DNA of 34,781 nucleotides, from IMG/VR virus record IMGVR_UViG_3300005512_000007; one strand, written 5' to 3'. The position numbers and the translations under genes were made by a program. The stretch comes from an uncultured virus (IMG/VR IMGVR_UViG_3300005512_000007) (taxonomy: Duplodnaviria > Heunggongvirae > Uroviricota > Caudoviricetes). The notes beneath the pieces were generated by a model. It did not search any database. It saw only the letters and a program-made list of their open reading frames with translations, and was not told the origin of the DNA. Positions 1 to 34,781 of this stretch are shown here, one piece after another; within the stretch, counting starts at the first letter, position 1; each line of letters begins with the position of its first letter.

Positions 1-852
1 CACTTCCGTGTAGATCTCCAGCATCTGATCAACCGGATACCCCCGAATACCGTGGTTCACGTGTTCGATGCGCCTGTCAAGGTTGGACAGCAGTTCGACC
101 ACTTTGGCCGTGACGAACTCGTCGTACTTATTGGGCATCAACTCGCCGGTCTTGAGGTGGCACTCGGCGTACTCGGAGGCAAGGTGACCAAGCGCTTCCC
201 ATTCCTTCGCCTGCTCCACCGTTGCGTTGTGCTCGATGTAATAGGACACATCGTACAAGCCGGAGCGATTCCATTCGATGAGTTCGTCGGCCACCTGATC
301 CAGCGTTGCGTGCTTCGCCTTGAGTAACTCGATGATTTTGTCGAGGTGGTACTGAGAGCGAAGTCGATCTTCCACCTTGGCGAGTCGCTTGATCTGATCG
401 AAATCGAAACCCAACGAGATCCAGTACGGCCACACGGAGCCGGTCTGCTCCCTGTGGTCAATCGCCAGTGCGAGGATTTCCTCGTTGTTATCGGCGTTGG
501 GGTCAATCCGATCACGGAGATTGCCTTCTCGGGCAAAGTCAGACCAATAGAAACAATCCTCAAACGAGAACCCTGCGTCGAACCACGGGGTCACGTCGTC
601 AGGGTCTTTCCCCATTTGATTCACCCATGCTCGGTAGTTCCACGAGATTGCGCCGTGCATCTCCCAGAACTGAGCGGTTTCGACGGGCACATTGAGGCTT
701 GCCCAATCGTCTGCGAAACGGGAGTACCAATCAGATTCGATGTAGGGCTTCGCTTGGTCGTACGTAGCGCCTGCGTCGATGAAGGGTTTTGCGATGTCAC
801 GCTTTACGCCGTGTACCTCACGCCAGTGCTTGAGGGTTGCTCTGTCTGCCAT
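1..852 (-). CDS. Hypothetical Trp-rich protein, truncated by window edge (>284 aa, MADRATLKHWREVHGV...)
   Basis: Absent from the ORF track. Manual translation from ATG at 852 is open to base 1; preceded by GGAGG and the GGAGGACAACTGACATG junction motif. Confidence 0.8.
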   Translation of the reverse strand, partial: MADRATLKHWREVHGVKRDIAKPFIDAGATYDQAKPYIESDWYSRFADDWASLNVPVETAQFWEMHGAISWNYRAWVNQMGKDPDDVTPWFDAGFSFEDCFYWSDFAREGNLRDRIDPNADNNEEILALAIDHREQTGSVWPYWISLGFDFDQIKRLAKVEDRLRSQYHLDKIIELLKAKHATLDQVADELIEWNRSGLYDVSYYIEHNATVEQAKEWEALGHLASEYAECHLKTGELMPNKYDEFVTAKVVELLSNLDRRIEHVNHGIRGYPVDQMLEIYTEV

Positions 853-853
853 G

Positions 854-958
854 TCAGTTGTCCTCCTGATCTTCCTTGTTGAGTTCGTAGAGCGTGTCGA
901 TTACCACGAGGGCCATGAAGCCCCCGAAGGCGAGTGCGTACCAGATGAAGCCGGTCAT
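854..958 (-). CDS. Small membrane peptide (34 aa, MTGFIWYALAFGGFMALVVIDTLYELNKEDQEDN)
   Basis: ATGA overlap with the upstream gene; one hydrophobic segment; stop lies inside the junction motif. Confidence 0.65.
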   Translation of the reverse strand: MTGFIWYALAFGGFMALVVIDTLYELNKEDQEDN

Positions 959-1536
959 GACTCCACCCCCGTACGGGACGAGCGTGCCTGATAGACAGCG
1001 CCGTTGTGCATGGTGTCCTGTAGGTCCATTGCGTAGGTCCAGTAGCGGTCGTGCCAGTCGGCCTCCGCATCCATGTCGTCGAACCCACCGTCGGGGTATC
1101 GGGGCGAGTCGGGCATCTCACCGATCTCGAAACTGTGATCGTGGACGAACGTGCCCCCGTTGGTGACGGCCATAGCCCCTACGAAGTCCATACCCAACTC
1201 TCGGTAGGACGAGATGAACATGAGGTTCGGGAACTGTCGGGAGACCTCCGCCCAGAACGACGTGTTGAGCGGTGCCCACGCACTGTCATAGGTGTATGAG
1301 AGGGTGCATACCCCGTCATCCTCGATGTTTGCGTCCCACTCGACGTCGTTGATCCACTTGGTGCCCCAGTTCTCGGAGCGCCAGTTGTACCAGTTCTCGC
1401 CCACGTCCGAAGGCTCGGGGCGCAGGAGGGTGAAGTCGATGGACTCGTAGTCGTTGGCGCTGATGGCATCGACGAAGCGGTCAGCCTCGTCGGCTGGCCC
1501 GATCACGTCGAGCCTGTTGTGGCAGATGTTTGGCAT
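955..1536 (-). CDS. DUF1281/YubB-type ferredoxin-like fold protein
   Basis: MPNICHNRL...WYNWRSENWGTKW...YDSAWAP...YRELGMDFVG motifs; start reassigned to ATG 1536 after the junction motif. Confidence 0.8.
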   Translation of the reverse strand: MPNICHNRLDVIGPADEADRFVDAISANDYESIDFTLLRPEPSDVGENWYNWRSENWGTKWINDVEWDANIEDDGVCTLSYTYDSAWAPLNTSFWAEVSRQFPNLMFISSYRELGMDFVGAMAVTNGGTFVHDHSFEIGEMPDSPRYPDGGFDDMDAEADWHDRYWTYAMDLQDTMHNGAVYQARSSRTGVES

Positions 1537-1537
1537 G

Positions 1538-1900
1538 TCAGTTGCTCTCTTTCGTGTATGGGATGGTGTTGCGGTCGGGATGGTCTTCCCAGATCTCGTC
1601 GGCTCGCACTTCGTACTGAAGCATGACCGAGCAGGCTTCGCAGGCGTTGAGGACCTCTTCACCGGGGTGGTTGTCGAGGTAGTAACGGATGCGCTGGTGG
1701 CTCGGCACGAGCATGTAGTTCCGGTGGAACTCTTGGTACTCGGGAGTCTCCTCGCAGGAGCACTCGGGTCGAATACGGGCGATGTAGTCGTGGAGGTTCT
1801 TGGCGACCGCTCGCCACATCTCGGCCTCGATGTTCTCGGGACCCAAGAGCCACTGCTCGGTCTCTCGCTTGCGGTTGATGTCGTAGGCTTCCATGCCCAT
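1538..1900 (-). CDS. Hypothetical protein (120 aa, Cys-containing)
   Basis: GAGGAG SD; first gene after the promoter at 1939-1968; ends in the junction motif. Confidence 0.75.
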   Translation of the reverse strand: MGMEAYDINRKRETEQWLLGPENIEAEMWRAVAKNLHDYIARIRPECSCEETPEYQEFHRNYMLVPSHQRIRYYLDNHPGEEVLNACEACSVMLQYEVRADEIWEDHPDRNTIPYTKESN

Positions 1901-1938
1901 GTCAGTTGTTCTCCTCAGGTGGTATGGGTTGTACTGCT

Positions 1939-1968
1939 ATTTGTAATCGAGGGGTGTGACAATGTCAA
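1939..1968 (-). promoter_or_regulatory. Early promoter: TTGACA-17-TACAAA(T) with TGTCACACCC box in the spacer
   Basis: Consensus -35; same architecture at 3614-3643 and 7129-7159. Confidence 0.7.
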
Positions 1969-2402
1969 GAGACTTCTTCGACGCAGTCCTCTAGCAGGTT
2001 ACGTAGGAACTTCGACGTGAGTCGGTAAAACCGGCTTACCTCAGCGACCTTGAAGTTCCACCGAGCGTCGAGTGGGTTATGGGGACCCTCTGCGCCTCTT
2101 GGAGCGCTGTCCCAGAACGTGCTCGGGACGATGGTGATGATCTCTTCGATCTTGTCGGTGTACGTGTAGCCACGAACATCGTTCTCGACGACGAGCGTGT
2201 AGGGGAGGCCGGTGTCATCCGAGGCGAGGATGCGGTCGTTCTCTCCGGCCCAGTTCTCAAGACCGTGGCAGAGAGCGATCTCGCAGTCCCCGTACTCGTG
2301 GTCAACGGAGAGGATGCAAACGATGCCCGAGGCACCATCCGCTCCGTGGGCGTGGCGTGCGATGACCACGTGGTCGTCGCAGATGTTCTGTGGAATGTTC
2401 AT
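1965..2402 (-). CDS. Hypothetical protein (145 aa)
   Basis: AGAGGAG SD before ATG; fits operon tiling. Confidence 0.7.
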   Translation of the reverse strand: MNIPQNICDDHVVIARHAHGADGASGIVCILSVDHEYGDCEIALCHGLENWAGENDRILASDDTGLPYTLVVENDVRGYTYTDKIEEIITIVPSTFWDSAPRGAEGPHNPLDARWNFKVAEVSRFYRLTSKFLRNLLEDCVEEVS

Positions 2403-2418
2403 GAGTTCTCCTCTCGGT

Positions 2419-2574
2419 TCATGCCACGTCGGCTAAGCCGACTTCCGGTAGCCATATGATCTCGCAGGCACAGCAGGTCCACTTCTGCTGGCCCGCGTTG
2501 TCTGGCAGGTCGTAGCGGAACAGGCGCTCGGCCTTGGCTCCGCACGACGGGCAACTCTTGGGGCGCTCGGTCAT
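2419..2574 (-). CDS. Small Zn-ribbon protein (51 aa, CPSC...CCAC)
   Basis: Manual translation MTERPKSCPSCGAKAERLFRYDLPDNAGQQKWTCCACEIIW...; TGATG coupling and AAGGAG SD. Confidence 0.7.
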   Translation of the reverse strand: MTERPKSCPSCGAKAERLFRYDLPDNAGQQKWTCCACEIIWLPEVGLADVA

Positions 2575-2849
2575 CAGTTGTTCTCCTTGATGTAGATGTC
2601 AGCGCCTGAGCCAATGGTCATACCGCCACCGCCAACATCCTCGACCTTCACACCCGAGATGACCCCACGCTTGTAGGTGTACGAGATGCTGTCAGCCGTG
2701 GCCCAGTCGTGTGATGGAAGTCGTCGGTAAGTCATTCCGACCTTGAGGTCGATGGCTTTGATAGTCATATCAGTCTCTCCGCTTTGTTGTGCGAGTTCTA
2801 CGAGAGTCGGGATGAAACTCTCAGCGACTGTCACTTTGTACGTTGCCAT
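2574..2849 (-). CDS. Hypothetical protein (91 aa)
   Basis: Flanked by junction motifs; GGAGG SD. Confidence 0.75.
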   Translation of the reverse strand: MATYKVTVAESFIPTLVELAQQSGETDMTIKAIDLKVGMTYRRLPSHDWATADSISYTYKRGVISGVKVEDVGGGGMTIGSGADIYIKENN

Positions 2850-2850
2850 G

Positions 2851-3081
2851 TCAGTTGTCCTCCTCGACGAACCTGATCACGTTGTCATTGGCGCACGCCT
2901 CGCAGACGGGGAGGACGTGGATCTCACCGAGGTCGTCGGCATCGAGTTTGCCGTACACCTCGACCCTGATACCGACGGCCTCGGTCTCGGTGCCGTCCCA
3001 TGTTTCGCACGGGGTGCAAAGAACGCCCTTGCGCCAGAGCGCCCACTCGTGGTCGCCCGAGTATTCAAATGTGTCTCGCAT
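2851..3081 (-). CDS. Small Zn-finger-like protein (CTPC...CEAC)
   Basis: Two CxxC motifs; junction motifs at both ends. Confidence 0.75.
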   Translation of the reverse strand: MRDTFEYSGDHEWALWRKGVLCTPCETWDGTETEAVGIRVEVYGKLDADDLGEIHVLPVCEACANDNVIRFVEEDN

Positions 3082-3082
3082 G

Positions 3083-3373
3083 TCAGTTGTCCTCCTGTGT
3101 AGGTGCTCGTAGTTGTGGGAAGTAGACGATCTCTCTCAGTCCCATGCTGTCGTGGTCGGTTCTTTGTCTGGCGATGATGTCACCCAACTCAGTGTCAGAG
3201 AGGTGGTAGCCGAGTTGGTACATCAGTTGGTCAGTGTCTTGGGCGACGATGCCAACGCACTCGTCACCGTACATTCCACGACCGCTGTAGTCGGCGTAGA
3301 GGTCTGCGTCGGGGTCAGCCCTGCGTACCGCAAGGCTGAGGTCCCGTAGTTGGTCGCTGGTCAAAGTGGTCAT
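3083..3373 (-). CDS. Conserved phage hypothetical (YSGRGMYG motif)
   Basis: YSGRGMYGDECVGI...DSMG..IVYFP pattern recalled from phage early proteins; AAGGAG SD. Confidence 0.75.
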   Translation of the reverse strand: MTTLTSDQLRDLSLAVRRADPDADLYADYSGRGMYGDECVGIVAQDTDQLMYQLGYHLSDTELGDIIARQRTDHDSMGLREIVYFPQLRAPTQEDN

Positions 3374-3392
3374 GTCAGTTGTTCTCCTTGTC

Positions 3393-3578
3393 TCAGTTCG
3401 CTACCCAGACGGGGGCGAGAATGTCCTTGAGGGGGAAGCCGTGACCGGTGAGGTCAGGCTCGTGCCCCTCCTTGAGGTCGTTGACCATGTCTTCGGGGAG
3501 GTCCCCAGTGTGGATGAACATCACGTCGTCATCCAGTTCAAAGTAGGTGCCGGTACCGGCGTGGTAGATGATCTGCAT
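3393..3578 (-). CDS. Hypothetical protein (61 aa)
   Basis: GAGGAGG SD; first gene after the promoter at 3614-3643. Confidence 0.7.
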   Translation of the reverse strand: MQIIYHAGTGTYFELDDDVMFIHTGDLPEDMVNDLKEGHEPDLTGHGFPLKDILAPVWVAN

Positions 3579-3613
3579 GTGTGCCTCCTCAGGCGGTATG
3601 GGTTGATATGGAC

Positions 3614-3643
3614 AGTTCTAATCGACGGGTGTGACACCGTCAA
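3614..3643 (-). promoter_or_regulatory. Early promoter: TTGACG-17-TAGAAC(T) with TGTCACACCC box
   Basis: Same architecture as 1939-1968. Confidence 0.7.
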
Positions 3644-3656
3644 GGGTTTCTTTGAG

Positions 3657-3680
3657 AGTGGGGGGCTTGCGCCCCCCACT
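3657..3680 (-). terminator. 10-bp GC hairpin with GCAA loop after the VWA gene (terminator or processing stem, no U-tract)
   Basis: AGTGGGGGGC/GCCCCCCACT inverted repeat. Confidence 0.5.
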
Positions 3681-3682
3681 GC

Positions 3683-5728
3683 TCACTTGTTGAGGACACC
3701 TCGGAGTGCCCGAGTCAACTCGTCGGGCAGTTGCTCGACTTTCTTGATCTCGGCCACCTCGTCGGCACCGTACGCTTCCTTTGGGATGTAGTCGGAGGCG
3801 TAGCGCACGAGCACGATGTGGCGGTTGGGCCTCGCCCACTGCTGGAGGTCGAAGCCGTCGTTCCACTCACCGTCGGTGAAGACGATGACGAGGTGCTGTG
3901 TGGCACCCTCGTCGTTGTGGTTGTCGAGGTCGTTGAGCGCCTCGGTGGGATCGGTACCGCCGAGCGTGGGCCACACCTGAGGCTTAGGAGCACCGTCGCT
4001 CCAGATGCGGTGGTTCTGCCCGTCGCTGGACCAGAGCGTGAACGATGCTCCGATGCCGAGGTTCTGGCAGGCCAGAGCCGTGGCGTACACCGCCTCGCTG
4101 AGAGCGAGCATCGGGGCACCACCCATCGACACCGACACGTCGCAGAGCATCGAGACGTGAACGTCGAGGCCCTCGTTCGCCAGCCCGTCGAGGTTGCGGA
4201 AGAAGTCCCGATCCCCGACCTGCTTGGTGCGGTATGAGAGAGCGTCGATGGCACCCTCCTCCTGCTGGTTGCGCCAGACCGGCTGGCTCGTGGTCACGAA
4301 GTCGCTGAGAGCGTTCTCGATACCAACGGCGGTGCGATATGCGCTGGCGACCATGTAGTCAGGCATATCGGAGCCGACGAAAGTGATATCAGTCAGCCCA
4401 CCCTTGGTGACGGAGGCCACGGTGTTCTTCGTGATCTCCTGCACCTCCGAGTCGTTGTGGACCTCGGACTTGGCCTGCTTGAGCGCCTGCTCCAGAGCCT
4501 TCTGGAAGTTGTCTTGCCCCTCCTGAGGCTCCTCACCGGCACCGTTGCCGACACCGTGACCTTGACCGGAGTCAGTCTGAGCATCGTCGCTCTCGTCACC
4601 AGCACCGTCGGCACCGGCACCAGCACCGGCATCGTCGCCAGCGCTCTCGCCCTCGTCGCCCTCGGCCTTGGCACCAGCACCGTCGGCATCACCATCGTCA
4701 TCCTTGGTGTCGTCCTCGCCAGCCTCGGTAGCACCACTGGATGCCTTGTTCTCGGCCTCGTTGGTCTCACGCTCGGTGGCACCACGGTCGGGGTGGGTGT
4801 CGTGCTTCGACGTGTCATCGGGGATCTCTTGGTCGAGGAGGAACCTCGACGCTTCGATGACCCAGAACAGGAGGCGGTCGGGAGTGGTCGCCTTCTTGTA
4901 GCCGTTGACGATGTAGAGCCAGACCTCAGCCTTGGTGCCATCGTCTCCGACGTACTGGGTGTACCGGCGACGGGACTCGGCACGCAGTTCCTTCGGCAGG
5001 TAGTCACGACCGGCGAGCAGGAGCCACGAGAGGTTCTTCTGGTGATCGGTCTTGAGCAGGTGCTCGACGATCATCCGAGTGAAGTACGAGCCGATGCGAG
5101 GCACGTCCCTGACCACGGCGCACTCCATGCGCTGGTCCTCGATGGCGTTCCACGCACGGTGGGCACGCTGTGCCCACCCAGAGTTGCCGTTGTTCTTGGA
5201 GTCCTCGTCGAGGGCCTCTTCCCAGACCTCGATGGCCTTCTCCTTGAGGATCGGGAACGGGGTGGTGAACCGGAGGTGCCCCAACTCGTGCTGGAACACG
5301 CCCTTCATCTGGGCGACGGTGTCAGCGATCCGATCGGTGTCCATGACTGACCACAGGTTCTCGGGGTCGAACTTGCTCGGCCACCTGATCACGATCTGAT
5401 CGAAGTCGGTGTAGGCGGTCACCGTGCCGTCGTTCATCCAGCCGGTCTGGAGCGTGGTGGTGACGGACTGCTTGAGTCCGTAGGAGCGCATGACGGCGGT
5501 CTGGGACTCCATCGTCGAGTTCAGGATGTTCGACATGAACCGCTTGTAGTCGAAGTAGTCACGGTTCGCCTCACGGTTGACCGCCTCGTGGATCGAGCGA
5601 CGGATGGCACTACGGTGCTCGCTGAGACGCTTGTCCTGCTCACGCTTGAGTTGGTCGATGGCCTTGCGACGCTGACGGGTGACGGCCTGTCCGAGGCCAC
5701 GCTTGGGCTTGTAGTTGCTGGGAATCAT
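3683..5728 (-). CDS. VWA-domain protein with N-terminal HExxH metallopeptidase-like domain and acidic linker (CobT-like MoxR partner)
   Basis: HELGH and NAIEDQRME; D/G-rich linker; MIDAS DVSVSM...GGT...VFTDG; start reassigned to ATG 5728 after GAGGAGG. Confidence 0.85.
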   Translation of the reverse strand: MIPSNYKPKRGLGQAVTRQRRKAIDQLKREQDKRLSEHRSAIRRSIHEAVNREANRDYFDYKRFMSNILNSTMESQTAVMRSYGLKQSVTTTLQTGWMNDGTVTAYTDFDQIVIRWPSKFDPENLWSVMDTDRIADTVAQMKGVFQHELGHLRFTTPFPILKEKAIEVWEEALDEDSKNNGNSGWAQRAHRAWNAIEDQRMECAVVRDVPRIGSYFTRMIVEHLLKTDHQKNLSWLLLAGRDYLPKELRAESRRRYTQYVGDDGTKAEVWLYIVNGYKKATTPDRLLFWVIEASRFLLDQEIPDDTSKHDTHPDRGATERETNEAENKASSGATEAGEDDTKDDDGDADGAGAKAEGDEGESAGDDAGAGAGADGAGDESDDAQTDSGQGHGVGNGAGEEPQEGQDNFQKALEQALKQAKSEVHNDSEVQEITKNTVASVTKGGLTDITFVGSDMPDYMVASAYRTAVGIENALSDFVTTSQPVWRNQQEEGAIDALSYRTKQVGDRDFFRNLDGLANEGLDVHVSMLCDVSVSMGGAPMLALSEAVYATALACQNLGIGASFTLWSSDGQNHRIWSDGAPKPQVWPTLGGTDPTEALNDLDNHNDEGATQHLVIVFTDGEWNDGFDLQQWARPNRHIVLVRYASDYIPKEAYGADEVAEIKKVEQLPDELTRALRGVLNK

Positions 5729-5767
5729 TGGTACCTCCTCAGGTATCAGATGGGTATGGAGTGGTAT

Positions 5768-5802
5768 GAGAGGGGCAGGGAAGGGGGAACCCTGCCCCTC
5801 TC
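5768..5802 (-). terminator. 13-bp GC hairpin between the AAA+ and VWA genes (no U-tract)
   Basis: GAGAGGGGCAGGG/CCCTGCCCCTCTC. Confidence 0.45.
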
Positions 5803-5804
5803 GA

Positions 5805-7091
5805 TCAGACGACGCTGTCGGTTGCGTCGGTGGACGGAGCCGTGGCAGGAGCCTCGGCAGGACCGAAGACGCTCGTCGGGTACTCAGCCCTGAGCACGTC
5901 GAGGAAGCCTCGGTCTTCGATGATGGTCTGGACTCGCTCACGCTCGGCAGGAGGGAACATGCCGGTGAACACCCAGATGGCGTTGTCCACGCCGAACGTG
6001 GCGCAGTCAGCGTTGAGGCGCTGGAGGGCGCTGGTACCGACCGGCGTGGTCAGGACTCGCTGGTTGCGAGCCTCACGGATCGCACTGCCGATGCCACGGA
6101 CGGTGGGCGACGGGACGAGGGTCTCCTCGACGTTGTCGGCGTAGTCCCACGGCATCCAGCGGAACCGGTTGGTGCTGGCCTCGGCCATCGACTGCGTGCC
6201 CTTGTAGCCGGGGTTGATCGTGGCGAGGACCCAGAGGTTGGGGTTGGCCTTGATGACCTCGGGGGCATACCCACCGTGACCGTCGGGCACCGCTCGCTGG
6301 TAGTTCACGAACGAGCGCCGGTCGTCGAGCACGGGGTGCAGGGCAGTGGCCTGCGACGGAGCGACGGCGTTCCACTCGTCGAGGTAGAGGAAGCCACCGC
6401 AGTGGAGGGCACGAGGCACGAGGCCGTCCATCCAGACGAGGCTCTCTCGACCATCGACCACGACGGCGCTGGTCATGCCGAAGAGGTCGTAGTTGGAGAT
6501 GCCCACCGAGCCGTTCAGGGTGAAGATCGGGTACGGCTTGGGCAGGCCGTCACGCTCGGCTGAGAGCACGGCGAGGACCTGAACGAGCATGGTCTTGCCC
6601 GACTGGGTCTCACCGACGAGGGCGACGTTGGGGCTGTAGCCACGGCTGTCACGCTGGTCTCGCATGTGGAGCAGGTAGTCCACGTCGGTCAGGCCACCGG
6701 CCACGACTCGACTGACGTACTGCTTGACCACGTCAGTCGGGGGACGGAACTGGTCGAGCGCAGGGTCCATCGGATCGGTGATGGACTGGGCCTCGACGAG
6801 GCGACCCTGCTCGATGACGCTCAGGTCAGCGCCGACCGGCACTGGGGCTGGAGCCACCGGAGCAGGGAGCGGAGCAGGAGCGACGGACGGCAGTTCCAGT
6901 TGACGGGGGAGCACCCACGTCTCGTGGGCACTGCCGTTGGGACCGAGGCCCTCGATGGCGACGAGGACCTTGCGCTGGTGCTCGGTTCCATCGGGAGCCA
7001 CGTCGGGGCTGACGACGGAAGCGAGGTGGCCCTCGAAGGGACCGCTGGTGATCTGGACGGTGAGTCCACGGGTCAGGTGCTTGGCTTTCAT
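5805..7091 (-). CDS. MoxR/CbbQ/CobS-like AAA+ ATPase
   Basis: Walker A GETQSGKT, Walker B LYLDEWN, sensor ATINPGY, Arg finger STNRF. Confidence 0.9.
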   Translation of the reverse strand: MKAKHLTRGLTVQITSGPFEGHLASVVSPDVAPDGTEHQRKVLVAIEGLGPNGSAHETWVLPRQLELPSVAPAPLPAPVAPAPVPVGADLSVIEQGRLVEAQSITDPMDPALDQFRPPTDVVKQYVSRVVAGGLTDVDYLLHMRDQRDSRGYSPNVALVGETQSGKTMLVQVLAVLSAERDGLPKPYPIFTLNGSVGISNYDLFGMTSAVVVDGRESLVWMDGLVPRALHCGGFLYLDEWNAVAPSQATALHPVLDDRRSFVNYQRAVPDGHGGYAPEVIKANPNLWVLATINPGYKGTQSMAEASTNRFRWMPWDYADNVEETLVPSPTVRGIGSAIREARNQRVLTTPVGTSALQRLNADCATFGVDNAIWVFTGMFPPAERERVQTIIEDRGFLDVLRAEYPTSVFGPAEAPATAPSTDATDSVV

Positions 7092-7128
7092 GGTGACCTC
7101 CTCAGGTCTGGGTATGGGTTGGTTGGAT

Positions 7129-7159
7129 ATTGCTATCAGGTGGGTGTGACAGTGAGCAA
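7129..7159 (-). promoter_or_regulatory. Early promoter: TTGCTC-18-TAGCAA(T) with TGTCACACCC box
   Basis: Third copy of the architecture. Confidence 0.6.
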
Positions 7160-7160
7160 G

Positions 7161-7469
7161 TCACCCGACAGCGGTGCTGTTGGGGAACGTGCGCTTGATG
7201 AAGTGGGCGGTCTTGCCCATGCTCTGGGTCGAGCCGAGGGTGATGAGGGCGAGGTCGATGCTCCCACCCTCGTACTCCCAGATCGACACCGAGCCGTTGC
7301 GAGCCTTCCAACTGATGACGGCGAGCGTCGGACAGTCTCGGCTCTTGATCAGGGCGATGTCTCGCACCGCCTCGGACTCGCCCTCGATGTTCATGACGGT
7401 CGAGTTGGCCGTGGCCGTGATCGTGACGGCGAGCGTCCCGATCTGCTGGGTCTCGTGGAGCACGCTCAT
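7161..7469 (-). CDS. Hypothetical protein (102 aa)
   Basis: ATGA overlap; GGAGG SD. Confidence 0.7.
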   Translation of the reverse strand: MSVLHETQQIGTLAVTITATANSTVMNIEGESEAVRDIALIKSRDCPTLAVISWKARNGSVSIWEYEGGSIDLALITLGSTQSMGKTAHFIKRTFPNSTAVG

Positions 7470-7771
7470 CGCAGGCCCTCCTGCTCCTCGTAGTCATCGA
7501 CGATGGCCTCGGCCACCGCACGACGGGTGGGCACGTCGAAGACGCTCCACCAGCGGTCGCTGGGGCTGGCGAACTCCTTGCAGTAGCGACGGGCGCACTG
7601 CCCGACGACGGCCTCGATGAAGGCGACGGCCCGAGCCGAGTCATACTCGCCTCGACGTACGTGCTTGCCGATGGTGGCGAGCGCCTGCTGGACCTGCTGG
7701 TACGAGGTGGAGTCGTTGTCGATGTAGAGGCTGAGTTCGACAGCCTCGTGGTTGTAGGTGCTGGTGGTCAT
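7466..7771 (-). CDS. Hypothetical phage early protein (ELSLYIDND motif)
   Basis: GAGGAGG SD; helical acidic protein. Confidence 0.75.
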   Translation of the reverse strand: MTTSTYNHEAVELSLYIDNDSTSYQQVQQALATIGKHVRRGEYDSARAVAFIEAVVGQCARRYCKEFASPSDRWWSVFDVPTRRAVAEAIVDDYEEQEGLR

Positions 7772-7811
7772 GTTCCCTCCTCAGGGTTGGTATGGGTTGG
7801 TATGGGTAAGG

Positions 7812-7835
7812 GGGGAGGGGGTTGCCCCCCTCCCC
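7812..7835 (-). terminator. 10-bp GC hairpin with GCAA loop after the helicase gene (no U-tract)
   Basis: GGGGAGGGGG-TTGC-CCCCCTCCCC on plus strand. Confidence 0.45.
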
Positions 7836-7840
7836 GTCGG

Positions 7841-9301
7841 TCAGCGGTACGAGTCGAGGATGCCCTCGACCATGTCACCGAGGAGGTAGTCACCCTCCCC
7901 GTCGATCACCTCGCCACTGGCGAAGTTCTTGCTCTCCAGCATCCCGAAGAGGCGCTCGTCGATGGTCCAGCGACCCTCGATGTGAGCGAGGGCGATCTCG
8001 ACCTCCACGTCGTTGGTCTGGCCGATCCGGTGAAGGCGATCCTCGGCCTGACGGAGGTCAGCCGGAGTCCACGGGAGTTGGACCACGAGCACTCGGTGGT
8101 TGAGACCGTTGCCGTGGAGCGTGAGGCCAACGCCAGCCGAGATGATCTGGCCGACGAGCACTCGGGACTGACCCGAGGTGAACGCATCGACGGCCTCGGT
8201 CTTGTCAGCGTCGGACATGCCACCTCGGATGGCGACGGGGTTGTACTTGGCGAGACCGAGGAGCAGGCGATCCATCACGTCGGCGTGCTCGGCCACGATG
8301 AAGATGCCACCCTCCTGCTCGTCGAGGACCTCGGAGGCGTGCTCGACCGCCGACTTGACCTTGGCCTCGCCAGCGAGACGGCGGAGCGTCGTGAGTCGAA
8401 CGAGGGCCTCGGCACGCTCGGCACCCCGAGTGTTCCGCCCCTCCTCAGCGAGCCAGTTGATCAGGTCGTTCTCGGCCATGGCGTAGTCCTTGGCAGGCTT
8501 GCCGAGGCACTCCAGCGAGAGACCCGAGCGCCCCTTGTTGGGGAGGTCGATGACCTCGTCCCGACGACGGCGCATCATGAACGAGCCGACGAGGGCATCG
8601 TGGAGTTCGGCACCGTAGTCGTTGCCACGGCCACCCCACGAGTCCGTCTTCGGGCAGTAGCGGTTCCAGAAGAGGCCCTTGCCACCGATGTCACGCCACG
8701 CCCCAGCACCGAGCACGTCGATCTGGGAGGCGAGTTCGATGTGGCGACCGTTGGGGGTCGGGGTGCCCGAGAGCAGGACCCGAGGACCGGCGACGGAGCC
8801 AGCGATCATGGCGAGGGCCTTGGCACGCTTGCTCTTGCCGTTCTTGTGGCGGTGGGCCTCATCGACGACGACGGCACCGACTCGACCGGTCAGGGCCTCG
8901 GCCCAGTGGGCCACGGTGCTGTCACCGATCACGAGCACGTCGGCATCGGGGACCTCGGTGACCTTGGTGCCCGAGAGCACGGCCACGTCGAGCCACGGGG
9001 CGAACTTGGCGAACTCCCGAACCCAGTTGGTGCGGAGGCTCGGGGGCACGACCACGAGGCCGGTGGGGATACCGACGGCGTGGGCGCTGGCGAGCACGGC
9101 GATACCGCACGGGGTCTTGCCGAGGCCCATGTCGAGGGCGAGGTACGCCCACGGGCTGTTGGCCGTGTCACGGAGAGCGTGGGCCACGGCCTCCTGCTGG
9201 AAGTCGAGCAGGGGCAGGGCGAGATCGACCGGAGTGATCGAGGTGCCGATGGTGGTTGGCGCTGGAGCGGAGCCAGCGAGCAGGTCAGCAAGGGTGGTCA
9301 T
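7841..9301 (-). CDS. SNF2-family (SF2) helicase/ATPase
   Basis: LDMGLGKT, DEAH, LSGTP, GVGLTL, QAEDRLHRIGQ. Confidence 0.93.
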   Translation of the reverse strand: MTTLADLLAGSAPAPTTIGTSITPVDLALPLLDFQQEAVAHALRDTANSPWAYLALDMGLGKTPCGIAVLASAHAVGIPTGLVVVPPSLRTNWVREFAKFAPWLDVAVLSGTKVTEVPDADVLVIGDSTVAHWAEALTGRVGAVVVDEAHRHKNGKSKRAKALAMIAGSVAGPRVLLSGTPTPNGRHIELASQIDVLGAGAWRDIGGKGLFWNRYCPKTDSWGGRGNDYGAELHDALVGSFMMRRRRDEVIDLPNKGRSGLSLECLGKPAKDYAMAENDLINWLAEEGRNTRGAERAEALVRLTTLRRLAGEAKVKSAVEHASEVLDEQEGGIFIVAEHADVMDRLLLGLAKYNPVAIRGGMSDADKTEAVDAFTSGQSRVLVGQIISAGVGLTLHGNGLNHRVLVVQLPWTPADLRQAEDRLHRIGQTNDVEVEIALAHIEGRWTIDERLFGMLESKNFASGEVIDGEGDYLLGDMVEGILDSYR

Positions 9302-9347
9302 GGTTGGTCCTCCTTAGGACTCGTTGTGTATGGGTATGGGGAGGGTA

Positions 9348-10016
9348 TCAGACGGCTGTCGTCTGACCCCAAGGTAGGTCGTGGTGACCGGCGCAGACCG
9401 GCCCGTAGCCGACCTCGATGGAGCGCTCGTCGGTGAGATCACGGGCGCAGAACATGCACACGCCCGTGGTGTGGCCGTACTCGGAGGCGATCCGAGCGAG
9501 GGCCTCGCCCTTGAGGATCACACCCTGCTGGGCACGCTGGAGCAGGCCGGACTCGTAGGTCCAGCGCCCCTCGACGAGGCGCTTGCCGTACGGGCGACCG
9601 CTCTTCCCAGCGACGATCATGATCACGTCGTCGCCCAAGGCGACTAGGTCCCCCGTCTGGGGATCGCACTGGGGAGCCTGCTTCGGCTGAGCGAGGCGCA
9701 CGACGTGGGGGCGCTGTTTGTCGGACAGCGAGCCACGCTTGTCGTACTGCTGGATCAGCGACGAGGCGAAGGCCATGTCACGGGGATCGAGCGTCGGCAG
9801 GGCCTGACGGAGGGCCTCGACCTCGGCCTTGAGGTCGTCGTCCTCGGGCTGGGGATCACGGGGCACCGTCTGGAGCACGGTGATCAGGGCGCTGGCCTCC
9901 TTGCTGGTGTTGCAGGGCATGGCGAGCACGTTGGCGTGGGTCGAGCCGAGGGCGGTGGTGCGCTCGGCGCAGAGGTTGGCGATGAAGAGTCGCTGGCGGT
10001 CGGTGACAGGGTTCAT
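9348..10016 (-). CDS. DUF6011-type Zn-binding protein
   Basis: C-terminal CMFCARDLTDERSIEVGYGPVCA; start reassigned to ATG 10016 after GGAGG. Confidence 0.8.
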   Translation of the reverse strand: MNPVTDRQRLFIANLCAERTTALGSTHANVLAMPCNTSKEASALITVLQTVPRDPQPEDDDLKAEVEALRQALPTLDPRDMAFASSLIQQYDKRGSLSDKQRPHVVRLAQPKQAPQCDPQTGDLVALGDDVIMIVAGKSGRPYGKRLVEGRWTYESGLLQRAQQGVILKGEALARIASEYGHTTGVCMFCARDLTDERSIEVGYGPVCAGHHDLPWGQTTAV

Positions 10017-10093
10017 GGGTTCCTCCAGAGGGAGACGAACACGGCGATGGCCGTGAGGCTGACGGGGATGAAGTAGAGCAGGGCGACGAGCAT
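10013..10093 (-). CDS. Small membrane peptide (26 aa)
   Basis: MLVALLYFIPVSLTAIAVFVSLWRNP fills the gap and is coupled to both neighbours. Confidence 0.5.
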   Translation of the reverse strand: MLVALLYFIPVSLTAIAVFVSLWRNP

Positions 10094-10095
10094 GA

Positions 10096-10335
10096 TCACC
10101 AAGCCGTCGAGGCAATGTCGTTGAAGTGATCGGCCCAGCCGTTGTGGCTGGCGACGGCCTGACGGACGGCACCGGCCACGGTGCGAGGCTTGCCCGACTC
10201 GGTCCAGCCGAACTCCTCGACCAGTTCCTTGTCGGAGTAGCACTCGTCGATGACCGAGCAGGTGTAGCGACCAACCTTGGCGTGATCACGGATGGCCTCG
10301 ACGATCTCGTCGGCGTGGGGATGTTGAATGGACAT
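10096..10335 (-). CDS. Hypothetical protein (79 aa), first gene of the left operon
   Basis: AAGGAGG SD. Confidence 0.75.
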   Translation of the reverse strand: MSIQHPHADEIVEAIRDHAKVGRYTCSVIDECYSDKELVEEFGWTESGKPRTVAGAVRQAVASHNGWADHFNDIASTAW

Positions 10336-10354
10336 GGTTGGACCTCCTTAGGTC

Positions 10355-11025
10355 TCTGTGGGTAGGGCACCGGAGTGTGCCCCCACCGGCCACGACGATG
10401 GTGAATCGTGACCAGTGGGCGCACCCTCCGGCGAGGGTGCAGTACGTCGAGCGTGGGGTAGGTAATCAGCCCCAGAGTCAGGGGTCGTGCCCCATCACCG
10501 TTGCCGTTCGTCGCACTCTTCAGCGTCGGTGTCATCGCAGGGTTGCCGTTGCCCACCCTGCCGTCCGCTGGTGCTGTCTTTCACTTCCAACGATGACACC
10601 GTGCTGAACACTCACTTGCCGCTCTCTCCCGTACTTGCCGGACTGTCTCGCCGTCTGCCCGTCGGTACTCCGTCGGGTTCGGACTCAAGCCCTGCCACGT
10701 TCCTCGCCCCCGAAGGGGAGGCCGTCTGTCGCTGGTCGTATGACTCACTGAGTACATACCGAGGGGGTCATATGCCCTCGGTATCGGGGTGGGTTCGCAT
10801 CCCCGTTGTTCGTCGCTCTCCCAGCCCGTCCAAGGCGGTGGGGGTAGTGCTGGAGTACCAGCCCCCCAGTGCCCGTTCAGGGTGGGTTCGCTATCTCGGC
10901 AGACCGTGGCGCTCCCCTCGGTCCCACCGTCACCCTCTCACCGGTCCGTCCTGACTGAGCATCCTCGGACTCGGTGGCACTGGGCGACGGGGGCATCTCG
11001 TGGGTCGCTCCCCGGCGACAACTCC
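10355..11025 (-). ncRNA. Candidate large structured RNA or leader of the early operon
   Basis: Many nested stems; cUUCGg loop and a G-U pair read correctly on the minus strand; no credible ORF. Confidence 0.5.
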
Positions 11026-11295
11026 AGTAACTCATGGCGACCCCGAGATAACCAAGGAATCGGGGAAGAATCTTTATTTATTTTGCTGAATGAGTATGCA
11101 GGGTCCCCCGACACGGCCCCCCGAGATCCTGCTTCTAGGACATAGATACGTGTAGGGGAGAGAGACCGAGAGAGTGACACAGGATTCAGGGGAGTAGCGG
11201 TAGCAACTGTGTCAGTGGTGGATGACACAGTTGTACCTACCAACACCAGCGAACGTGTGTCATTAGTCACAGCGGTAGGCCCAGCCGTCGGGCAG

Positions 11296-11311
11296 TGTGA
11301 CCTTTGTCACG
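11296..11311. promoter_or_regulatory. CRP/GlxR-like site TGTGA-N6-TCACG
   Basis: One mismatch to TGTGA-N6-TCACA. Confidence 0.45.
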
Positions 11312-11562
11312 TGATTCTGGCACTTGCCCCCATTGCCCCCTGTATGCCCCTCTGCCGAGAGTGGGGGCGATATGACGTGGTAGTGCGGGAGGGGGCGAGA
11401 TCGGAGCACCAGCGCGATTTCCACATGCTGGGGATAACCCCGGAAACCCTTGTGGCACAACGGTTTACCGGTGGGTAACCGAGATTCGACGTCCACAGGG
11501 TTTTCAACAGGTTTGGAGGGGGTATCTACAATCACATCAGGGTTTCTCGGGGCGATTTCCAC

Positions 11563-11576
11563 AGAACATATGTTCT
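11563..11576. promoter_or_regulatory. LexA (SOS) box-like AGAAC-ATAT-GTTCT
   Basis: Matches the Gram-positive GAAC-N4-GTTC core. Confidence 0.5.
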
Positions 11577-11590
11577 TGTGGATAAAACAG

Positions 11591-11606
11591 GGTGACAAAT
11601 GTCACA
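11591..11606. promoter_or_regulatory. CRP/GlxR-like site GGTGA-N6-TCACA
   Basis: One mismatch to consensus. Confidence 0.45.
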
Positions 11607-11619
11607 CAAATGCCCTTGA

Positions 11620-11634
11620 CAAACACATGTTCGA
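11620..11634. promoter_or_regulatory. LexA box-like CAAAC-ACAT-GTTCGA overlapping a TTGACA
   Basis: Close to actinobacterial TCGAAC-N4-GTTCGA. Confidence 0.45.
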
Positions 11635-11936
11635 TCCGTTGTCCACAGGGGGTGTGGATAACCCGCCCCCCGGAAACCCTTGTAAATCAAGGGGGAGCAC
11701 GACTTGACAGGGTTGTCAAGGGGTATTTATCCACAGGCAGAGACCCCCCCACCCTTAGATATCCACAGGTTGTGGACAAAGGGGTAGATCACACCAGCCG
11801 AGGACTGTGACAATGGCCACATAGGCCCCTACAAAAATGCTGCCACTCGATAATCGGCCCCACATATAGGCCCGTATGAGAATTCGGCCCCACACTGAGT
11901 GCTGAAGTAGTAACTTAGTCCTCGGAGGTAGAAGGA

Positions 11937-12383
11937 ATGACGTTAGGACCACAGTTCTATCCACGACACGAGTCCGTTTCCAGCAATATCAGTTTGCGTA
12001 AAGACGCACCGCTGTACCACGGTACTGGTGGTGAAATTGAAGGCGGCGTAGTCCGACCAAGTGCTGACTACGTTCTGGACGGTCGAGGACTCGCTTTCTC
12101 CGCAGAGTCACCTTCCACTGCTGAGTACTACGCAAGGCTGGGAGCCAAAGGGCAGGGTCGCCTGTTCGGGACGGTCTATGAGGTAGAGCCGATGTCGGAT
12201 GATGCAAAAATAACCGAAACAATCGGCGGTAAATCCGTCGTCACCGACCCAGAGGGTCTGAGAACCAAAAGGGCTGTGAGTTTCCCTGCCGTTCACGACT
12301 ACTCCGAAGAGCACAAGGCCCTAGCGGAAGAGCGCAAAGCCCATGCGGAAGCCGTTGATCGAATCATGGAGTTCTTTAGATGA
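11937..12383 (+). CDS. ADP-ribosyltransferase-fold protein (YHGT type) with MTLGPQF N-terminus
   Basis: LYHGT...AFSAES..AEYYA...VYEVEP resembles Arr/PARP-like ART cores. Confidence 0.65.
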   Translation: MTLGPQFYPRHESVSSNISLRKDAPLYHGTGGEIEGGVVRPSADYVLDGRGLAFSAESPSTAEYYARLGAKGQGRLFGTVYEVEPMSDDAKITETIGGKSVVTDPEGLRTKRAVSFPAVHDYSEEHKALAEERKAHAEAVDRIMEFFR

Positions 12384-12769
12384 CTCTCGGACCACAGTTT
12401 CAACGTGTCTATCGAGGCATTGAAGCCGATACGGTTGGCGACATTGACCTTGACCGGTTGGGCCATCACTGGACCACTGACCGTCGGACAGCGCAGTCCT
12501 ATGCCACGGTAGGTATGGAGTCGGGACAACCTCGGGCGGGGGCCGTTGTTGAGGCGCTCGTCCATAACCGGAACATCGTTCATCGCGGTACGCCGGAGTG
12601 GGAAGCCCGTGGGGACGAACTGAACTACATGCCGGACTGGGATCAGGACGAAGTGCCGGTCATTCCCGGGCGACCGGTCCATGTTCAGTCAGTAGAGATG
12701 TGGGATGAGCATGACCGAGATGTTCAACCCCCTGCTTCAAAATTCACTCGGCGCGTTCAGGAGTACTGA
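12380..12769 (+). CDS. ADP-ribosyltransferase-fold protein (YRG type) with MTLGPQF N-terminus
   Basis: VYRG...HWTTDRRTAQSYA...QDEVPV resembles an R-S-E ART core; ATGA coupling. Confidence 0.6.
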   Translation: MTLGPQFQRVYRGIEADTVGDIDLDRLGHHWTTDRRTAQSYATVGMESGQPRAGAVVEALVHNRNIVHRGTPEWEARGDELNYMPDWDQDEVPVIPGRPVHVQSVEMWDEHDRDVQPPASKFTRRVQEY

Positions 12770-13366
12770 GTGGTCGAACCCGACGCTTTAGCGTGGGAGA
12801 AGTACCCACAATTCCATCAGTGGTTCAACAAACTCTACTTGTCGGAAAGACTCGGCTATACATGTGGGCCGTGTGGGCTTGCTCCTAGTGAAAGTGGCTG
12901 GTATTGCGTACGTCCGGTGATGAATTTGGCCGGTATGGGCGTGGGGGCGCGGAAGCAATGGATCAACGAAGGCGATAATCGCTGCGTAGAACCCGGGTAC
13001 TTCTGGTGTGAGTGGTTCGACGGGCGGCAAATCAGCGCTACGTACCGCTGGAGAAGCGGTTGGATACCCATTTCTGCCTTTGAGGGGGTCCGTGACGTTG
13101 AAAATCTCAGTCGCTTCTCTTACTGGATGCGTACTGAGGCCCCAATTCTGCGTGGATTTGAGGAATTGCACTCCGCAGAGGTGCTGAACGTCGAATTCAT
13201 CGGTGATCGGATCGTAGAAATCCACTTGAGAGAGTCACCAGACCCCGACGCAGACCTCTTCATACCTATTTGGGCCGACATGGACGTGCCAGATGACATG
13301 ATTCCAAGTTTTGACGACGCAGATGGGTATTTGCCGGTTCCACGGTTGGGTTTTGTCGTAAAGTAG
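12770..13366 (+). CDS. ATP-grasp-like phage protein
   Basis: NKLYLSERLGY.CGP...VRPVMNLAGMGVGA...GYFWCEWFDG...LNVEFIGDRIVEIHLR. Confidence 0.6.
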   Translation: MVEPDALAWEKYPQFHQWFNKLYLSERLGYTCGPCGLAPSESGWYCVRPVMNLAGMGVGARKQWINEGDNRCVEPGYFWCEWFDGRQISATYRWRSGWIPISAFEGVRDVENLSRFSYWMRTEAPILRGFEELHSAEVLNVEFIGDRIVEIHLRESPDPDADLFIPIWADMDVPDDMIPSFDDADGYLPVPRLGFVVK

Positions 13367-13371
13367 GCGAC

Positions 13372-13455
13372 ATGGTGACTACCGGACAGTGGATTGAGCG
13401 CAACGGCCAGCGTATTTGGCTTGTCACTGTCCTGCCCAAAGACCAGCGGGGGTAG
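13372..13455 (+). CDS. Possible 27-aa peptide
   Basis: MVTTGQWIERNGQRIWLVTVLPKDQRG fills the intergenic gap almost exactly. Confidence 0.3.
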   Translation: MVTTGQWIERNGQRIWLVTVLPKDQRG

Positions 13456-13456
13456 A

Positions 13457-13594
13457 ATGGTGGCTGCTAAGGAGTCGCTCGGCAAGCAGTGGTCTGACGA
13501 AGACCGCCAGCGCTTTGCTGATCGCAATGTCCTGAAGGCAAAGACGGTTCCTGCTAAGAAGAAGCCCGCCCCCAAGAAGGAGGAATGGGATTGA
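13457..13594 (+). CDS. Small basic protein (MVAAKESLGKQW...)
   Basis: Overlaps the next start; Lys-rich tail. Confidence 0.55.
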   Translation: MVAAKESLGKQWSDEDRQRFADRNVLKAKTVPAKKKPAPKKEEWD

Positions 13595-14373
13595 TCACTC
13601 TAGAGGATCTTTCTGATCCACCCGCAGCGATAGGGGACGGTGACTGGAATGATGAAGGCGTTGTCGTCCTTAAGAACTTTCTTCCAGAAGAACTCCTCGT
13701 GGCTTATGAGGAATGTTGGATACGTGAAAACCGGGGACGCCCGATGGGGTGGCCCGACCCTGTCCCGTATACACGACACAAGGAACTGCGAGACCTGCTC
13801 CTATATCAACCGCTATGCGATGAGATCGAAGCGCTGATAGGAGAGCCTCCGGGTCTTCACCTGAACCTCACCGGCTGGGTGTCTACTGAGCGCAACTGGC
13901 ATCAGGACACTTACCTCAACCCCCCGTACGTCGGGGACGCCTACGCGGCTGTGTGGATCGCTCTGGACACCATTCACCCTGACTCTGGCCCCTTTCAATA
14001 CATCCCCGGCTCCCAGCGTTGGCGCATCATCACGCAGGAGAAGGTCATGGCCCATCTCGCACCAGAGGAACGTGACCACAGGTGGCCCAAGTACTCGGAG
14101 AGACTGCTGACTCCTATCTTTGAGCAGATGATGGAGGAGGGAGGCATCGAACCGGTCTCTCACCTACCGGAGCGTGGGGACGTGCTGATCTGGAACGGAA
14201 GGCTCCTTCACAGGGGTTCTCCCGCCAATGTGCCCGGTATGGAGCGTCGTGCGTTGATCGCCCACTACAGTGGTATTCACCACAGACCGGACATGCCTGA
14301 CGCAAAGAAGTCTCCGTGGGGCGGGTACTACTTCCCGCTACAAACTGACCTCTCTCTTTACTACGGGGAATAA
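13585..14373 (+). CDS. Phytanoyl-CoA dioxygenase family 2OG-Fe(II) oxygenase
   Basis: WHQD...VWIALD..DSGPFQYIPGS...GDVLIW...LLHRG..N...R. Confidence 0.88.
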   Translation: MGLITLEDLSDPPAAIGDGDWNDEGVVVLKNFLPEELLVAYEECWIRENRGRPMGWPDPVPYTRHKELRDLLLYQPLCDEIEALIGEPPGLHLNLTGWVSTERNWHQDTYLNPPYVGDAYAAVWIALDTIHPDSGPFQYIPGSQRWRIITQEKVMAHLAPEERDHRWPKYSERLLTPIFEQMMEEGGIEPVSHLPERGDVLIWNGRLLHRGSPANVPGMERRALIAHYSGIHHRPDMPDAKKSPWGGYYFPLQTDLSLYYGE

Positions 14374-14951
14374 TGAACCTTCTAAACGCTGGCTGTGGGA
14401 CGCACTACGCTCAGGGCTGGATCAACGTCGATATTTGGGAAGACGACAACACCAAGCCCGACATCCTTGCGACGGCAGGTGAGCCGTACCCGTTCGACGA
14501 TGATTACTTCGACGCCGTCTACCTCGGTCACGTTATCGAGCACATCGACTGGTCTGCCGTTCCGGCGTTCATCATGGACATGGTACGTGTCGCCAAGCCG
14601 GGTGCCCCCATTCTGATTGTCGGCCCCGACGTGCTCAAGACCATCCAACTCTGGAAAGAGGGCAAAGAACCATGGCACATGGTGTTGTCCACCATGGAGC
14701 ATCAGGACGTGAACTGGCAACCCGGGCGTGAGCACGAATGGTGGGACGGGGCCACTCACCACTGGAACTGCCACCATGAGCGCGTCGTCGACATGCTGGA
14801 GACTCTCGGACTTACGGACATCACAGACGTATACAACGAGATTCCCAACAACCCTTCCGGTAAGCAGTGGCACGACCCAGTGACGGGAATCACGTGGCCG
14901 GTGGTCGGTAAGCACCACTGGCAGATGGCGGTACTTGTCAGGGCAACCTGA
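14373..14951 (+). CDS. Class I SAM-dependent methyltransferase
   Basis: LNAGCG..GWINVD...PFDDDYFD..HVIEHI...RVAKPG. Confidence 0.88.
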   Translation: MNLLNAGCGTHYAQGWINVDIWEDDNTKPDILATAGEPYPFDDDYFDAVYLGHVIEHIDWSAVPAFIMDMVRVAKPGAPILIVGPDVLKTIQLWKEGKEPWHMVLSTMEHQDVNWQPGREHEWWDGATHHWNCHHERVVDMLETLGLTDITDVYNEIPNNPSGKQWHDPVTGITWPVVGKHHWQMAVLVRAT

Positions 14952-14971
14952 CGTTTACTAGAATCCGGTGT

Positions 14972-15190
14972 ATGACGACGTACACCACCTCCACCTTCGG
15001 TAATGGCCGCGAGCACGATTTCCTGTTTGAGCACAACCTCGGCTCAGAAGACATCGACGTGGTCGCTTACGAGAATGACGGCCAACTGGTCATGATCAAC
15101 TCCACCCCTATTACTCGGGATTCGGTTCGGGTTACTTTCTGGGGCGCTCCCCGTCCCGGTGAACTGACTCTGGAAGTTCGCGCTCTCTGA
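14972..15190 (+). CDS. Small beta protein with HNLG motif (similar to fibre C-terminal domains)
   Basis: FEHNLG..DIDV..Y resembles ITHNLG/VTHNFG in the 29078 and 29537 proteins; leaderless after TAGAAT. Confidence 0.65.
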   Translation: MTTYTTSTFGNGREHDFLFEHNLGSEDIDVVAYENDGQLVMINSTPITRDSVRVTFWGAPRPGELTLEVRAL

Positions 15191-15263
15191 GCAATTACGC
15201 CTCCAACGCTTGGTAGCCATATGTTATGGTATGGGCAGAAACAGCGCACAAACGGAGGCCGTA

Positions 15264-15470
15264 ATGCAAGATAAGCAGCCAATGCGATCCCACGGAGGCT
15301 ACGGAGAAATGCCGTGCGGAAGGCGCGTGCCTCAACCCAAGAGTGCCCACCCGCAGTGGACCGGCACGGGTATCCGAGTTGACCGTGACTTTCCGGTTCT
15401 TCCTGAAGAGCCAAAGTACATCGGGCCTGCCGAGTATGCCTCTGATCTTTCGGGGCGTGTGAGTCGTTGA
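15264..15470 (+). CDS. Hypothetical protein (68 aa)
   Basis: GGAGG SD before ATG 15264. Confidence 0.55.
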   Translation: MQDKQPMRSHGGYGEMPCGRRVPQPKSAHPQWTGTGIRVDRDFPVLPEEPKYIGPAEYASDLSGRVSR

Positions 15471-15496
15471 CAACCTCCAGCATCGGCTAATAAAAT
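15467..15496 (+). promoter_or_regulatory. Promoter TTGACA-18-TAAAAT for leaderless whiB
   Basis: Near-consensus; ATG follows 6 nt after the -10. Confidence 0.7.
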
Positions 15497-15502
15497 GCGC
15501 CG

Positions 15503-15784
15503 ATGCTTGACGATGACCTGCTGACACTGGAGTCGTTTCTTAGCGATTACAGAGAGCGCGATTGGATCAAGAAAGCCGCGTGTCGCGGCATGGATACCGA
15601 TCTGTTCTTTCCTGAGCGTGGCGAATCTACCCGAGAAGCCAAGGCTGTCTGTGAAACCTGCACGGTAAGACAGGAGTGCGGGGAATATGGGTTTATGGAA
15701 AAGATCGGCATTTGGGGTGGCACTACTGAGTACTACCGACGCCGCATCCGAAGCCAAAATCACAAAGAGTTATCCACAGGGTAA
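15503..15784 (+). CDS. whiB: WhiB-family Fe-S transcription factor
   Basis: AAC..DTDLFFP...AKAVCETCTVRQEC...GIWGG. Confidence 0.95.
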   Translation: MLDDDLLTLESFLSDYRERDWIKKAACRGMDTDLFFPERGESTREAKAVCETCTVRQECGEYGFMEKIGIWGGTTEYYRRRIRSQNHKELSTG

Positions 15785-15837
15785 TTAACAAAGCACACCA
15801 GTAGCAATTTGCCATATTAGGTGTGATATACTAAGGG

Positions 15838-15940
15838 TCTCGACAGTGCGCTCCCCACAGTATGGGGTGGGTAGATGTCTCCACCAGACACAGAGCGCAT
15901 GTACAGGGAGGGGGGTTTCGGCCCCCCTCCCTTTCTCTTT
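15838..15940 (+). ncRNA. Candidate ~100-nt structured sRNA
   Basis: Own TGaTATACT extended -10 (15824-15832); multi-stem fold; intrinsic terminator. Confidence 0.5.
15905..15940 (+). terminator. Intrinsic terminator
   Basis: AGGGAGGGGGG-loop-CCCCCCTCCCT followed by TTCTCTTT. Confidence 0.75.
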
Positions 15941-15957
15941 GTATTAGATTACGCCCC

Positions 15958-16245
15958 ATGCGTAATCGGCGTAAAAACAACAGCCCCGAGATAGTCGTGG
16001 TCAGATGGCACGACGCTCACGCCGATTCTGCTGGTACGTGGGTCGAACTCTCCGACATCGACCCAGACCCCTTACTGGTCACGTCAGTTGGAATACTTCT
16101 TCCAGCAACTACGAAACCAAAGCATGTCTCTATCGCCCAGAGTTATGCCGATGACCTATGTGACCACGTCATTCATATACCAGAGAAGATGGTTGTCGAC
16201 GTTACGGTCTTAGGCGTACTGGACAAGCCCGAGAAGTCCTCGTAG
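15958..16245 (+). CDS. Conserved phage hypothetical (VxWxDA motif)
   Basis: VVVRWHDAH...SVGILL...IAQS...IP; leaderless start 7 nt after TAGATT. Confidence 0.7.
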   Translation: MRNRRKNNSPEIVVVRWHDAHADSAGTWVELSDIDPDPLLVTSVGILLPATTKPKHVSIAQSYADDLCDHVIHIPEKMVVDVTVLGVLDKPEKSS

Positions 16246-16248
16246 AAT
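16220..16248 (+). promoter_or_regulatory. Promoter TGGACA-17-TAGAAT for the tRNA locus
   Basis: Ends 8 nt before the tRNA fragment. Confidence 0.65.
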
Positions 16249-16256
16249 CTGCCGAG

Positions 16257-16288
16257 GCCCGTGTAGCCCAATGGCAGAGGCAGGTGTC
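16257..16288 (+). pseudogene. 5' half of a tRNA (Leu-like), truncated at the anticodon loop
   Basis: GCCCGTG-TA-GCCCAATGGCAGAGGC-A-GGTGT-C: acceptor 5' strand, D arm and anticodon 5' stem; no matching 3' half found. Confidence 0.75.
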
Positions 16289-16304
16289 GTGGTATACTTG
16301 ATTT

Positions 16305-16790
16305 ATGGATAGTAAATCTTACACAGACAACGAACTGATAGATGCCGTGAAGTCCTCTTTCAGTATTAGCGAAGTACTTAGACGTCTTGGTCTACAGCCT
16401 GCGGGCGGCAACTACAGAGTATTCCACCAAAACGTAAACAGGTTAGGATTAGACACCTCTCATTTTACGGGACAAAAATGGAGAAAAGGAGCCAGAGAAT
16501 CAGTAGTTAAACGCAAGCCGCTAGAAGAGTTACTTGTTTCAAACAGTTCGTACAGCACCTATAGACTTAAGAACAGACTAATAGAAGAAGGCGTTTTTGA
16601 GAGGAAGTGCTCAAGTTGCGGACTGTTGGAGTGGATGGGTGTTCCTATGCCGTTAGAGTTAGAGCACATTAACGGCACCAACAATGACCACAGGCTTGAA
16701 AATCTATGCCTTTTGTGTCCGAATTGCCACGCCCTGACAAGTACCTACAGGGGTAGAAACAAGAAAAAGCGAGCGGGATTGGTGGAATAG
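16305..16790 (+). CDS. HNH endonuclease with N-terminal DNA-binding domain, tRNA-associated
   Basis: CSSC...LELEHING..NDHRLENL.LLCPNCH; AT-richer than neighbours; last 6 codons overlap tRNA-Leu. Confidence 0.92.
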   Translation: MDSKSYTDNELIDAVKSSFSISEVLRRLGLQPAGGNYRVFHQNVNRLGLDTSHFTGQKWRKGARESVVKRKPLEELLVSNSSYSTYRLKNRLIEEGVFERKCSSCGLLEWMGVPMPLELEHINGTNNDHRLENLCLLCPNCHALTSTYRGRNKKKRAGLVE

Positions 16791-16856
16791 GCAGACACGA
16801 GGGTCTTAAACACCCTTGCTCATAAGAGCGTACCGGTTCAAGTCCGGTATCCCGTA
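16773..16856 (+). tRNA. tRNA-Leu(UAA)
   Basis: Acceptor GCGGGAT/ATCCCGT; anticodon stem AGGGT/ACCCT with loop CT-TAA-AC; long variable arm; ACCGG-TTCAAGT-CCGGT; discriminator A. Confidence 0.93.
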
Positions 16857-16861
16857 CCCAA

Positions 16862-16941
16862 GCCGCCAGATCCTAAGGGGACCGGTTGTCCCCAGTTGTC
16901 TTATCAACAACCGGATGAGGGTTCAACTCCTACTGGCGGTA
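16862..16941 (+). tRNA. Non-canonical tRNA-like gene, anticodon UAU (Ile)
   Basis: Acceptor GCCGCCA/TGGCGGT; anticodon arm GTTGT-CTTATCA-ACAAC; T loop TTCAACT; aberrant D region. Confidence 0.65.
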
Positions 16942-17271
16942 CTACCGCTCGGGGATGAACACCGTCTCCCCGACGAGATCGGTGGCCTCCCGCATACCGT
17001 TCCACTGGTAGTAGCGCTTGAGGTACAGGTGAACCGGTTGGTTCTTGAACATGCGAGCGATCAGGTCACGGGTCTGCTCACCGTCTTCGACGGTCGTGGA
17101 CCTACCGGCCTTGTTGGGGACCTCGATGCGAGTACCGGGTACCCACTGCTCGGGGTTGTACTTCAGCAAGATCGCGTAGCGAGACCCGTCTCCGTAGACC
17201 ACCTCGGCCACACTCCGGGGAGTGTCCCCGTCCTGAAGGAGGAACGTACCGTGACTTCTGTGCTCAATCAT
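16942..17271 (-). CDS. LysM-like (tandem) protein
   Basis: LQDGDTPRSVAEVVYGDGSRYAILLKYN...PGTRIEVP plus a second degenerate repeat; AAGGAG SD. Confidence 0.7.
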   Translation of the reverse strand: MIEHRSHGTFLLQDGDTPRSVAEVVYGDGSRYAILLKYNPEQWVPGTRIEVPNKAGRSTTVEDGEQTRDLIARMFKNQPVHLYLKRYYQWNGMREATDLVGETVFIPER

Positions 17272-17292
17272 GAAACCTTCTTTCTCCTTGTT

Positions 17293-17410
17293 CTGGAAAC
17301 CGTAGGCGACCGTAGGGAGCCTACCCTCAGACGCTCGTGCGGAGCACGGGCTGTCTTATTGCCTCGCTTCGCTCGGCGGAGGCTCGCGCAAGCGCTCGCC
17401 TCGTTTTCAG
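17293..17410. other. Cluster of four hairpins with GNA triloops and/or tandem G.A pairs
   Basis: Hairpins at 17302-17324, 17329-17356, 17361-17377, 17379-17402. Confidence 0.65.
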
Positions 17411-17570
17411 GCTTTCGGGAACCTCTTCCCCCTTGACCACCTTCTACAAGTTTCCAGTTTACCGGACCTGTCAAGTACCCCCCCCAAGAAAATGTAAAGG
17501 GGGCCGCTATTTCCTACTTGGGATGGTTGCGATCAGCCATAATAAGTACACCCGCCTTGAGGAGGTCCGC

Positions 17571-17696
17571 ATGGAACAGTGTGAATGGTGCGGAGGGCCG
17601 ATGGTCCCCGAACACGCGCACTACAAGTGCCGACAGTGCGGGCAGCGGGATAGTTGTTGCGACGGCGGGGAGTGCAGGCCCAATGAAAAAGACTGA
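17571..17696 (+). CDS. Small Zn-ribbon protein (41 aa)
   Basis: GGAGG SD; CEWC...HYKCRQC...CC. Confidence 0.7.
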   Translation: MEQCEWCGGPMVPEHAHYKCRQCGQRDSCCDGGECRPNEKD

Positions 17697-18069
17697 GATG
17701 AACTACACGGTCACCCGAGGCGAGGTCTGGGAGCGCCTGATCATCGTCAAGGATCGCCGCACGCGGCGTAAGCGGGTTCCAGTCGAAGCAGCCGCCAGCG
17801 TCAAGATCGGTGACACTGCCTATCAAATCCCCGTGACGATTACTTCCGAGGGCGGCATCCTGCTGTCCATGACTCCCGCTAACACGGAGTGGCTGGCAGA
17901 CGGCACCTACAATTGGGACCTCGTCGCCACGATTAGCCGCTCTGCCCTACTCACTTCGACGCCTCTGGCTGAGACCGTCGTCGTCTACGGCACCTTGACG
18001 GTGTCGACGTACGACAACATCACCCCGATGGACTCTGACGGCGTCACGACCGCTCTGGAGACCGTCTGA
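17683..18069 (+). CDS. Beta-sandwich virion adaptor-like protein (BppU-N-like), paralogous to 28725
   Basis: RGE.W...G.ILLS.TP..T..L..G.Y.WDL...G.L.V. Confidence 0.6.
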   Translation: MKKTEMNYTVTRGEVWERLIIVKDRRTRRKRVPVEAAASVKIGDTAYQIPVTITSEGGILLSMTPANTEWLADGTYNWDLVATISRSALLTSTPLAETVVVYGTLTVSTYDNITPMDSDGVTTALETV

Positions 18070-18263
18070 TGAATTGGCTCGGCATCCTCGCTACTGTCCT
18101 CGCCCCCGGTGGTCTGCTGGCCCTTCTCATTGAGAAGACGCGGAGAGAGAACAACCGTGATCACGACCGCAACTCCAAGATGCTACAGTCGATAGATAAG
18201 AAGGTCGACAAGATCGACACACGGCTCGATCATCACATCGAATGGCATTTGGATAAGGAATAA
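18069..18263 (+). CDS. Small membrane protein with coiled coil (holin-like)
   Basis: N-terminal TM segment; IDKKVDKIDTRLDHHI. Confidence 0.6.
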   Translation: MNWLGILATVLAPGGLLALLIEKTRRENNRDHDRNSKMLQSIDKKVDKIDTRLDHHIEWHLDKE

Positions 18264-18653
18264 ATGGAAGTCTGGCAGGACGCACAAGGTCGTTACCGAA
18301 ACAAGCGGGGTCAGTTCGCTAAGAGTTACAGTCGACAGTTCGCTGAGATCGAGGTCGGCGCTGTCTCCTCGGGTCGCGTTGAGGGCATCACCGAGTGGGA
18401 ATATGTAGCATCGTCACGCATCGCCGCCGTGCGCTACGACTATGAAGAGATGAAGTTGTGCGTGAAGTTCATCAAACTCGGTAGGAACCTCGGCCTTGCC
18501 TACGTGTACGAGCAGATTCCCCCACCGATCTACATGCAGTTCGTTCAATCAGACTCACTTGGTAAATACGTTAACTCGGTGTTGAATAACTTCCCGTACC
18601 ATCCAGCCACCGAGGATGAGTTAGAACTGTATTTCGATGGCAACCGTTTTTAA
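18264..18653 (+). CDS. KTSC-domain protein
   Basis: SSRIAAVRYD...L.VKF...YVYEQIP..IY..F..SDSLGKYVN. Confidence 0.8.
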   Translation: MEVWQDAQGRYRNKRGQFAKSYSRQFAEIEVGAVSSGRVEGITEWEYVASSRIAAVRYDYEEMKLCVKFIKLGRNLGLAYVYEQIPPPIYMQFVQSDSLGKYVNSVLNNFPYHPATEDELELYFDGNRF

Positions 18654-18664
18654 AGGAGCAGAAT

Positions 18665-18997
18665 ATGTTGTGGCTGGCAATTGTTGCGGCCTGTGCGATT
18701 GGTGCCTATCTGTTATTCAAGGACACCATGAACCGCATCCAGTACCTGCAAAGTGTACGTCTATACTGGATAACCAGAAACAACGGCGTGCGTGGGATGA
18801 GAGTAATAACTCGGGCGTTCATGCGCCAGACCGCGCCCCCGTGGTGGAGGGGTACGGGTATACAGTTTCGTGCTGGTAGGTACACTTTCCAGATCGGCGT
18901 TCTCACTGGGCGTGCGTCGAACCTGCTGGATCAGGTAGACGGTCGTGATATGGATGTCGCCACCGCTGAGTTAAGAAATTGGGGCAAAAATGGATGA
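18665..18997 (+). CDS. Hypothetical membrane-anchored protein
   Basis: AAGGAG SD; N-terminal TM segment. Confidence 0.7.
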   Translation: MLWLAIVAACAIGAYLLFKDTMNRIQYLQSVRLYWITRNNGVRGMRVITRAFMRQTAPPWWRGTGIQFRAGRYTFQIGVLTGRASNLLDQVDGRDMDVATAELRNWGKNG

Positions 18998-19211
18998 TTA
19001 TGCTGTCCGCAAGATCGATCTCGCGTACATGAAGCGTGCTCGCAGCCTTGAGCCGCACATGACCGGTGACCACATGGAGTCCGTTGCCATTGCGCTTCAC
19101 CAAGCGATTGACAACTGGCGTTTCCACGATGGCCCGTCTGAAGATGTGACACTTTGCGTTGACGCAATGGTTGCACTGTGGTCTGTTATCGAAGACCGCA
19201 TATCGGTGTGA
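18990..19211 (+). CDS. Hypothetical protein (73 aa)
   Basis: Overlapping tiling before terL. Confidence 0.65.
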   Translation: MDDYAVRKIDLAYMKRARSLEPHMTGDHMESVAIALHQAIDNWRFHDGPSEDVTLCVDAMVALWSVIEDRISV

Positions 19212-19226
19212 TAGCGTTTCATACGT

Positions 19227-20801
19227 ATGGAGACTCTGGACCCCATTGAAGAGGCGGCTCAGGAATACGAGGACGCCCTCGCTGAACTTGAGGATGAGTT
19301 AGATGAAACTACTCAAGAGTTCGTCGACGATCTCGTCACCAAACTTCTAGTCTTCATTCAGACCTTCTGCGATACGGAGTTTTTCCCCTACCAGTTACCT
19401 ATCGCCCAGAGCATCGTCGAATCCATCGTTCTTGGAGACGGTGAAGAGAAGACGCTTATCGCTACTCGTCAGAGCGGTAAGTCTGAGGTGATCTCTAACA
19501 TCATTGCTGGACTGATGGTCATCCTGCCCCGCCTCGCCAAGGTGTACCCCACGTGGCTCAGTAAGTTTGAGAAGGGCTTCTGGGTCGGAGTGTTCGCCCC
19601 CACCGAGGATCAGGCAGACACCGTGTTCGGGCGCGTGGTCAGCAAGTTGACCAGCGATCACGCCATGGACTTCCTGCTCGACCCAGAGATCGACGACAAG
19701 GCCACTGCTGGCGGTAGCCGAGGCAAGGGCAAGATCATCACGCTGAAGAAGTCCGGCTCTCTCTGCCGTATGCAGACCTGTAACCCCAAGGCCAAGATTG
19801 AGTCCAAGACGTATCACTTCGCCTTTATCGACGAGGCTCAGGAAGCCGACGAGACGATGATCGCCAAGTCGATCAAGCCCATGCTTGCGTGGAACAACGG
19901 GAGCATCGTTTTGGGCGGTACAGCCCAGCGCTACAAGTCGTACTTCTACAATGCCATCCAGTACAACAAACGGCGTGACATTAACGGGCGCACCCACAAG
20001 GTTCACCACCACGAATACGATTGGAAGACAGCGGCTAAGTACAACAAAAACTACGCCGACTTCATTTCTAAAGAGAAGTTACGTATTGGTGAGGACTCCG
20101 ATGAGTTCCAGATGTCGTACTGCAACCGGTGGATGTTGGAGAAGGGCATGTTCGTGTCCGAGGACCGGTTGGACCGGTTGTACGACCCGAGTATGCCGCT
20201 GGTGTCAGAGTGGTGGAAGACTCCAATAGTCGTTGGTATCGACGTTGCCCGTACCAACGACTCGACTGTGATTACTCCCGTGTGGGTTGACTGGGACCAC
20301 CCAGACCCCTTCGGGTTCTTTGAGCACCGTGTGTTGAACTGGCACGAGATCAACAATGTCGAATGGGAGACGCAGTACTTTGAGATCATCGATTTTCTAC
20401 GTAACTATGACGTATACCGCATCGGGGTGGACGCGCAGGGTGTTGGAGGTGCCGTTGCAGAGCGCCTTCAGATTCTTCTCCCCCAAATCGAGGTCATCTC
20501 CGTTTCATCAGATGCGAAAGCACAGAATGAACGGTGGACTCACCTTACCCAGTTGATCCAGCGTGATCAGTTGATCGTCCCCGGTCACAGTAAGGCTCGC
20601 CGCACAAAGCGGTGGCGCAAGTTCAACCAGCAGATGGGAGAACTGGAAAAGGTAAACCGTGGTCCGTACCTGCTCGCAGCCGCCCCGGATGAGCGCGGGG
20701 CATTTGACGATTACCCGGATTCTTTAGCGATTGCGTGCGCAATGACGGTTCAGGACGTTATGCCGACTGTTACAGTGTACGAGAATCCGTTTTTCGACTA
20801 A
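19227..20801 (+). CDS. terL: Terminase large subunit
   Basis: RQSGKS Walker A; FIDEAQ Walker B; GIDVA..DST nuclease; DDYPDSLA. Confidence 0.93.
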   Translation: METLDPIEEAAQEYEDALAELEDELDETTQEFVDDLVTKLLVFIQTFCDTEFFPYQLPIAQSIVESIVLGDGEEKTLIATRQSGKSEVISNIIAGLMVILPRLAKVYPTWLSKFEKGFWVGVFAPTEDQADTVFGRVVSKLTSDHAMDFLLDPEIDDKATAGGSRGKGKIITLKKSGSLCRMQTCNPKAKIESKTYHFAFIDEAQEADETMIAKSIKPMLAWNNGSIVLGGTAQRYKSYFYNAIQYNKRRDINGRTHKVHHHEYDWKTAAKYNKNYADFISKEKLRIGEDSDEFQMSYCNRWMLEKGMFVSEDRLDRLYDPSMPLVSEWWKTPIVVGIDVARTNDSTVITPVWVDWDHPDPFGFFEHRVLNWHEINNVEWETQYFEIIDFLRNYDVYRIGVDAQGVGGAVAERLQILLPQIEVISVSSDAKAQNERWTHLTQLIQRDQLIVPGHSKARRTKRWRKFNQQMGELEKVNRGPYLLAAAPDERGAFDDYPDSLAIACAMTVQDVMPTVTVYENPFFD

Positions 20802-20877
20802 GACGAATAAACGGACATCGCCATATGGCCGAGTGCTACTATGGCTTCATAAGCACTCATATGGAGGTCTTTACCTT

Positions 20878-21291
20878 ATGGACATGAATCCGACCATCGC
20901 CCCGCAGAATCCGTATCCCGAGGCCATGCGTAACGTCTTTGAACGTACGATGGCCCCGAGCGTTCCGGGTAACAAGGGTCCGCTCCGCTTTGAAGAGGGC
21001 GTTGCGACTGACACCGACGTTCCGAATGACTTCGGGCAGGGCGCCTACGCCGACACGGCTCCGTCCCCGGCTCGCATGAACCACAACAACCCGGAGATGT
21101 TCTACAAGTACCCGGAGCAGACGATGCGCGAGCGTGCCCACGTTGGCTCGGCTTCGTGGATCGAGGCTCCCGGCGTGCTTTCGGACTTCGTGACCGGCAC
21201 CGTCGCTGGTGACTCGATGCCGAAGTTCGAGATGGCGGTCAATTCGGGTATGCACATGAACCGCCCGAATCCCGTTCGCGTCGACGGCTGA
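20878..21291 (+). CDS. Hypothetical, probable virion protein
   Basis: GGAGG SD; TGcTACTAT promoter upstream; strongly biased codons. Confidence 0.75.
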   Translation: MDMNPTIAPQNPYPEAMRNVFERTMAPSVPGNKGPLRFEEGVATDTDVPNDFGQGAYADTAPSPARMNHNNPEMFYKYPEQTMRERAHVGSASWIEAPGVLSDFVTGTVAGDSMPKFEMAVNSGMHMNRPNPVRVDG

Positions 21292-21497
21292 TGGAAGGCG
21301 GCGCAACAGCCGCACCTGCTAGTAATGGCGTCGCCGCCGCTGGCGATGCTACTGGCGCTGACGTTGCTGTAGACGGGTCACAGGACAACCTCACGGGCAC
21401 TGAAGACCTCCCGTTGCCTGTGGCCCCCTACGCACTCGTCTCGCTTAGATATCGACGCTATTGCTTTATGAAGTCCGCAGAGGACTGTCGGAGGTGA
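21291..21497 (+). CDS. Hypothetical protein (68 aa)
   Basis: TGATG coupling. Confidence 0.55.
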   Translation: MEGGATAAPASNGVAAAGDATGADVAVDGSQDNLTGTEDLPLPVAPYALVSLRYRRYCFMKSAEDCRR

Positions 21498-21500
21498 CCC

Positions 21501-22088
21501 GTGATTAACGAACAGCAATTCAACAAGGTCGCTGAGGACATGGCCGCTGGTGGTTTCAGTGTTAAAGTGGCTGGCCCCGGTCAGGGAACCAGCCCCTCGG
21601 GCAATGTCGACATGGTCGGTGGCTACAAGGGCCATTTTGCTGACTTTCCAGCCGATCCGGCTCTAACCGGAGAAGACATCCGAGGATTCGCCGTTGAGAC
21701 TCCTGAGCGTCATGCGGCGCTTGCTGAGCCTGACGTGTACCTCGGTGGTTGGCCCGGGGATTCTCCCCCCCGTCAATCGCTTGACGTGTCGAAGGCGTTC
21801 TCTACGCGGAGTAAGAGCACCCGTGAGGCCGGACGCCTCGCCGCCGCTGAGGCTAATCAAGAATCCATTGGCCTGATCCGTGGCGGTGAGTTCGTTGGGG
21901 AGCGCAAGTACCCGTACTACGTCCCCGGTGCTTCTCAGGGAGGCCGCAACCCCGACCTGTTTGACGCTGCGTGGGCTTCTTCTCACGGCAACTTCAAGGG
22001 CGATCCGGCTTGGGAGAAGATCAAGACCGGTCGTGATCGTAAGGCTGAGGCCAAGGCTAGGCGAGCAAAGAAGCAGTCCGATGGCTGA
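21501..22088 (+). CDS. Hypothetical protein (GGF...YLGGW...LDVS...NQ pattern), N-terminus MINEQQF
   Basis: GGAGG SD; motif pattern recalled from phage hypotheticals. Confidence 0.7.
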   Translation: MINEQQFNKVAEDMAAGGFSVKVAGPGQGTSPSGNVDMVGGYKGHFADFPADPALTGEDIRGFAVETPERHAALAEPDVYLGGWPGDSPPRQSLDVSKAFSTRSKSTREAGRLAAAEANQESIGLIRGGEFVGERKYPYYVPGASQGGRNPDLFDAAWASSHGNFKGDPAWEKIKTGRDRKAEAKARRAKKQSDG

Positions 22089-23292
22089 CGCTGGTATGGA
22101 ACCGGGTTTTTATCAAGGCCGTCTAAAGGGACGTAAGACTGGTCGCATTTCTCCCCGCGAAGCAAAGCGTGCTCCTCGTTGGGAAGCCGTCCTTGCCAAG
22201 CACGGTTTGATGGAGAGCGGTAAGGCCGATCCTAATCAGGGCCAGTTATTCGATGTCGACAAGGTCGTTGGCCCCGCTAAGTCTGAAGAGCAGTTAATGC
22301 GGGAACGTGGCGCACCCCCGCCCTTGGCAGGTAGTGCTCCGGGTTTCATGCCCGGTATCGAACGTGCTACTGAGAAGGCCACGAAGAAAGCGAAGATCAC
22401 CGGACTTCAGAAGTTGGCGACTGCTAGAGAGCGAGCAGGAACTTCTCGTGGTGGTCCCGCTGTCCAAGAGACGATGCAAGACCGTCAAGCGGCATATGAT
22501 GCTGGTAAGCCCGCTGACTGGTACATGCCCGTTAGTGAAGGGCAAAACGTAGTTGGAGAAAGCGCAGCCATGAAGGCCATGCGGGAAGCGACTCCAGAAT
22601 CCCGCGTTTCCCCACAACAGTTTATTCGCACGGTCGCTATCACCAGCCCGAGAACCGCGTGGGATGAAGGCGGCGCTCCGGGTACTACGGATTACAAGAT
22701 GCCTAACATCGAGTCGGCTAAGAGCGCCGCTAGCGCCTTCTCTGCTGTTGCTGGCCAGCCCGATGCTTCACCGTCTTCGGCTATAGAAGCCGCCGCTTCC
22801 GCCCCCGGTCAGGCACTTGCCCAATCCATGCGCAAAGCAGGTGAGCACTTGCTCAAGCCGACTACTTCTCCTATCGAGATCGCTAGTCCCAAATCCCAGA
22901 AAGTCCCCAACTTTGAGCAGGCCCTTCTTATGGGCACTGAAGATAAGACCCTTACTAAAGGCATGGCTGGTTCCTACACGGTAGACACGTGGGATACGCG
23001 CAGTGCCGGACTTGACGAGGGTGTGCTCAATACTGATGCTGGCTACGCCGCTGCGAAGATGACTGGCCGTCGTGCCGCTCTCAAGAACTGGGAACTTCCC
23101 TCCAACTTTCAATCCCGAACTTGGGTTGTAGAGCGGGAGAAGGAACCAGTGGAATCTATGGGACAGAACCGGTTGTTCCAGTCCGTTGGTGGCAAGGTCG
23201 TCCCCAACCCTTCCGCTATGCCCGCAGAAAAGGTTTCTTCACAGCAGTTCAAGAAGAGTAAGACTGCTGAAGAGTTTGGGTTGGAGTTCTGA
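22081..23292 (+). CDS. Putative HhH/DNA-glycosylase-like protein
   Basis: DWY...AITSP...W...N...KVPNF...TVDTW...Y..A...P..FQ..TW; start reassigned to ATG 22081. Confidence 0.55.
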   Translation: MADAGMEPGFYQGRLKGRKTGRISPREAKRAPRWEAVLAKHGLMESGKADPNQGQLFDVDKVVGPAKSEEQLMRERGAPPPLAGSAPGFMPGIERATEKATKKAKITGLQKLATARERAGTSRGGPAVQETMQDRQAAYDAGKPADWYMPVSEGQNVVGESAAMKAMREATPESRVSPQQFIRTVAITSPRTAWDEGGAPGTTDYKMPNIESAKSAASAFSAVAGQPDASPSSAIEAAASAPGQALAQSMRKAGEHLLKPTTSPIEIASPKSQKVPNFEQALLMGTEDKTLTKGMAGSYTVDTWDTRSAGLDEGVLNTDAGYAAAKMTGRRAALKNWELPSNFQSRTWVVEREKEPVESMGQNRLFQSVGGKVVPNPSAMPAEKVSSQQFKKSKTAEEFGLEF

Positions 23293-23356
23293 TCCACTCC
23301 TGAGTTCACCCCACGTTGTACACTGGGTGTGACCCGTGCCACAAGGAGGTGCTCCA

Positions 23357-24097
23357 TTGGGCATCAAGATCCTGACCATCGATATTGAGACGCGCCCCAG
23401 TCTTGCGTACGTGTGGGGGCTGTGGGACCAGAACGTCGGCCTCAACCAAGTCGAGGAGTTCGGCACCGTTCTTTCTTGGGCCGCGAAGTGGTACGGAGAG
23501 AAGAAGGTCCACTTCGCCTCTGACTACCACGACGGCCACGACGCCATGATCGAACGGGCGTGGCAGATGCTCGATGAGGCTGATGTAGTCGTCGGCTATA
23601 ACAGCAAGTCATTCGATATGAAGCATCTCAATAGGGAGTTCGTATTGGCTGATATGCCCCCACCCTCGCACTACGCTGATGTCGATCTTCTCTCCGTCGT
23701 CAAGCAGCGCTTCAAGTTCGCATCGAACAAACTTCAGCACATCGCTGTGGAGTTGGGCATCGGGTCTAAGATCCAACACGACGGATTCGACCTGTGGGTC
23801 GGGTGTATGCGTAACGAGGAAAAGGCGTGGCGCACCATGAAGCAGTACAACATGCAGGACGTTGTGCTGACCGAACAGGTGTACGAGCGTCTGCTCCCAT
23901 GGATCAAGAACCATCCCCATCAGGGTCTCTACGACGGTGATTTGGACGCCTGCCCCCGCTGTGGACACGAGGATCTCGTCGTCAACCGCTATTACCGGAC
24001 CCGTACCGGGAAGTACCGCATCATGCAGTGTAAGGCGTGTGGCGGTTATAGTAAGGATAGTAAGGTGATCGAAAAGGTCACCCAGACGACCATTTAG
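23357..24097 (+). CDS. RNase H-like/DnaQ-type 3'-5' exonuclease with C-terminal Zn ribbon
   Basis: IDIET...GYNSKSFD...YNMQDV; CPRC...CKAC; TTG start after AAGGAGG. Confidence 0.85.
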   Translation: MGIKILTIDIETRPSLAYVWGLWDQNVGLNQVEEFGTVLSWAAKWYGEKKVHFASDYHDGHDAMIERAWQMLDEADVVVGYNSKSFDMKHLNREFVLADMPPPSHYADVDLLSVVKQRFKFASNKLQHIAVELGIGSKIQHDGFDLWVGCMRNEEKAWRTMKQYNMQDVVLTEQVYERLLPWIKNHPHQGLYDGDLDACPRCGHEDLVVNRYYRTRTGKYRIMQCKACGGYSKDSKVIEKVTQTTI

Positions 24098-24105
24098 GAG
24101 TAACC

Positions 24106-24402
24106 GTGGCTGAAGATAAGAAGTCCAAGTACACCCGTGGCGGTATCACCTTTGAGGGCTATAACAAGCCCAAGAAGACTCCCGGCCACGCCACTAAGTC
24201 GCACGCTGTGCTGGCTAAGGAAGGCGATCAGGTCAAGTTGATCCGCTTCGGTGAGCAGGGGGCCAAGACCGCCGGTAAGCCCAAGGCTGGCGAGTCGGAC
24301 AAGATGAAGAAGAAGCGTGCGTCCTTTAAGGCCCGTCACGGTGCCAACATCAAAAAAGGCAAGATGAGCGCCGCTTATTGGGCCGATAAAACCAAGTGGT
24401 GA
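24106..24402 (+). CDS. Small basic conserved phage protein
   Basis: KSHAVLAKEGDQVKLIRFG...RASFKARH...SAAYW. Confidence 0.8.
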   Translation: MAEDKKSKYTRGGITFEGYNKPKKTPGHATKSHAVLAKEGDQVKLIRFGEQGAKTAGKPKAGESDKMKKKRASFKARHGANIKKGKMSAAYWADKTKW

Positions 24403-24491
24403 GCAAAGCAAAGATGAAGGGTAAGTACACACAGGACGAGTTCATTGCAGTATGTTGTGCAGTGGCGAGTAATCAGGAGGTGAAGTGGTAA
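24399..24491 (+). pseudogene. 30-aa coupled ORF resembling an HNH-nuclease C-terminus
   Basis: KMKGKYTQDEFIAVCCAV; coupled at both ends. Confidence 0.3.
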
Positions 24492-24760
24492 TGGCCCCCC
24501 GAGAACTTCCCAGTTCACAGAAGCGCAAGTCCGCTAAGTACTACGAGGAGAACCCAGAGGCTCGTAAGAAGAAGAACGCCACGACTTCTAAGAACAATAA
24601 GAAGCCGGAACAGCGGGCTAAGCGGACTGAGTTGAAGCAGGCCCGACGTGACCGTGGTATGGACGGTAAGGGTGGTAAGGACCTGTCCCACACCAAAGAC
24701 GGCAAGTTGGTCAAGGAAGATCCCAGCACTAATCGCGCACGAAACAGAGGAAAGAAGTAA
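24491..24760 (+). CDS. Small basic protein, degenerate HNH-like
   Basis: GKDLSH.KDG...NRARN; GGAGG SD. Confidence 0.7.
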   Translation: MAPRELPSSQKRKSAKYYEENPEARKKKNATTSKNNKKPEQRAKRTELKQARRDRGMDGKGGKDLSHTKDGKLVKEDPSTNRARNRGKK

Positions 24761-24930
24761 TGGCTGAGAAGAAGGTTTGGGATAAGAAAGACCCCACAAA
24801 GAAGGATAAGAAGTTGACCCCTTCGCAGAAGGCCAAGGCTAAGGCTTCTGCTAAGAAGGCCGGTCGCCCCTACCCCAATCTCGTGGATAACATGAACGCC
24901 GCCAAGAAGGCCAAGAAGACAAAGAAGTAG
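24760..24930 (+). CDS. Small Lys-rich protein (56 aa)
   Basis: Manual translation MAEKKVWDKK...AKKAGRPYPNLVDNM...; TAATG coupling. Confidence 0.75.
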   Translation: MAEKKVWDKKDPTKKDKKLTPSQKAKAKASAKKAGRPYPNLVDNMNAAKKAKKTKK

Positions 24931-24974
24931 TGTGCTAGCATTTAGGCAGTACGTATTTCTGACGGGAGCCACTA

Positions 24975-26666
24975 GTGCCTGTTGACTTTTGGAGTCCAAG
25001 TTATAGAGCGAGTTCCAGCGACCTAACGGTCGCTATTTCTCCGCTTGGACTTGTCGAACTTGCTGACGAAGAGTTTGAGGTTCACGGTCCACGTCTAAAC
25101 CGTTACGCCGCCTGCTGGGCTTGGTACCTCGGCCACCACTGGTCGCACCGCCGTGAGATGGGCGAGGCTAATCTTGCCATGAACTACGTCCGCACCATGT
25201 CGGACTACATCACTAACTTCTGCTTCGGTAAGGGAGTCCAGTTCAAGACCCCCGAGGCAACTGGTGCGATCATTCCCCACGTTCTTCAGAAGGTGTGGGA
25301 AGTCGATAACGACAAGGGCAAGGTGCTCTGGGAGATGGGGCAGTTGGCCGGTGTTACTGGCGACTGCTTCGTCAAGGTGGCGTACGAACAGCCTTGGCAG
25401 GACACTCTCGGAGTCGTCCACTCTGGTCGCACCCGTATTATTCCGCTGAACCCCGCCCACTGCTTCCCCGAATATCACCCTCACGACAGGGACCGCATCC
25501 TCAGGTTCAAGTTGAAGTACCGGTTCTGGGGCACCAGCCCCGAGGGCACTCGTCAGGTCTATACCTTCACTGAGATCCTCACCGATGAGACGGTGGAGCA
25601 GTACATCAACGATGAGTTGATCGACCAGTACGAGAACCCCATCGGCAAGGTGCCGGTCATCCATATTCCGAACGTCAGCATCTCGTCGTCCCCGTGGGGG
25701 CAGGCTGACATCTGGGACATCATTCCGCTCAACCGAGAGTTGAACGAGAAGATGACTGAGATCTCGGACATCATCAACTACCACAGCGCCCCCGTAACCA
25801 TTATCACTGGTGCTAAGGCTTCACAGTTGGAGCGTGGTGCCAAGAAGGTGTGGGCTGGTCTCCCCGACAAGGCTCGGGTATACAACCTTGAGTCCAGCGG
25901 TGAGATGGCTGGTGCGCTGAACTACGTGCAGGTCATCAAGCAGGCGATGCACGAGATCACTGGTGTGCCTGAGACTGCTCTTGGTAAAACTCAGCCGATC
26001 TCCAATACCTCGGGTGTTGCGTTGGCTATTCAGTATCAGCCGATGATGAACCGCTACTACATGAAGCGGACGCACTTTGCTAAGGGCCTCGTTCAGTTGA
26101 ACGAACTCATCATCCGCACACAGGCCGTTCACGAACCGGAGTCGCTCCAGTGGAACCCCGCCGAGGCGACATTCCCAGAGCCTGATCAGTTGCAGGTGCT
26201 CGACCCCCGTGACCCGCTCACATATCGTACGTCTATCCATTGGCCTGATCCGCTCCCCGTCGACCAGTTGATCAAACTCAACGAGTTGCAGGCGAAGATG
26301 GCGATGGGTCTGGAGTCCAAGCGTGGCGCTCTGCGTGCCCTTGGCGAGGAATTCCCGAATGAGAAGATGGCGGAGGTTTCTGAGGAACTCCGCGATGATG
26401 CGTTTGATCAGGGTGCCCTTGAGTTAATTGGCGCTCAGATATCCGCGTCCGTTATGGCTTTAACGGGTATGGTTACACCCGAAGGAGCGCAGCCTGCGTC
26501 AGACGTAAAGAGCGCAGGCGGCTCCGACGTAACATCTGCCGGTTCCGCAGAAGAGGGATCGGGAGTATTGCCGGGGGTCCAACCCTCCGGTGATGTAGTA
26601 AATCAATTGGTGCAGAGAGCGTATGGGGCGAATCTCGCCCAAAGACGAGTCCCCGACTCAGACTAA
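24975..26666 (+). CDS. Portal protein
   Basis: 563 aa; NPIGKVPVIHIPN...WGQADI, SGVAL; position between terL and scaffold. Confidence 0.88.
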   Translation: MPVDFWSPSYRASSSDLTVAISPLGLVELADEEFEVHGPRLNRYAACWAWYLGHHWSHRREMGEANLAMNYVRTMSDYITNFCFGKGVQFKTPEATGAIIPHVLQKVWEVDNDKGKVLWEMGQLAGVTGDCFVKVAYEQPWQDTLGVVHSGRTRIIPLNPAHCFPEYHPHDRDRILRFKLKYRFWGTSPEGTRQVYTFTEILTDETVEQYINDELIDQYENPIGKVPVIHIPNVSISSSPWGQADIWDIIPLNRELNEKMTEISDIINYHSAPVTIITGAKASQLERGAKKVWAGLPDKARVYNLESSGEMAGALNYVQVIKQAMHEITGVPETALGKTQPISNTSGVALAIQYQPMMNRYYMKRTHFAKGLVQLNELIIRTQAVHEPESLQWNPAEATFPEPDQLQVLDPRDPLTYRTSIHWPDPLPVDQLIKLNELQAKMAMGLESKRGALRALGEEFPNEKMAEVSEELRDDAFDQGALELIGAQISASVMALTGMVTPEGAQPASDVKSAGGSDVTSAGSAEEGSGVLPGVQPSGDVVNQLVQRAYGANLAQRRVPDSD

Positions 26667-26740
26667 ACATACGCCTAATACGGAATAACCATACGGAACC
26701 CATTTCAGACATATAAGCACGACAACGTGAGGTATTAACC

Positions 26741-27526
26741 ATGTCAGGTAATGAGACCGGTGACGCTGTCACCATTGATAACCCTGCGGCGGCTCCTGTT
26801 GAACAGGAAACCGCTCCGGCCCCCGCTCAGGTGAGCAAGAACTCTCGGATGTTCTCCGAGGACGAGGTCGAGGCCATCCGCCGTCAGGAAAAGGACAAGT
26901 TGTACGACAAGATCTCCAAGTTGCAGGAGCAAGTTGAGGTCTTCAACCACGAGCGTGAAGAGCAGAAGCGCATCGCTGAGGAACTCGCTGCCAAGGAGGC
27001 AGAAGAGCGTCGTCTTCGTGAAGAAGAGGAGATGTCCGCCAAGGAACTTCTCATGAAGAAGGAAGACGAATTCCAACAGCGCATCAACACTGCTCAGCAG
27101 GAGTGGGAGGAGAAGTTCAACGCTCTCCAGCAGGAGTCTGAGGCGCAGAAGGCGGTCCTTGAGCAGGAGCGTCGCTTTCAGGAATTGGAGTCGTATAAGT
27201 CCCGCCGCATTGCGGAGGAGCAAGACAACATCATGCCGGAACTCCTTGACTTCATCAAGGGAAACTCAGAAGATGAGATTGAGAGCGCAATTTCGGCTGT
27301 AGTTGCTCGCACATCTGCTATTGTGGAGAATATCCAGCAGGCTATGCCGCAACAGCAGCAGCGCTTGCGGGGAGTCCCGGCAACGGGATCAACCCCAACT
27401 GGGCCATTGGAGAATATGACGGAGCAGCAGACCTTCACTTCGGCGGATATCGCCGGGATGTCGATGGAGCAGTACGCACAAGTCCGAGACAGGCTCTTGG
27501 CATCAGCCTCTTTCCGAGGTCGCTAA
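26741..27526 (+). CDS. Capsid scaffolding protein
   Basis: E/Q/K-rich coiled coil; C-terminal IAGMSMEQYAQVR; directly before MCP. Confidence 0.85.
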   Translation: MSGNETGDAVTIDNPAAAPVEQETAPAPAQVSKNSRMFSEDEVEAIRRQEKDKLYDKISKLQEQVEVFNHEREEQKRIAEELAAKEAEERRLREEEEMSAKELLMKKEDEFQQRINTAQQEWEEKFNALQQESEAQKAVLEQERRFQELESYKSRRIAEEQDNIMPELLDFIKGNSEDEIESAISAVVARTSAIVENIQQAMPQQQQRLRGVPATGSTPTGPLENMTEQQTFTSADIAGMSMEQYAQVRDRLLASASFRGR

Positions 27527-27565
27527 TAACTCATAACCACTAAATATCCTACGGAGGATAAAACC

Positions 27566-28645
27566 ATGGCCCTTCCCGCACCTCAGGGTGGAGCGATTAC
27601 CGGTGCCGACCTTTCGGCGGTCACCACGACCGGCTACTCGTCGGACGCTACTCTCTCCCCCGCCATTCAGCAGATCTGGTCGAAGGAGATCCTGTTCCAA
27701 GCGATGCCGGTGCTTCGCTTTGAGCAGTTCGCCGTCAAGAAGACGGAGTTGGGCGTTCAGCCCGGTCTGACGATCAACTTCATGCGTTACAACAACCTCA
27801 GCGTCGACCAGACTGGGTCGGAGTTGACTGAGGGTGTTCGTATGGAGCCGGTCGCCCTCTCGGCCTCGCAGATCCAGATCACCGTCAAGGAGCACGGTAA
27901 GGCTGTCGCCGTCACCGAACTCCTCCTCAACGCCTCGTTCGATGACGTGATGGCCTCGGCCTCGCGCCTCCTCGGTCGTCACATGGCTCAGTCCATGGAC
28001 ACGCAGGCCCGCAACACCCTCTACCAGAACGCTATCCCGTTCGGTGGTGGGTCCGCCGTTGCCCCCAACGCCGTCTTCGGACGCACCACGGCTACGACCC
28101 GTGGCGCAATCTCGCCGTACGACCCGGGCACCGTTGGTACCGCGTCGGCCCCGGGCTACATGTCCCCGGCGACCGTCAAGGATGCCGTTGAGGTCCTCGC
28201 TGGCCAGAACATCCCGCGTCTGGGCGACACCTACGTGTGCTTCGTTCACCCGTCGCAGAGCCGTGCGCTCCGTGACTGGCCGGAGTTCATCGAGGTCACG
28301 AAGTACGCCGCCCCCGGCAACTTCATGCTCGGTGAGATCGGGCGTATCTACGACGTTGTCTTCATTGAGACCACGCAGGTTGCCAAGGGTCTGGACACCA
28401 GCGCCATCGCTGCTGGCCTGCCGGACGCTGGTGACGGCGATGTCGCTGACGAGTCGTACGCCGCCATCATGATCGGTGACAACGCCTTCGGCCACGCCAT
28501 CTCGCTCCCGGTTGAGTTGCGAGACGGCGGTGTGATCGACTTCGGTCGTGAGCACGGGTTGGCGTGGTACGCCATCTGGGGCTTCGGCATGATCACGCAC
28601 GAGTCCCGCGTCATCCTCAACACCCTCGGTGGGGCCATCGCCTGA
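27566..28645 (+). CDS. Major capsid protein (N4-gp56-like)
   Basis: G.TINF.RY..L...L.EG...EHG...CFVHP...GEIG.I..V.F.ET...AWY; strong SD and codon bias. Confidence 0.92.
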   Translation: MALPAPQGGAITGADLSAVTTTGYSSDATLSPAIQQIWSKEILFQAMPVLRFEQFAVKKTELGVQPGLTINFMRYNNLSVDQTGSELTEGVRMEPVALSASQIQITVKEHGKAVAVTELLLNASFDDVMASASRLLGRHMAQSMDTQARNTLYQNAIPFGGGSAVAPNAVFGRTTATTRGAISPYDPGTVGTASAPGYMSPATVKDAVEVLAGQNIPRLGDTYVCFVHPSQSRALRDWPEFIEVTKYAAPGNFMLGEIGRIYDVVFIETTQVAKGLDTSAIAAGLPDAGDGDVADESYAAIMIGDNAFGHAISLPVELRDGGVIDFGREHGLAWYAIWGFGMITHESRVILNTLGGAIA

Positions 28646-28671
28646 TAACCCCGCCAAGTAAGTACTGGCTA

Positions 28672-28702
28672 GAAGGGCGGGGGCACACGCCCCCGCCCTT
28701 TC
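28672..28702 (+). terminator. Intrinsic terminator after MCP
   Basis: AAGGGCGGGGGC-acac-GCCCCCGCCCTTT. Confidence 0.75.
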
Positions 28703-28724
28703 CAGTTCGTAGAGGAGACGTAGG

Positions 28725-29081
28725 ATGACTTCATTAGCAGGAACTTATGGGTTTACTGCCGATCAGGGAGCCACGTTCTCACAGACGGTCAAGTGGAAGG
28801 ATTCCACTGGGTCGTTGATCGACCTCACCGGCTACACCGCCGAGATGGTCATCCGTGAGAGGACCACAGCCGCCCCTGTAGCGCTGACCCTCTCTACTTC
28901 CAATGGCCGCATTACCCTCGGGGATGCGGCTGGCACTATTGACCTGCTTATTGCCGACGAAGATACGGCAGATCTTGACGAAGGTCATTACACCTACACG
29001 CTTGAGTTGACCTCATCTGGGGGCATCGTGGAGCGTGTGCTTATGGGGTTATTCGTAGTTAGGCCGAAGGTGTTCCGATGA
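28725..29081 (+). CDS. Beta-sandwich virion adaptor-like protein
   Basis: QGATF...IDLTGYTAEM.IR...G.I.L...T..L...Y.Y.LEL. Confidence 0.7.
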   Translation: MTSLAGTYGFTADQGATFSQTVKWKDSTGSLIDLTGYTAEMVIRERTTAAPVALTLSTSNGRITLGDAAGTIDLLIADEDTADLDEGHYTYTLELTSSGGIVERVLMGLFVVRPKVFR

Positions 29082-29527
29082 GCAACTACGTTGAGGTCTA
29101 CGAATCCATCAACATAGTAGAAGCGTATCCAGAGCAGAATGTTGTAGAGGTCACCAGCCCCGGGGCGCAAGGTCCTCGTGGATCAATCTTCATTCAGGGC
29201 AGCGGCGTCCCCACTAATGATGTCGGCTCTGTAGGTGACTACTACGTTGACGTTGACGACGCTAACGCGCTGTACGGGCCAAAGACTGACGCTGGTTGGC
29301 CCGCAGACCCCTTTGGCGCGTTCAGCACAGAAACCCGACGTTCTATCTATACCCAAGCGTCCCCATCTTCATCTTGGAGCATTACTCACAACTTAGGCGG
29401 GTACCCGTCTGTTACTGTTGTGGACAGCGGAAAAACACAGGTTATAGGAGAGGTAACTTACCTCAGCGAGACTTCAATTCGTGTAGACTTCACTCAGCCG
29501 TTCTCGGGCATTGCCTATCTAACCTAA
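29078..29527 (+). CDS. Virion structural protein with short collagen-like linker and HNLG domain
   Basis: GAQGPRG; GDYYVD..LYGPK; W.ITHNLG.YPSVTVVD. Confidence 0.75.
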   Translation: MSNYVEVYESINIVEAYPEQNVVEVTSPGAQGPRGSIFIQGSGVPTNDVGSVGDYYVDVDDANALYGPKTDAGWPADPFGAFSTETRRSIYTQASPSSSWSITHNLGGYPSVTVVDSGKTQVIGEVTYLSETSIRVDFTQPFSGIAYLT

Positions 29528-29536
29528 GGACTTTTT

Positions 29537-30889
29537 ATGGCAACGAAGTTCGTTACAAATCTTGATCTGGTTCAGAATCAGATCGTTAATGGTCGTTTTG
29601 AAAGCCTCGCTTCCGACCCCAACACTGGCAACTTCGTTGGTCGCGTTGTCTACAACACCACCGAAAATGTCATCAAGTGGTATGACGGCACGGGCTGGCG
29701 CAAGGTTGTTCATGCCGTTGCCTCGGCGGGGGGCAACTCTGCTGCTCTTAGCGTTAGCGAGTCTAACGGTTCGGTCAGTATCACTCCCAATGCGGCGACC
29801 TCCACTGATCCCGGTGTTATGTCGGCGGCTGATAAGACCAAGTTGGATGCCGCTACCTCTAGCAACACCGGTTCCACGATTGTCTTCCGTGATGCGTCTG
29901 GTGACTTCGCTGCCAACGACATCACCGCTAACAAGGTCACTGGCCTTGTCGCCCCCACCGCTGACACCGACGCTGCTAACAAGGCGTACGTCGATGCGGC
30001 CCGCTCCGGTCTTGATGTTAAGCAGTCGGTGCGAGTTGCCACCACCGGCTCCGATATCTCGCTGAGCAACACCACGACCACCGTTGACGGTGTCACCCTG
30101 AGCGATGGGGACCGTATCCTCGTCAAGGATCAGACTGACGCTTCTGAGAACGGTATTTACGTTGTCTCCACCAGTGGCGCGTGGTCTCGTTCCTCCGATG
30201 CCGACTCCAGCGCCGAAGTTACCGCTGGCCTCTTCACCTTCGTTGCTGAGGGTGACGCCAACGGTGACAGCGGATGGGTGCTCTCCACCAATGACGCCAT
30301 CACTCTTGGCACTACTGATCTAGCCTTCGCCAAGTTCTCTGGTGCTGGCCAGATCATTGCTGGTGACGGTCTCTCCAAGTCCGGCACCCAGTCGAACCAG
30401 ATTGATGTCAACGTCGATGGATCTACGACCTACATTGACGGTTCTGACAACGTCGCCGTCAAGTCGTCGGCCACCCAGTATGAGGTGCTTATCTCTGACG
30501 GGGCGGGAACTACCCCGACGTGGGGCGCTCTTGACCTCTCGCAGGGTGCGGCGGTTACCAATGATCTTCCGGTCACCCACGGTGGTACCGGTGCCAGCAC
30601 CGCTGCTGACGCCCGTAACAACCTCGCTGATACCACCTCTGGGACGACGAGCACTCCGACGCTGGCCCGCGTTGCCGCTCAGGACTGTGCCGCCTCTTCG
30701 GGTTCGACCAGCATCACTACGGTGACCCACAACTTCGGTACCAAGGACATCCTCGTTCAGGTCTTTGAGGTGTCCACGGGCGCGACGGTGATCGCTGACT
30801 CCGTCCGCACCTCCACTAGTGCTGCTACTGTCACCATTAACGGTGCCAGCATCACCTCTGGTGATTACCGCATCGTCGTAACGGGCTGA
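29537..30889 (+). CDS. Fibre/structural protein
   Basis: G.MSAADK.KL; DAANKAYVD; GDRILVKDQT..SENGIY; GGTGA; S/T/A-rich. Confidence 0.8.
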   Translation: MATKFVTNLDLVQNQIVNGRFESLASDPNTGNFVGRVVYNTTENVIKWYDGTGWRKVVHAVASAGGNSAALSVSESNGSVSITPNAATSTDPGVMSAADKTKLDAATSSNTGSTIVFRDASGDFAANDITANKVTGLVAPTADTDAANKAYVDAARSGLDVKQSVRVATTGSDISLSNTTTTVDGVTLSDGDRILVKDQTDASENGIYVVSTSGAWSRSSDADSSAEVTAGLFTFVAEGDANGDSGWVLSTNDAITLGTTDLAFAKFSGAGQIIAGDGLSKSGTQSNQIDVNVDGSTTYIDGSDNVAVKSSATQYEVLISDGAGTTPTWGALDLSQGAAVTNDLPVTHGGTGASTAADARNNLADTTSGTTSTPTLARVAAQDCAASSGSTSITTVTHNFGTKDILVQVFEVSTGATVIADSVRTSTSAATVTINGASITSGDYRIVVTG

Positions 30890-30927
30890 CATAAGGGGGT
30901 TGCGGCCCCCACGGAAGGGACTGAGTC

Positions 30928-31479
30928 GTGGCTCAGAAGTTCACTACCCCAATTGTTATACGGAACATCACGTCGGCAGCGTCCGACGCATTGGCCGTAT
31001 CGGTGGACGGCGAGGCCGCTGACCGCATCAAGTTTGAGGCGGGTGGCCGACTTGTCTGGGGTGGCGGGGCTTCTGCTGGCGATGTCAACCTGTACCGCCA
31101 CGCCGCTGATCTTCTCAAGACCGACGATGCCTTTGAGGCCGCTGCTGGCGTCATCACGCTGACATCCAGCGGCACCCCTACGTCAAGCATCGCTGACGGT
31201 GCCATAGCCATTGATACCACTAACGATGTCTTCTATTTCAAGTCCAGCGGTACGTGGCAGGAGGTTGCTGGCGGCGGAGCAACAGTCACCGTCTCTGACA
31301 CGGCCCCGGCTAGTCCGGTAGAAGGAGACCTATGGTTTGAGTCCGACACAGGACGCCTTCTTGTCTACTACGATTCCACGTGGGTTGAAGTAGGCGGCGC
31401 TGGTGGCGGTGGAGGATCGTCTACAATTACAAGTAGCAGCACGGATGCTGCGATTCTTTTGATGGAGATTGGACCGTAA
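30928..31479 (+). CDS. Fibre-associated structural protein
   Basis: SDTAP.SP.EGDLWF.SDTG.L.VYYD..WV repeat. Confidence 0.75.
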   Translation: MAQKFTTPIVIRNITSAASDALAVSVDGEAADRIKFEAGGRLVWGGGASAGDVNLYRHAADLLKTDDAFEAAAGVITLTSSGTPTSSIADGAIAIDTTNDVFYFKSSGTWQEVAGGGATVTVSDTAPASPVEGDLWFESDTGRLLVYYDSTWVEVGGAGGGGGSSTITSSSTDAAILLMEIGP

Positions 31480-31817
31480 TGGCAACAGGAGATCGCACAG
31501 AGACTAGGGTCTTCGGCCCCTCAGAGATAGCAACAGCAGCATCTGCCGGTACTGTCGGCACCGTCCCCGCTAGCCGTGTCTGGGTAACTAAGCAGTTCAT
31601 CTTCACGAACACGAATGGTGTGGATGCGTGGGTTACCGTGTCTGTTGGGGACGTTTCTACCGCAAGTAACGCTATTTTCTATCAGTTGCCGGTGGCGGGT
31701 AATGACACGGTGGTGTTCGATACTGCGTTGGTATTAACTGCTACGGAGACTGTTCAGGCTATATCAGATAGGTCCGGTGTGAATATCACTGGTGTTGGCT
31801 GGGTGAAGGAAGTCTGA
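31479..31817 (+). CDS. Small beta-rich structural protein
   Basis: Coupled ORF within the fibre cluster. Confidence 0.7.
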   Translation: MATGDRTETRVFGPSEIATAASAGTVGTVPASRVWVTKQFIFTNTNGVDAWVTVSVGDVSTASNAIFYQLPVAGNDTVVFDTALVLTATETVQAISDRSGVNITGVGWVKEV

Positions 31818-32506
31818 TGGCTATTGATGCCGCGTTGGGGCGTCTTGGGATTAGGCCCGGGGTGTGCACTAGTTCAACGCGCCCCGCGAACCCCTACGAA
31901 GGTCAGGTAATCTACGAGACTGACACTAATCGTACTCTTGTGTATGACAATGCTGCGTGGCTTGTTGTTGCCGATAATCAGGTGTTAAGCATTGATACGA
32001 CTAATAGTCGTGTTGGTATCAATGATACTTCTCCGTCGTATGCGTTGGATGTGACCGGCGATATCAACGCCTCAGGTGACCTACGGATCGGCGGAACAGC
32101 AATCGGCGACGTTCAGACGTACACGCCAACATGGACCGCTACCGGTGGCACACCGACAATCGGCAACGGCACGTTGACCGGCAAGTACGCGGTCATTAAT
32201 AACTGGTGCGTGGGCGAGATTAAAATGACACTTGGTTCTACATCGTCGTTTAGCGGAACGAATGAATGGCGTTGGTCATTGCCAGTTGCTGCGGTAAACC
32301 CGATTGGTGGTTTCCCAGCAATAGGTGCGTCTTTGATGGTTGATACTGGTGTATCGATCTACCGTGGCATCGTGGTTTATGTCGCCTTGAATAAAGTCGG
32401 TGTTTATGCTGTTGATAATAGTGCGTTTTCGGTTGCTCCGACTGTCCCGTTTACTTGGACAACCAATGAAGAAATCTACATTACGTTCGGTTACGAGGTG
32501 GCCTGA
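31817..32506 (+). CDS. Fibre/receptor-binding protein 1 (GVC..RP..PY.GQVIYETDT N-module)
   Basis: VGINDTSPSYALDVTG repeat; YTPTW...GNGTLTGKY C-domain. Confidence 0.75.
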   Translation: MAIDAALGRLGIRPGVCTSSTRPANPYEGQVIYETDTNRTLVYDNAAWLVVADNQVLSIDTTNSRVGINDTSPSYALDVTGDINASGDLRIGGTAIGDVQTYTPTWTATGGTPTIGNGTLTGKYAVINNWCVGEIKMTLGSTSSFSGTNEWRWSLPVAAVNPIGGFPAIGASLMVDTGVSIYRGIVVYVALNKVGVYAVDNSAFSVAPTVPFTWTTNEEIYITFGYEVA

Positions 32507-32733
32507 TGATTGTTTCATGTGTATTCGGCCCCGACCCTCAGAACAGCGATCACGAAGCAATCATGCGGAATCACCGCAACCGCTTGTTAGCGGAGTCTGA
32601 TTGGGCGATGACTTCGGATGCTCCTACCGATAAGCAGGCGTGGGCGGCGTACCGTCAACAGTTGCGGGACTTCCCGTCAACGTGGACTGCTGGTCCGACC
32701 GCAGAGTTCCCTGATCCGCCGGGAGGTGAATGA
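32506..32733 (+). CDS. Tail-fibre assembly chaperone
   Basis: RNRLLAESDW...W..YRQ.LRD.P...P..P. Confidence 0.85.
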   Translation: MIVSCVFGPDPQNSDHEAIMRNHRNRLLAESDWAMTSDAPTDKQAWAAYRQQLRDFPSTWTAGPTAEFPDPPGGE

Positions 32734-34025
32734 TGGCTGTTTCTTCTACTTCTTCAGGTTCTCTTAAAACAGGGGTATGTCTTTCAACAGACCGCCCCGA
32801 TAACCCTTATAACGGTCAGGTTATCTATGAGACCGATACCAACCGCACGTTGATTTATGATAATTCTGCGTGGGTTGTTATTTCTGACCCGGCTTTGTTG
32901 TCGTTCTCTGGCTCTGCTGCCTCAGTCACAGGTAACTTGACTGGAAATGTCACGGGCGATTTGACTGGGGACGTTGCTGCTTCCGCTGTGACTATTGGTG
33001 GGGAGTATATGACTCCGTATGCGGGTCGTAGGAACCTGTTGTATAACGGCGCGATGCAGGTAGCGCAGAGAAGTACGTCTTCTGCTGGGATCACGTCAAC
33101 TGGCTACACTACTGCGGATAGATGGGCCTCTGACGTTATTGCACTTGGGGCTTGGACTCAGAGCGTTGAGAATGATGCCCCGACTGGTCTGGGTTTCCGT
33201 AAATCGTTGAAGATGCTGTGTACGACTGCTGATGCTGCTCCTGCTTCTGGTTATCGCGTTGGCGTAACGCAACGTCTTGAAGGTCAAGATTTGCAGCAGA
33301 TCAAGAAAGGCACGTCTGCCGCAGAGCAGTTGACTTTGTCGTTTTGGGTGAAGTCAAATGTAACCGGAACTTACATTGTCGAATTATTTGATATAGATAA
33401 TACCCGCTATGTTTCTGCTTCGTATTCCGTGTCTGCGTCTGCGACATGGGAAAAGAAAACCATTACGTTCCCTGCTGATACGACTGGATCGTTCAATAAC
33501 GATAATGGTCATTCTTTGTCAATGTTTTTTTGGTTGGGTGCAGGTAGTTCCTATTCGTCTGGTTCTCCGTTGAACACTTCATGGGGCGCGCCCGGAGATA
33601 ACACCCGTATTACGGGTCAAACTAATCTTGCTGCTGCTACCAACAACTATTGGCAGATCACAGGTGTCCAACTAGAACTTGGTGATAAGGCGACCCCGTT
33701 TGAACATCGTTCTTATGGGGAAGAGTTAGCGTTGTGTCAGAGGTATTATGAAAACTTCTGGGCTGCATACACGGGATGGCCTTACAGTACTGCAGCCGCT
33801 AGTTTTGGAGTGAATTGGAAAGTGCTAAAACGAGTATCACCATCATGGACGCTCCAAAGCGGTTATGTGCAGTACGGACCGGGAGGACAACAAAACATGT
33901 CTTCATTGGTGGGCCTTCAAACCCATCCGCAAGGTGCGTTGGTTTATCTTACCGTTCCGAGCGGATTTACTGTAAACAGCGGATGTGTCGGCGCTGTTGG
34001 TATTCATGTGGATGCTGAGTTATGA
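32730..34025 (+). CDS. Fibre/receptor-binding protein 2 with carbohydrate-binding-like domain
   Basis: Same N-module; RNLLYNGAMQVAQR...DRW...GVQLE.G..ATPFEHRSYGEELALCQRYY. Confidence 0.8.
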   Translation: MMAVSSTSSGSLKTGVCLSTDRPDNPYNGQVIYETDTNRTLIYDNSAWVVISDPALLSFSGSAASVTGNLTGNVTGDLTGDVAASAVTIGGEYMTPYAGRRNLLYNGAMQVAQRSTSSAGITSTGYTTADRWASDVIALGAWTQSVENDAPTGLGFRKSLKMLCTTADAAPASGYRVGVTQRLEGQDLQQIKKGTSAAEQLTLSFWVKSNVTGTYIVELFDIDNTRYVSASYSVSASATWEKKTITFPADTTGSFNNDNGHSLSMFFWLGAGSSYSSGSPLNTSWGAPGDNTRITGQTNLAAATNNYWQITGVQLELGDKATPFEHRSYGEELALCQRYYENFWAAYTGWPYSTAAASFGVNWKVLKRVSPSWTLQSGYVQYGPGGQQNMSSLVGLQTHPQGALVYLTVPSGFTVNSGCVGAVGIHVDAEL

Positions 34026-34189
34026 CATACCAAATTAAAACTGCAACAGAGTTTACTGATGGGTTTGTGATTGACGTTAATAATTCTTTGTGGATTCCAA
34101 TAGACGAAGGAAACAGAAACTACAGAGAATACCTTGCATGGCTAGAAGAGGGCAACGTCCCCGAAGAATGGAACCCGGGAGGTGAATGA
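34022..34189 (+). CDS. Fibre chaperone-like small protein (55 aa)
   Basis: Manual translation ...IPIDEGNRNYREYLAWLEEGNVP...; coupled at both ends. Confidence 0.75.
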   Translation: MTYQIKTATEFTDGFVIDVNNSLWIPIDEGNRNYREYLAWLEEGNVPEEWNPGGE

Positions 34190-34500
34190 TGGGCTTAAGT
34201 AACTCTGTACCGAACAGTATTCTCCAGCCGGGAGTCTGCACCTCAACAACCCGTCCTGCTTTGCCATACAACGGGCAGGTCGTCTACGAAACAGACACCG
34301 AATACACGTACGTGTACGACGGCACCTCATGGATTCTCCACGCTAACGCCGTGGGCGTCCCCATCTATCTCAACGGACAGTCCATCACAGCGGATTACAC
34401 GATCCCGTCAGGATACAATGGTGTTTCTGCTGGCCCCATTACTATTGCTGATGGAGTAACAGTAACAGTGTCTTCTGGTAGTGAGTGGAGTATCGTATGA
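34186..34500 (+). CDS. Short fibre/adaptor protein 3 (same N-module)
   Basis: PGVCTSTTRP..PYNGQVVYETDT; SAGPITI..GVTVTV..GS.W.IV. Confidence 0.75.
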   Translation: MMGLSNSVPNSILQPGVCTSTTRPALPYNGQVVYETDTEYTYVYDGTSWILHANAVGVPIYLNGQSITADYTIPSGYNGVSAGPITIADGVTVTVSSGSEWSIV

Positions 34501-34781
34501 GCAGGTTAACGGTCGGGTCTATTGAGGGTTTGACAGAGAACAGTAATGTTATTTCTGTCCCCACTGGTCATAGTTTGAATGTTGCTGATGCGGGCGGTCT
34601 ACAGATCGGTGGTTCTGCCATCACACAAGGCAAGATTTTGCAGGTTGTGTCCACCACGTTCACGGATACTACGTCAGCAACTTGTAGTGGCGCTTTTACT
34701 GATTTGTCTGGTTTGAGTGTGTCTATCACTCCTTCATCGGCAAGCAGTCAAGTGTATTTTCAGGCAATGATCCCGTATATG
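34497..34781 (+). CDS. Fibre protein, truncated by window edge
   Basis: MSRLTVGSIEG...GKILQVV...LSVSITPSSASS; ATGA coupling. Confidence 0.7.
   Translation, partial: MSRLTVGSIEGLTENSNVISVPTGHSLNVADAGGLQIGGSAITQGKILQVVSTTFTDTTSATCSGAFTDLSGLSVSITPSSASSQVYFQAMIPYM

Follow-up and report, generated by a model that had tools for sequence, protein, structure and literature searches.

Shine-Dalgarno hairpins and their surroundings

The window considered here is the whole 34,781-nt stretch of DNA from an uncultured virus of the Caudoviricetes (IMG/VR record IMGVR_UViG_3300005512_000007). The 10-mer CCTRAGGAGG matches it exactly at six positions, all on the minus strand (3584, 5734, 7097, 7776, 9309 and 10343), where 0.13 matches are expected and none of 100 shuffles reaches six. 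An ATG lies 4-7 nt 3′ of every match, and the reading frames opened are 61 to 681 codons long. At these sites, the last AGG of the maximal Shine-Dalgarno (SD) sequence RAGGAGG pairs, together with one or two spacer bases, with an upstream NNCCU, resulting in an SD hairpin with a 4-5 bp stem and a 4-nt RAGG loop. A preliminary description had placed six such minus-strand hairpins and a degenerate seventh copy here; in a motif search of the window all seven of its coordinates are correct, its six hairpins correspond to the six matches before ATG codons, and its stems (GACCU/AGGUC twice, GUCCU/AGGAC, CCCU/AGGG, UACCU/AGGUA and GCCU/AGGC) read as it gave them. The sites and their neighbouring features are as follows.

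10341..10354, minus strand: SD hairpin GACCU-AAGG-AGGUC before ATG 10335 of a 79-aa ORF; -6.1 kcal/mol
9343..9370, minus strand: hairpin across the DUF6011 stop codon, 5′ of the SNF2 leader; -15.1 kcal/mol, z -3.9
9328..9339, minus strand: overlapping repeat CCAUACCCAUAC in the SNF2 leader; tandem retained in the related locus L062
9307..9320, minus strand: SD hairpin GUCCU-AAGG-AGGAC before ATG 9301 of an SNF2-type helicase (486 aa); not the minimum-free-energy (MFE) structure in the 50-nt leader
7812..7835, minus strand: 10-bp GC hairpin with a GCAA loop and no U tract, 25 nt 5′ of the SD hairpin at 7786; -25.6 kcal/mol, z -3.6
7789..7805, minus strand: (A)CCCAUACCA repeats in tandem, flanked by the GC hairpin and the SD hairpin
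7775..7786, minus strand: SD hairpin CCCU-GAGG-AGGG before ATG 7771 of a 101-aa ORF
7111..7154, minus strand: promoter-like block copy 3, 44 nt (TGTCACACCC ... GAT-TAnnAnT ... CCCAUACC); family D4
7095..7108, minus strand: SD hairpin GACCU-GAGG-AGGUC before ATG 7091 of an AAA_5/MoxR-like ATPase (428 aa); -7.4 kcal/mol
5768..5802, minus strand: 13-bp GC hairpin 5′ of the 681-aa gene leader; -29.8 kcal/mol, z -6.5
5753..5768, minus strand: CAUACC-ACU-CCAUACC repeats in the 681-aa gene leader
5732..5745, minus strand: SD hairpin UACCU-GAGG-AGGUA before ATG 5728 of a 681-aa protein
3653..3685, minus strand: GC hairpin with a GCAA loop, 5′ of promoter-like block 2; -28.5 kcal/mol, z -6.7
3596..3639, minus strand: promoter-like block copy 2, 44 nt; family D4
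3583..3594, minus strand: SD hairpin GCCU-GAGG-AGGC before ATG 3578 of a 61-aa ORF
1921..1964, minus strand: promoter-like block copy 1, 44 nt; family D4
1910..1920, minus strand: degenerate or hybrid copy ACCUGAGGAG fused to a class-2 spacer, AACAACUGAC-AUG, without the 3′ arm; family D3
27546..27559, plus strand: variant SD hairpin AUCCU-ACGG-AGGAU before the major capsid gene (ATG 27566)

The six exact copies are confined to the non-structural arm (3.5-10.4 kb), and their occurrence is associated with intergenic space. In particular, hairpin leaders are present in six of the seven genes that lie 46 nt or more from the gene upstream and in none of the seven close-packed genes (gap of at most 19 nt), with p ~0.002 (Fisher test, computed by hand); the seventh gene with a large gap carries the hybrid copy at 1910-1920 instead. 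The gaps ahead of the hairpin-bearing genes hold a GC hairpin, the conserved 44-nt promoter-like block, or both. The block has three copies in the window and contains no inverted repeat; a sigma-70/terminator scan calls neither the blocks nor the U-less GC hairpins, and an Rfam search of the window returned no match besides tRNA. The window also contains a second class of start site, GGAGRACAAC, whose spacer is joined to the hairpin class in the hybrid copy. A covariance model built from the 22 sites described below scores this copy at 7.9 bits (E = 1.8), which is within noise; the preliminary description was right about its location, and the hairpin itself is absent. The variant hairpin on the capsid gene scores only 7.2 bits under the covariance model R1; it is identical in the related locus L168 and takes a 4-bp form, AUCC/GGAU, in L169. 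With a similar hairpin on the major capsid gene, the structure is not strictly the early mark that had been proposed.

The heptamer CCATACC occurs 15 times in the window against 3.4 expected. Seven copies lie in minus-arm leaders (1927, 3601, 5759, 7117, 7795, 7805 and 9339), seven more arise on the opposite strand of in-frame GGT-ATG-G codons in plus-arm ORFs and have nothing to do with the leaders, and the remaining match is on the plus strand at 1188. An exact copy stands within about 30 nt upstream of five of the six hairpins, as well as of the degenerate seventh copy, and the site at 10354 has only CCCUACCCA; the earlier observation that such repeats precede most hairpins agrees with these counts. 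The number and place of the CAUACC repeats are kept in orthologous leaders though their flanks diverge, between phages that share only 66% AAA identity.

Compensatory changes and folding

Covariation was examined over 22 distinct sites from this phage and its relatives, which were picked by the core CCTNAGGAGG alone; they represent roughly four lineages, with near-identical phages among them, and are therefore not independent. The three inner pairs are invariant by ascertainment and hence uninformative, and the 4-nt loop is likewise set by the search pattern. Outside the core, the first flanking pair is complementary in all 22 sites (permutation mean 9.1, p < 1e-5) while its composition varies (GC in 8, AU in 6, UA in 4, CG in 3 and UG in 1); the second is complementary in 13 sites against 6.6 by permutation (p = 1e-5), and the third in one site against 1.8. 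The covariation score is 0.371, compared with 0.063 in shuffles, none of which reaches it in 500 trials, and at most 0.085 in slid controls. Among controls with the same core, pairing is found in one of four start-like sites of distant loci and in one of five non-start sites. Beyond the exact-core sites, model R1 recovers weak variants only (12.7-19.6 bits), with little gain over the sequence pattern.

The same exchanges are seen gene by gene. Between orthologous leaders, the AAA gene has A-U in the window and G-C in L077 and L088; the SNF2 gene has U-A in the window and G-C in L062; the 101-aa gene has C-G in the window, U-A in L062 and the intermediate U.G in L076; and the 681-aa gene has A-U in the window and G-C in L077. 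The compensatory outer changes that had first been noticed among paralogous leaders of one genome therefore extend to orthologous leaders of related phages; a lack of significant covariation in homologous leaders would have spoken against the proposal. The covariation has its centre at the RNA hairpin, not at the DNA palindrome CCTNAGG within the core, which backs the preliminary claim of an RNA-level element. The CCU 5′ of the SD is invariant in all 22 sites, where it is also part of the search pattern, and is not pairable with the 16S 3′ end, whose anti-SD reads ...CACCUCCUUUCU in three 16S genes taken from the family of one metagenome-assembled genome (MAG) bin, the three MAGs themselves having no 16S gene.

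Folding calculations give -4.9 to -7.4 kcal/mol for the isolated SD hairpins at 37 °C, with C-G rich stems. RNA thermometers of the fourU and ROSE types mask the SD with weak or non-canonical pairs that melt in the physiological range. The SD hairpin is the MFE structure in five of the six leaders; in the sixth, at site 9320, the upstream leader forms a more stable CCCUC:GGAGG pairing, and in the 681-aa gene leader the start AUG is also paired with an upstream CAU in the MFE structure. Compared with dinucleotide shuffles, whole leaders show no extra stability (z from -1.0 to +0.8), so that it is covariation and not energy that argues for structure. In the wider family, 52 non-redundant orthologous AAA-gene leaders have, as a group, no more structure around the SD than expected (mean z -0.19), which makes the hairpin specific to one clade.

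Relation to SAS and to known translational operators

Among known elements, the SD hairpins come closest to the SAS/ESAS found in Cluster K mycobacteriophages and Cluster EF Microbacterium phages, and their sequence differs from both: the consensus of the SD-hairpin element is NNCCTRAGGAGGNN, neither the Cluster K consensus GGGATAGGAGCCC nor the Cluster EF consensus GGGAAAGGACCCC. According to excerpts of the literature, SAS/ESAS were described in 2011 (PMC3203893) and their role is still unexplained in 2024-2025 (e.g. PMC11373665). As excerpted, a Cluster K/EF SAS is a motif of 10-13 nt located 3-9 nt before a start codon, mostly ATG, of a gene whose upstream gap exceeds ~50 bp, and an ESAS is a ~46-bp block immediately 5′ of the SAS that combines a SigA-like promoter with an imperfect inverted repeat of 15-17 bp. 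All six copies in the window are, like a SAS, an over-conserved motif at the ribosome binding site a few nt 5′ of an ATG (PMC3203893; PMC11373665). Further, the excerpts on Cluster K describe many copies in a single orientation in the non-structural arm, genes of differing families with large upstream gaps, and some conserved positions for which 16S rRNA offers no partner, all of which are found here. The SAS there is also linked to an upstream conserved block of ~45 nt that holds a promoter; the 44-nt block here is promoter-like.

The differences concern structure as much as sequence. In the available Cluster K text, the SAS is unrelated in sequence to the NNCCU-RAGG-AGGNN found here, its symmetric GGG/CCC flanks the SD and is invariant, and its upstream partner is a 17-bp inverted repeat; here, in contrast, the 5′ arm pairs with the SD, the outer pairs covary, and the upstream partner is a direct CAUACC repeat. 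Cluster EF phages have ten copies of a 13-bp ribosome-binding-site motif, each with a weakly conserved upstream sequence, and an unexplained role, as far as the accessible part of Jacobs-Sera et al. 2020 (PMC7302621) goes, and covariation is not reported in that part. No SD hairpin backed by covariation appears in the portions of the SAS literature that were available.

Among translational operators, the MS2 coat-protein hairpin is a small hairpin at the initiation region with a stem free to vary as long as it pairs, and it has a known protein reader and bases specific to that reader. The T4 RegA and gene 43 operators (PMC3014915) are small initiation-region hairpins of the same kind, again with a known protein reader and reader-specific bases. 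Here, in contrast, the SD or pairing accounts for all the invariant bases. T4 RegB/S1 targets share with the present sites a GGAG in the SD of genes that are not of the late class, according to the same excerpt (PMC3014915); however, RegB requires that the GGA be unpaired and followed by A-rich sequence (GGAGRAYARAA), whereas the GGA of the present sites is half paired and followed by C-rich sequence. The second start class of the window, GGAGRACAAC, matches 9 of the 11 RegB consensus positions in that excerpt, which may be chance. As stated there, RNA structure shields GGAG from RegB (PMC3014915), which speaks against reading the SD hairpin as a RegB-type target.

A candidate initiation module and its alternatives

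With slightly more confidence than doubt, the element is interpreted as a stereotyped, portable, cis-acting translation-initiation module of an aquatic actinophage, analogous to SAS/ESAS. Its layout, gap association, covariation and portability are direct observations, the last of them illustrated by L061 and L077, where an identical leader precedes unrelated proteins. The 5′ part of the module is an unpaired leader, poor in G and rich in C and A, that carries one to three C(C)AUACC repeats; the SD hairpin follows as its second part. It would serve genes of the non-structural arm that need to recruit ribosomes de novo. The hairpin would cost ~5-7 kcal/mol, compared with an estimated gain of ~11-12.5 kcal/mol from the SD:anti-SD duplex; because the gain exceeds the cost, the hairpin would damp and standardise initiation from a very strong SD and not block it. 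The RAGG loop could offer a toehold for the anti-SD, and ribosomes could use the unpaired C/A-rich leader as a standby platform. A structured SD beside an unpaired, G-poor flank is the arrangement of the ribosome standby-site model and of C/A-rich translational enhancers. That model is a general principle and not a family, and it does not predict an exact CAUACC repeat; nor is the exact conservation of CAUACC in phages at 66% AAA identity explained by a leader that is merely unstructured. The natural compensatory changes of this clade show a SAS-like start motif to be read as an RNA hairpin that includes the SD. The module also marks joints where unrelated genes swap, which bears on how acquired genes are kept expressed in mosaic phage genomes.

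It is possible, though doubtful, that the hairpin and/or the CAUACC repeats form a translational operator through which one bound phage or host protein, or a pairing RNA, co-regulates these genes by repression, activation or cleavage. No cis role accounts for repeats kept in number and place amid diverging flanks; the hairpin geometry is uniform in all 22 sites, although the search pattern imposes the 4-nt loop; and the authors of the SAS papers, in the passages available, likewise suspect a reader (PMC3203893; PMC11373665). However, every invariant base is already accounted for by the SD or by pairing, and stem register and loop size vary in the relatives: by eye, related loci contain GCCC-AAGGA-GGGC, GCCU-GACAAGG-AGGC, UGCC-AAGGA-GGCA and GAUAC-GGAG-GUAUC. 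These registers fit better with general SD occlusion than with one fixed operator sequence. A mirror sequence that could pair with the element did not turn up. In the window, plus-strand matches at up to one mismatch are sense-strand start sites and not a mirror sequence; on the reverse strand, mirror counts are zero in G002 and G004 and one each in G003, G005 and G006, none conserved, the window and these records being incomplete. The three 16S genes contain no complement of CCCAUACC, not even a 6-mer. As for proteins, Pfam families of CsrA, RegB, Hfq, S1, KH and other RNA-binding types are absent from the 50 ORFs of the window, most of whose small ORFs have no family.

The preliminary description had named CsrA/RsmA and T4 RegB as precedents and proposed an element recognised by a protein or RNA to switch early translation together. 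Its RNA-level part is supported by the covariation; the recognition and the joint switch are conjectural, and no CsrA-family protein and no RegB-like family is among the 50 ORFs. In CsrA/RsmA sites, a short hairpin overlaps the SD and has GGA in its loop; the GGA of the present hairpins lies partly in the loop and partly in the first stem pair. An actinobacterium is the most likely host, because the phage encodes WhiB and related contigs fall in Actinomycetota MAG bins, and to our knowledge CsrA is not expected in Actinomycetota. Put tentatively, and regarded as rather unlikely, the SD hairpin and CAUACC repeats would be the operator of a phage-wide post-transcriptional regulon that sets or times translation at every ribosome-entry point of the non-structural arm, with a reader that could be a protein among the family-less small ORFs, a host factor, or an RNA from the unseen half of the genome. 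In that case, SAS-type elements would be RNA operators throughout the actinobacteriophages, and the compensatory variants of this clade would be a system to prove it.

The repeats could instead be read at the level of DNA. Cluster A mycobacteriophage stoperators are asymmetric repressor-bound sites in short intergenic regions, with one orientation relative to transcription, and the leader copies of CCATACC, intergenic and in one orientation, fit that layout. On such a reading, which seems improbable, they would be sites for a transcription regulator, tied to the promoter block and not to translation. Consistent with it, three copies have CCCATACC at a fixed 10-12 nt past a promoter-like -10 element, within the conserved 44-nt block; CATACCC resembles the spacer motif GTCACACCC; in relatives, the same leaders contain operators that are plainly palindromic (TGTCACAC..GTGTGACA), and in L082 a -35 element is flanked by an inverted pair of CATACCCCC; and ESAS proved to contain promoters, according to an excerpt of PMC11373665. 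The stem covariation is left unexplained by it, the repeats also occur 3′ of GC hairpins with no visible promoter block, and the leader copies are all on the transcribed strand. Cassette exchange at gene junctions, finally, could by itself have made the leaders alike, with an ordinary SD and no further function. Unrelated genes are indeed headed by the same leader, and the hybrid copy at 1910-1920, L062 and L077 all mix a class-1 hairpin with the class-2 spacer ACAACUGAC. Yet the copies differ precisely at paired positions and remain complementary there in 22 of 22 sites, which requires selection on structure, and the invariant CCU is unable to pair with the 16S 3′ end; a mere recombination scar is accordingly very improbable.

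Megablast found no close relatives in the phage collection, the best protein match of the helicase has ~30% identity, and the motif is absent from the nearest record, the 6.8-kb fragment G001. In a scan of viral contigs for CCATACC...CCTRAGGAGG, related phages make up 6 of the 60 loci (L011-L013 and L034-L036), and the others are chance-like. Distant relatives have GAAAGGA-type SDs, some within small hairpins. Considered as a restriction site, CCTNAGG occurs 14 times in the window against 8.7 expected, with seven of these in start regions and neither avoidance nor enrichment elsewhere, and this reading was rejected. A DxSxS motif in the 681-aa protein may be read as a vWA fold, with no Pfam match behind it. 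The 79-aa ORF that begins at ATG 10335 is the first gene past a 1.6-kb non-coding region.

The Shine-Dalgarno hairpin and its covariation

Wherever ribosomes must enter de novo in the minus-strand arm, a conserved RNA hairpin takes in the 3′ half of the Shine-Dalgarno (SD) sequence. A search with the core CCTRAGGAGG finds six copies in the window (0.13 expected), all on the minus strand and each with an ATG 4-7 nt downstream, and recovers the coordinates and stem sequences of the six hairpins in the preliminary description; the element is real. A degenerate seventh copy, also proposed there, is present at 1910-1920, but it does not hold up as a hairpin, as it is without a 3′ arm and its covariance model score of 7.9 bits lies within noise. 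The isolated hairpins have folding energies of -4.9 to -7.4 kcal/mol, and the hairpin is the minimum free energy structure in 5/6 leaders; leader folding energies are no better than those of shuffles (z -1.0 to +0.8).

Sites were collected from the window and all related loci by the core CCTNAGGAGG followed by a start codon, with the flanks not looked at, which yielded 26 distinct sites, 22 in the window's clade. Outside the inner three stem pairs, which are set by the search pattern, the first flanking pair (the base 5′ of CCU and the base 3′ of AGG) is complementary in 22/22 sites (permutation mean 9.1, p < 1e-5), the second in 13/22 (6.6 by permutation, p = 1e-5) and the third in 1/22 (1.8 by permutation), where the 22 sites stem from about four lineages. 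By pair-counting, the first pair is GC in 8 sites, AU in 6, UA in 4, CG in 3 and UG in 1. The covariation score was 0.371 versus 0.063 in shuffles, was reached by 0/500 shuffles, and was at most 0.085 when the 3′ partner was slid. As controls, cores at start-like sites of distant loci paired in 1/4 cases and cores at non-start sites in 1/5. Although the core includes a DNA palindrome as well, CCTNAGG, the covariation centres on the hairpin rather than on this palindrome.

The compensatory changes claimed for the outer pairs are borne out by double changes between orthologous leaders. In particular, the window's A-U pair is G-C before the AAA gene in related loci L077 and L088 and before the 681-aa gene in L077, while the U-A pair of the SNF2 gene is G-C in L062. 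Before the 101-aa gene, C-G in the window becomes U-A in L062 (whose protein has 44/96 identical residues), with a U.G intermediate in L076. It is covariation, not energy, that supports the hairpin.

Gaps, leaders and start classes

Start-related features are as follows.
10335, 9301, 7771, 7091, 5728, 3578 and 1900, minus arm: genes with upstream gaps of at least 46 nt
1529-1551, 1893-1915, 2842-2864, 3074-3096 and 3366-3388, minus strand: GGAG(R)ACAACUGACAUG start regions
1921-1964, 3596-3639 and 7111-7154: three copies of a 44-nt conserved promoter-like block (repeat family D4)
12512, 12932, 14236, 15228, 22093, 24656 and 26466, plus strand: GGTATGG words, all in frame 0 of ORFs (Gly-Met-G..)
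27546-27559, plus strand: major capsid gene SD hairpin, AUCCU-ACGG-AGGAU

The hairpin occurs in six of the seven genes with long gaps, the seventh having the hybrid copy, and in 0/7 close-packed genes (gap at most 19 nt, leaving out one 26-codon ORF). The gaps contain U-less GC hairpins (-15 to -30 kcal/mol, z -3.6 to -6.7), the 44-nt block, or both. This block, with TGTCACACCC invariant in its spacer, is a putative promoter, and was not called by a simple sigma-70 scan. The same word lies in perfect palindromes CTGTCACAC..GTGTGACAG directly 5′ of the AAA-gene SD in L069-L071, L075 and L122, which look like the operator of a DNA-binding regulator.

Close-packed small genes have a second stereotyped start, GGAG(R)ACAACUGACAUG (five copies, family D3), whose region encloses the upstream gene's TGA stop codon; hybrid starts join both classes. 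It agrees at 9/11 positions, possibly by chance, with the T4 RegB/S1 consensus GGAGRAYARAA (PMC3014915).

C makes up 43% of the 38 nt upstream of the hairpins, A 26% and G 13%, and ACCCAT and CATACC occur in 15/22 and 14/22 leaders. CCATACC has 15 matches in the window (3.4 expected): seven in minus-arm leaders, one on the plus strand, and seven antisense within plus-arm ORFs. The repeats described as preceding the hairpins are present in the leaders; the seven plus-arm copies arise opposite GGT-ATG-G codons that are read in frame, and are unrelated to the leaders. These in-frame words are estimated to exceed their expected frequency. Orthologous leaders keep the number and place of repeats with diverged flanks. 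The leaders of more distant relatives remain C/A-rich but have different repeats; L082, for example, has CAACAA. In the family to which one MAG bin belongs, 16S rRNA contains no complement of the leader repeat.

The strict hairpin form is found only in the window's clade (window, L061, L062, L065-L068, L076, L077, L088, L098 and two sites in genome record G004). Other registers occur in relatives and in the window's own capsid gene, whose hairpin recurs unchanged in L168 and shrinks to AUCC/GGAU in L169 (91%-identical capsid), with diverging flanks. In the wider family, 52 orthologous leaders of the AAA gene showed no overall excess structure. The leader is portable between unrelated genes: L061 (97% AAA identity to the window) and L077 carry identical leaders before unrelated 70-aa and 53-aa proteins, respectively.

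Mechanism and known start motifs

From the energies and the ribosome standby model, the hairpin would damp and equalise a maximal SD, with the RAGG loop as a toehold and the unpaired leader as a landing site; this mechanism is now directly testable. A trans-acting reader, proposed earlier as the recogniser of a translational regulon, is possible. The RNA-level hairpin of that proposal is upheld by the covariation, but its recogniser is without support: no RNA-binding family is present among the window's 50 ORFs, the element's mirror sequence was not found in the window or five related records, all incomplete, and hairpin registers differ among relatives.

In the portions of the literature consulted, the closest match is the start-associated sequences and their extended form (SAS/ESAS) of Cluster K and Cluster EF phages. 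Both share with the window's element its position, the pattern of copies, the association with gaps and the restriction to the non-structural arm; the promoter-like block upstream in the window may be a further parallel. However, the window's element has another sequence and its SD is itself paired; relative to these accounts, the covariation is new. A literature search of limited scope turned up neither this motif nor any phage start motif with a covarying SD hairpin.

The phage and its host

The window is a portion of a phage genome. Its minus-strand arm spans about 1-10.4 kb at 59-68% GC, with non-structural genes for a DUF6011 protein, an SNF2-type helicase, an AAA_5/MoxR-like ATPase and a 681-aa acidic protein, as well as numerous small ORFs. 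The plus-strand arm spans 11.9-34.8 kb at about 55% GC, with genes for WhiB, tRNA-Leu, terminase, portal, major capsid and tail fibre. The GC contents of the arms lie about 10 points apart. Further features are listed below.
15503-15784, plus strand: WhiB-family transcription factor (Pfam E 4e-19), a marker of actinobacterial phages
16305-16790, plus strand: HNH endonuclease ORF, overlapping the 5′ end of the tRNA
16773-16858, plus strand: tRNA-Leu(UAA)
23336-24097, plus strand: DnaQ-like/PolB-exonuclease-like gene with a Lar-like C-terminus
5728-3683, minus strand: 681-aa protein gene

The 68-kb relative G002 (loci L062 and L169) combines 91% capsid and 66% AAA ATPase identity with the same two-arm layout, which makes the window mosaic rather than chimeric. 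A search of the phage collection found no close relative; the relatives come from uncultured aquatic material, as viral and metagenome contigs. Four of these contigs fall into MAG bins with the labels Lysinibacter, Ilumatobacteraceae, Actinomycetota and, in one case, Rhodospirillaceae. Together with WhiB, these bins point to an aquatic actinobacterium as the probable host. The conserved promoter-like blocks are possible targets of the WhiB-family factor.

The DnaA-box consensus TTATCCACA (at most one mismatch) has 14 matches window-wide versus 4.7 expected, and 7/14 cluster on both strands at 11429-11779, in the non-coding 10360-11940 region between the divergent arms, which suggests a candidate replication origin. 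GTGAC-N-GTCAC palindromes lie near this cluster. The DnaQ-like gene is unusually placed between the terminase and portal genes. The 681-aa protein contains a Gly/Ala/Asp/Glu-rich internal repeat tract (4534-4716; direct repeat families D1 and D19) and is weakly grouped by PHROGs with cobalamin-chelatase-like proteins; its gene adjoins that of the MoxR-like ATPase.

Follow-up and report, generated by a model that had tools for sequence, protein, structure and literature searches.

A putative non-coding leader cassette ending in a conserved predicted hairpin, ahead of the leftward early genes of an uncultured, actinophage-like virus

To our knowledge, most described cases of a long untranslated leader or an RNA cassette downstream of a phage early promoter come from lambdoid prophages in E. 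coli. In the pL-N leader of phage lambda, and at the early RNase III sites of phage T7, a long, near-perfect hairpin with small internal loops lies before the ribosome site of an early gene, and cleavage of the hairpin reshapes the 5′ end of the downstream gene and its translation. The put element of phage HK022 is a two-stem structure of about 70 nt just after the promoter. DicF is a non-coding RNA encoded in the dicBF operon of the Qin prophage, where RNase III together with RNase E frees it from a polycistronic transcript (PMC10448788).

We analyzed a 34,781-nt stretch of DNA (hereafter, the window) from an uncultured tailed phage. The phage is actinophage-like; in the large terminase, it shares 46% identity with the Streptomyces phages BRock and LuckySocke. 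Ahead of its leftward early genes lies a stretch that the initial annotation had proposed as a large structured RNA. The reading that we favor, with slightly less than even confidence, is that an exchangeable, rapidly evolving non-coding leader or RNA cassette occupies this stretch and ends in a conserved RNA hairpin.

Genomic setting and coding tests

Replication-type genes run leftward on the minus strand from 10335 and encode a 79-aa protein, a DUF6011 protein, an SNF2 helicase, and an AAA protein; plus-strand genes begin at 11937 and lead on to the terminase and portal. A gene-free gap of 1.6 kb (10336-11936) separates the two operons, and the cassette is its left 0.7 kb. GC content averages about 56% over the window, with an island of 62-68% at 4000-11050. 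The initial annotation had put the candidate at the head of the leftward early operon, and this placement was supported. The first gene starts at ATG 10335, and the cassette fills the first slot of the operon.

Four genotypes were comparable with the window, namely L001/L003, L007, the P0001-P0005 set, and L012. In the closest relative, represented by L001 and L003, which are mutually identical across 1,300 nt, the sequence leftward of 10356 is 96% identical to the window and that rightward of 11062 is 83-91% identical. Between these positions, L001 and L003 carry unrelated sequence with a 187-aa ORF that bears a clear signature of coding (GC1/2/3 of.68/.49/.85) and has its own hairpin holding the ribosome-binding site. 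From this break in homology, we therefore take the candidate to be a cassette at 10357-11061, in a slot that is also able to hold a protein gene. A non-coding stretch does lie at 10355-11025, as first annotated, but the true unit has these other boundaries. The main features of the region are as follows:

10357-11061, minus strand (705 nt): non-coding cassette, its ends set by loss of homology to L001/L003
11033-11071, minus strand: conserved 5′ terminus, with the promoter-proximal motifs ATTCTTCCCCGA (11060-11071) and GGGTCGCCATG (11033-11043), both found in L012 too
11062-11936, no strand assigned: conserved control region between the divergent operons, with operator-like palindromes and a DnaA-box-like cluster
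10340-10354, minus strand: Shine-Dalgarno hairpin GACCU-AAGG-AGGUC of the 79-aa first gene (ATG 10335), with an A-U to G-C change in L012

The cassette is 65% GC, and its RNA strand consists of 21% A, 14% U, 34% G, and 31% C. The annotation had seen no credible ORF, and this was upheld: GC content differs among codon phases by at most 0.20 over 10340-11060, compared with a spread of 0.40-0.55 in the adjacent genes, and none of the ORFs within the cassette departs from a flat GC1/2/3. Near-identical variants differ by a 1-nt indel near 10945 that shifts the frame of all ORFs spanning that position. A Pfam/PHROG search with seven cassette ORFs gave no match at E 0.1 or better. Besides copies of the cassette, a whole-library protein search returned only a PKD-repeat protein (E 3.6e-4), a match judged to be due to chance, its score being summed over repeats. 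A protein-coding gene or pseudogene was accordingly rejected on the flat codon-phase GC, the indel among variants, and the absence of Pfam/PHROG matches. We also rejected a decayed copy of the L001 gene (the best tblastn match with the L001 ORF had an E of 0.77), a small conserved ORF with its start at GGGTCGCCATG (weak ribosome site, no periodicity, and the indel among variants), and an internal duplication (a single 59-nt pair of 69% identity). Also considered informally, and set aside, were a CRISPR-repeat mimic, a ToxI-like array, a CsrB-like sponge, and a small TIR transposon. The stretch is non-coding.

The control region to the right is well conserved, with a mean column identity of 90% across three genotypes at 11062-11870. 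Operator-like palindromes lie at 11255, 11295, and 11590 (GTGTGACAnnTGTCACAC type) and at 11204-11233; the GTGTGACAnnTGTCACAC type has four matches, against 0.26 expected. The DnaA-box-like 9-mer TTATCCACA matches the window 14 times with one mismatch, a number reached by 0 of 100 shuffles, and seven of these matches fall within 350 nt (11429-11779).

At the promoter-proximal end, the motif TTCTTCCCCGA is kept in L012, with GGGTCGCCATG about 20 nt downstream. The AT-rich tract pointed out in the annotation is present at 11068-11090. TTCTTCCCC occurs in L003 too, as it does by inference in the P0002 genotype. Because L007 has neither the AT-rich tract nor TTCTTCCCC, the position of the promoter is uncertain; in the place of the tract, L007 carries a TTATCCACA box. 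A scan near 11062 for a sigma-70-type promoter of the leftward operon found none.

Placed after the promoter of a long operon and ahead of its first gene, the stretch could be a cis-acting antitermination leader, similar to HK022 put or to nut/boxA, that would allow read-through of the early genes. The cassette is untranslated, G-rich, and structured, and might for that reason resist Rho; in addition, the presumed start is close to two conserved 5′ motifs, TTCTTCCCCGA and GGGTCGCCATG. However, the promoter-proximal 90 nt or so show no fold excess (z of -0.67 in the window and +0.91 in L012), and the Rfam scan gave no boxA-like or put-like match; the put-like element suggested in the annotation received no support either way. 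Moreover, L001/L003 have the same operon without the cassette. The sole strongly conserved structure is found at the other end, just ahead of the first gene and some 630-690 nt away from the promoter-proximal boundary. We regard an antitermination leader as highly doubtful.

Turnover of the slot among relatives

The L007 contig starts at window position 10385 and shares 10385-10740 at 89% identity, with long exact stretches; its flanks are 94-96% identical. Within the shared part, there is a variable patch at about 10566-10590, and identity declines towards 10740. The 5′ part of the L007 version, about 320 nt up to the control region, can barely be aligned with the window (alignment z of 2.6-2.7). 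The L007 version is non-coding too, has the same composition (21% A, 13% U), and folds with a z of -2.3.

Near-identical copies were found in at least five independent assemblies (the window, P0001, P0003, P0004, and P0005), the latter four differing from the window by a few substitutions and the 1-nt indel near 10945. P0001-P0005 were detected by probing protein collections with translated junk ORFs, further searches of this kind yielding no match, and statements about their DNA are inferred from amino-acid sequences. The P0002 genotype, found on five contigs (the longest being 59 kb), shares about 10772-10905 and 11020-11061 with the window; between the shared parts, about 135 nt appear to have been replaced by about 48 nt. 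Of four substitutions deduced in P0002, one changes a G-U pair to G-C and another disrupts a predicted pair, the other two being in predicted loops.

L012 (record G002, 68 kb) is a distant relative with few alignable segments, which are 71-80% identical. Its genes after the slot encode proteins of 108 aa and 68 aa and then the DUF6011 homologue. In the same place as the cassette, it has about 600 nt without codon periodicity (57-65% GC, 12-18% T) that fold with a z of -3.6 and are mostly unalignable to the window. An excess of A over U (about 21% A, 13-17% U) characterizes the 600-700-nt stretch in three diverged genotypes and is absent from coding sense strands. On these sequence comparisons, the cassette is mosaic among relatives.

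Other searches added little. With blastn, 10336-11936 and 10330-10450 had no match among GenBank phages, and 10336-11060 had none among plasmids. A pattern built on the two GCGAACCCACCC copies gave 0 matches in viral contigs. Of the junk-ORF translations compared with viral contigs, the 155-aa and 89-aa probes found L007 and the 118-aa probe found nothing; a match of one junk ORF to a genome contig was spurious (24 nt in a cyanobacterial coding region). A metagenome scan with the neighboring DUF6011 protein returned L003, L004 (partial), and two irrelevant loci.

Folding of the cassette and its terminal hairpin

The annotation had held that the structure favors the minus strand and had proposed a comparison of its folding energy with dinucleotide shuffles. 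The strand preference was supported over 725 nt, with a z of -5.71 on the minus strand versus -3.86 on the plus strand (20 dinucleotide shuffles each), and the 705-nt cassette likewise gave -4.86 versus -3.87 (60 shuffles each). The stretch does fold better than dinucleotide shuffles, but eight 705-nt coding controls from the same high-GC block gave z values of -3.56, +0.18, -3.06, -2.05, -3.66, -3.19, -0.12, and -2.66, and the excess of the whole cassette goes only modestly past them. Since coding sequence of the same length also reaches about -3.7, fold energy alone is weak evidence. Segments of 360 nt elsewhere in the window have z values down to -4 to -5, with one of -9; those inside the candidate range from -0.9 to -5.9, the middle (10441-10980) giving just -0.9 to -1.9. 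Only the 3′ part is exceptional: the most stable local minus-strand structure of the window is at 10355-10442 (-54.2 kcal/mol, top of the 129 at -30 kcal/mol or below).

All of the inverted repeats named in the annotation are present. The pair 10527-10537/10591-10601 matches over 11 nt at 100%; 10858-10873/10976-10991 and 10756-10765/10775-10784 are in the program's list of repeats, and 10421-10428/10433-10440 and 10365-10370/10377-10382 can be read directly in the sequence. The CCCC-UUCG-GGGG hairpin occurs on the minus strand as described, and the repeated motif GGGTGGGTTCGC belongs to a repeat family (D7).

Scanned against Rfam at gathering thresholds, the whole window had one match, its sole tRNA, at 16773; the cassette does not adjoin tRNA genes. 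A permissive scan of 10250-12000 (E up to 10) yielded seven matches, all at E of at least 0.21 and at least 26 bits under their gathering scores; the unmatched families include GOLLD, ROOL, OLE, HEARO, raiA, DicF, introns, and riboswitches. The annotation was thus right to call the candidate undescribed, in that it matches no known Rfam family.

Its further suggestion of a large RNA, compared with GOLLD and ROOL and taken here as a single, globally folded RNA acting in trans, fared less well. The length, the GC richness, the many stable hairpins, the minus-strand z of -4.9 to -5.7, and the occurrence of at least five near-identical copies across independent assemblies are all in keeping with such an RNA. 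Yet no Rfam family matches at E up to 10, and both sequence and length vary: the nearest relative has a protein gene in the slot and two others keep only parts, with the 5′ 320 nt essentially unrelated in L007 and an apparent replacement of about 135 nt by about 48 nt in P0002, as read from a translated junk ORF. Furthermore, the middle of the stretch shows no folding advantage over shuffles, nor does the RNAalifold consensus for the diverged part surpass column shuffles (z -1.6; 12 of 200). We consider one large conserved RNA very unlikely.

Three local structures in the cassette body could be compared with L007:

10518-10608, minus strand: branched hairpin (predicted fold, -43.8 kcal/mol) on the 11-bp repeat, with stems kept in L007
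10640-10692, minus strand: possible 5-bp helix (10688-10692 with 10640-10644) closing a small domain, with two compensatory pairs in L007
10696-10725, minus strand: CCUCCCC-UUCG-GGGGCGAGG hairpin, kept in L007 with changes in the loop and bulge only

The stems of the branched hairpin are unchanged in L007 except for one A-U to G-U change, which only the minus strand can accommodate; a further six differences are confined to a single side branch, which loses two of its five predicted pairs. No counterpart was recognized in L012. A covariance-model search with the 10512-10614 hairpin, the structure line of which was off by a few columns, found the window and L007 only and carries no weight as to structure. 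In the possible 5-bp helix, position 10644 is A in the window and, as deduced from the substitution L53P, G in the four near-identical variants, changing U-A to U-G; compensatory pairs such as those of this helix are what RNAalifold selects for. Collinear C4/G4 hairpins of the CCUCCCC...GGGGGCG type are also present in L012. In the consensus fold, the conserved 3′ 245 nt reached a z of -3.0 (0 of 200 column shuffles). Evidence for conserved structure in the cassette body is thin.

These observations bear on the possibility that the cassette is mostly functionless filler in a recombination hot-spot slot, its 0.6-kb body being decaying or shuffled passenger DNA, in which only the terminal hairpin and the promoter-proximal motif would act. 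The body is replaced, truncated, or unalignable among relatives, and the consensus fold of the diverged part does not beat its column shuffles, as given above. The whole-cassette z is within about 1.7 sd of the coding controls, and a GC content of 65% is compatible with neutral drift where the GC3 of neighboring genes is 0.62-0.85. By contrast, filler would not readily account for the A>U skew and the non-coding length of 600-700 nt kept in three diverged genotypes, for the survival of collinear islands and some compatible stem changes, or for the lack of both residual codon periodicity from a decayed gene and similarity to the L001 ORF. We judge filler to be unlikely, while still giving it appreciable weight.

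At the 3′ end of the cassette, an extended hairpin and two hairpins that compete with it are predicted:

10368-10433, minus strand (about 66 nt): extended RNA hairpin, the minimum-energy fold in both the window and L012
10421-10440, minus strand: alternative hairpin a, GCACCCUC-GCCG-GAGGGUGC, which excludes the base of the long hairpin
10365-10382, minus strand: alternative hairpin b, GGGCAC-ACUCCG-GUGCCC, which excludes the long hairpin and has 100% conservation in L012

In the window's own fold, the extended hairpin comprises 8 bp, a 1x1 loop, 4 bp, a second 1x1 loop, and 15 bp, and its consensus with L012 has 23 pairs, every one paired in both sequences. Its flanks are identical in L012 (26/26 and 23/23, or 49 of 49), and the center differs yet remains self-complementary, with two compensatory changes and one compatible one-sided change in the apical stem. 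When the ribosome-site hairpin is included, all 27 consensus pairs (23 + 4) are kept, with three compensatory changes and one one-sided change; with partners slid by 1-3 columns, 36-50% were paired and compensatory changes fell to zero. In a covariation shuffle test, which has no real power because there are only two distinct sequences, 64 of 500 shuffles reached the observed value. The z of the hairpin is -4.21 in the window and -3.62 in L012 on the RNA strand (0 of 200 shuffles as good), and -0.85 and -1.93 on the opposite strand. Judged from these comparisons, the predicted hairpin is conserved, strand-specific, and supported by compensatory changes.

The hairpin is absent from L001/L003, where a protein gene fills the slot, and is kept with the non-coding cassette despite different downstream genes (79 aa in the window, 108 aa in L012). 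Because it stays with the cassette and is missing where there is a protein gene, we read it as the 3′-terminal element of the non-coding RNA. Its basal 17 bp are invariant, a pattern that fits recognition of a protein or DNA-level kind as well as it fits RNA structure. It could, then, be an element of the DNA, namely a protein-binding site or a single-strand hairpin such as a priming signal, belonging to the neighboring DnaA-box origin region. The arms show 100% conservation that extends to the loops of the alternative hairpins; operator-like palindromes and a dense cluster of DnaA boxes are situated at a distance of 0.7-1.4 kb; and G-T pairs in single-stranded DNA would favor the same strand. 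However, compensatory changes keep the center self-complementary, which a double-stranded DNA binding site does not need, and the hairpin moves with the cassette rather than with the DnaA-box region, which L001/L003 keep without the element. A role at the DNA level seems to us most improbable.

The basal arms of the long hairpin are complementary to invariant bases outside it, GCACCCUC upstream and GUGCCC downstream. In the window, the long hairpin (-60.1 kcal/mol) and a three-hairpin fold (-59.4 kcal/mol) are nearly equal in energy, with ensemble shares of about 0.51 and 0.44. The corresponding values in L012 are -56.1 and -53.5 kcal/mol, with shares of 0.955 and 0.035; bistability is not clearly conserved, because the long hairpin dominates there. 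In the model of a two-state switch, the invariance of every base, loops included, would be explained; the bases of both folds are all invariant, and as such are uninformative for or against it.

The annotation had linked the candidate to hairpins that hold Shine-Dalgarno sequences. Four 5-bp hairpins of this type lie at minus-strand ribosome sites (5731, 7094, 9306, and 10340), and their outer pairs covary. The link stands as regards position: the one at 10340 directly follows the long hairpin, covaries, and begins 13 nt downstream of it, followed by the start codon.

The predicted long hairpin probably serves in processing, 3′-end formation, or attenuation. Its helices of 8, 4, and 15 bp have the extent expected of an RNase III-type substrate (at least 20 bp, or about two turns of near-continuous double-stranded RNA). 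The terminator scan lists no canonical intrinsic terminator at 10340-10440, and the sequence that follows the hairpin, CCCUACCCACAGAGACC, has no U run; the lack of a U-tract argues against a terminator of this kind.

Interpretation and comparison with known systems

In the model that we favor, a promoter at or just upstream of TTCTTCCCCGA would make the cassette the first 0.7 kb or so of the early transcript. The body, which is GC-rich, U-poor, and hairpin-rich, evolves rapidly, through substitutions and indels as well as the exchange of blocks, and one lineage has a protein gene in its place. The 3′ end, by comparison, appears strongly constrained as a hairpin with a near-equal three-hairpin alternative, followed by the ribosome-site hairpin and the start codon. 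The long hairpin may be a site for processing by a double-strand-specific (RNase III-type) enzyme, or a 3′-end or attenuation hairpin. In either role, its effect would be to detach the leader RNA from the mRNA that follows and to control how much transcription and translation enters the operon. The downstream operon does not need the cassette, because the closest relative does without it.

A bolder reading, which we think improbable, is that the cassette is an accessory gene with an RNA product: an early non-coding RNA of 0.6-0.7 kb, interchangeable with protein genes, delimited or released by the conserved 5′ motif and the two-state 3′ hairpin, and acting in trans on the host. If so, it might be a decoy or counter-defense RNA, which would explain the rapid sequence turnover. 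More generally, if the body is functional, its rapid turnover points to an arms-race role; if it is functionless, it would show that a load of non-coding DNA is tolerated at the most highly expressed position of the phage. The analysis further singles out a short and sharply conserved element, in which a long hairpin capable of an alternative fold precedes a hairpin-held ribosome site; it is a candidate processing or control site.

A search of the literature on comparable actinophage leaders found nothing specific, which does not prove their absence. A layout similar to those known is now seen in an unrelated, uncultured, GC-rich phage lineage, in a slot that is filled by 0.7 kb of non-coding sequence in some members and by a protein gene in others. 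Like GOLLD and ROOL (PMC12286853, PMC5737381), the cassette is large, phage-associated, and non-coding; unlike them, it has no covariance-model match and no conserved global architecture, and it does not lie beside tRNA genes. With HK022 put, it shares the placement of a cis RNA in a phage early leader, but its promoter-proximal part is unstructured and its conserved hairpin is at the far end.

The lambda and T7 systems come closer. As in the lambda N leader and at the T7 sites, the cassette hairpin lies directly upstream of an early-gene ribosome-binding site. The lambda and T7 leaders are at most about 200 nt long and either carry nut sites or lie between genes, whereas the cassette hairpin follows 0.6 kb of non-coding RNA. 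The cassette hairpin also differs in having an isoenergetic alternative fold, and it belongs to an uncultured phage.

DicF (PMC10448788) resembles the cassette in being an RNA of a repressor-controlled phage early operon, located upstream of protein genes. The settings are alike as well, in that operator-like palindromes precede the cassette and a long, predicted double-stranded hairpin closes it. The cassette resembles DicF neither in sequence nor by Rfam. It has about ten times the length of DicF, is at the very first position instead of after small ORFs, and its processing is only predicted. By analogy, DicF, the lambda N leader, and the T7 sites are its closest counterparts, alike in the way that they would work and not as relatives.

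The region between the divergent operons

DnaA-box-like 9-mers (TTATCCACA, TTGTCCACA and TGTGGATAA) were densely clustered at 11429-11779 of the window, with frequent convergent pairing. Conservation of this cluster was high in L003, from the closest relative, and in L007, a second relative, and was 76% in the distant relative L012. The cluster lies between the divergent operons and probably marks either a phage origin or a region under DnaA control. In addition, 18-bp palindromes of the GTGTGACAnnTGTCACAC type recurred in both the window and L012, and they look like repressor operator sites.

Palindromes of the GTGTGACAnnTGTCACAC type
11204-11233, window
11255-11272, window
11295-11312, window
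11590-11607, window
735-760, L012
778-797, L012
860-878, L012
948-966, L012

In L012, one of these palindromes has the TTCTTCCCC motif immediately downstream of it. The two leading rightward genes, 11937-12383 and 12380-12769, both start with MTLGPQF... and look like paralogues; L007 lacks the former gene.

Composition and folding of the leftward genes and cassette slot

The leftward replication genes, together with the non-coding cassette, are spanned by a GC island (4000-11050) of 62-68% GC. GC averages about 55% elsewhere in the window, which suggests that the island is a module with a different origin. Among the fold z values of the scan, the most extreme was -9.06 (360-nt window, 20 shuffles), on the minus strand at 6661-7020, within the AAA-protein gene.

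In the closest relative, the cassette slot is occupied by a 187-aa protein (L001 326-889, same in L003) whose middle part is proline-rich. This protein matched no Pfam family, and its sole PHROG match was weak (E 0.0047).

Shine-Dalgarno hairpins

In several leftward genes, the Shine-Dalgarno sequence is placed inside a 5-bp hairpin, NNCCU-nAGG-AGGNN.

Shine-Dalgarno hairpins
5731-5745, minus strand, window
7094-7108, minus strand, window
9306-9320, minus strand, window
10340-10354, minus strand, window
about 305-325, L001
970-988 (approximate), L001

The pattern matched five times in the window, versus 1.2 expected, and the outer pairs of the hairpins covary (GA/UC, GU/AC and UA/UA).

Follow-up and report, generated by a model that had tools for sequence, protein, structure and literature searches.

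How did an HNH endonuclease gene come to lie in a broken tRNA gene, with its stop codon inside a second, intact tRNA gene? We examined this question in a stretch of 34,781 nucleotides (hereafter, the window), which forms the final 34.8 kb of a 96.8-kb record of an uncultured virus. The record contains terminase and WhiB genes, and the latter suggests that the phage has an actinobacterial host. Sequencing runs holding the region were labelled estuary, aquatic or seawater, or had no label. A strong terminator-like hairpin of 12 pairs (15905-15932, + strand) is located 3' of the WhiB gene and is predicted to insulate the downstream small gene and tRNA unit from it.

All features of the locus are on the + strand. 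A promoter-like site of the resident tRNA gene (TGGACA-17-TAGAAT, 16220..16248) has 10 of 12 consensus matches, and three such sites occurred in 1.8 kb compared with 1.0 in shuffled sequences. The site belongs to the flank and not to the cassette, as the same motif is present in the empty allele of the viral contigs L033-L035. Only nucleotides 1-28 of the resident short-arm tRNA-Leu(UAA) remain (16257..16284), and 27 of these 28 are identical to the intact gene of L033-L035. A 577-bp cassette (16285..16861), delimited by blastn against these contigs and by joints in sequencing runs, replaces the final 46 nt of the gene. The cassette has a single ORF and consists of a promoter, a leaderless HNH endonuclease gene of 161 aa (16305..16790) and a new, long-arm tRNA-Leu(UAA) (16773..16856 by ARAGORN, end at 16856/58; Rfam, 51.5 bits). 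The predicted HNH promoter (16271..16298) combines a -35-like ATGGCA in the D-loop of the remnant, a 16-nt spacer and a TG-extended -10. The -10 hexamer, TATACT, occupies 16293-16298 (TG extension from 16290), 6 nt before the ATG at 16305. The GC content of the HNH gene was 0.447 (44.7%), compared with mostly 50-68% across the window. These results bear out the preliminary description, which had named a promoter ahead of the cut tRNA and a TGgTATACT element directly before a leaderless, AT-richer HNH gene. It had also placed the cut in the anticodon loop. The 5' remnant is present as described, but homology extends only to tRNA nt 28 and takes in just the first two bases of the anticodon stem's 5' strand, short of the loop.

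Other short Cys-rich ORFs, endonuclease-like by their N-termini, were seen in G000:C1 at 6133-6663, 33682-34176, 52414-52941, 57824-58315, 58812-59300 and 61573-61911. None of these six matched the window HNH gene by tblastn.

The allele lacking the cassette was reached by a search with the upstream gene; an exact search of viral contigs with the 5' remnant found only an unrelated tRNA-Leu(CAA). The three contigs obtained (L033-L035), with flanks 89-98% alike, all have an intact 74-nt tRNA-Leu(UAA), and blastn homology to the window ends at 16284 and restarts at 16862. Flanks of L571, L572 and L575 are just 66-80% alike, yet these contigs have nearly the same intact gene. Thus, the HNH-less allele on which the preliminary description had made its reading depend exists: it was found in all six viral contigs that hold the neighbouring tRNA-like element (6/6), and it recurs in sequencing runs from several studies. 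Because the more distant contigs keep nearly the same gene, the empty state is ancestral. The relatives hold an intact canonical gene at the site and the window holds the derived state.

Eight runs were examined. The empty joint, 16284 to 16862 with 46 other letters between, was bridged in X1, X4, X12 and X18, and X6 contained matching loose ends; runs X19 and X20 had no coverage of the insertion site. The HNH gene was covered in none of the eight runs. None of the three RNA runs examined covered it, and contigs cannot show expression. The only other copy of the filled allele (L129) is 100% identical to the window over 2883 nt and was therefore not counted as independent. At the DNA level, the cassette was not found in cultured phages. 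The filled allele is rare.

A contig of run X17, which joins window 16284 to 16772, represents a second filled allele: it has the same left junction, followed by 488 letters less than 85% like those of the window. Behind this insert is a carried-type tRNA with 19 differences over 116 nt, and the size and place of the insert suggest a diverged HNH gene. Another X17 contig contains a carried-type tRNA (4 differences) in an unrelated context.

The junctions were compared with the empty contigs. Microhomology at the right junction is only 3-4 nt (blastn). Identity to L034 was 93.9% over 684 nt before the junction, 96.1% further upstream and 97.3% after it, with no clear co-conversion tract. Base 16272 of the remnant, inside the -35-like hexamer, differs from all six empty contigs and matches the remnant of the related locus L130, a hint that the left crossover may lie a little further left than 16284.

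The two tRNA genes differ in form. The resident tRNA-Leu(UAA) has 74 nt and a short variable arm, and the carried one has 84-86 nt and a long variable arm. The carried tRNA had been described as intact and different; this applies to its sequence but not to its isoacceptor, as the broken gene is also a tRNA-Leu(UAA). The anticodon arm reads GGGGA CTTAAAA TCCCT in the resident and AGGGT CTTAAAC ACCCT in the carried tRNA. The differences are at positions 27, 31, 38 and 39, the anticodon is the same, and the carried tRNA keeps a normal T loop. The replacement is likely needed by the phage, because the carried tRNA-Leu(UAA) is the only tRNA above the Rfam cut-off in the genome and distant relatives keep the gene.

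A flanking tRNA-like element (16862..16942; Rfam tRNA, 22.3 bits, below the cut-off) lies outside the cassette, is common to both alleles and is conserved in L033-L035, L571, L572 and L575. Its acceptor, anticodon (UAU loop) and T arms are normal, and its aberrant D region consists of a 7-nt linker and a 6-bp hairpin. The element was missed by ARAGORN with default settings. It is identical or one base off in phages with flanks only 66-80% alike, and is possibly a non-canonical tRNA-Ile(UAU) or a decoy.

A spliced tRNA in the window was considered and rejected. Rfam gave no group I intron at 15700-17700, the intron profile built in this study did not match L129 (the stand-in for the window), and no 3' exon for the remnant was found in the window. 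Among 23 genome-wide matches to CACGGGY, inspected by eye, none was preceded by a T loop at the right distance. Relaxed ARAGORN with introns returned 45 calls in the whole genome, mostly spurious, and these were set aside. The window contains no ribozyme core between the 5' exon and a pairing 3' exon, whereas such a core surrounds 19 relatives.

The cassette protein matched Pfam HNH at E=0.0045, below the curated cut-off, and 2455 proteins matched the cassette protein at E<=1e-20. C102, C105, H121, C138, C141 and H142 were invariant, and N133 was conserved in at least 90%, across 122 aligned sequences. In the structure model (pLDDT 88), three helices make up the N-terminal part and a finger the C-terminal part; these are predicted to be a DNA-binding domain and a zinc-knuckle His-Me finger, respectively. 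Structure searches returned a general helix-turn-helix and HNH likeness, with no match reaching E<=0.001 and every Z below 5; matches to the N-terminal fold were weak (Z 3-4). A GIY-YIG domain is absent, as Pfam gives HNH only and the conserved motif is the zinc-knuckle His-Me finger. Residues 69-152 (84 aa) are 50% identical to T5 F-TflIV (E 6e-28), which has no match to residues 1-68. T5 F-TflI and F-TflII had no significant match to the HNH protein. The title of a cited paper on F-TflIV reportedly calls it a site-specific endonuclease. In GenBank, F-TflIV is annotated as an H-N-H endonuclease.

To place the cassette in its family, we gathered 199 loci. Two viral scans contributed 30 of 31 hits and the 80 best of 231, respectively, and a metagenome search contributed the 80 best of at least 512. 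Four of 5 genome hits and 4 of 232 phage records were added, along with the window. L032 and L128 were weak matches and were left out before the counts. Removal of duplicates by the last 90 residues left 149 distinct loci. Exclusion of 35 loci matching only the C-terminal core left 114 that match from the N-terminus, among which L129 stands for the window.

Full-length homologs were associated with one isoacceptor, with 88 of the 114 loci at a Leu(UAA) gene. That gene was recoded or intron-interrupted in 75 of the 88. Forty-one loci had an intact Leu(UAA) with a non-canonical arm no more than 200 nt away, 13 were beside a canonical one, 15 were beside an intron-bearing one and 19 were inside the intron; the other 26 were elsewhere (a Gln-UUG clade, other tRNAs and contig ends). 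L057, L205 and L206 were classed as inside the intron after exon pairing, L206 by its protein and 5' exon identity with L205. Clustering at 80% identity left 96 loci, distributed as 37, 12, 14, 12 and 21 in the order of 41 to 26 above, and 63 of 75 Leu(UAA) loci were still recoded or intron-interrupted. The Leu(UAA) linkage spans 34-68% protein identity and both orientations.

The introns were matched by Rfam Intron_gpI in 5 of 20 loci (50.3, 47.9, 44.5, 28.3 and 28.0 bits; cut-off 50). An intron profile was built from 8 loci, one with extra upstream sequence. In 16 antisense loci, and in one sense locus of partial length, this profile is split by the HNH gene at a single internal position, and within the Leu(UAA) intron the gene occurs at two different positions. 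Viral contigs with the HNH gene antisense inside a group I intron in tRNA-Leu(UAA) were L049, L054, L055, L067, L007 and L079. The gene was inside the intron in sense in L057 and L106, and beside the intron in L052, L056 and L072. A GOLLD RNA (213 bits) occurs in L185 (2202-2592, - strand); it belongs to a tRNA array, and an intron-encoded family member is located about 500 nt away.

A fragment scan for tRNA remnants, in which in-gene controls scored at most 14 and 15, showed that 10 of the 20 same-strand loci have the layout of the window (5' remnant, HNH gene and intact Leu(UAA)). In addition, three of the ten (L130, L044 and L004) keep a 3' remnant behind the carried tRNA. The mirror layout was found in L135, L186 and L065, and an intron-bearing replacement in L142. 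The remnants end at tRNA nt 26-35. The closest relative, L130, is sister to the window protein (68% aa identity; SH-aLRT, 99) and carries the tRNA lineage of the window, here placed within another resident Leu gene whose surroundings are unrelated. Thus, the HNH gene and its tRNA travel together. The tree interleaves the layouts and is weakly resolved (quick search, many open branches).

More distant members go with other tRNAs, namely Thr(UGU), Gln(UUG) or Lys(UUU), and the remnant-plus-replacement layout recurs in some of them. Loci of the sister subfamilies were L009, L011, L088, L097, L098 and L102; L012-L031; and L110-L122. The Gln(UUG) subfamily has an antisense overlap of 20-26 nt and a second 5' remnant. 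In L017, a remnant is followed by a TATAAATA promoter, the HNH gene and an intact Thr(UGU). In L043 (Dulem virus 42, ~1405-2030) and L013 (~1365-1835), a tRNA 5' half precedes the HNH gene and a 3' half that pairs with it follows; the HNH stop is in the anticodon loop, and there is no intron core and no replacement tRNA within 1.5 kb; in L043, short complementary stretches flank the insert. L160 (~1648-1760) has a tRNA-Leu(UAA) after the HNH gene with an insertion of ~22 nt in the anticodon loop, possibly a further way to break the target site.

We compared the anticodon arms of nuclease-linked genes with those of viral Leu(UAA) genes in general. The canonical arm, GAY-TTAAAA-TY, was defined from the first background scan. 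The background sets were selected by D-loop patterns from the matches listed (at most 120 loci per set), and some flanks were short. Among these background genes with no homolog in their flanks, 259 of 318 had the canonical arm, compared with 13 of 52 nuclease-linked genes (p=2e-15). By scan, the canonical share was 98/107, 82/102 and 79/109 distinct viral Leu(UAA) genes, and a stricter canonical form gave 246/318 for the background and 9/52 for linked genes. In pattern-matched subsets, which are small samples, 3/7 (p=0.04), 4/11 (p=0.03) and 4/6 (p=0.10) linked genes were canonical. Non-canonical arms also occurred with no HNH family member nearby in 59 of the 318 background genes. A scan of 93 ORFs for other nucleases beside them found Pfam nuclease domains in 3/43 non-canonical and 2/43 sampled canonical cases (plus one SNase in the latter), and thus gave no signal. 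Background genes with a strong full-length homolog adjacent (L251, L513 and L526) were all non-canonical (3/3). Nine had weaker or partial hits, of which seven or eight were canonical, and 8 of the 12 hit loci were canonical overall.

In all five cassette loci with a recoded carried tRNA and a remnant reaching nt 30-33, the remnant reads GA-CT, which is canonical (5/5). Of 36 intron-bearing genes listed, 21 parsed cleanly, and the exon ends were canonical in 21 of 21; the 5' exon of L192 is non-canonical, and other listed cases were one-sided or misparsed. The intron-bearing genes would give a canonical mature RNA while the DNA site is broken, which fits DNA as the target.

Based on these results, the cassette HNH protein is probably a homing endonuclease of the free-standing kind, predicted to cleave the ordinary Leu(UAA) anticodon arm at the DNA level and to spare the recoded copy. 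Its catalytic residues are intact and accompanied by a predicted DNA-binding part, it is absent from the locus in relatives, and it is located outside any intron or intein. A DNA endonuclease for the canonical Leu(UAA) arm is the simplest account because it covers the isoacceptor linkage, the breaks in one arm, the recoded or intron-broken neighbours and the canonical victims together. The earlier proposal of an intronless homing unit aimed at tRNA genes therefore holds as to an intron-free mobile unit with a replacement tRNA, and its targeting is now indicated by linkage and arm recoding.

The cassette may act as follows. In a co-infecting phage, the enzyme would cut the canonical arm (GAY-TTAAAA-TY) or a site close to it, and repair off the cassette-bearing genome would copy the cassette and destroy the target. 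The carried tRNA has the same anticodon in an arm changed at the four positions given above. With the anticodon restored and the arm altered, the tRNA is retained by the phage, and the cassette would resist the enzyme. In relatives, a group I intron interrupts the same arm and would be an alternative route to immunity. First entry would have occurred by non-homologous joining, leaving 28 nt of the tRNA on the left and the 3-4 nt of microhomology on the right, and later spread among near-identical phages would use the flanks. Two observations count against the homing model: the filled allele is rare, whereas a strong drive might be commoner, and 13 of the 52 linked tRNAs keep the canonical arm. 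The 59 background genes that are non-canonical with no family member nearby also weigh against it, as do the small size of the matched subsets, the lack of a clear co-conversion tract and the restriction of the F-TflIV match to the core.

The rarity and the 13 canonical arms would be expected if the HNH and tRNA genes had moved by neutral hitch-hiking, that is, by illegitimate recombination at a tRNA hot spot with an unspecific or inactive nuclease. The absence of HNH coverage in all eight runs and the short right-junction microhomology agree with this explanation, and HNH genes near tRNA arrays are described as common (PMC8421152). Hitch-hiking does not, however, account for the concentration of 88 of 114 loci on one isoacceptor over 34-68% identity and both orientations, or for the clustering of remnant ends at nt 26-35. 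The excess of recoded arms, the invasion of the intron of the same site at two positions and the intact active site are also contrary to it, and we consider it unlikely.

Homing of a more relaxed kind, as in SegB, is quite unlikely. In this case, the enzyme would cut a motif of many tRNA genes or a distant site, and recoding would reflect host anticodon-nuclease pressure or drift. SegB recognises a T-loop motif of many tRNA genes and cuts sites of its own genome at high dose (PMC2330249), free-standing enzymes often cut far from their own gene (PMC2988022), and canonical arms persist beside the gene in 13 loci. In contrast, the T loop of the carried tRNA is normal, and remnants and intron sites converge on the anticodon arm; a recent survey gives no isotype preference for segB (PMC13096335), as opposed to the Leu(UAA) preference found here.

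Most unlikely is an RNA toxin with its antidote, in which the HNH enzyme would cut host tRNA-Leu(UAA) and the resistant, recoded phage tRNA would permit host shut-off or competitor exclusion: this accounts for the recoded arm just as well, the HNH nuclease of Septu has been described to cleave tRNA (PMC13096335) and evasion of anticodon nucleases by phage tRNAs is a published idea (PMC10264068), but the tRNA contains an intron in 34 of 114 loci and, once spliced, would be canonical and hence sensitive, an RNase does not explain landing at the DNA level inside tRNA genes, the N-terminus has a predicted helical, DNA-binding-like fold (weak, Z 3-4), and the cassette has no ATPase partner.

If the homing endonuclease reading is extended to the whole family, including the sister subfamilies on Thr(UGU), Gln(UUG) and Lys(UUU), the family might tentatively be regarded as a natural panel of isoacceptor-specific DNA nucleases.

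Several details of the cassette had been given particular weight in the preliminary description. As it stated, the last HNH codons (AGLVE-stop) are within the intact tRNA, forming the first 18 nt of the tRNA-Leu(UAA) at 16773, and the tRNA 5' end falls exactly between codons 156 and 157. Cleavage by RNase P at 16773 would take away the stop together with the five codons before it, which may reduce expression. The proposed self-limitation by tRNA processing is not special to this locus: just 12 of the 20 same-strand relatives have a stop that overlaps a tRNA, with overlaps ranging from 1 to 77 nt and using every reading frame. The overlap is already annotated for T5 hegC/hegD, and the same control has been proposed for SegB. 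The stop-codon overlap appears to be an accessory and not a defining trait.

The five TTA codons said to be read by the carried tRNA were counted again. They are present (5 of 21 Leu codons), but their number is expected from the base composition of the gene (p=0.45). Against a crude ORF set, it exceeds the 122/2236 of the genome (p=0.005); in homologs with a GC content of 0.42-0.48, TTA accounts for 36/168. TTA dependence was therefore ruled out as evidence.

The leaderless start is shared by relatives. In the window, L130, L044 and L003, the remnant D-loop is at the place of the -35, 16-17 nt before an extended -10. In the three relatives, the D-loop hexamer is located 28-29 nt, and the -10 6-7 nt, before the ATG. 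The remnant stub may be kept because its D-loop would serve as the -35 box.

To our knowledge, the repairs known to follow the landing of a homing endonuclease in a needed gene are introns, inteins and duplicated gene ends. Here, the damage is repaired by a whole recoded copy of the target tRNA gene. Members of the same enzyme family are found free-standing, next to the group I intron of that site and within it, a naturally occurring series on which the route to mobile introns by collaborative homing can be studied. Titles of cited works reportedly argue for horizontal transfer of the tRNA-Leu(UAA) intron, and the family is a candidate answer to how this usually ORF-less intron moves. It would also be a second cause, besides host anticodon nucleases, of the altered anticodon arms of phage tRNAs. 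The value of the locus rests on the before-and-after allele pair, which suits a direct cleavage comparison, on the family-wide recoding signal and on the link to the tRNA-Leu(UAA) intron.

Our literature search covered titles and the beginnings of abstracts, in a collection with few subscription journals. Within it, we found no HNH family tied to tRNA-Leu(UAA), no whole-tRNA replacement cassette and no endonuclease in the tRNA-Leu(UAA) intron. HNH genes beside tRNA arrays have been noted (PMC8421152), and free-standing enzymes and collaborative homing have been reviewed (PMC2988022, PMC3984707, PMC10448857). A 2014 review places phage group I introns only in protein-coding genes (PMC3984707). 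Several intron-bearing tRNA loci in this study are viral contigs, in contrast to that review; later work may have reported such cases.

Among known systems, phage T5 also has free-standing HNH genes in its tRNA region, HegA (F-TflIV) and HegC/HegD (F-TflI/F-TflII; GenBank AY543070). As in the window, the ends of hegC and hegD, with the stop, overlap the following tRNA gene, by 14 and 23 nt (AY543070). F-TflIV, classed with the McrA-type group (PMC5714182), differs in its N- and C-terminal domains (70-aa C-terminal extension) and follows a tRNA with a CAU anticodon with no overlap. A broken remnant with a same-anticodon replacement is not annotated in T5 (AY543070), unlike in the window.

SegB of T4/T6 is likewise a homing endonuclease of the free-standing kind; it cleaves tRNA genes, and nearby tRNA genes spread along with it (PMC2330249). 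Loss of the stop codon by tRNA maturation has already been proposed for SegB, and for T5 F-TflI, II and IV (PMC2330249). SegB differs in its GIY-YIG fold, in its T-loop motif and in lying between tRNA genes rather than replacing one. Its lack of isotype preference in the published text (PMC13096335) contrasts with the Leu(UAA) linkage of the present family.

In collaborative homing, a free-standing endonuclease and a group I intron that has no ORF share one target, and the accounts in PMC3984707 and PMC10448857 describe protein-coding targets. The 15 relatives beside and 19 inside an intron-bearing tRNA-Leu(UAA) form the free-standing to intron-encoded series that this model predicts. The window itself has no ORF-less intron and instead contains the recoded whole-gene copy; the pairing with an intron is found in 15 of the 114 relatives. 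An intron-encoded homing endonuclease of bacterial chromosomes also addresses the anticodon region of one tRNA isoacceptor gene, with another fold and another tRNA, and is intron-encoded only. Free-standing endonuclease genes of fungal mitochondria (atp9; PMC7487136) likewise bring a duplicate target piece and leave a pseudogene remnant; these are GIY-YIG or LAGLIDADG enzymes with protein-coding targets and a partial, not whole-gene, replacement (PMC7487136). The tRNA-cleaving HNH nucleases of defence systems (Septu PtuB, retron Eco7; tRNA-Tyr) act with a partner ATPase, PtuA, which is absent from the one-ORF cassette. From these comparisons, the cassette likely works like a free-standing homing endonuclease, and is neither a SegB, nor an F-TflIV orthologue, nor an intron.
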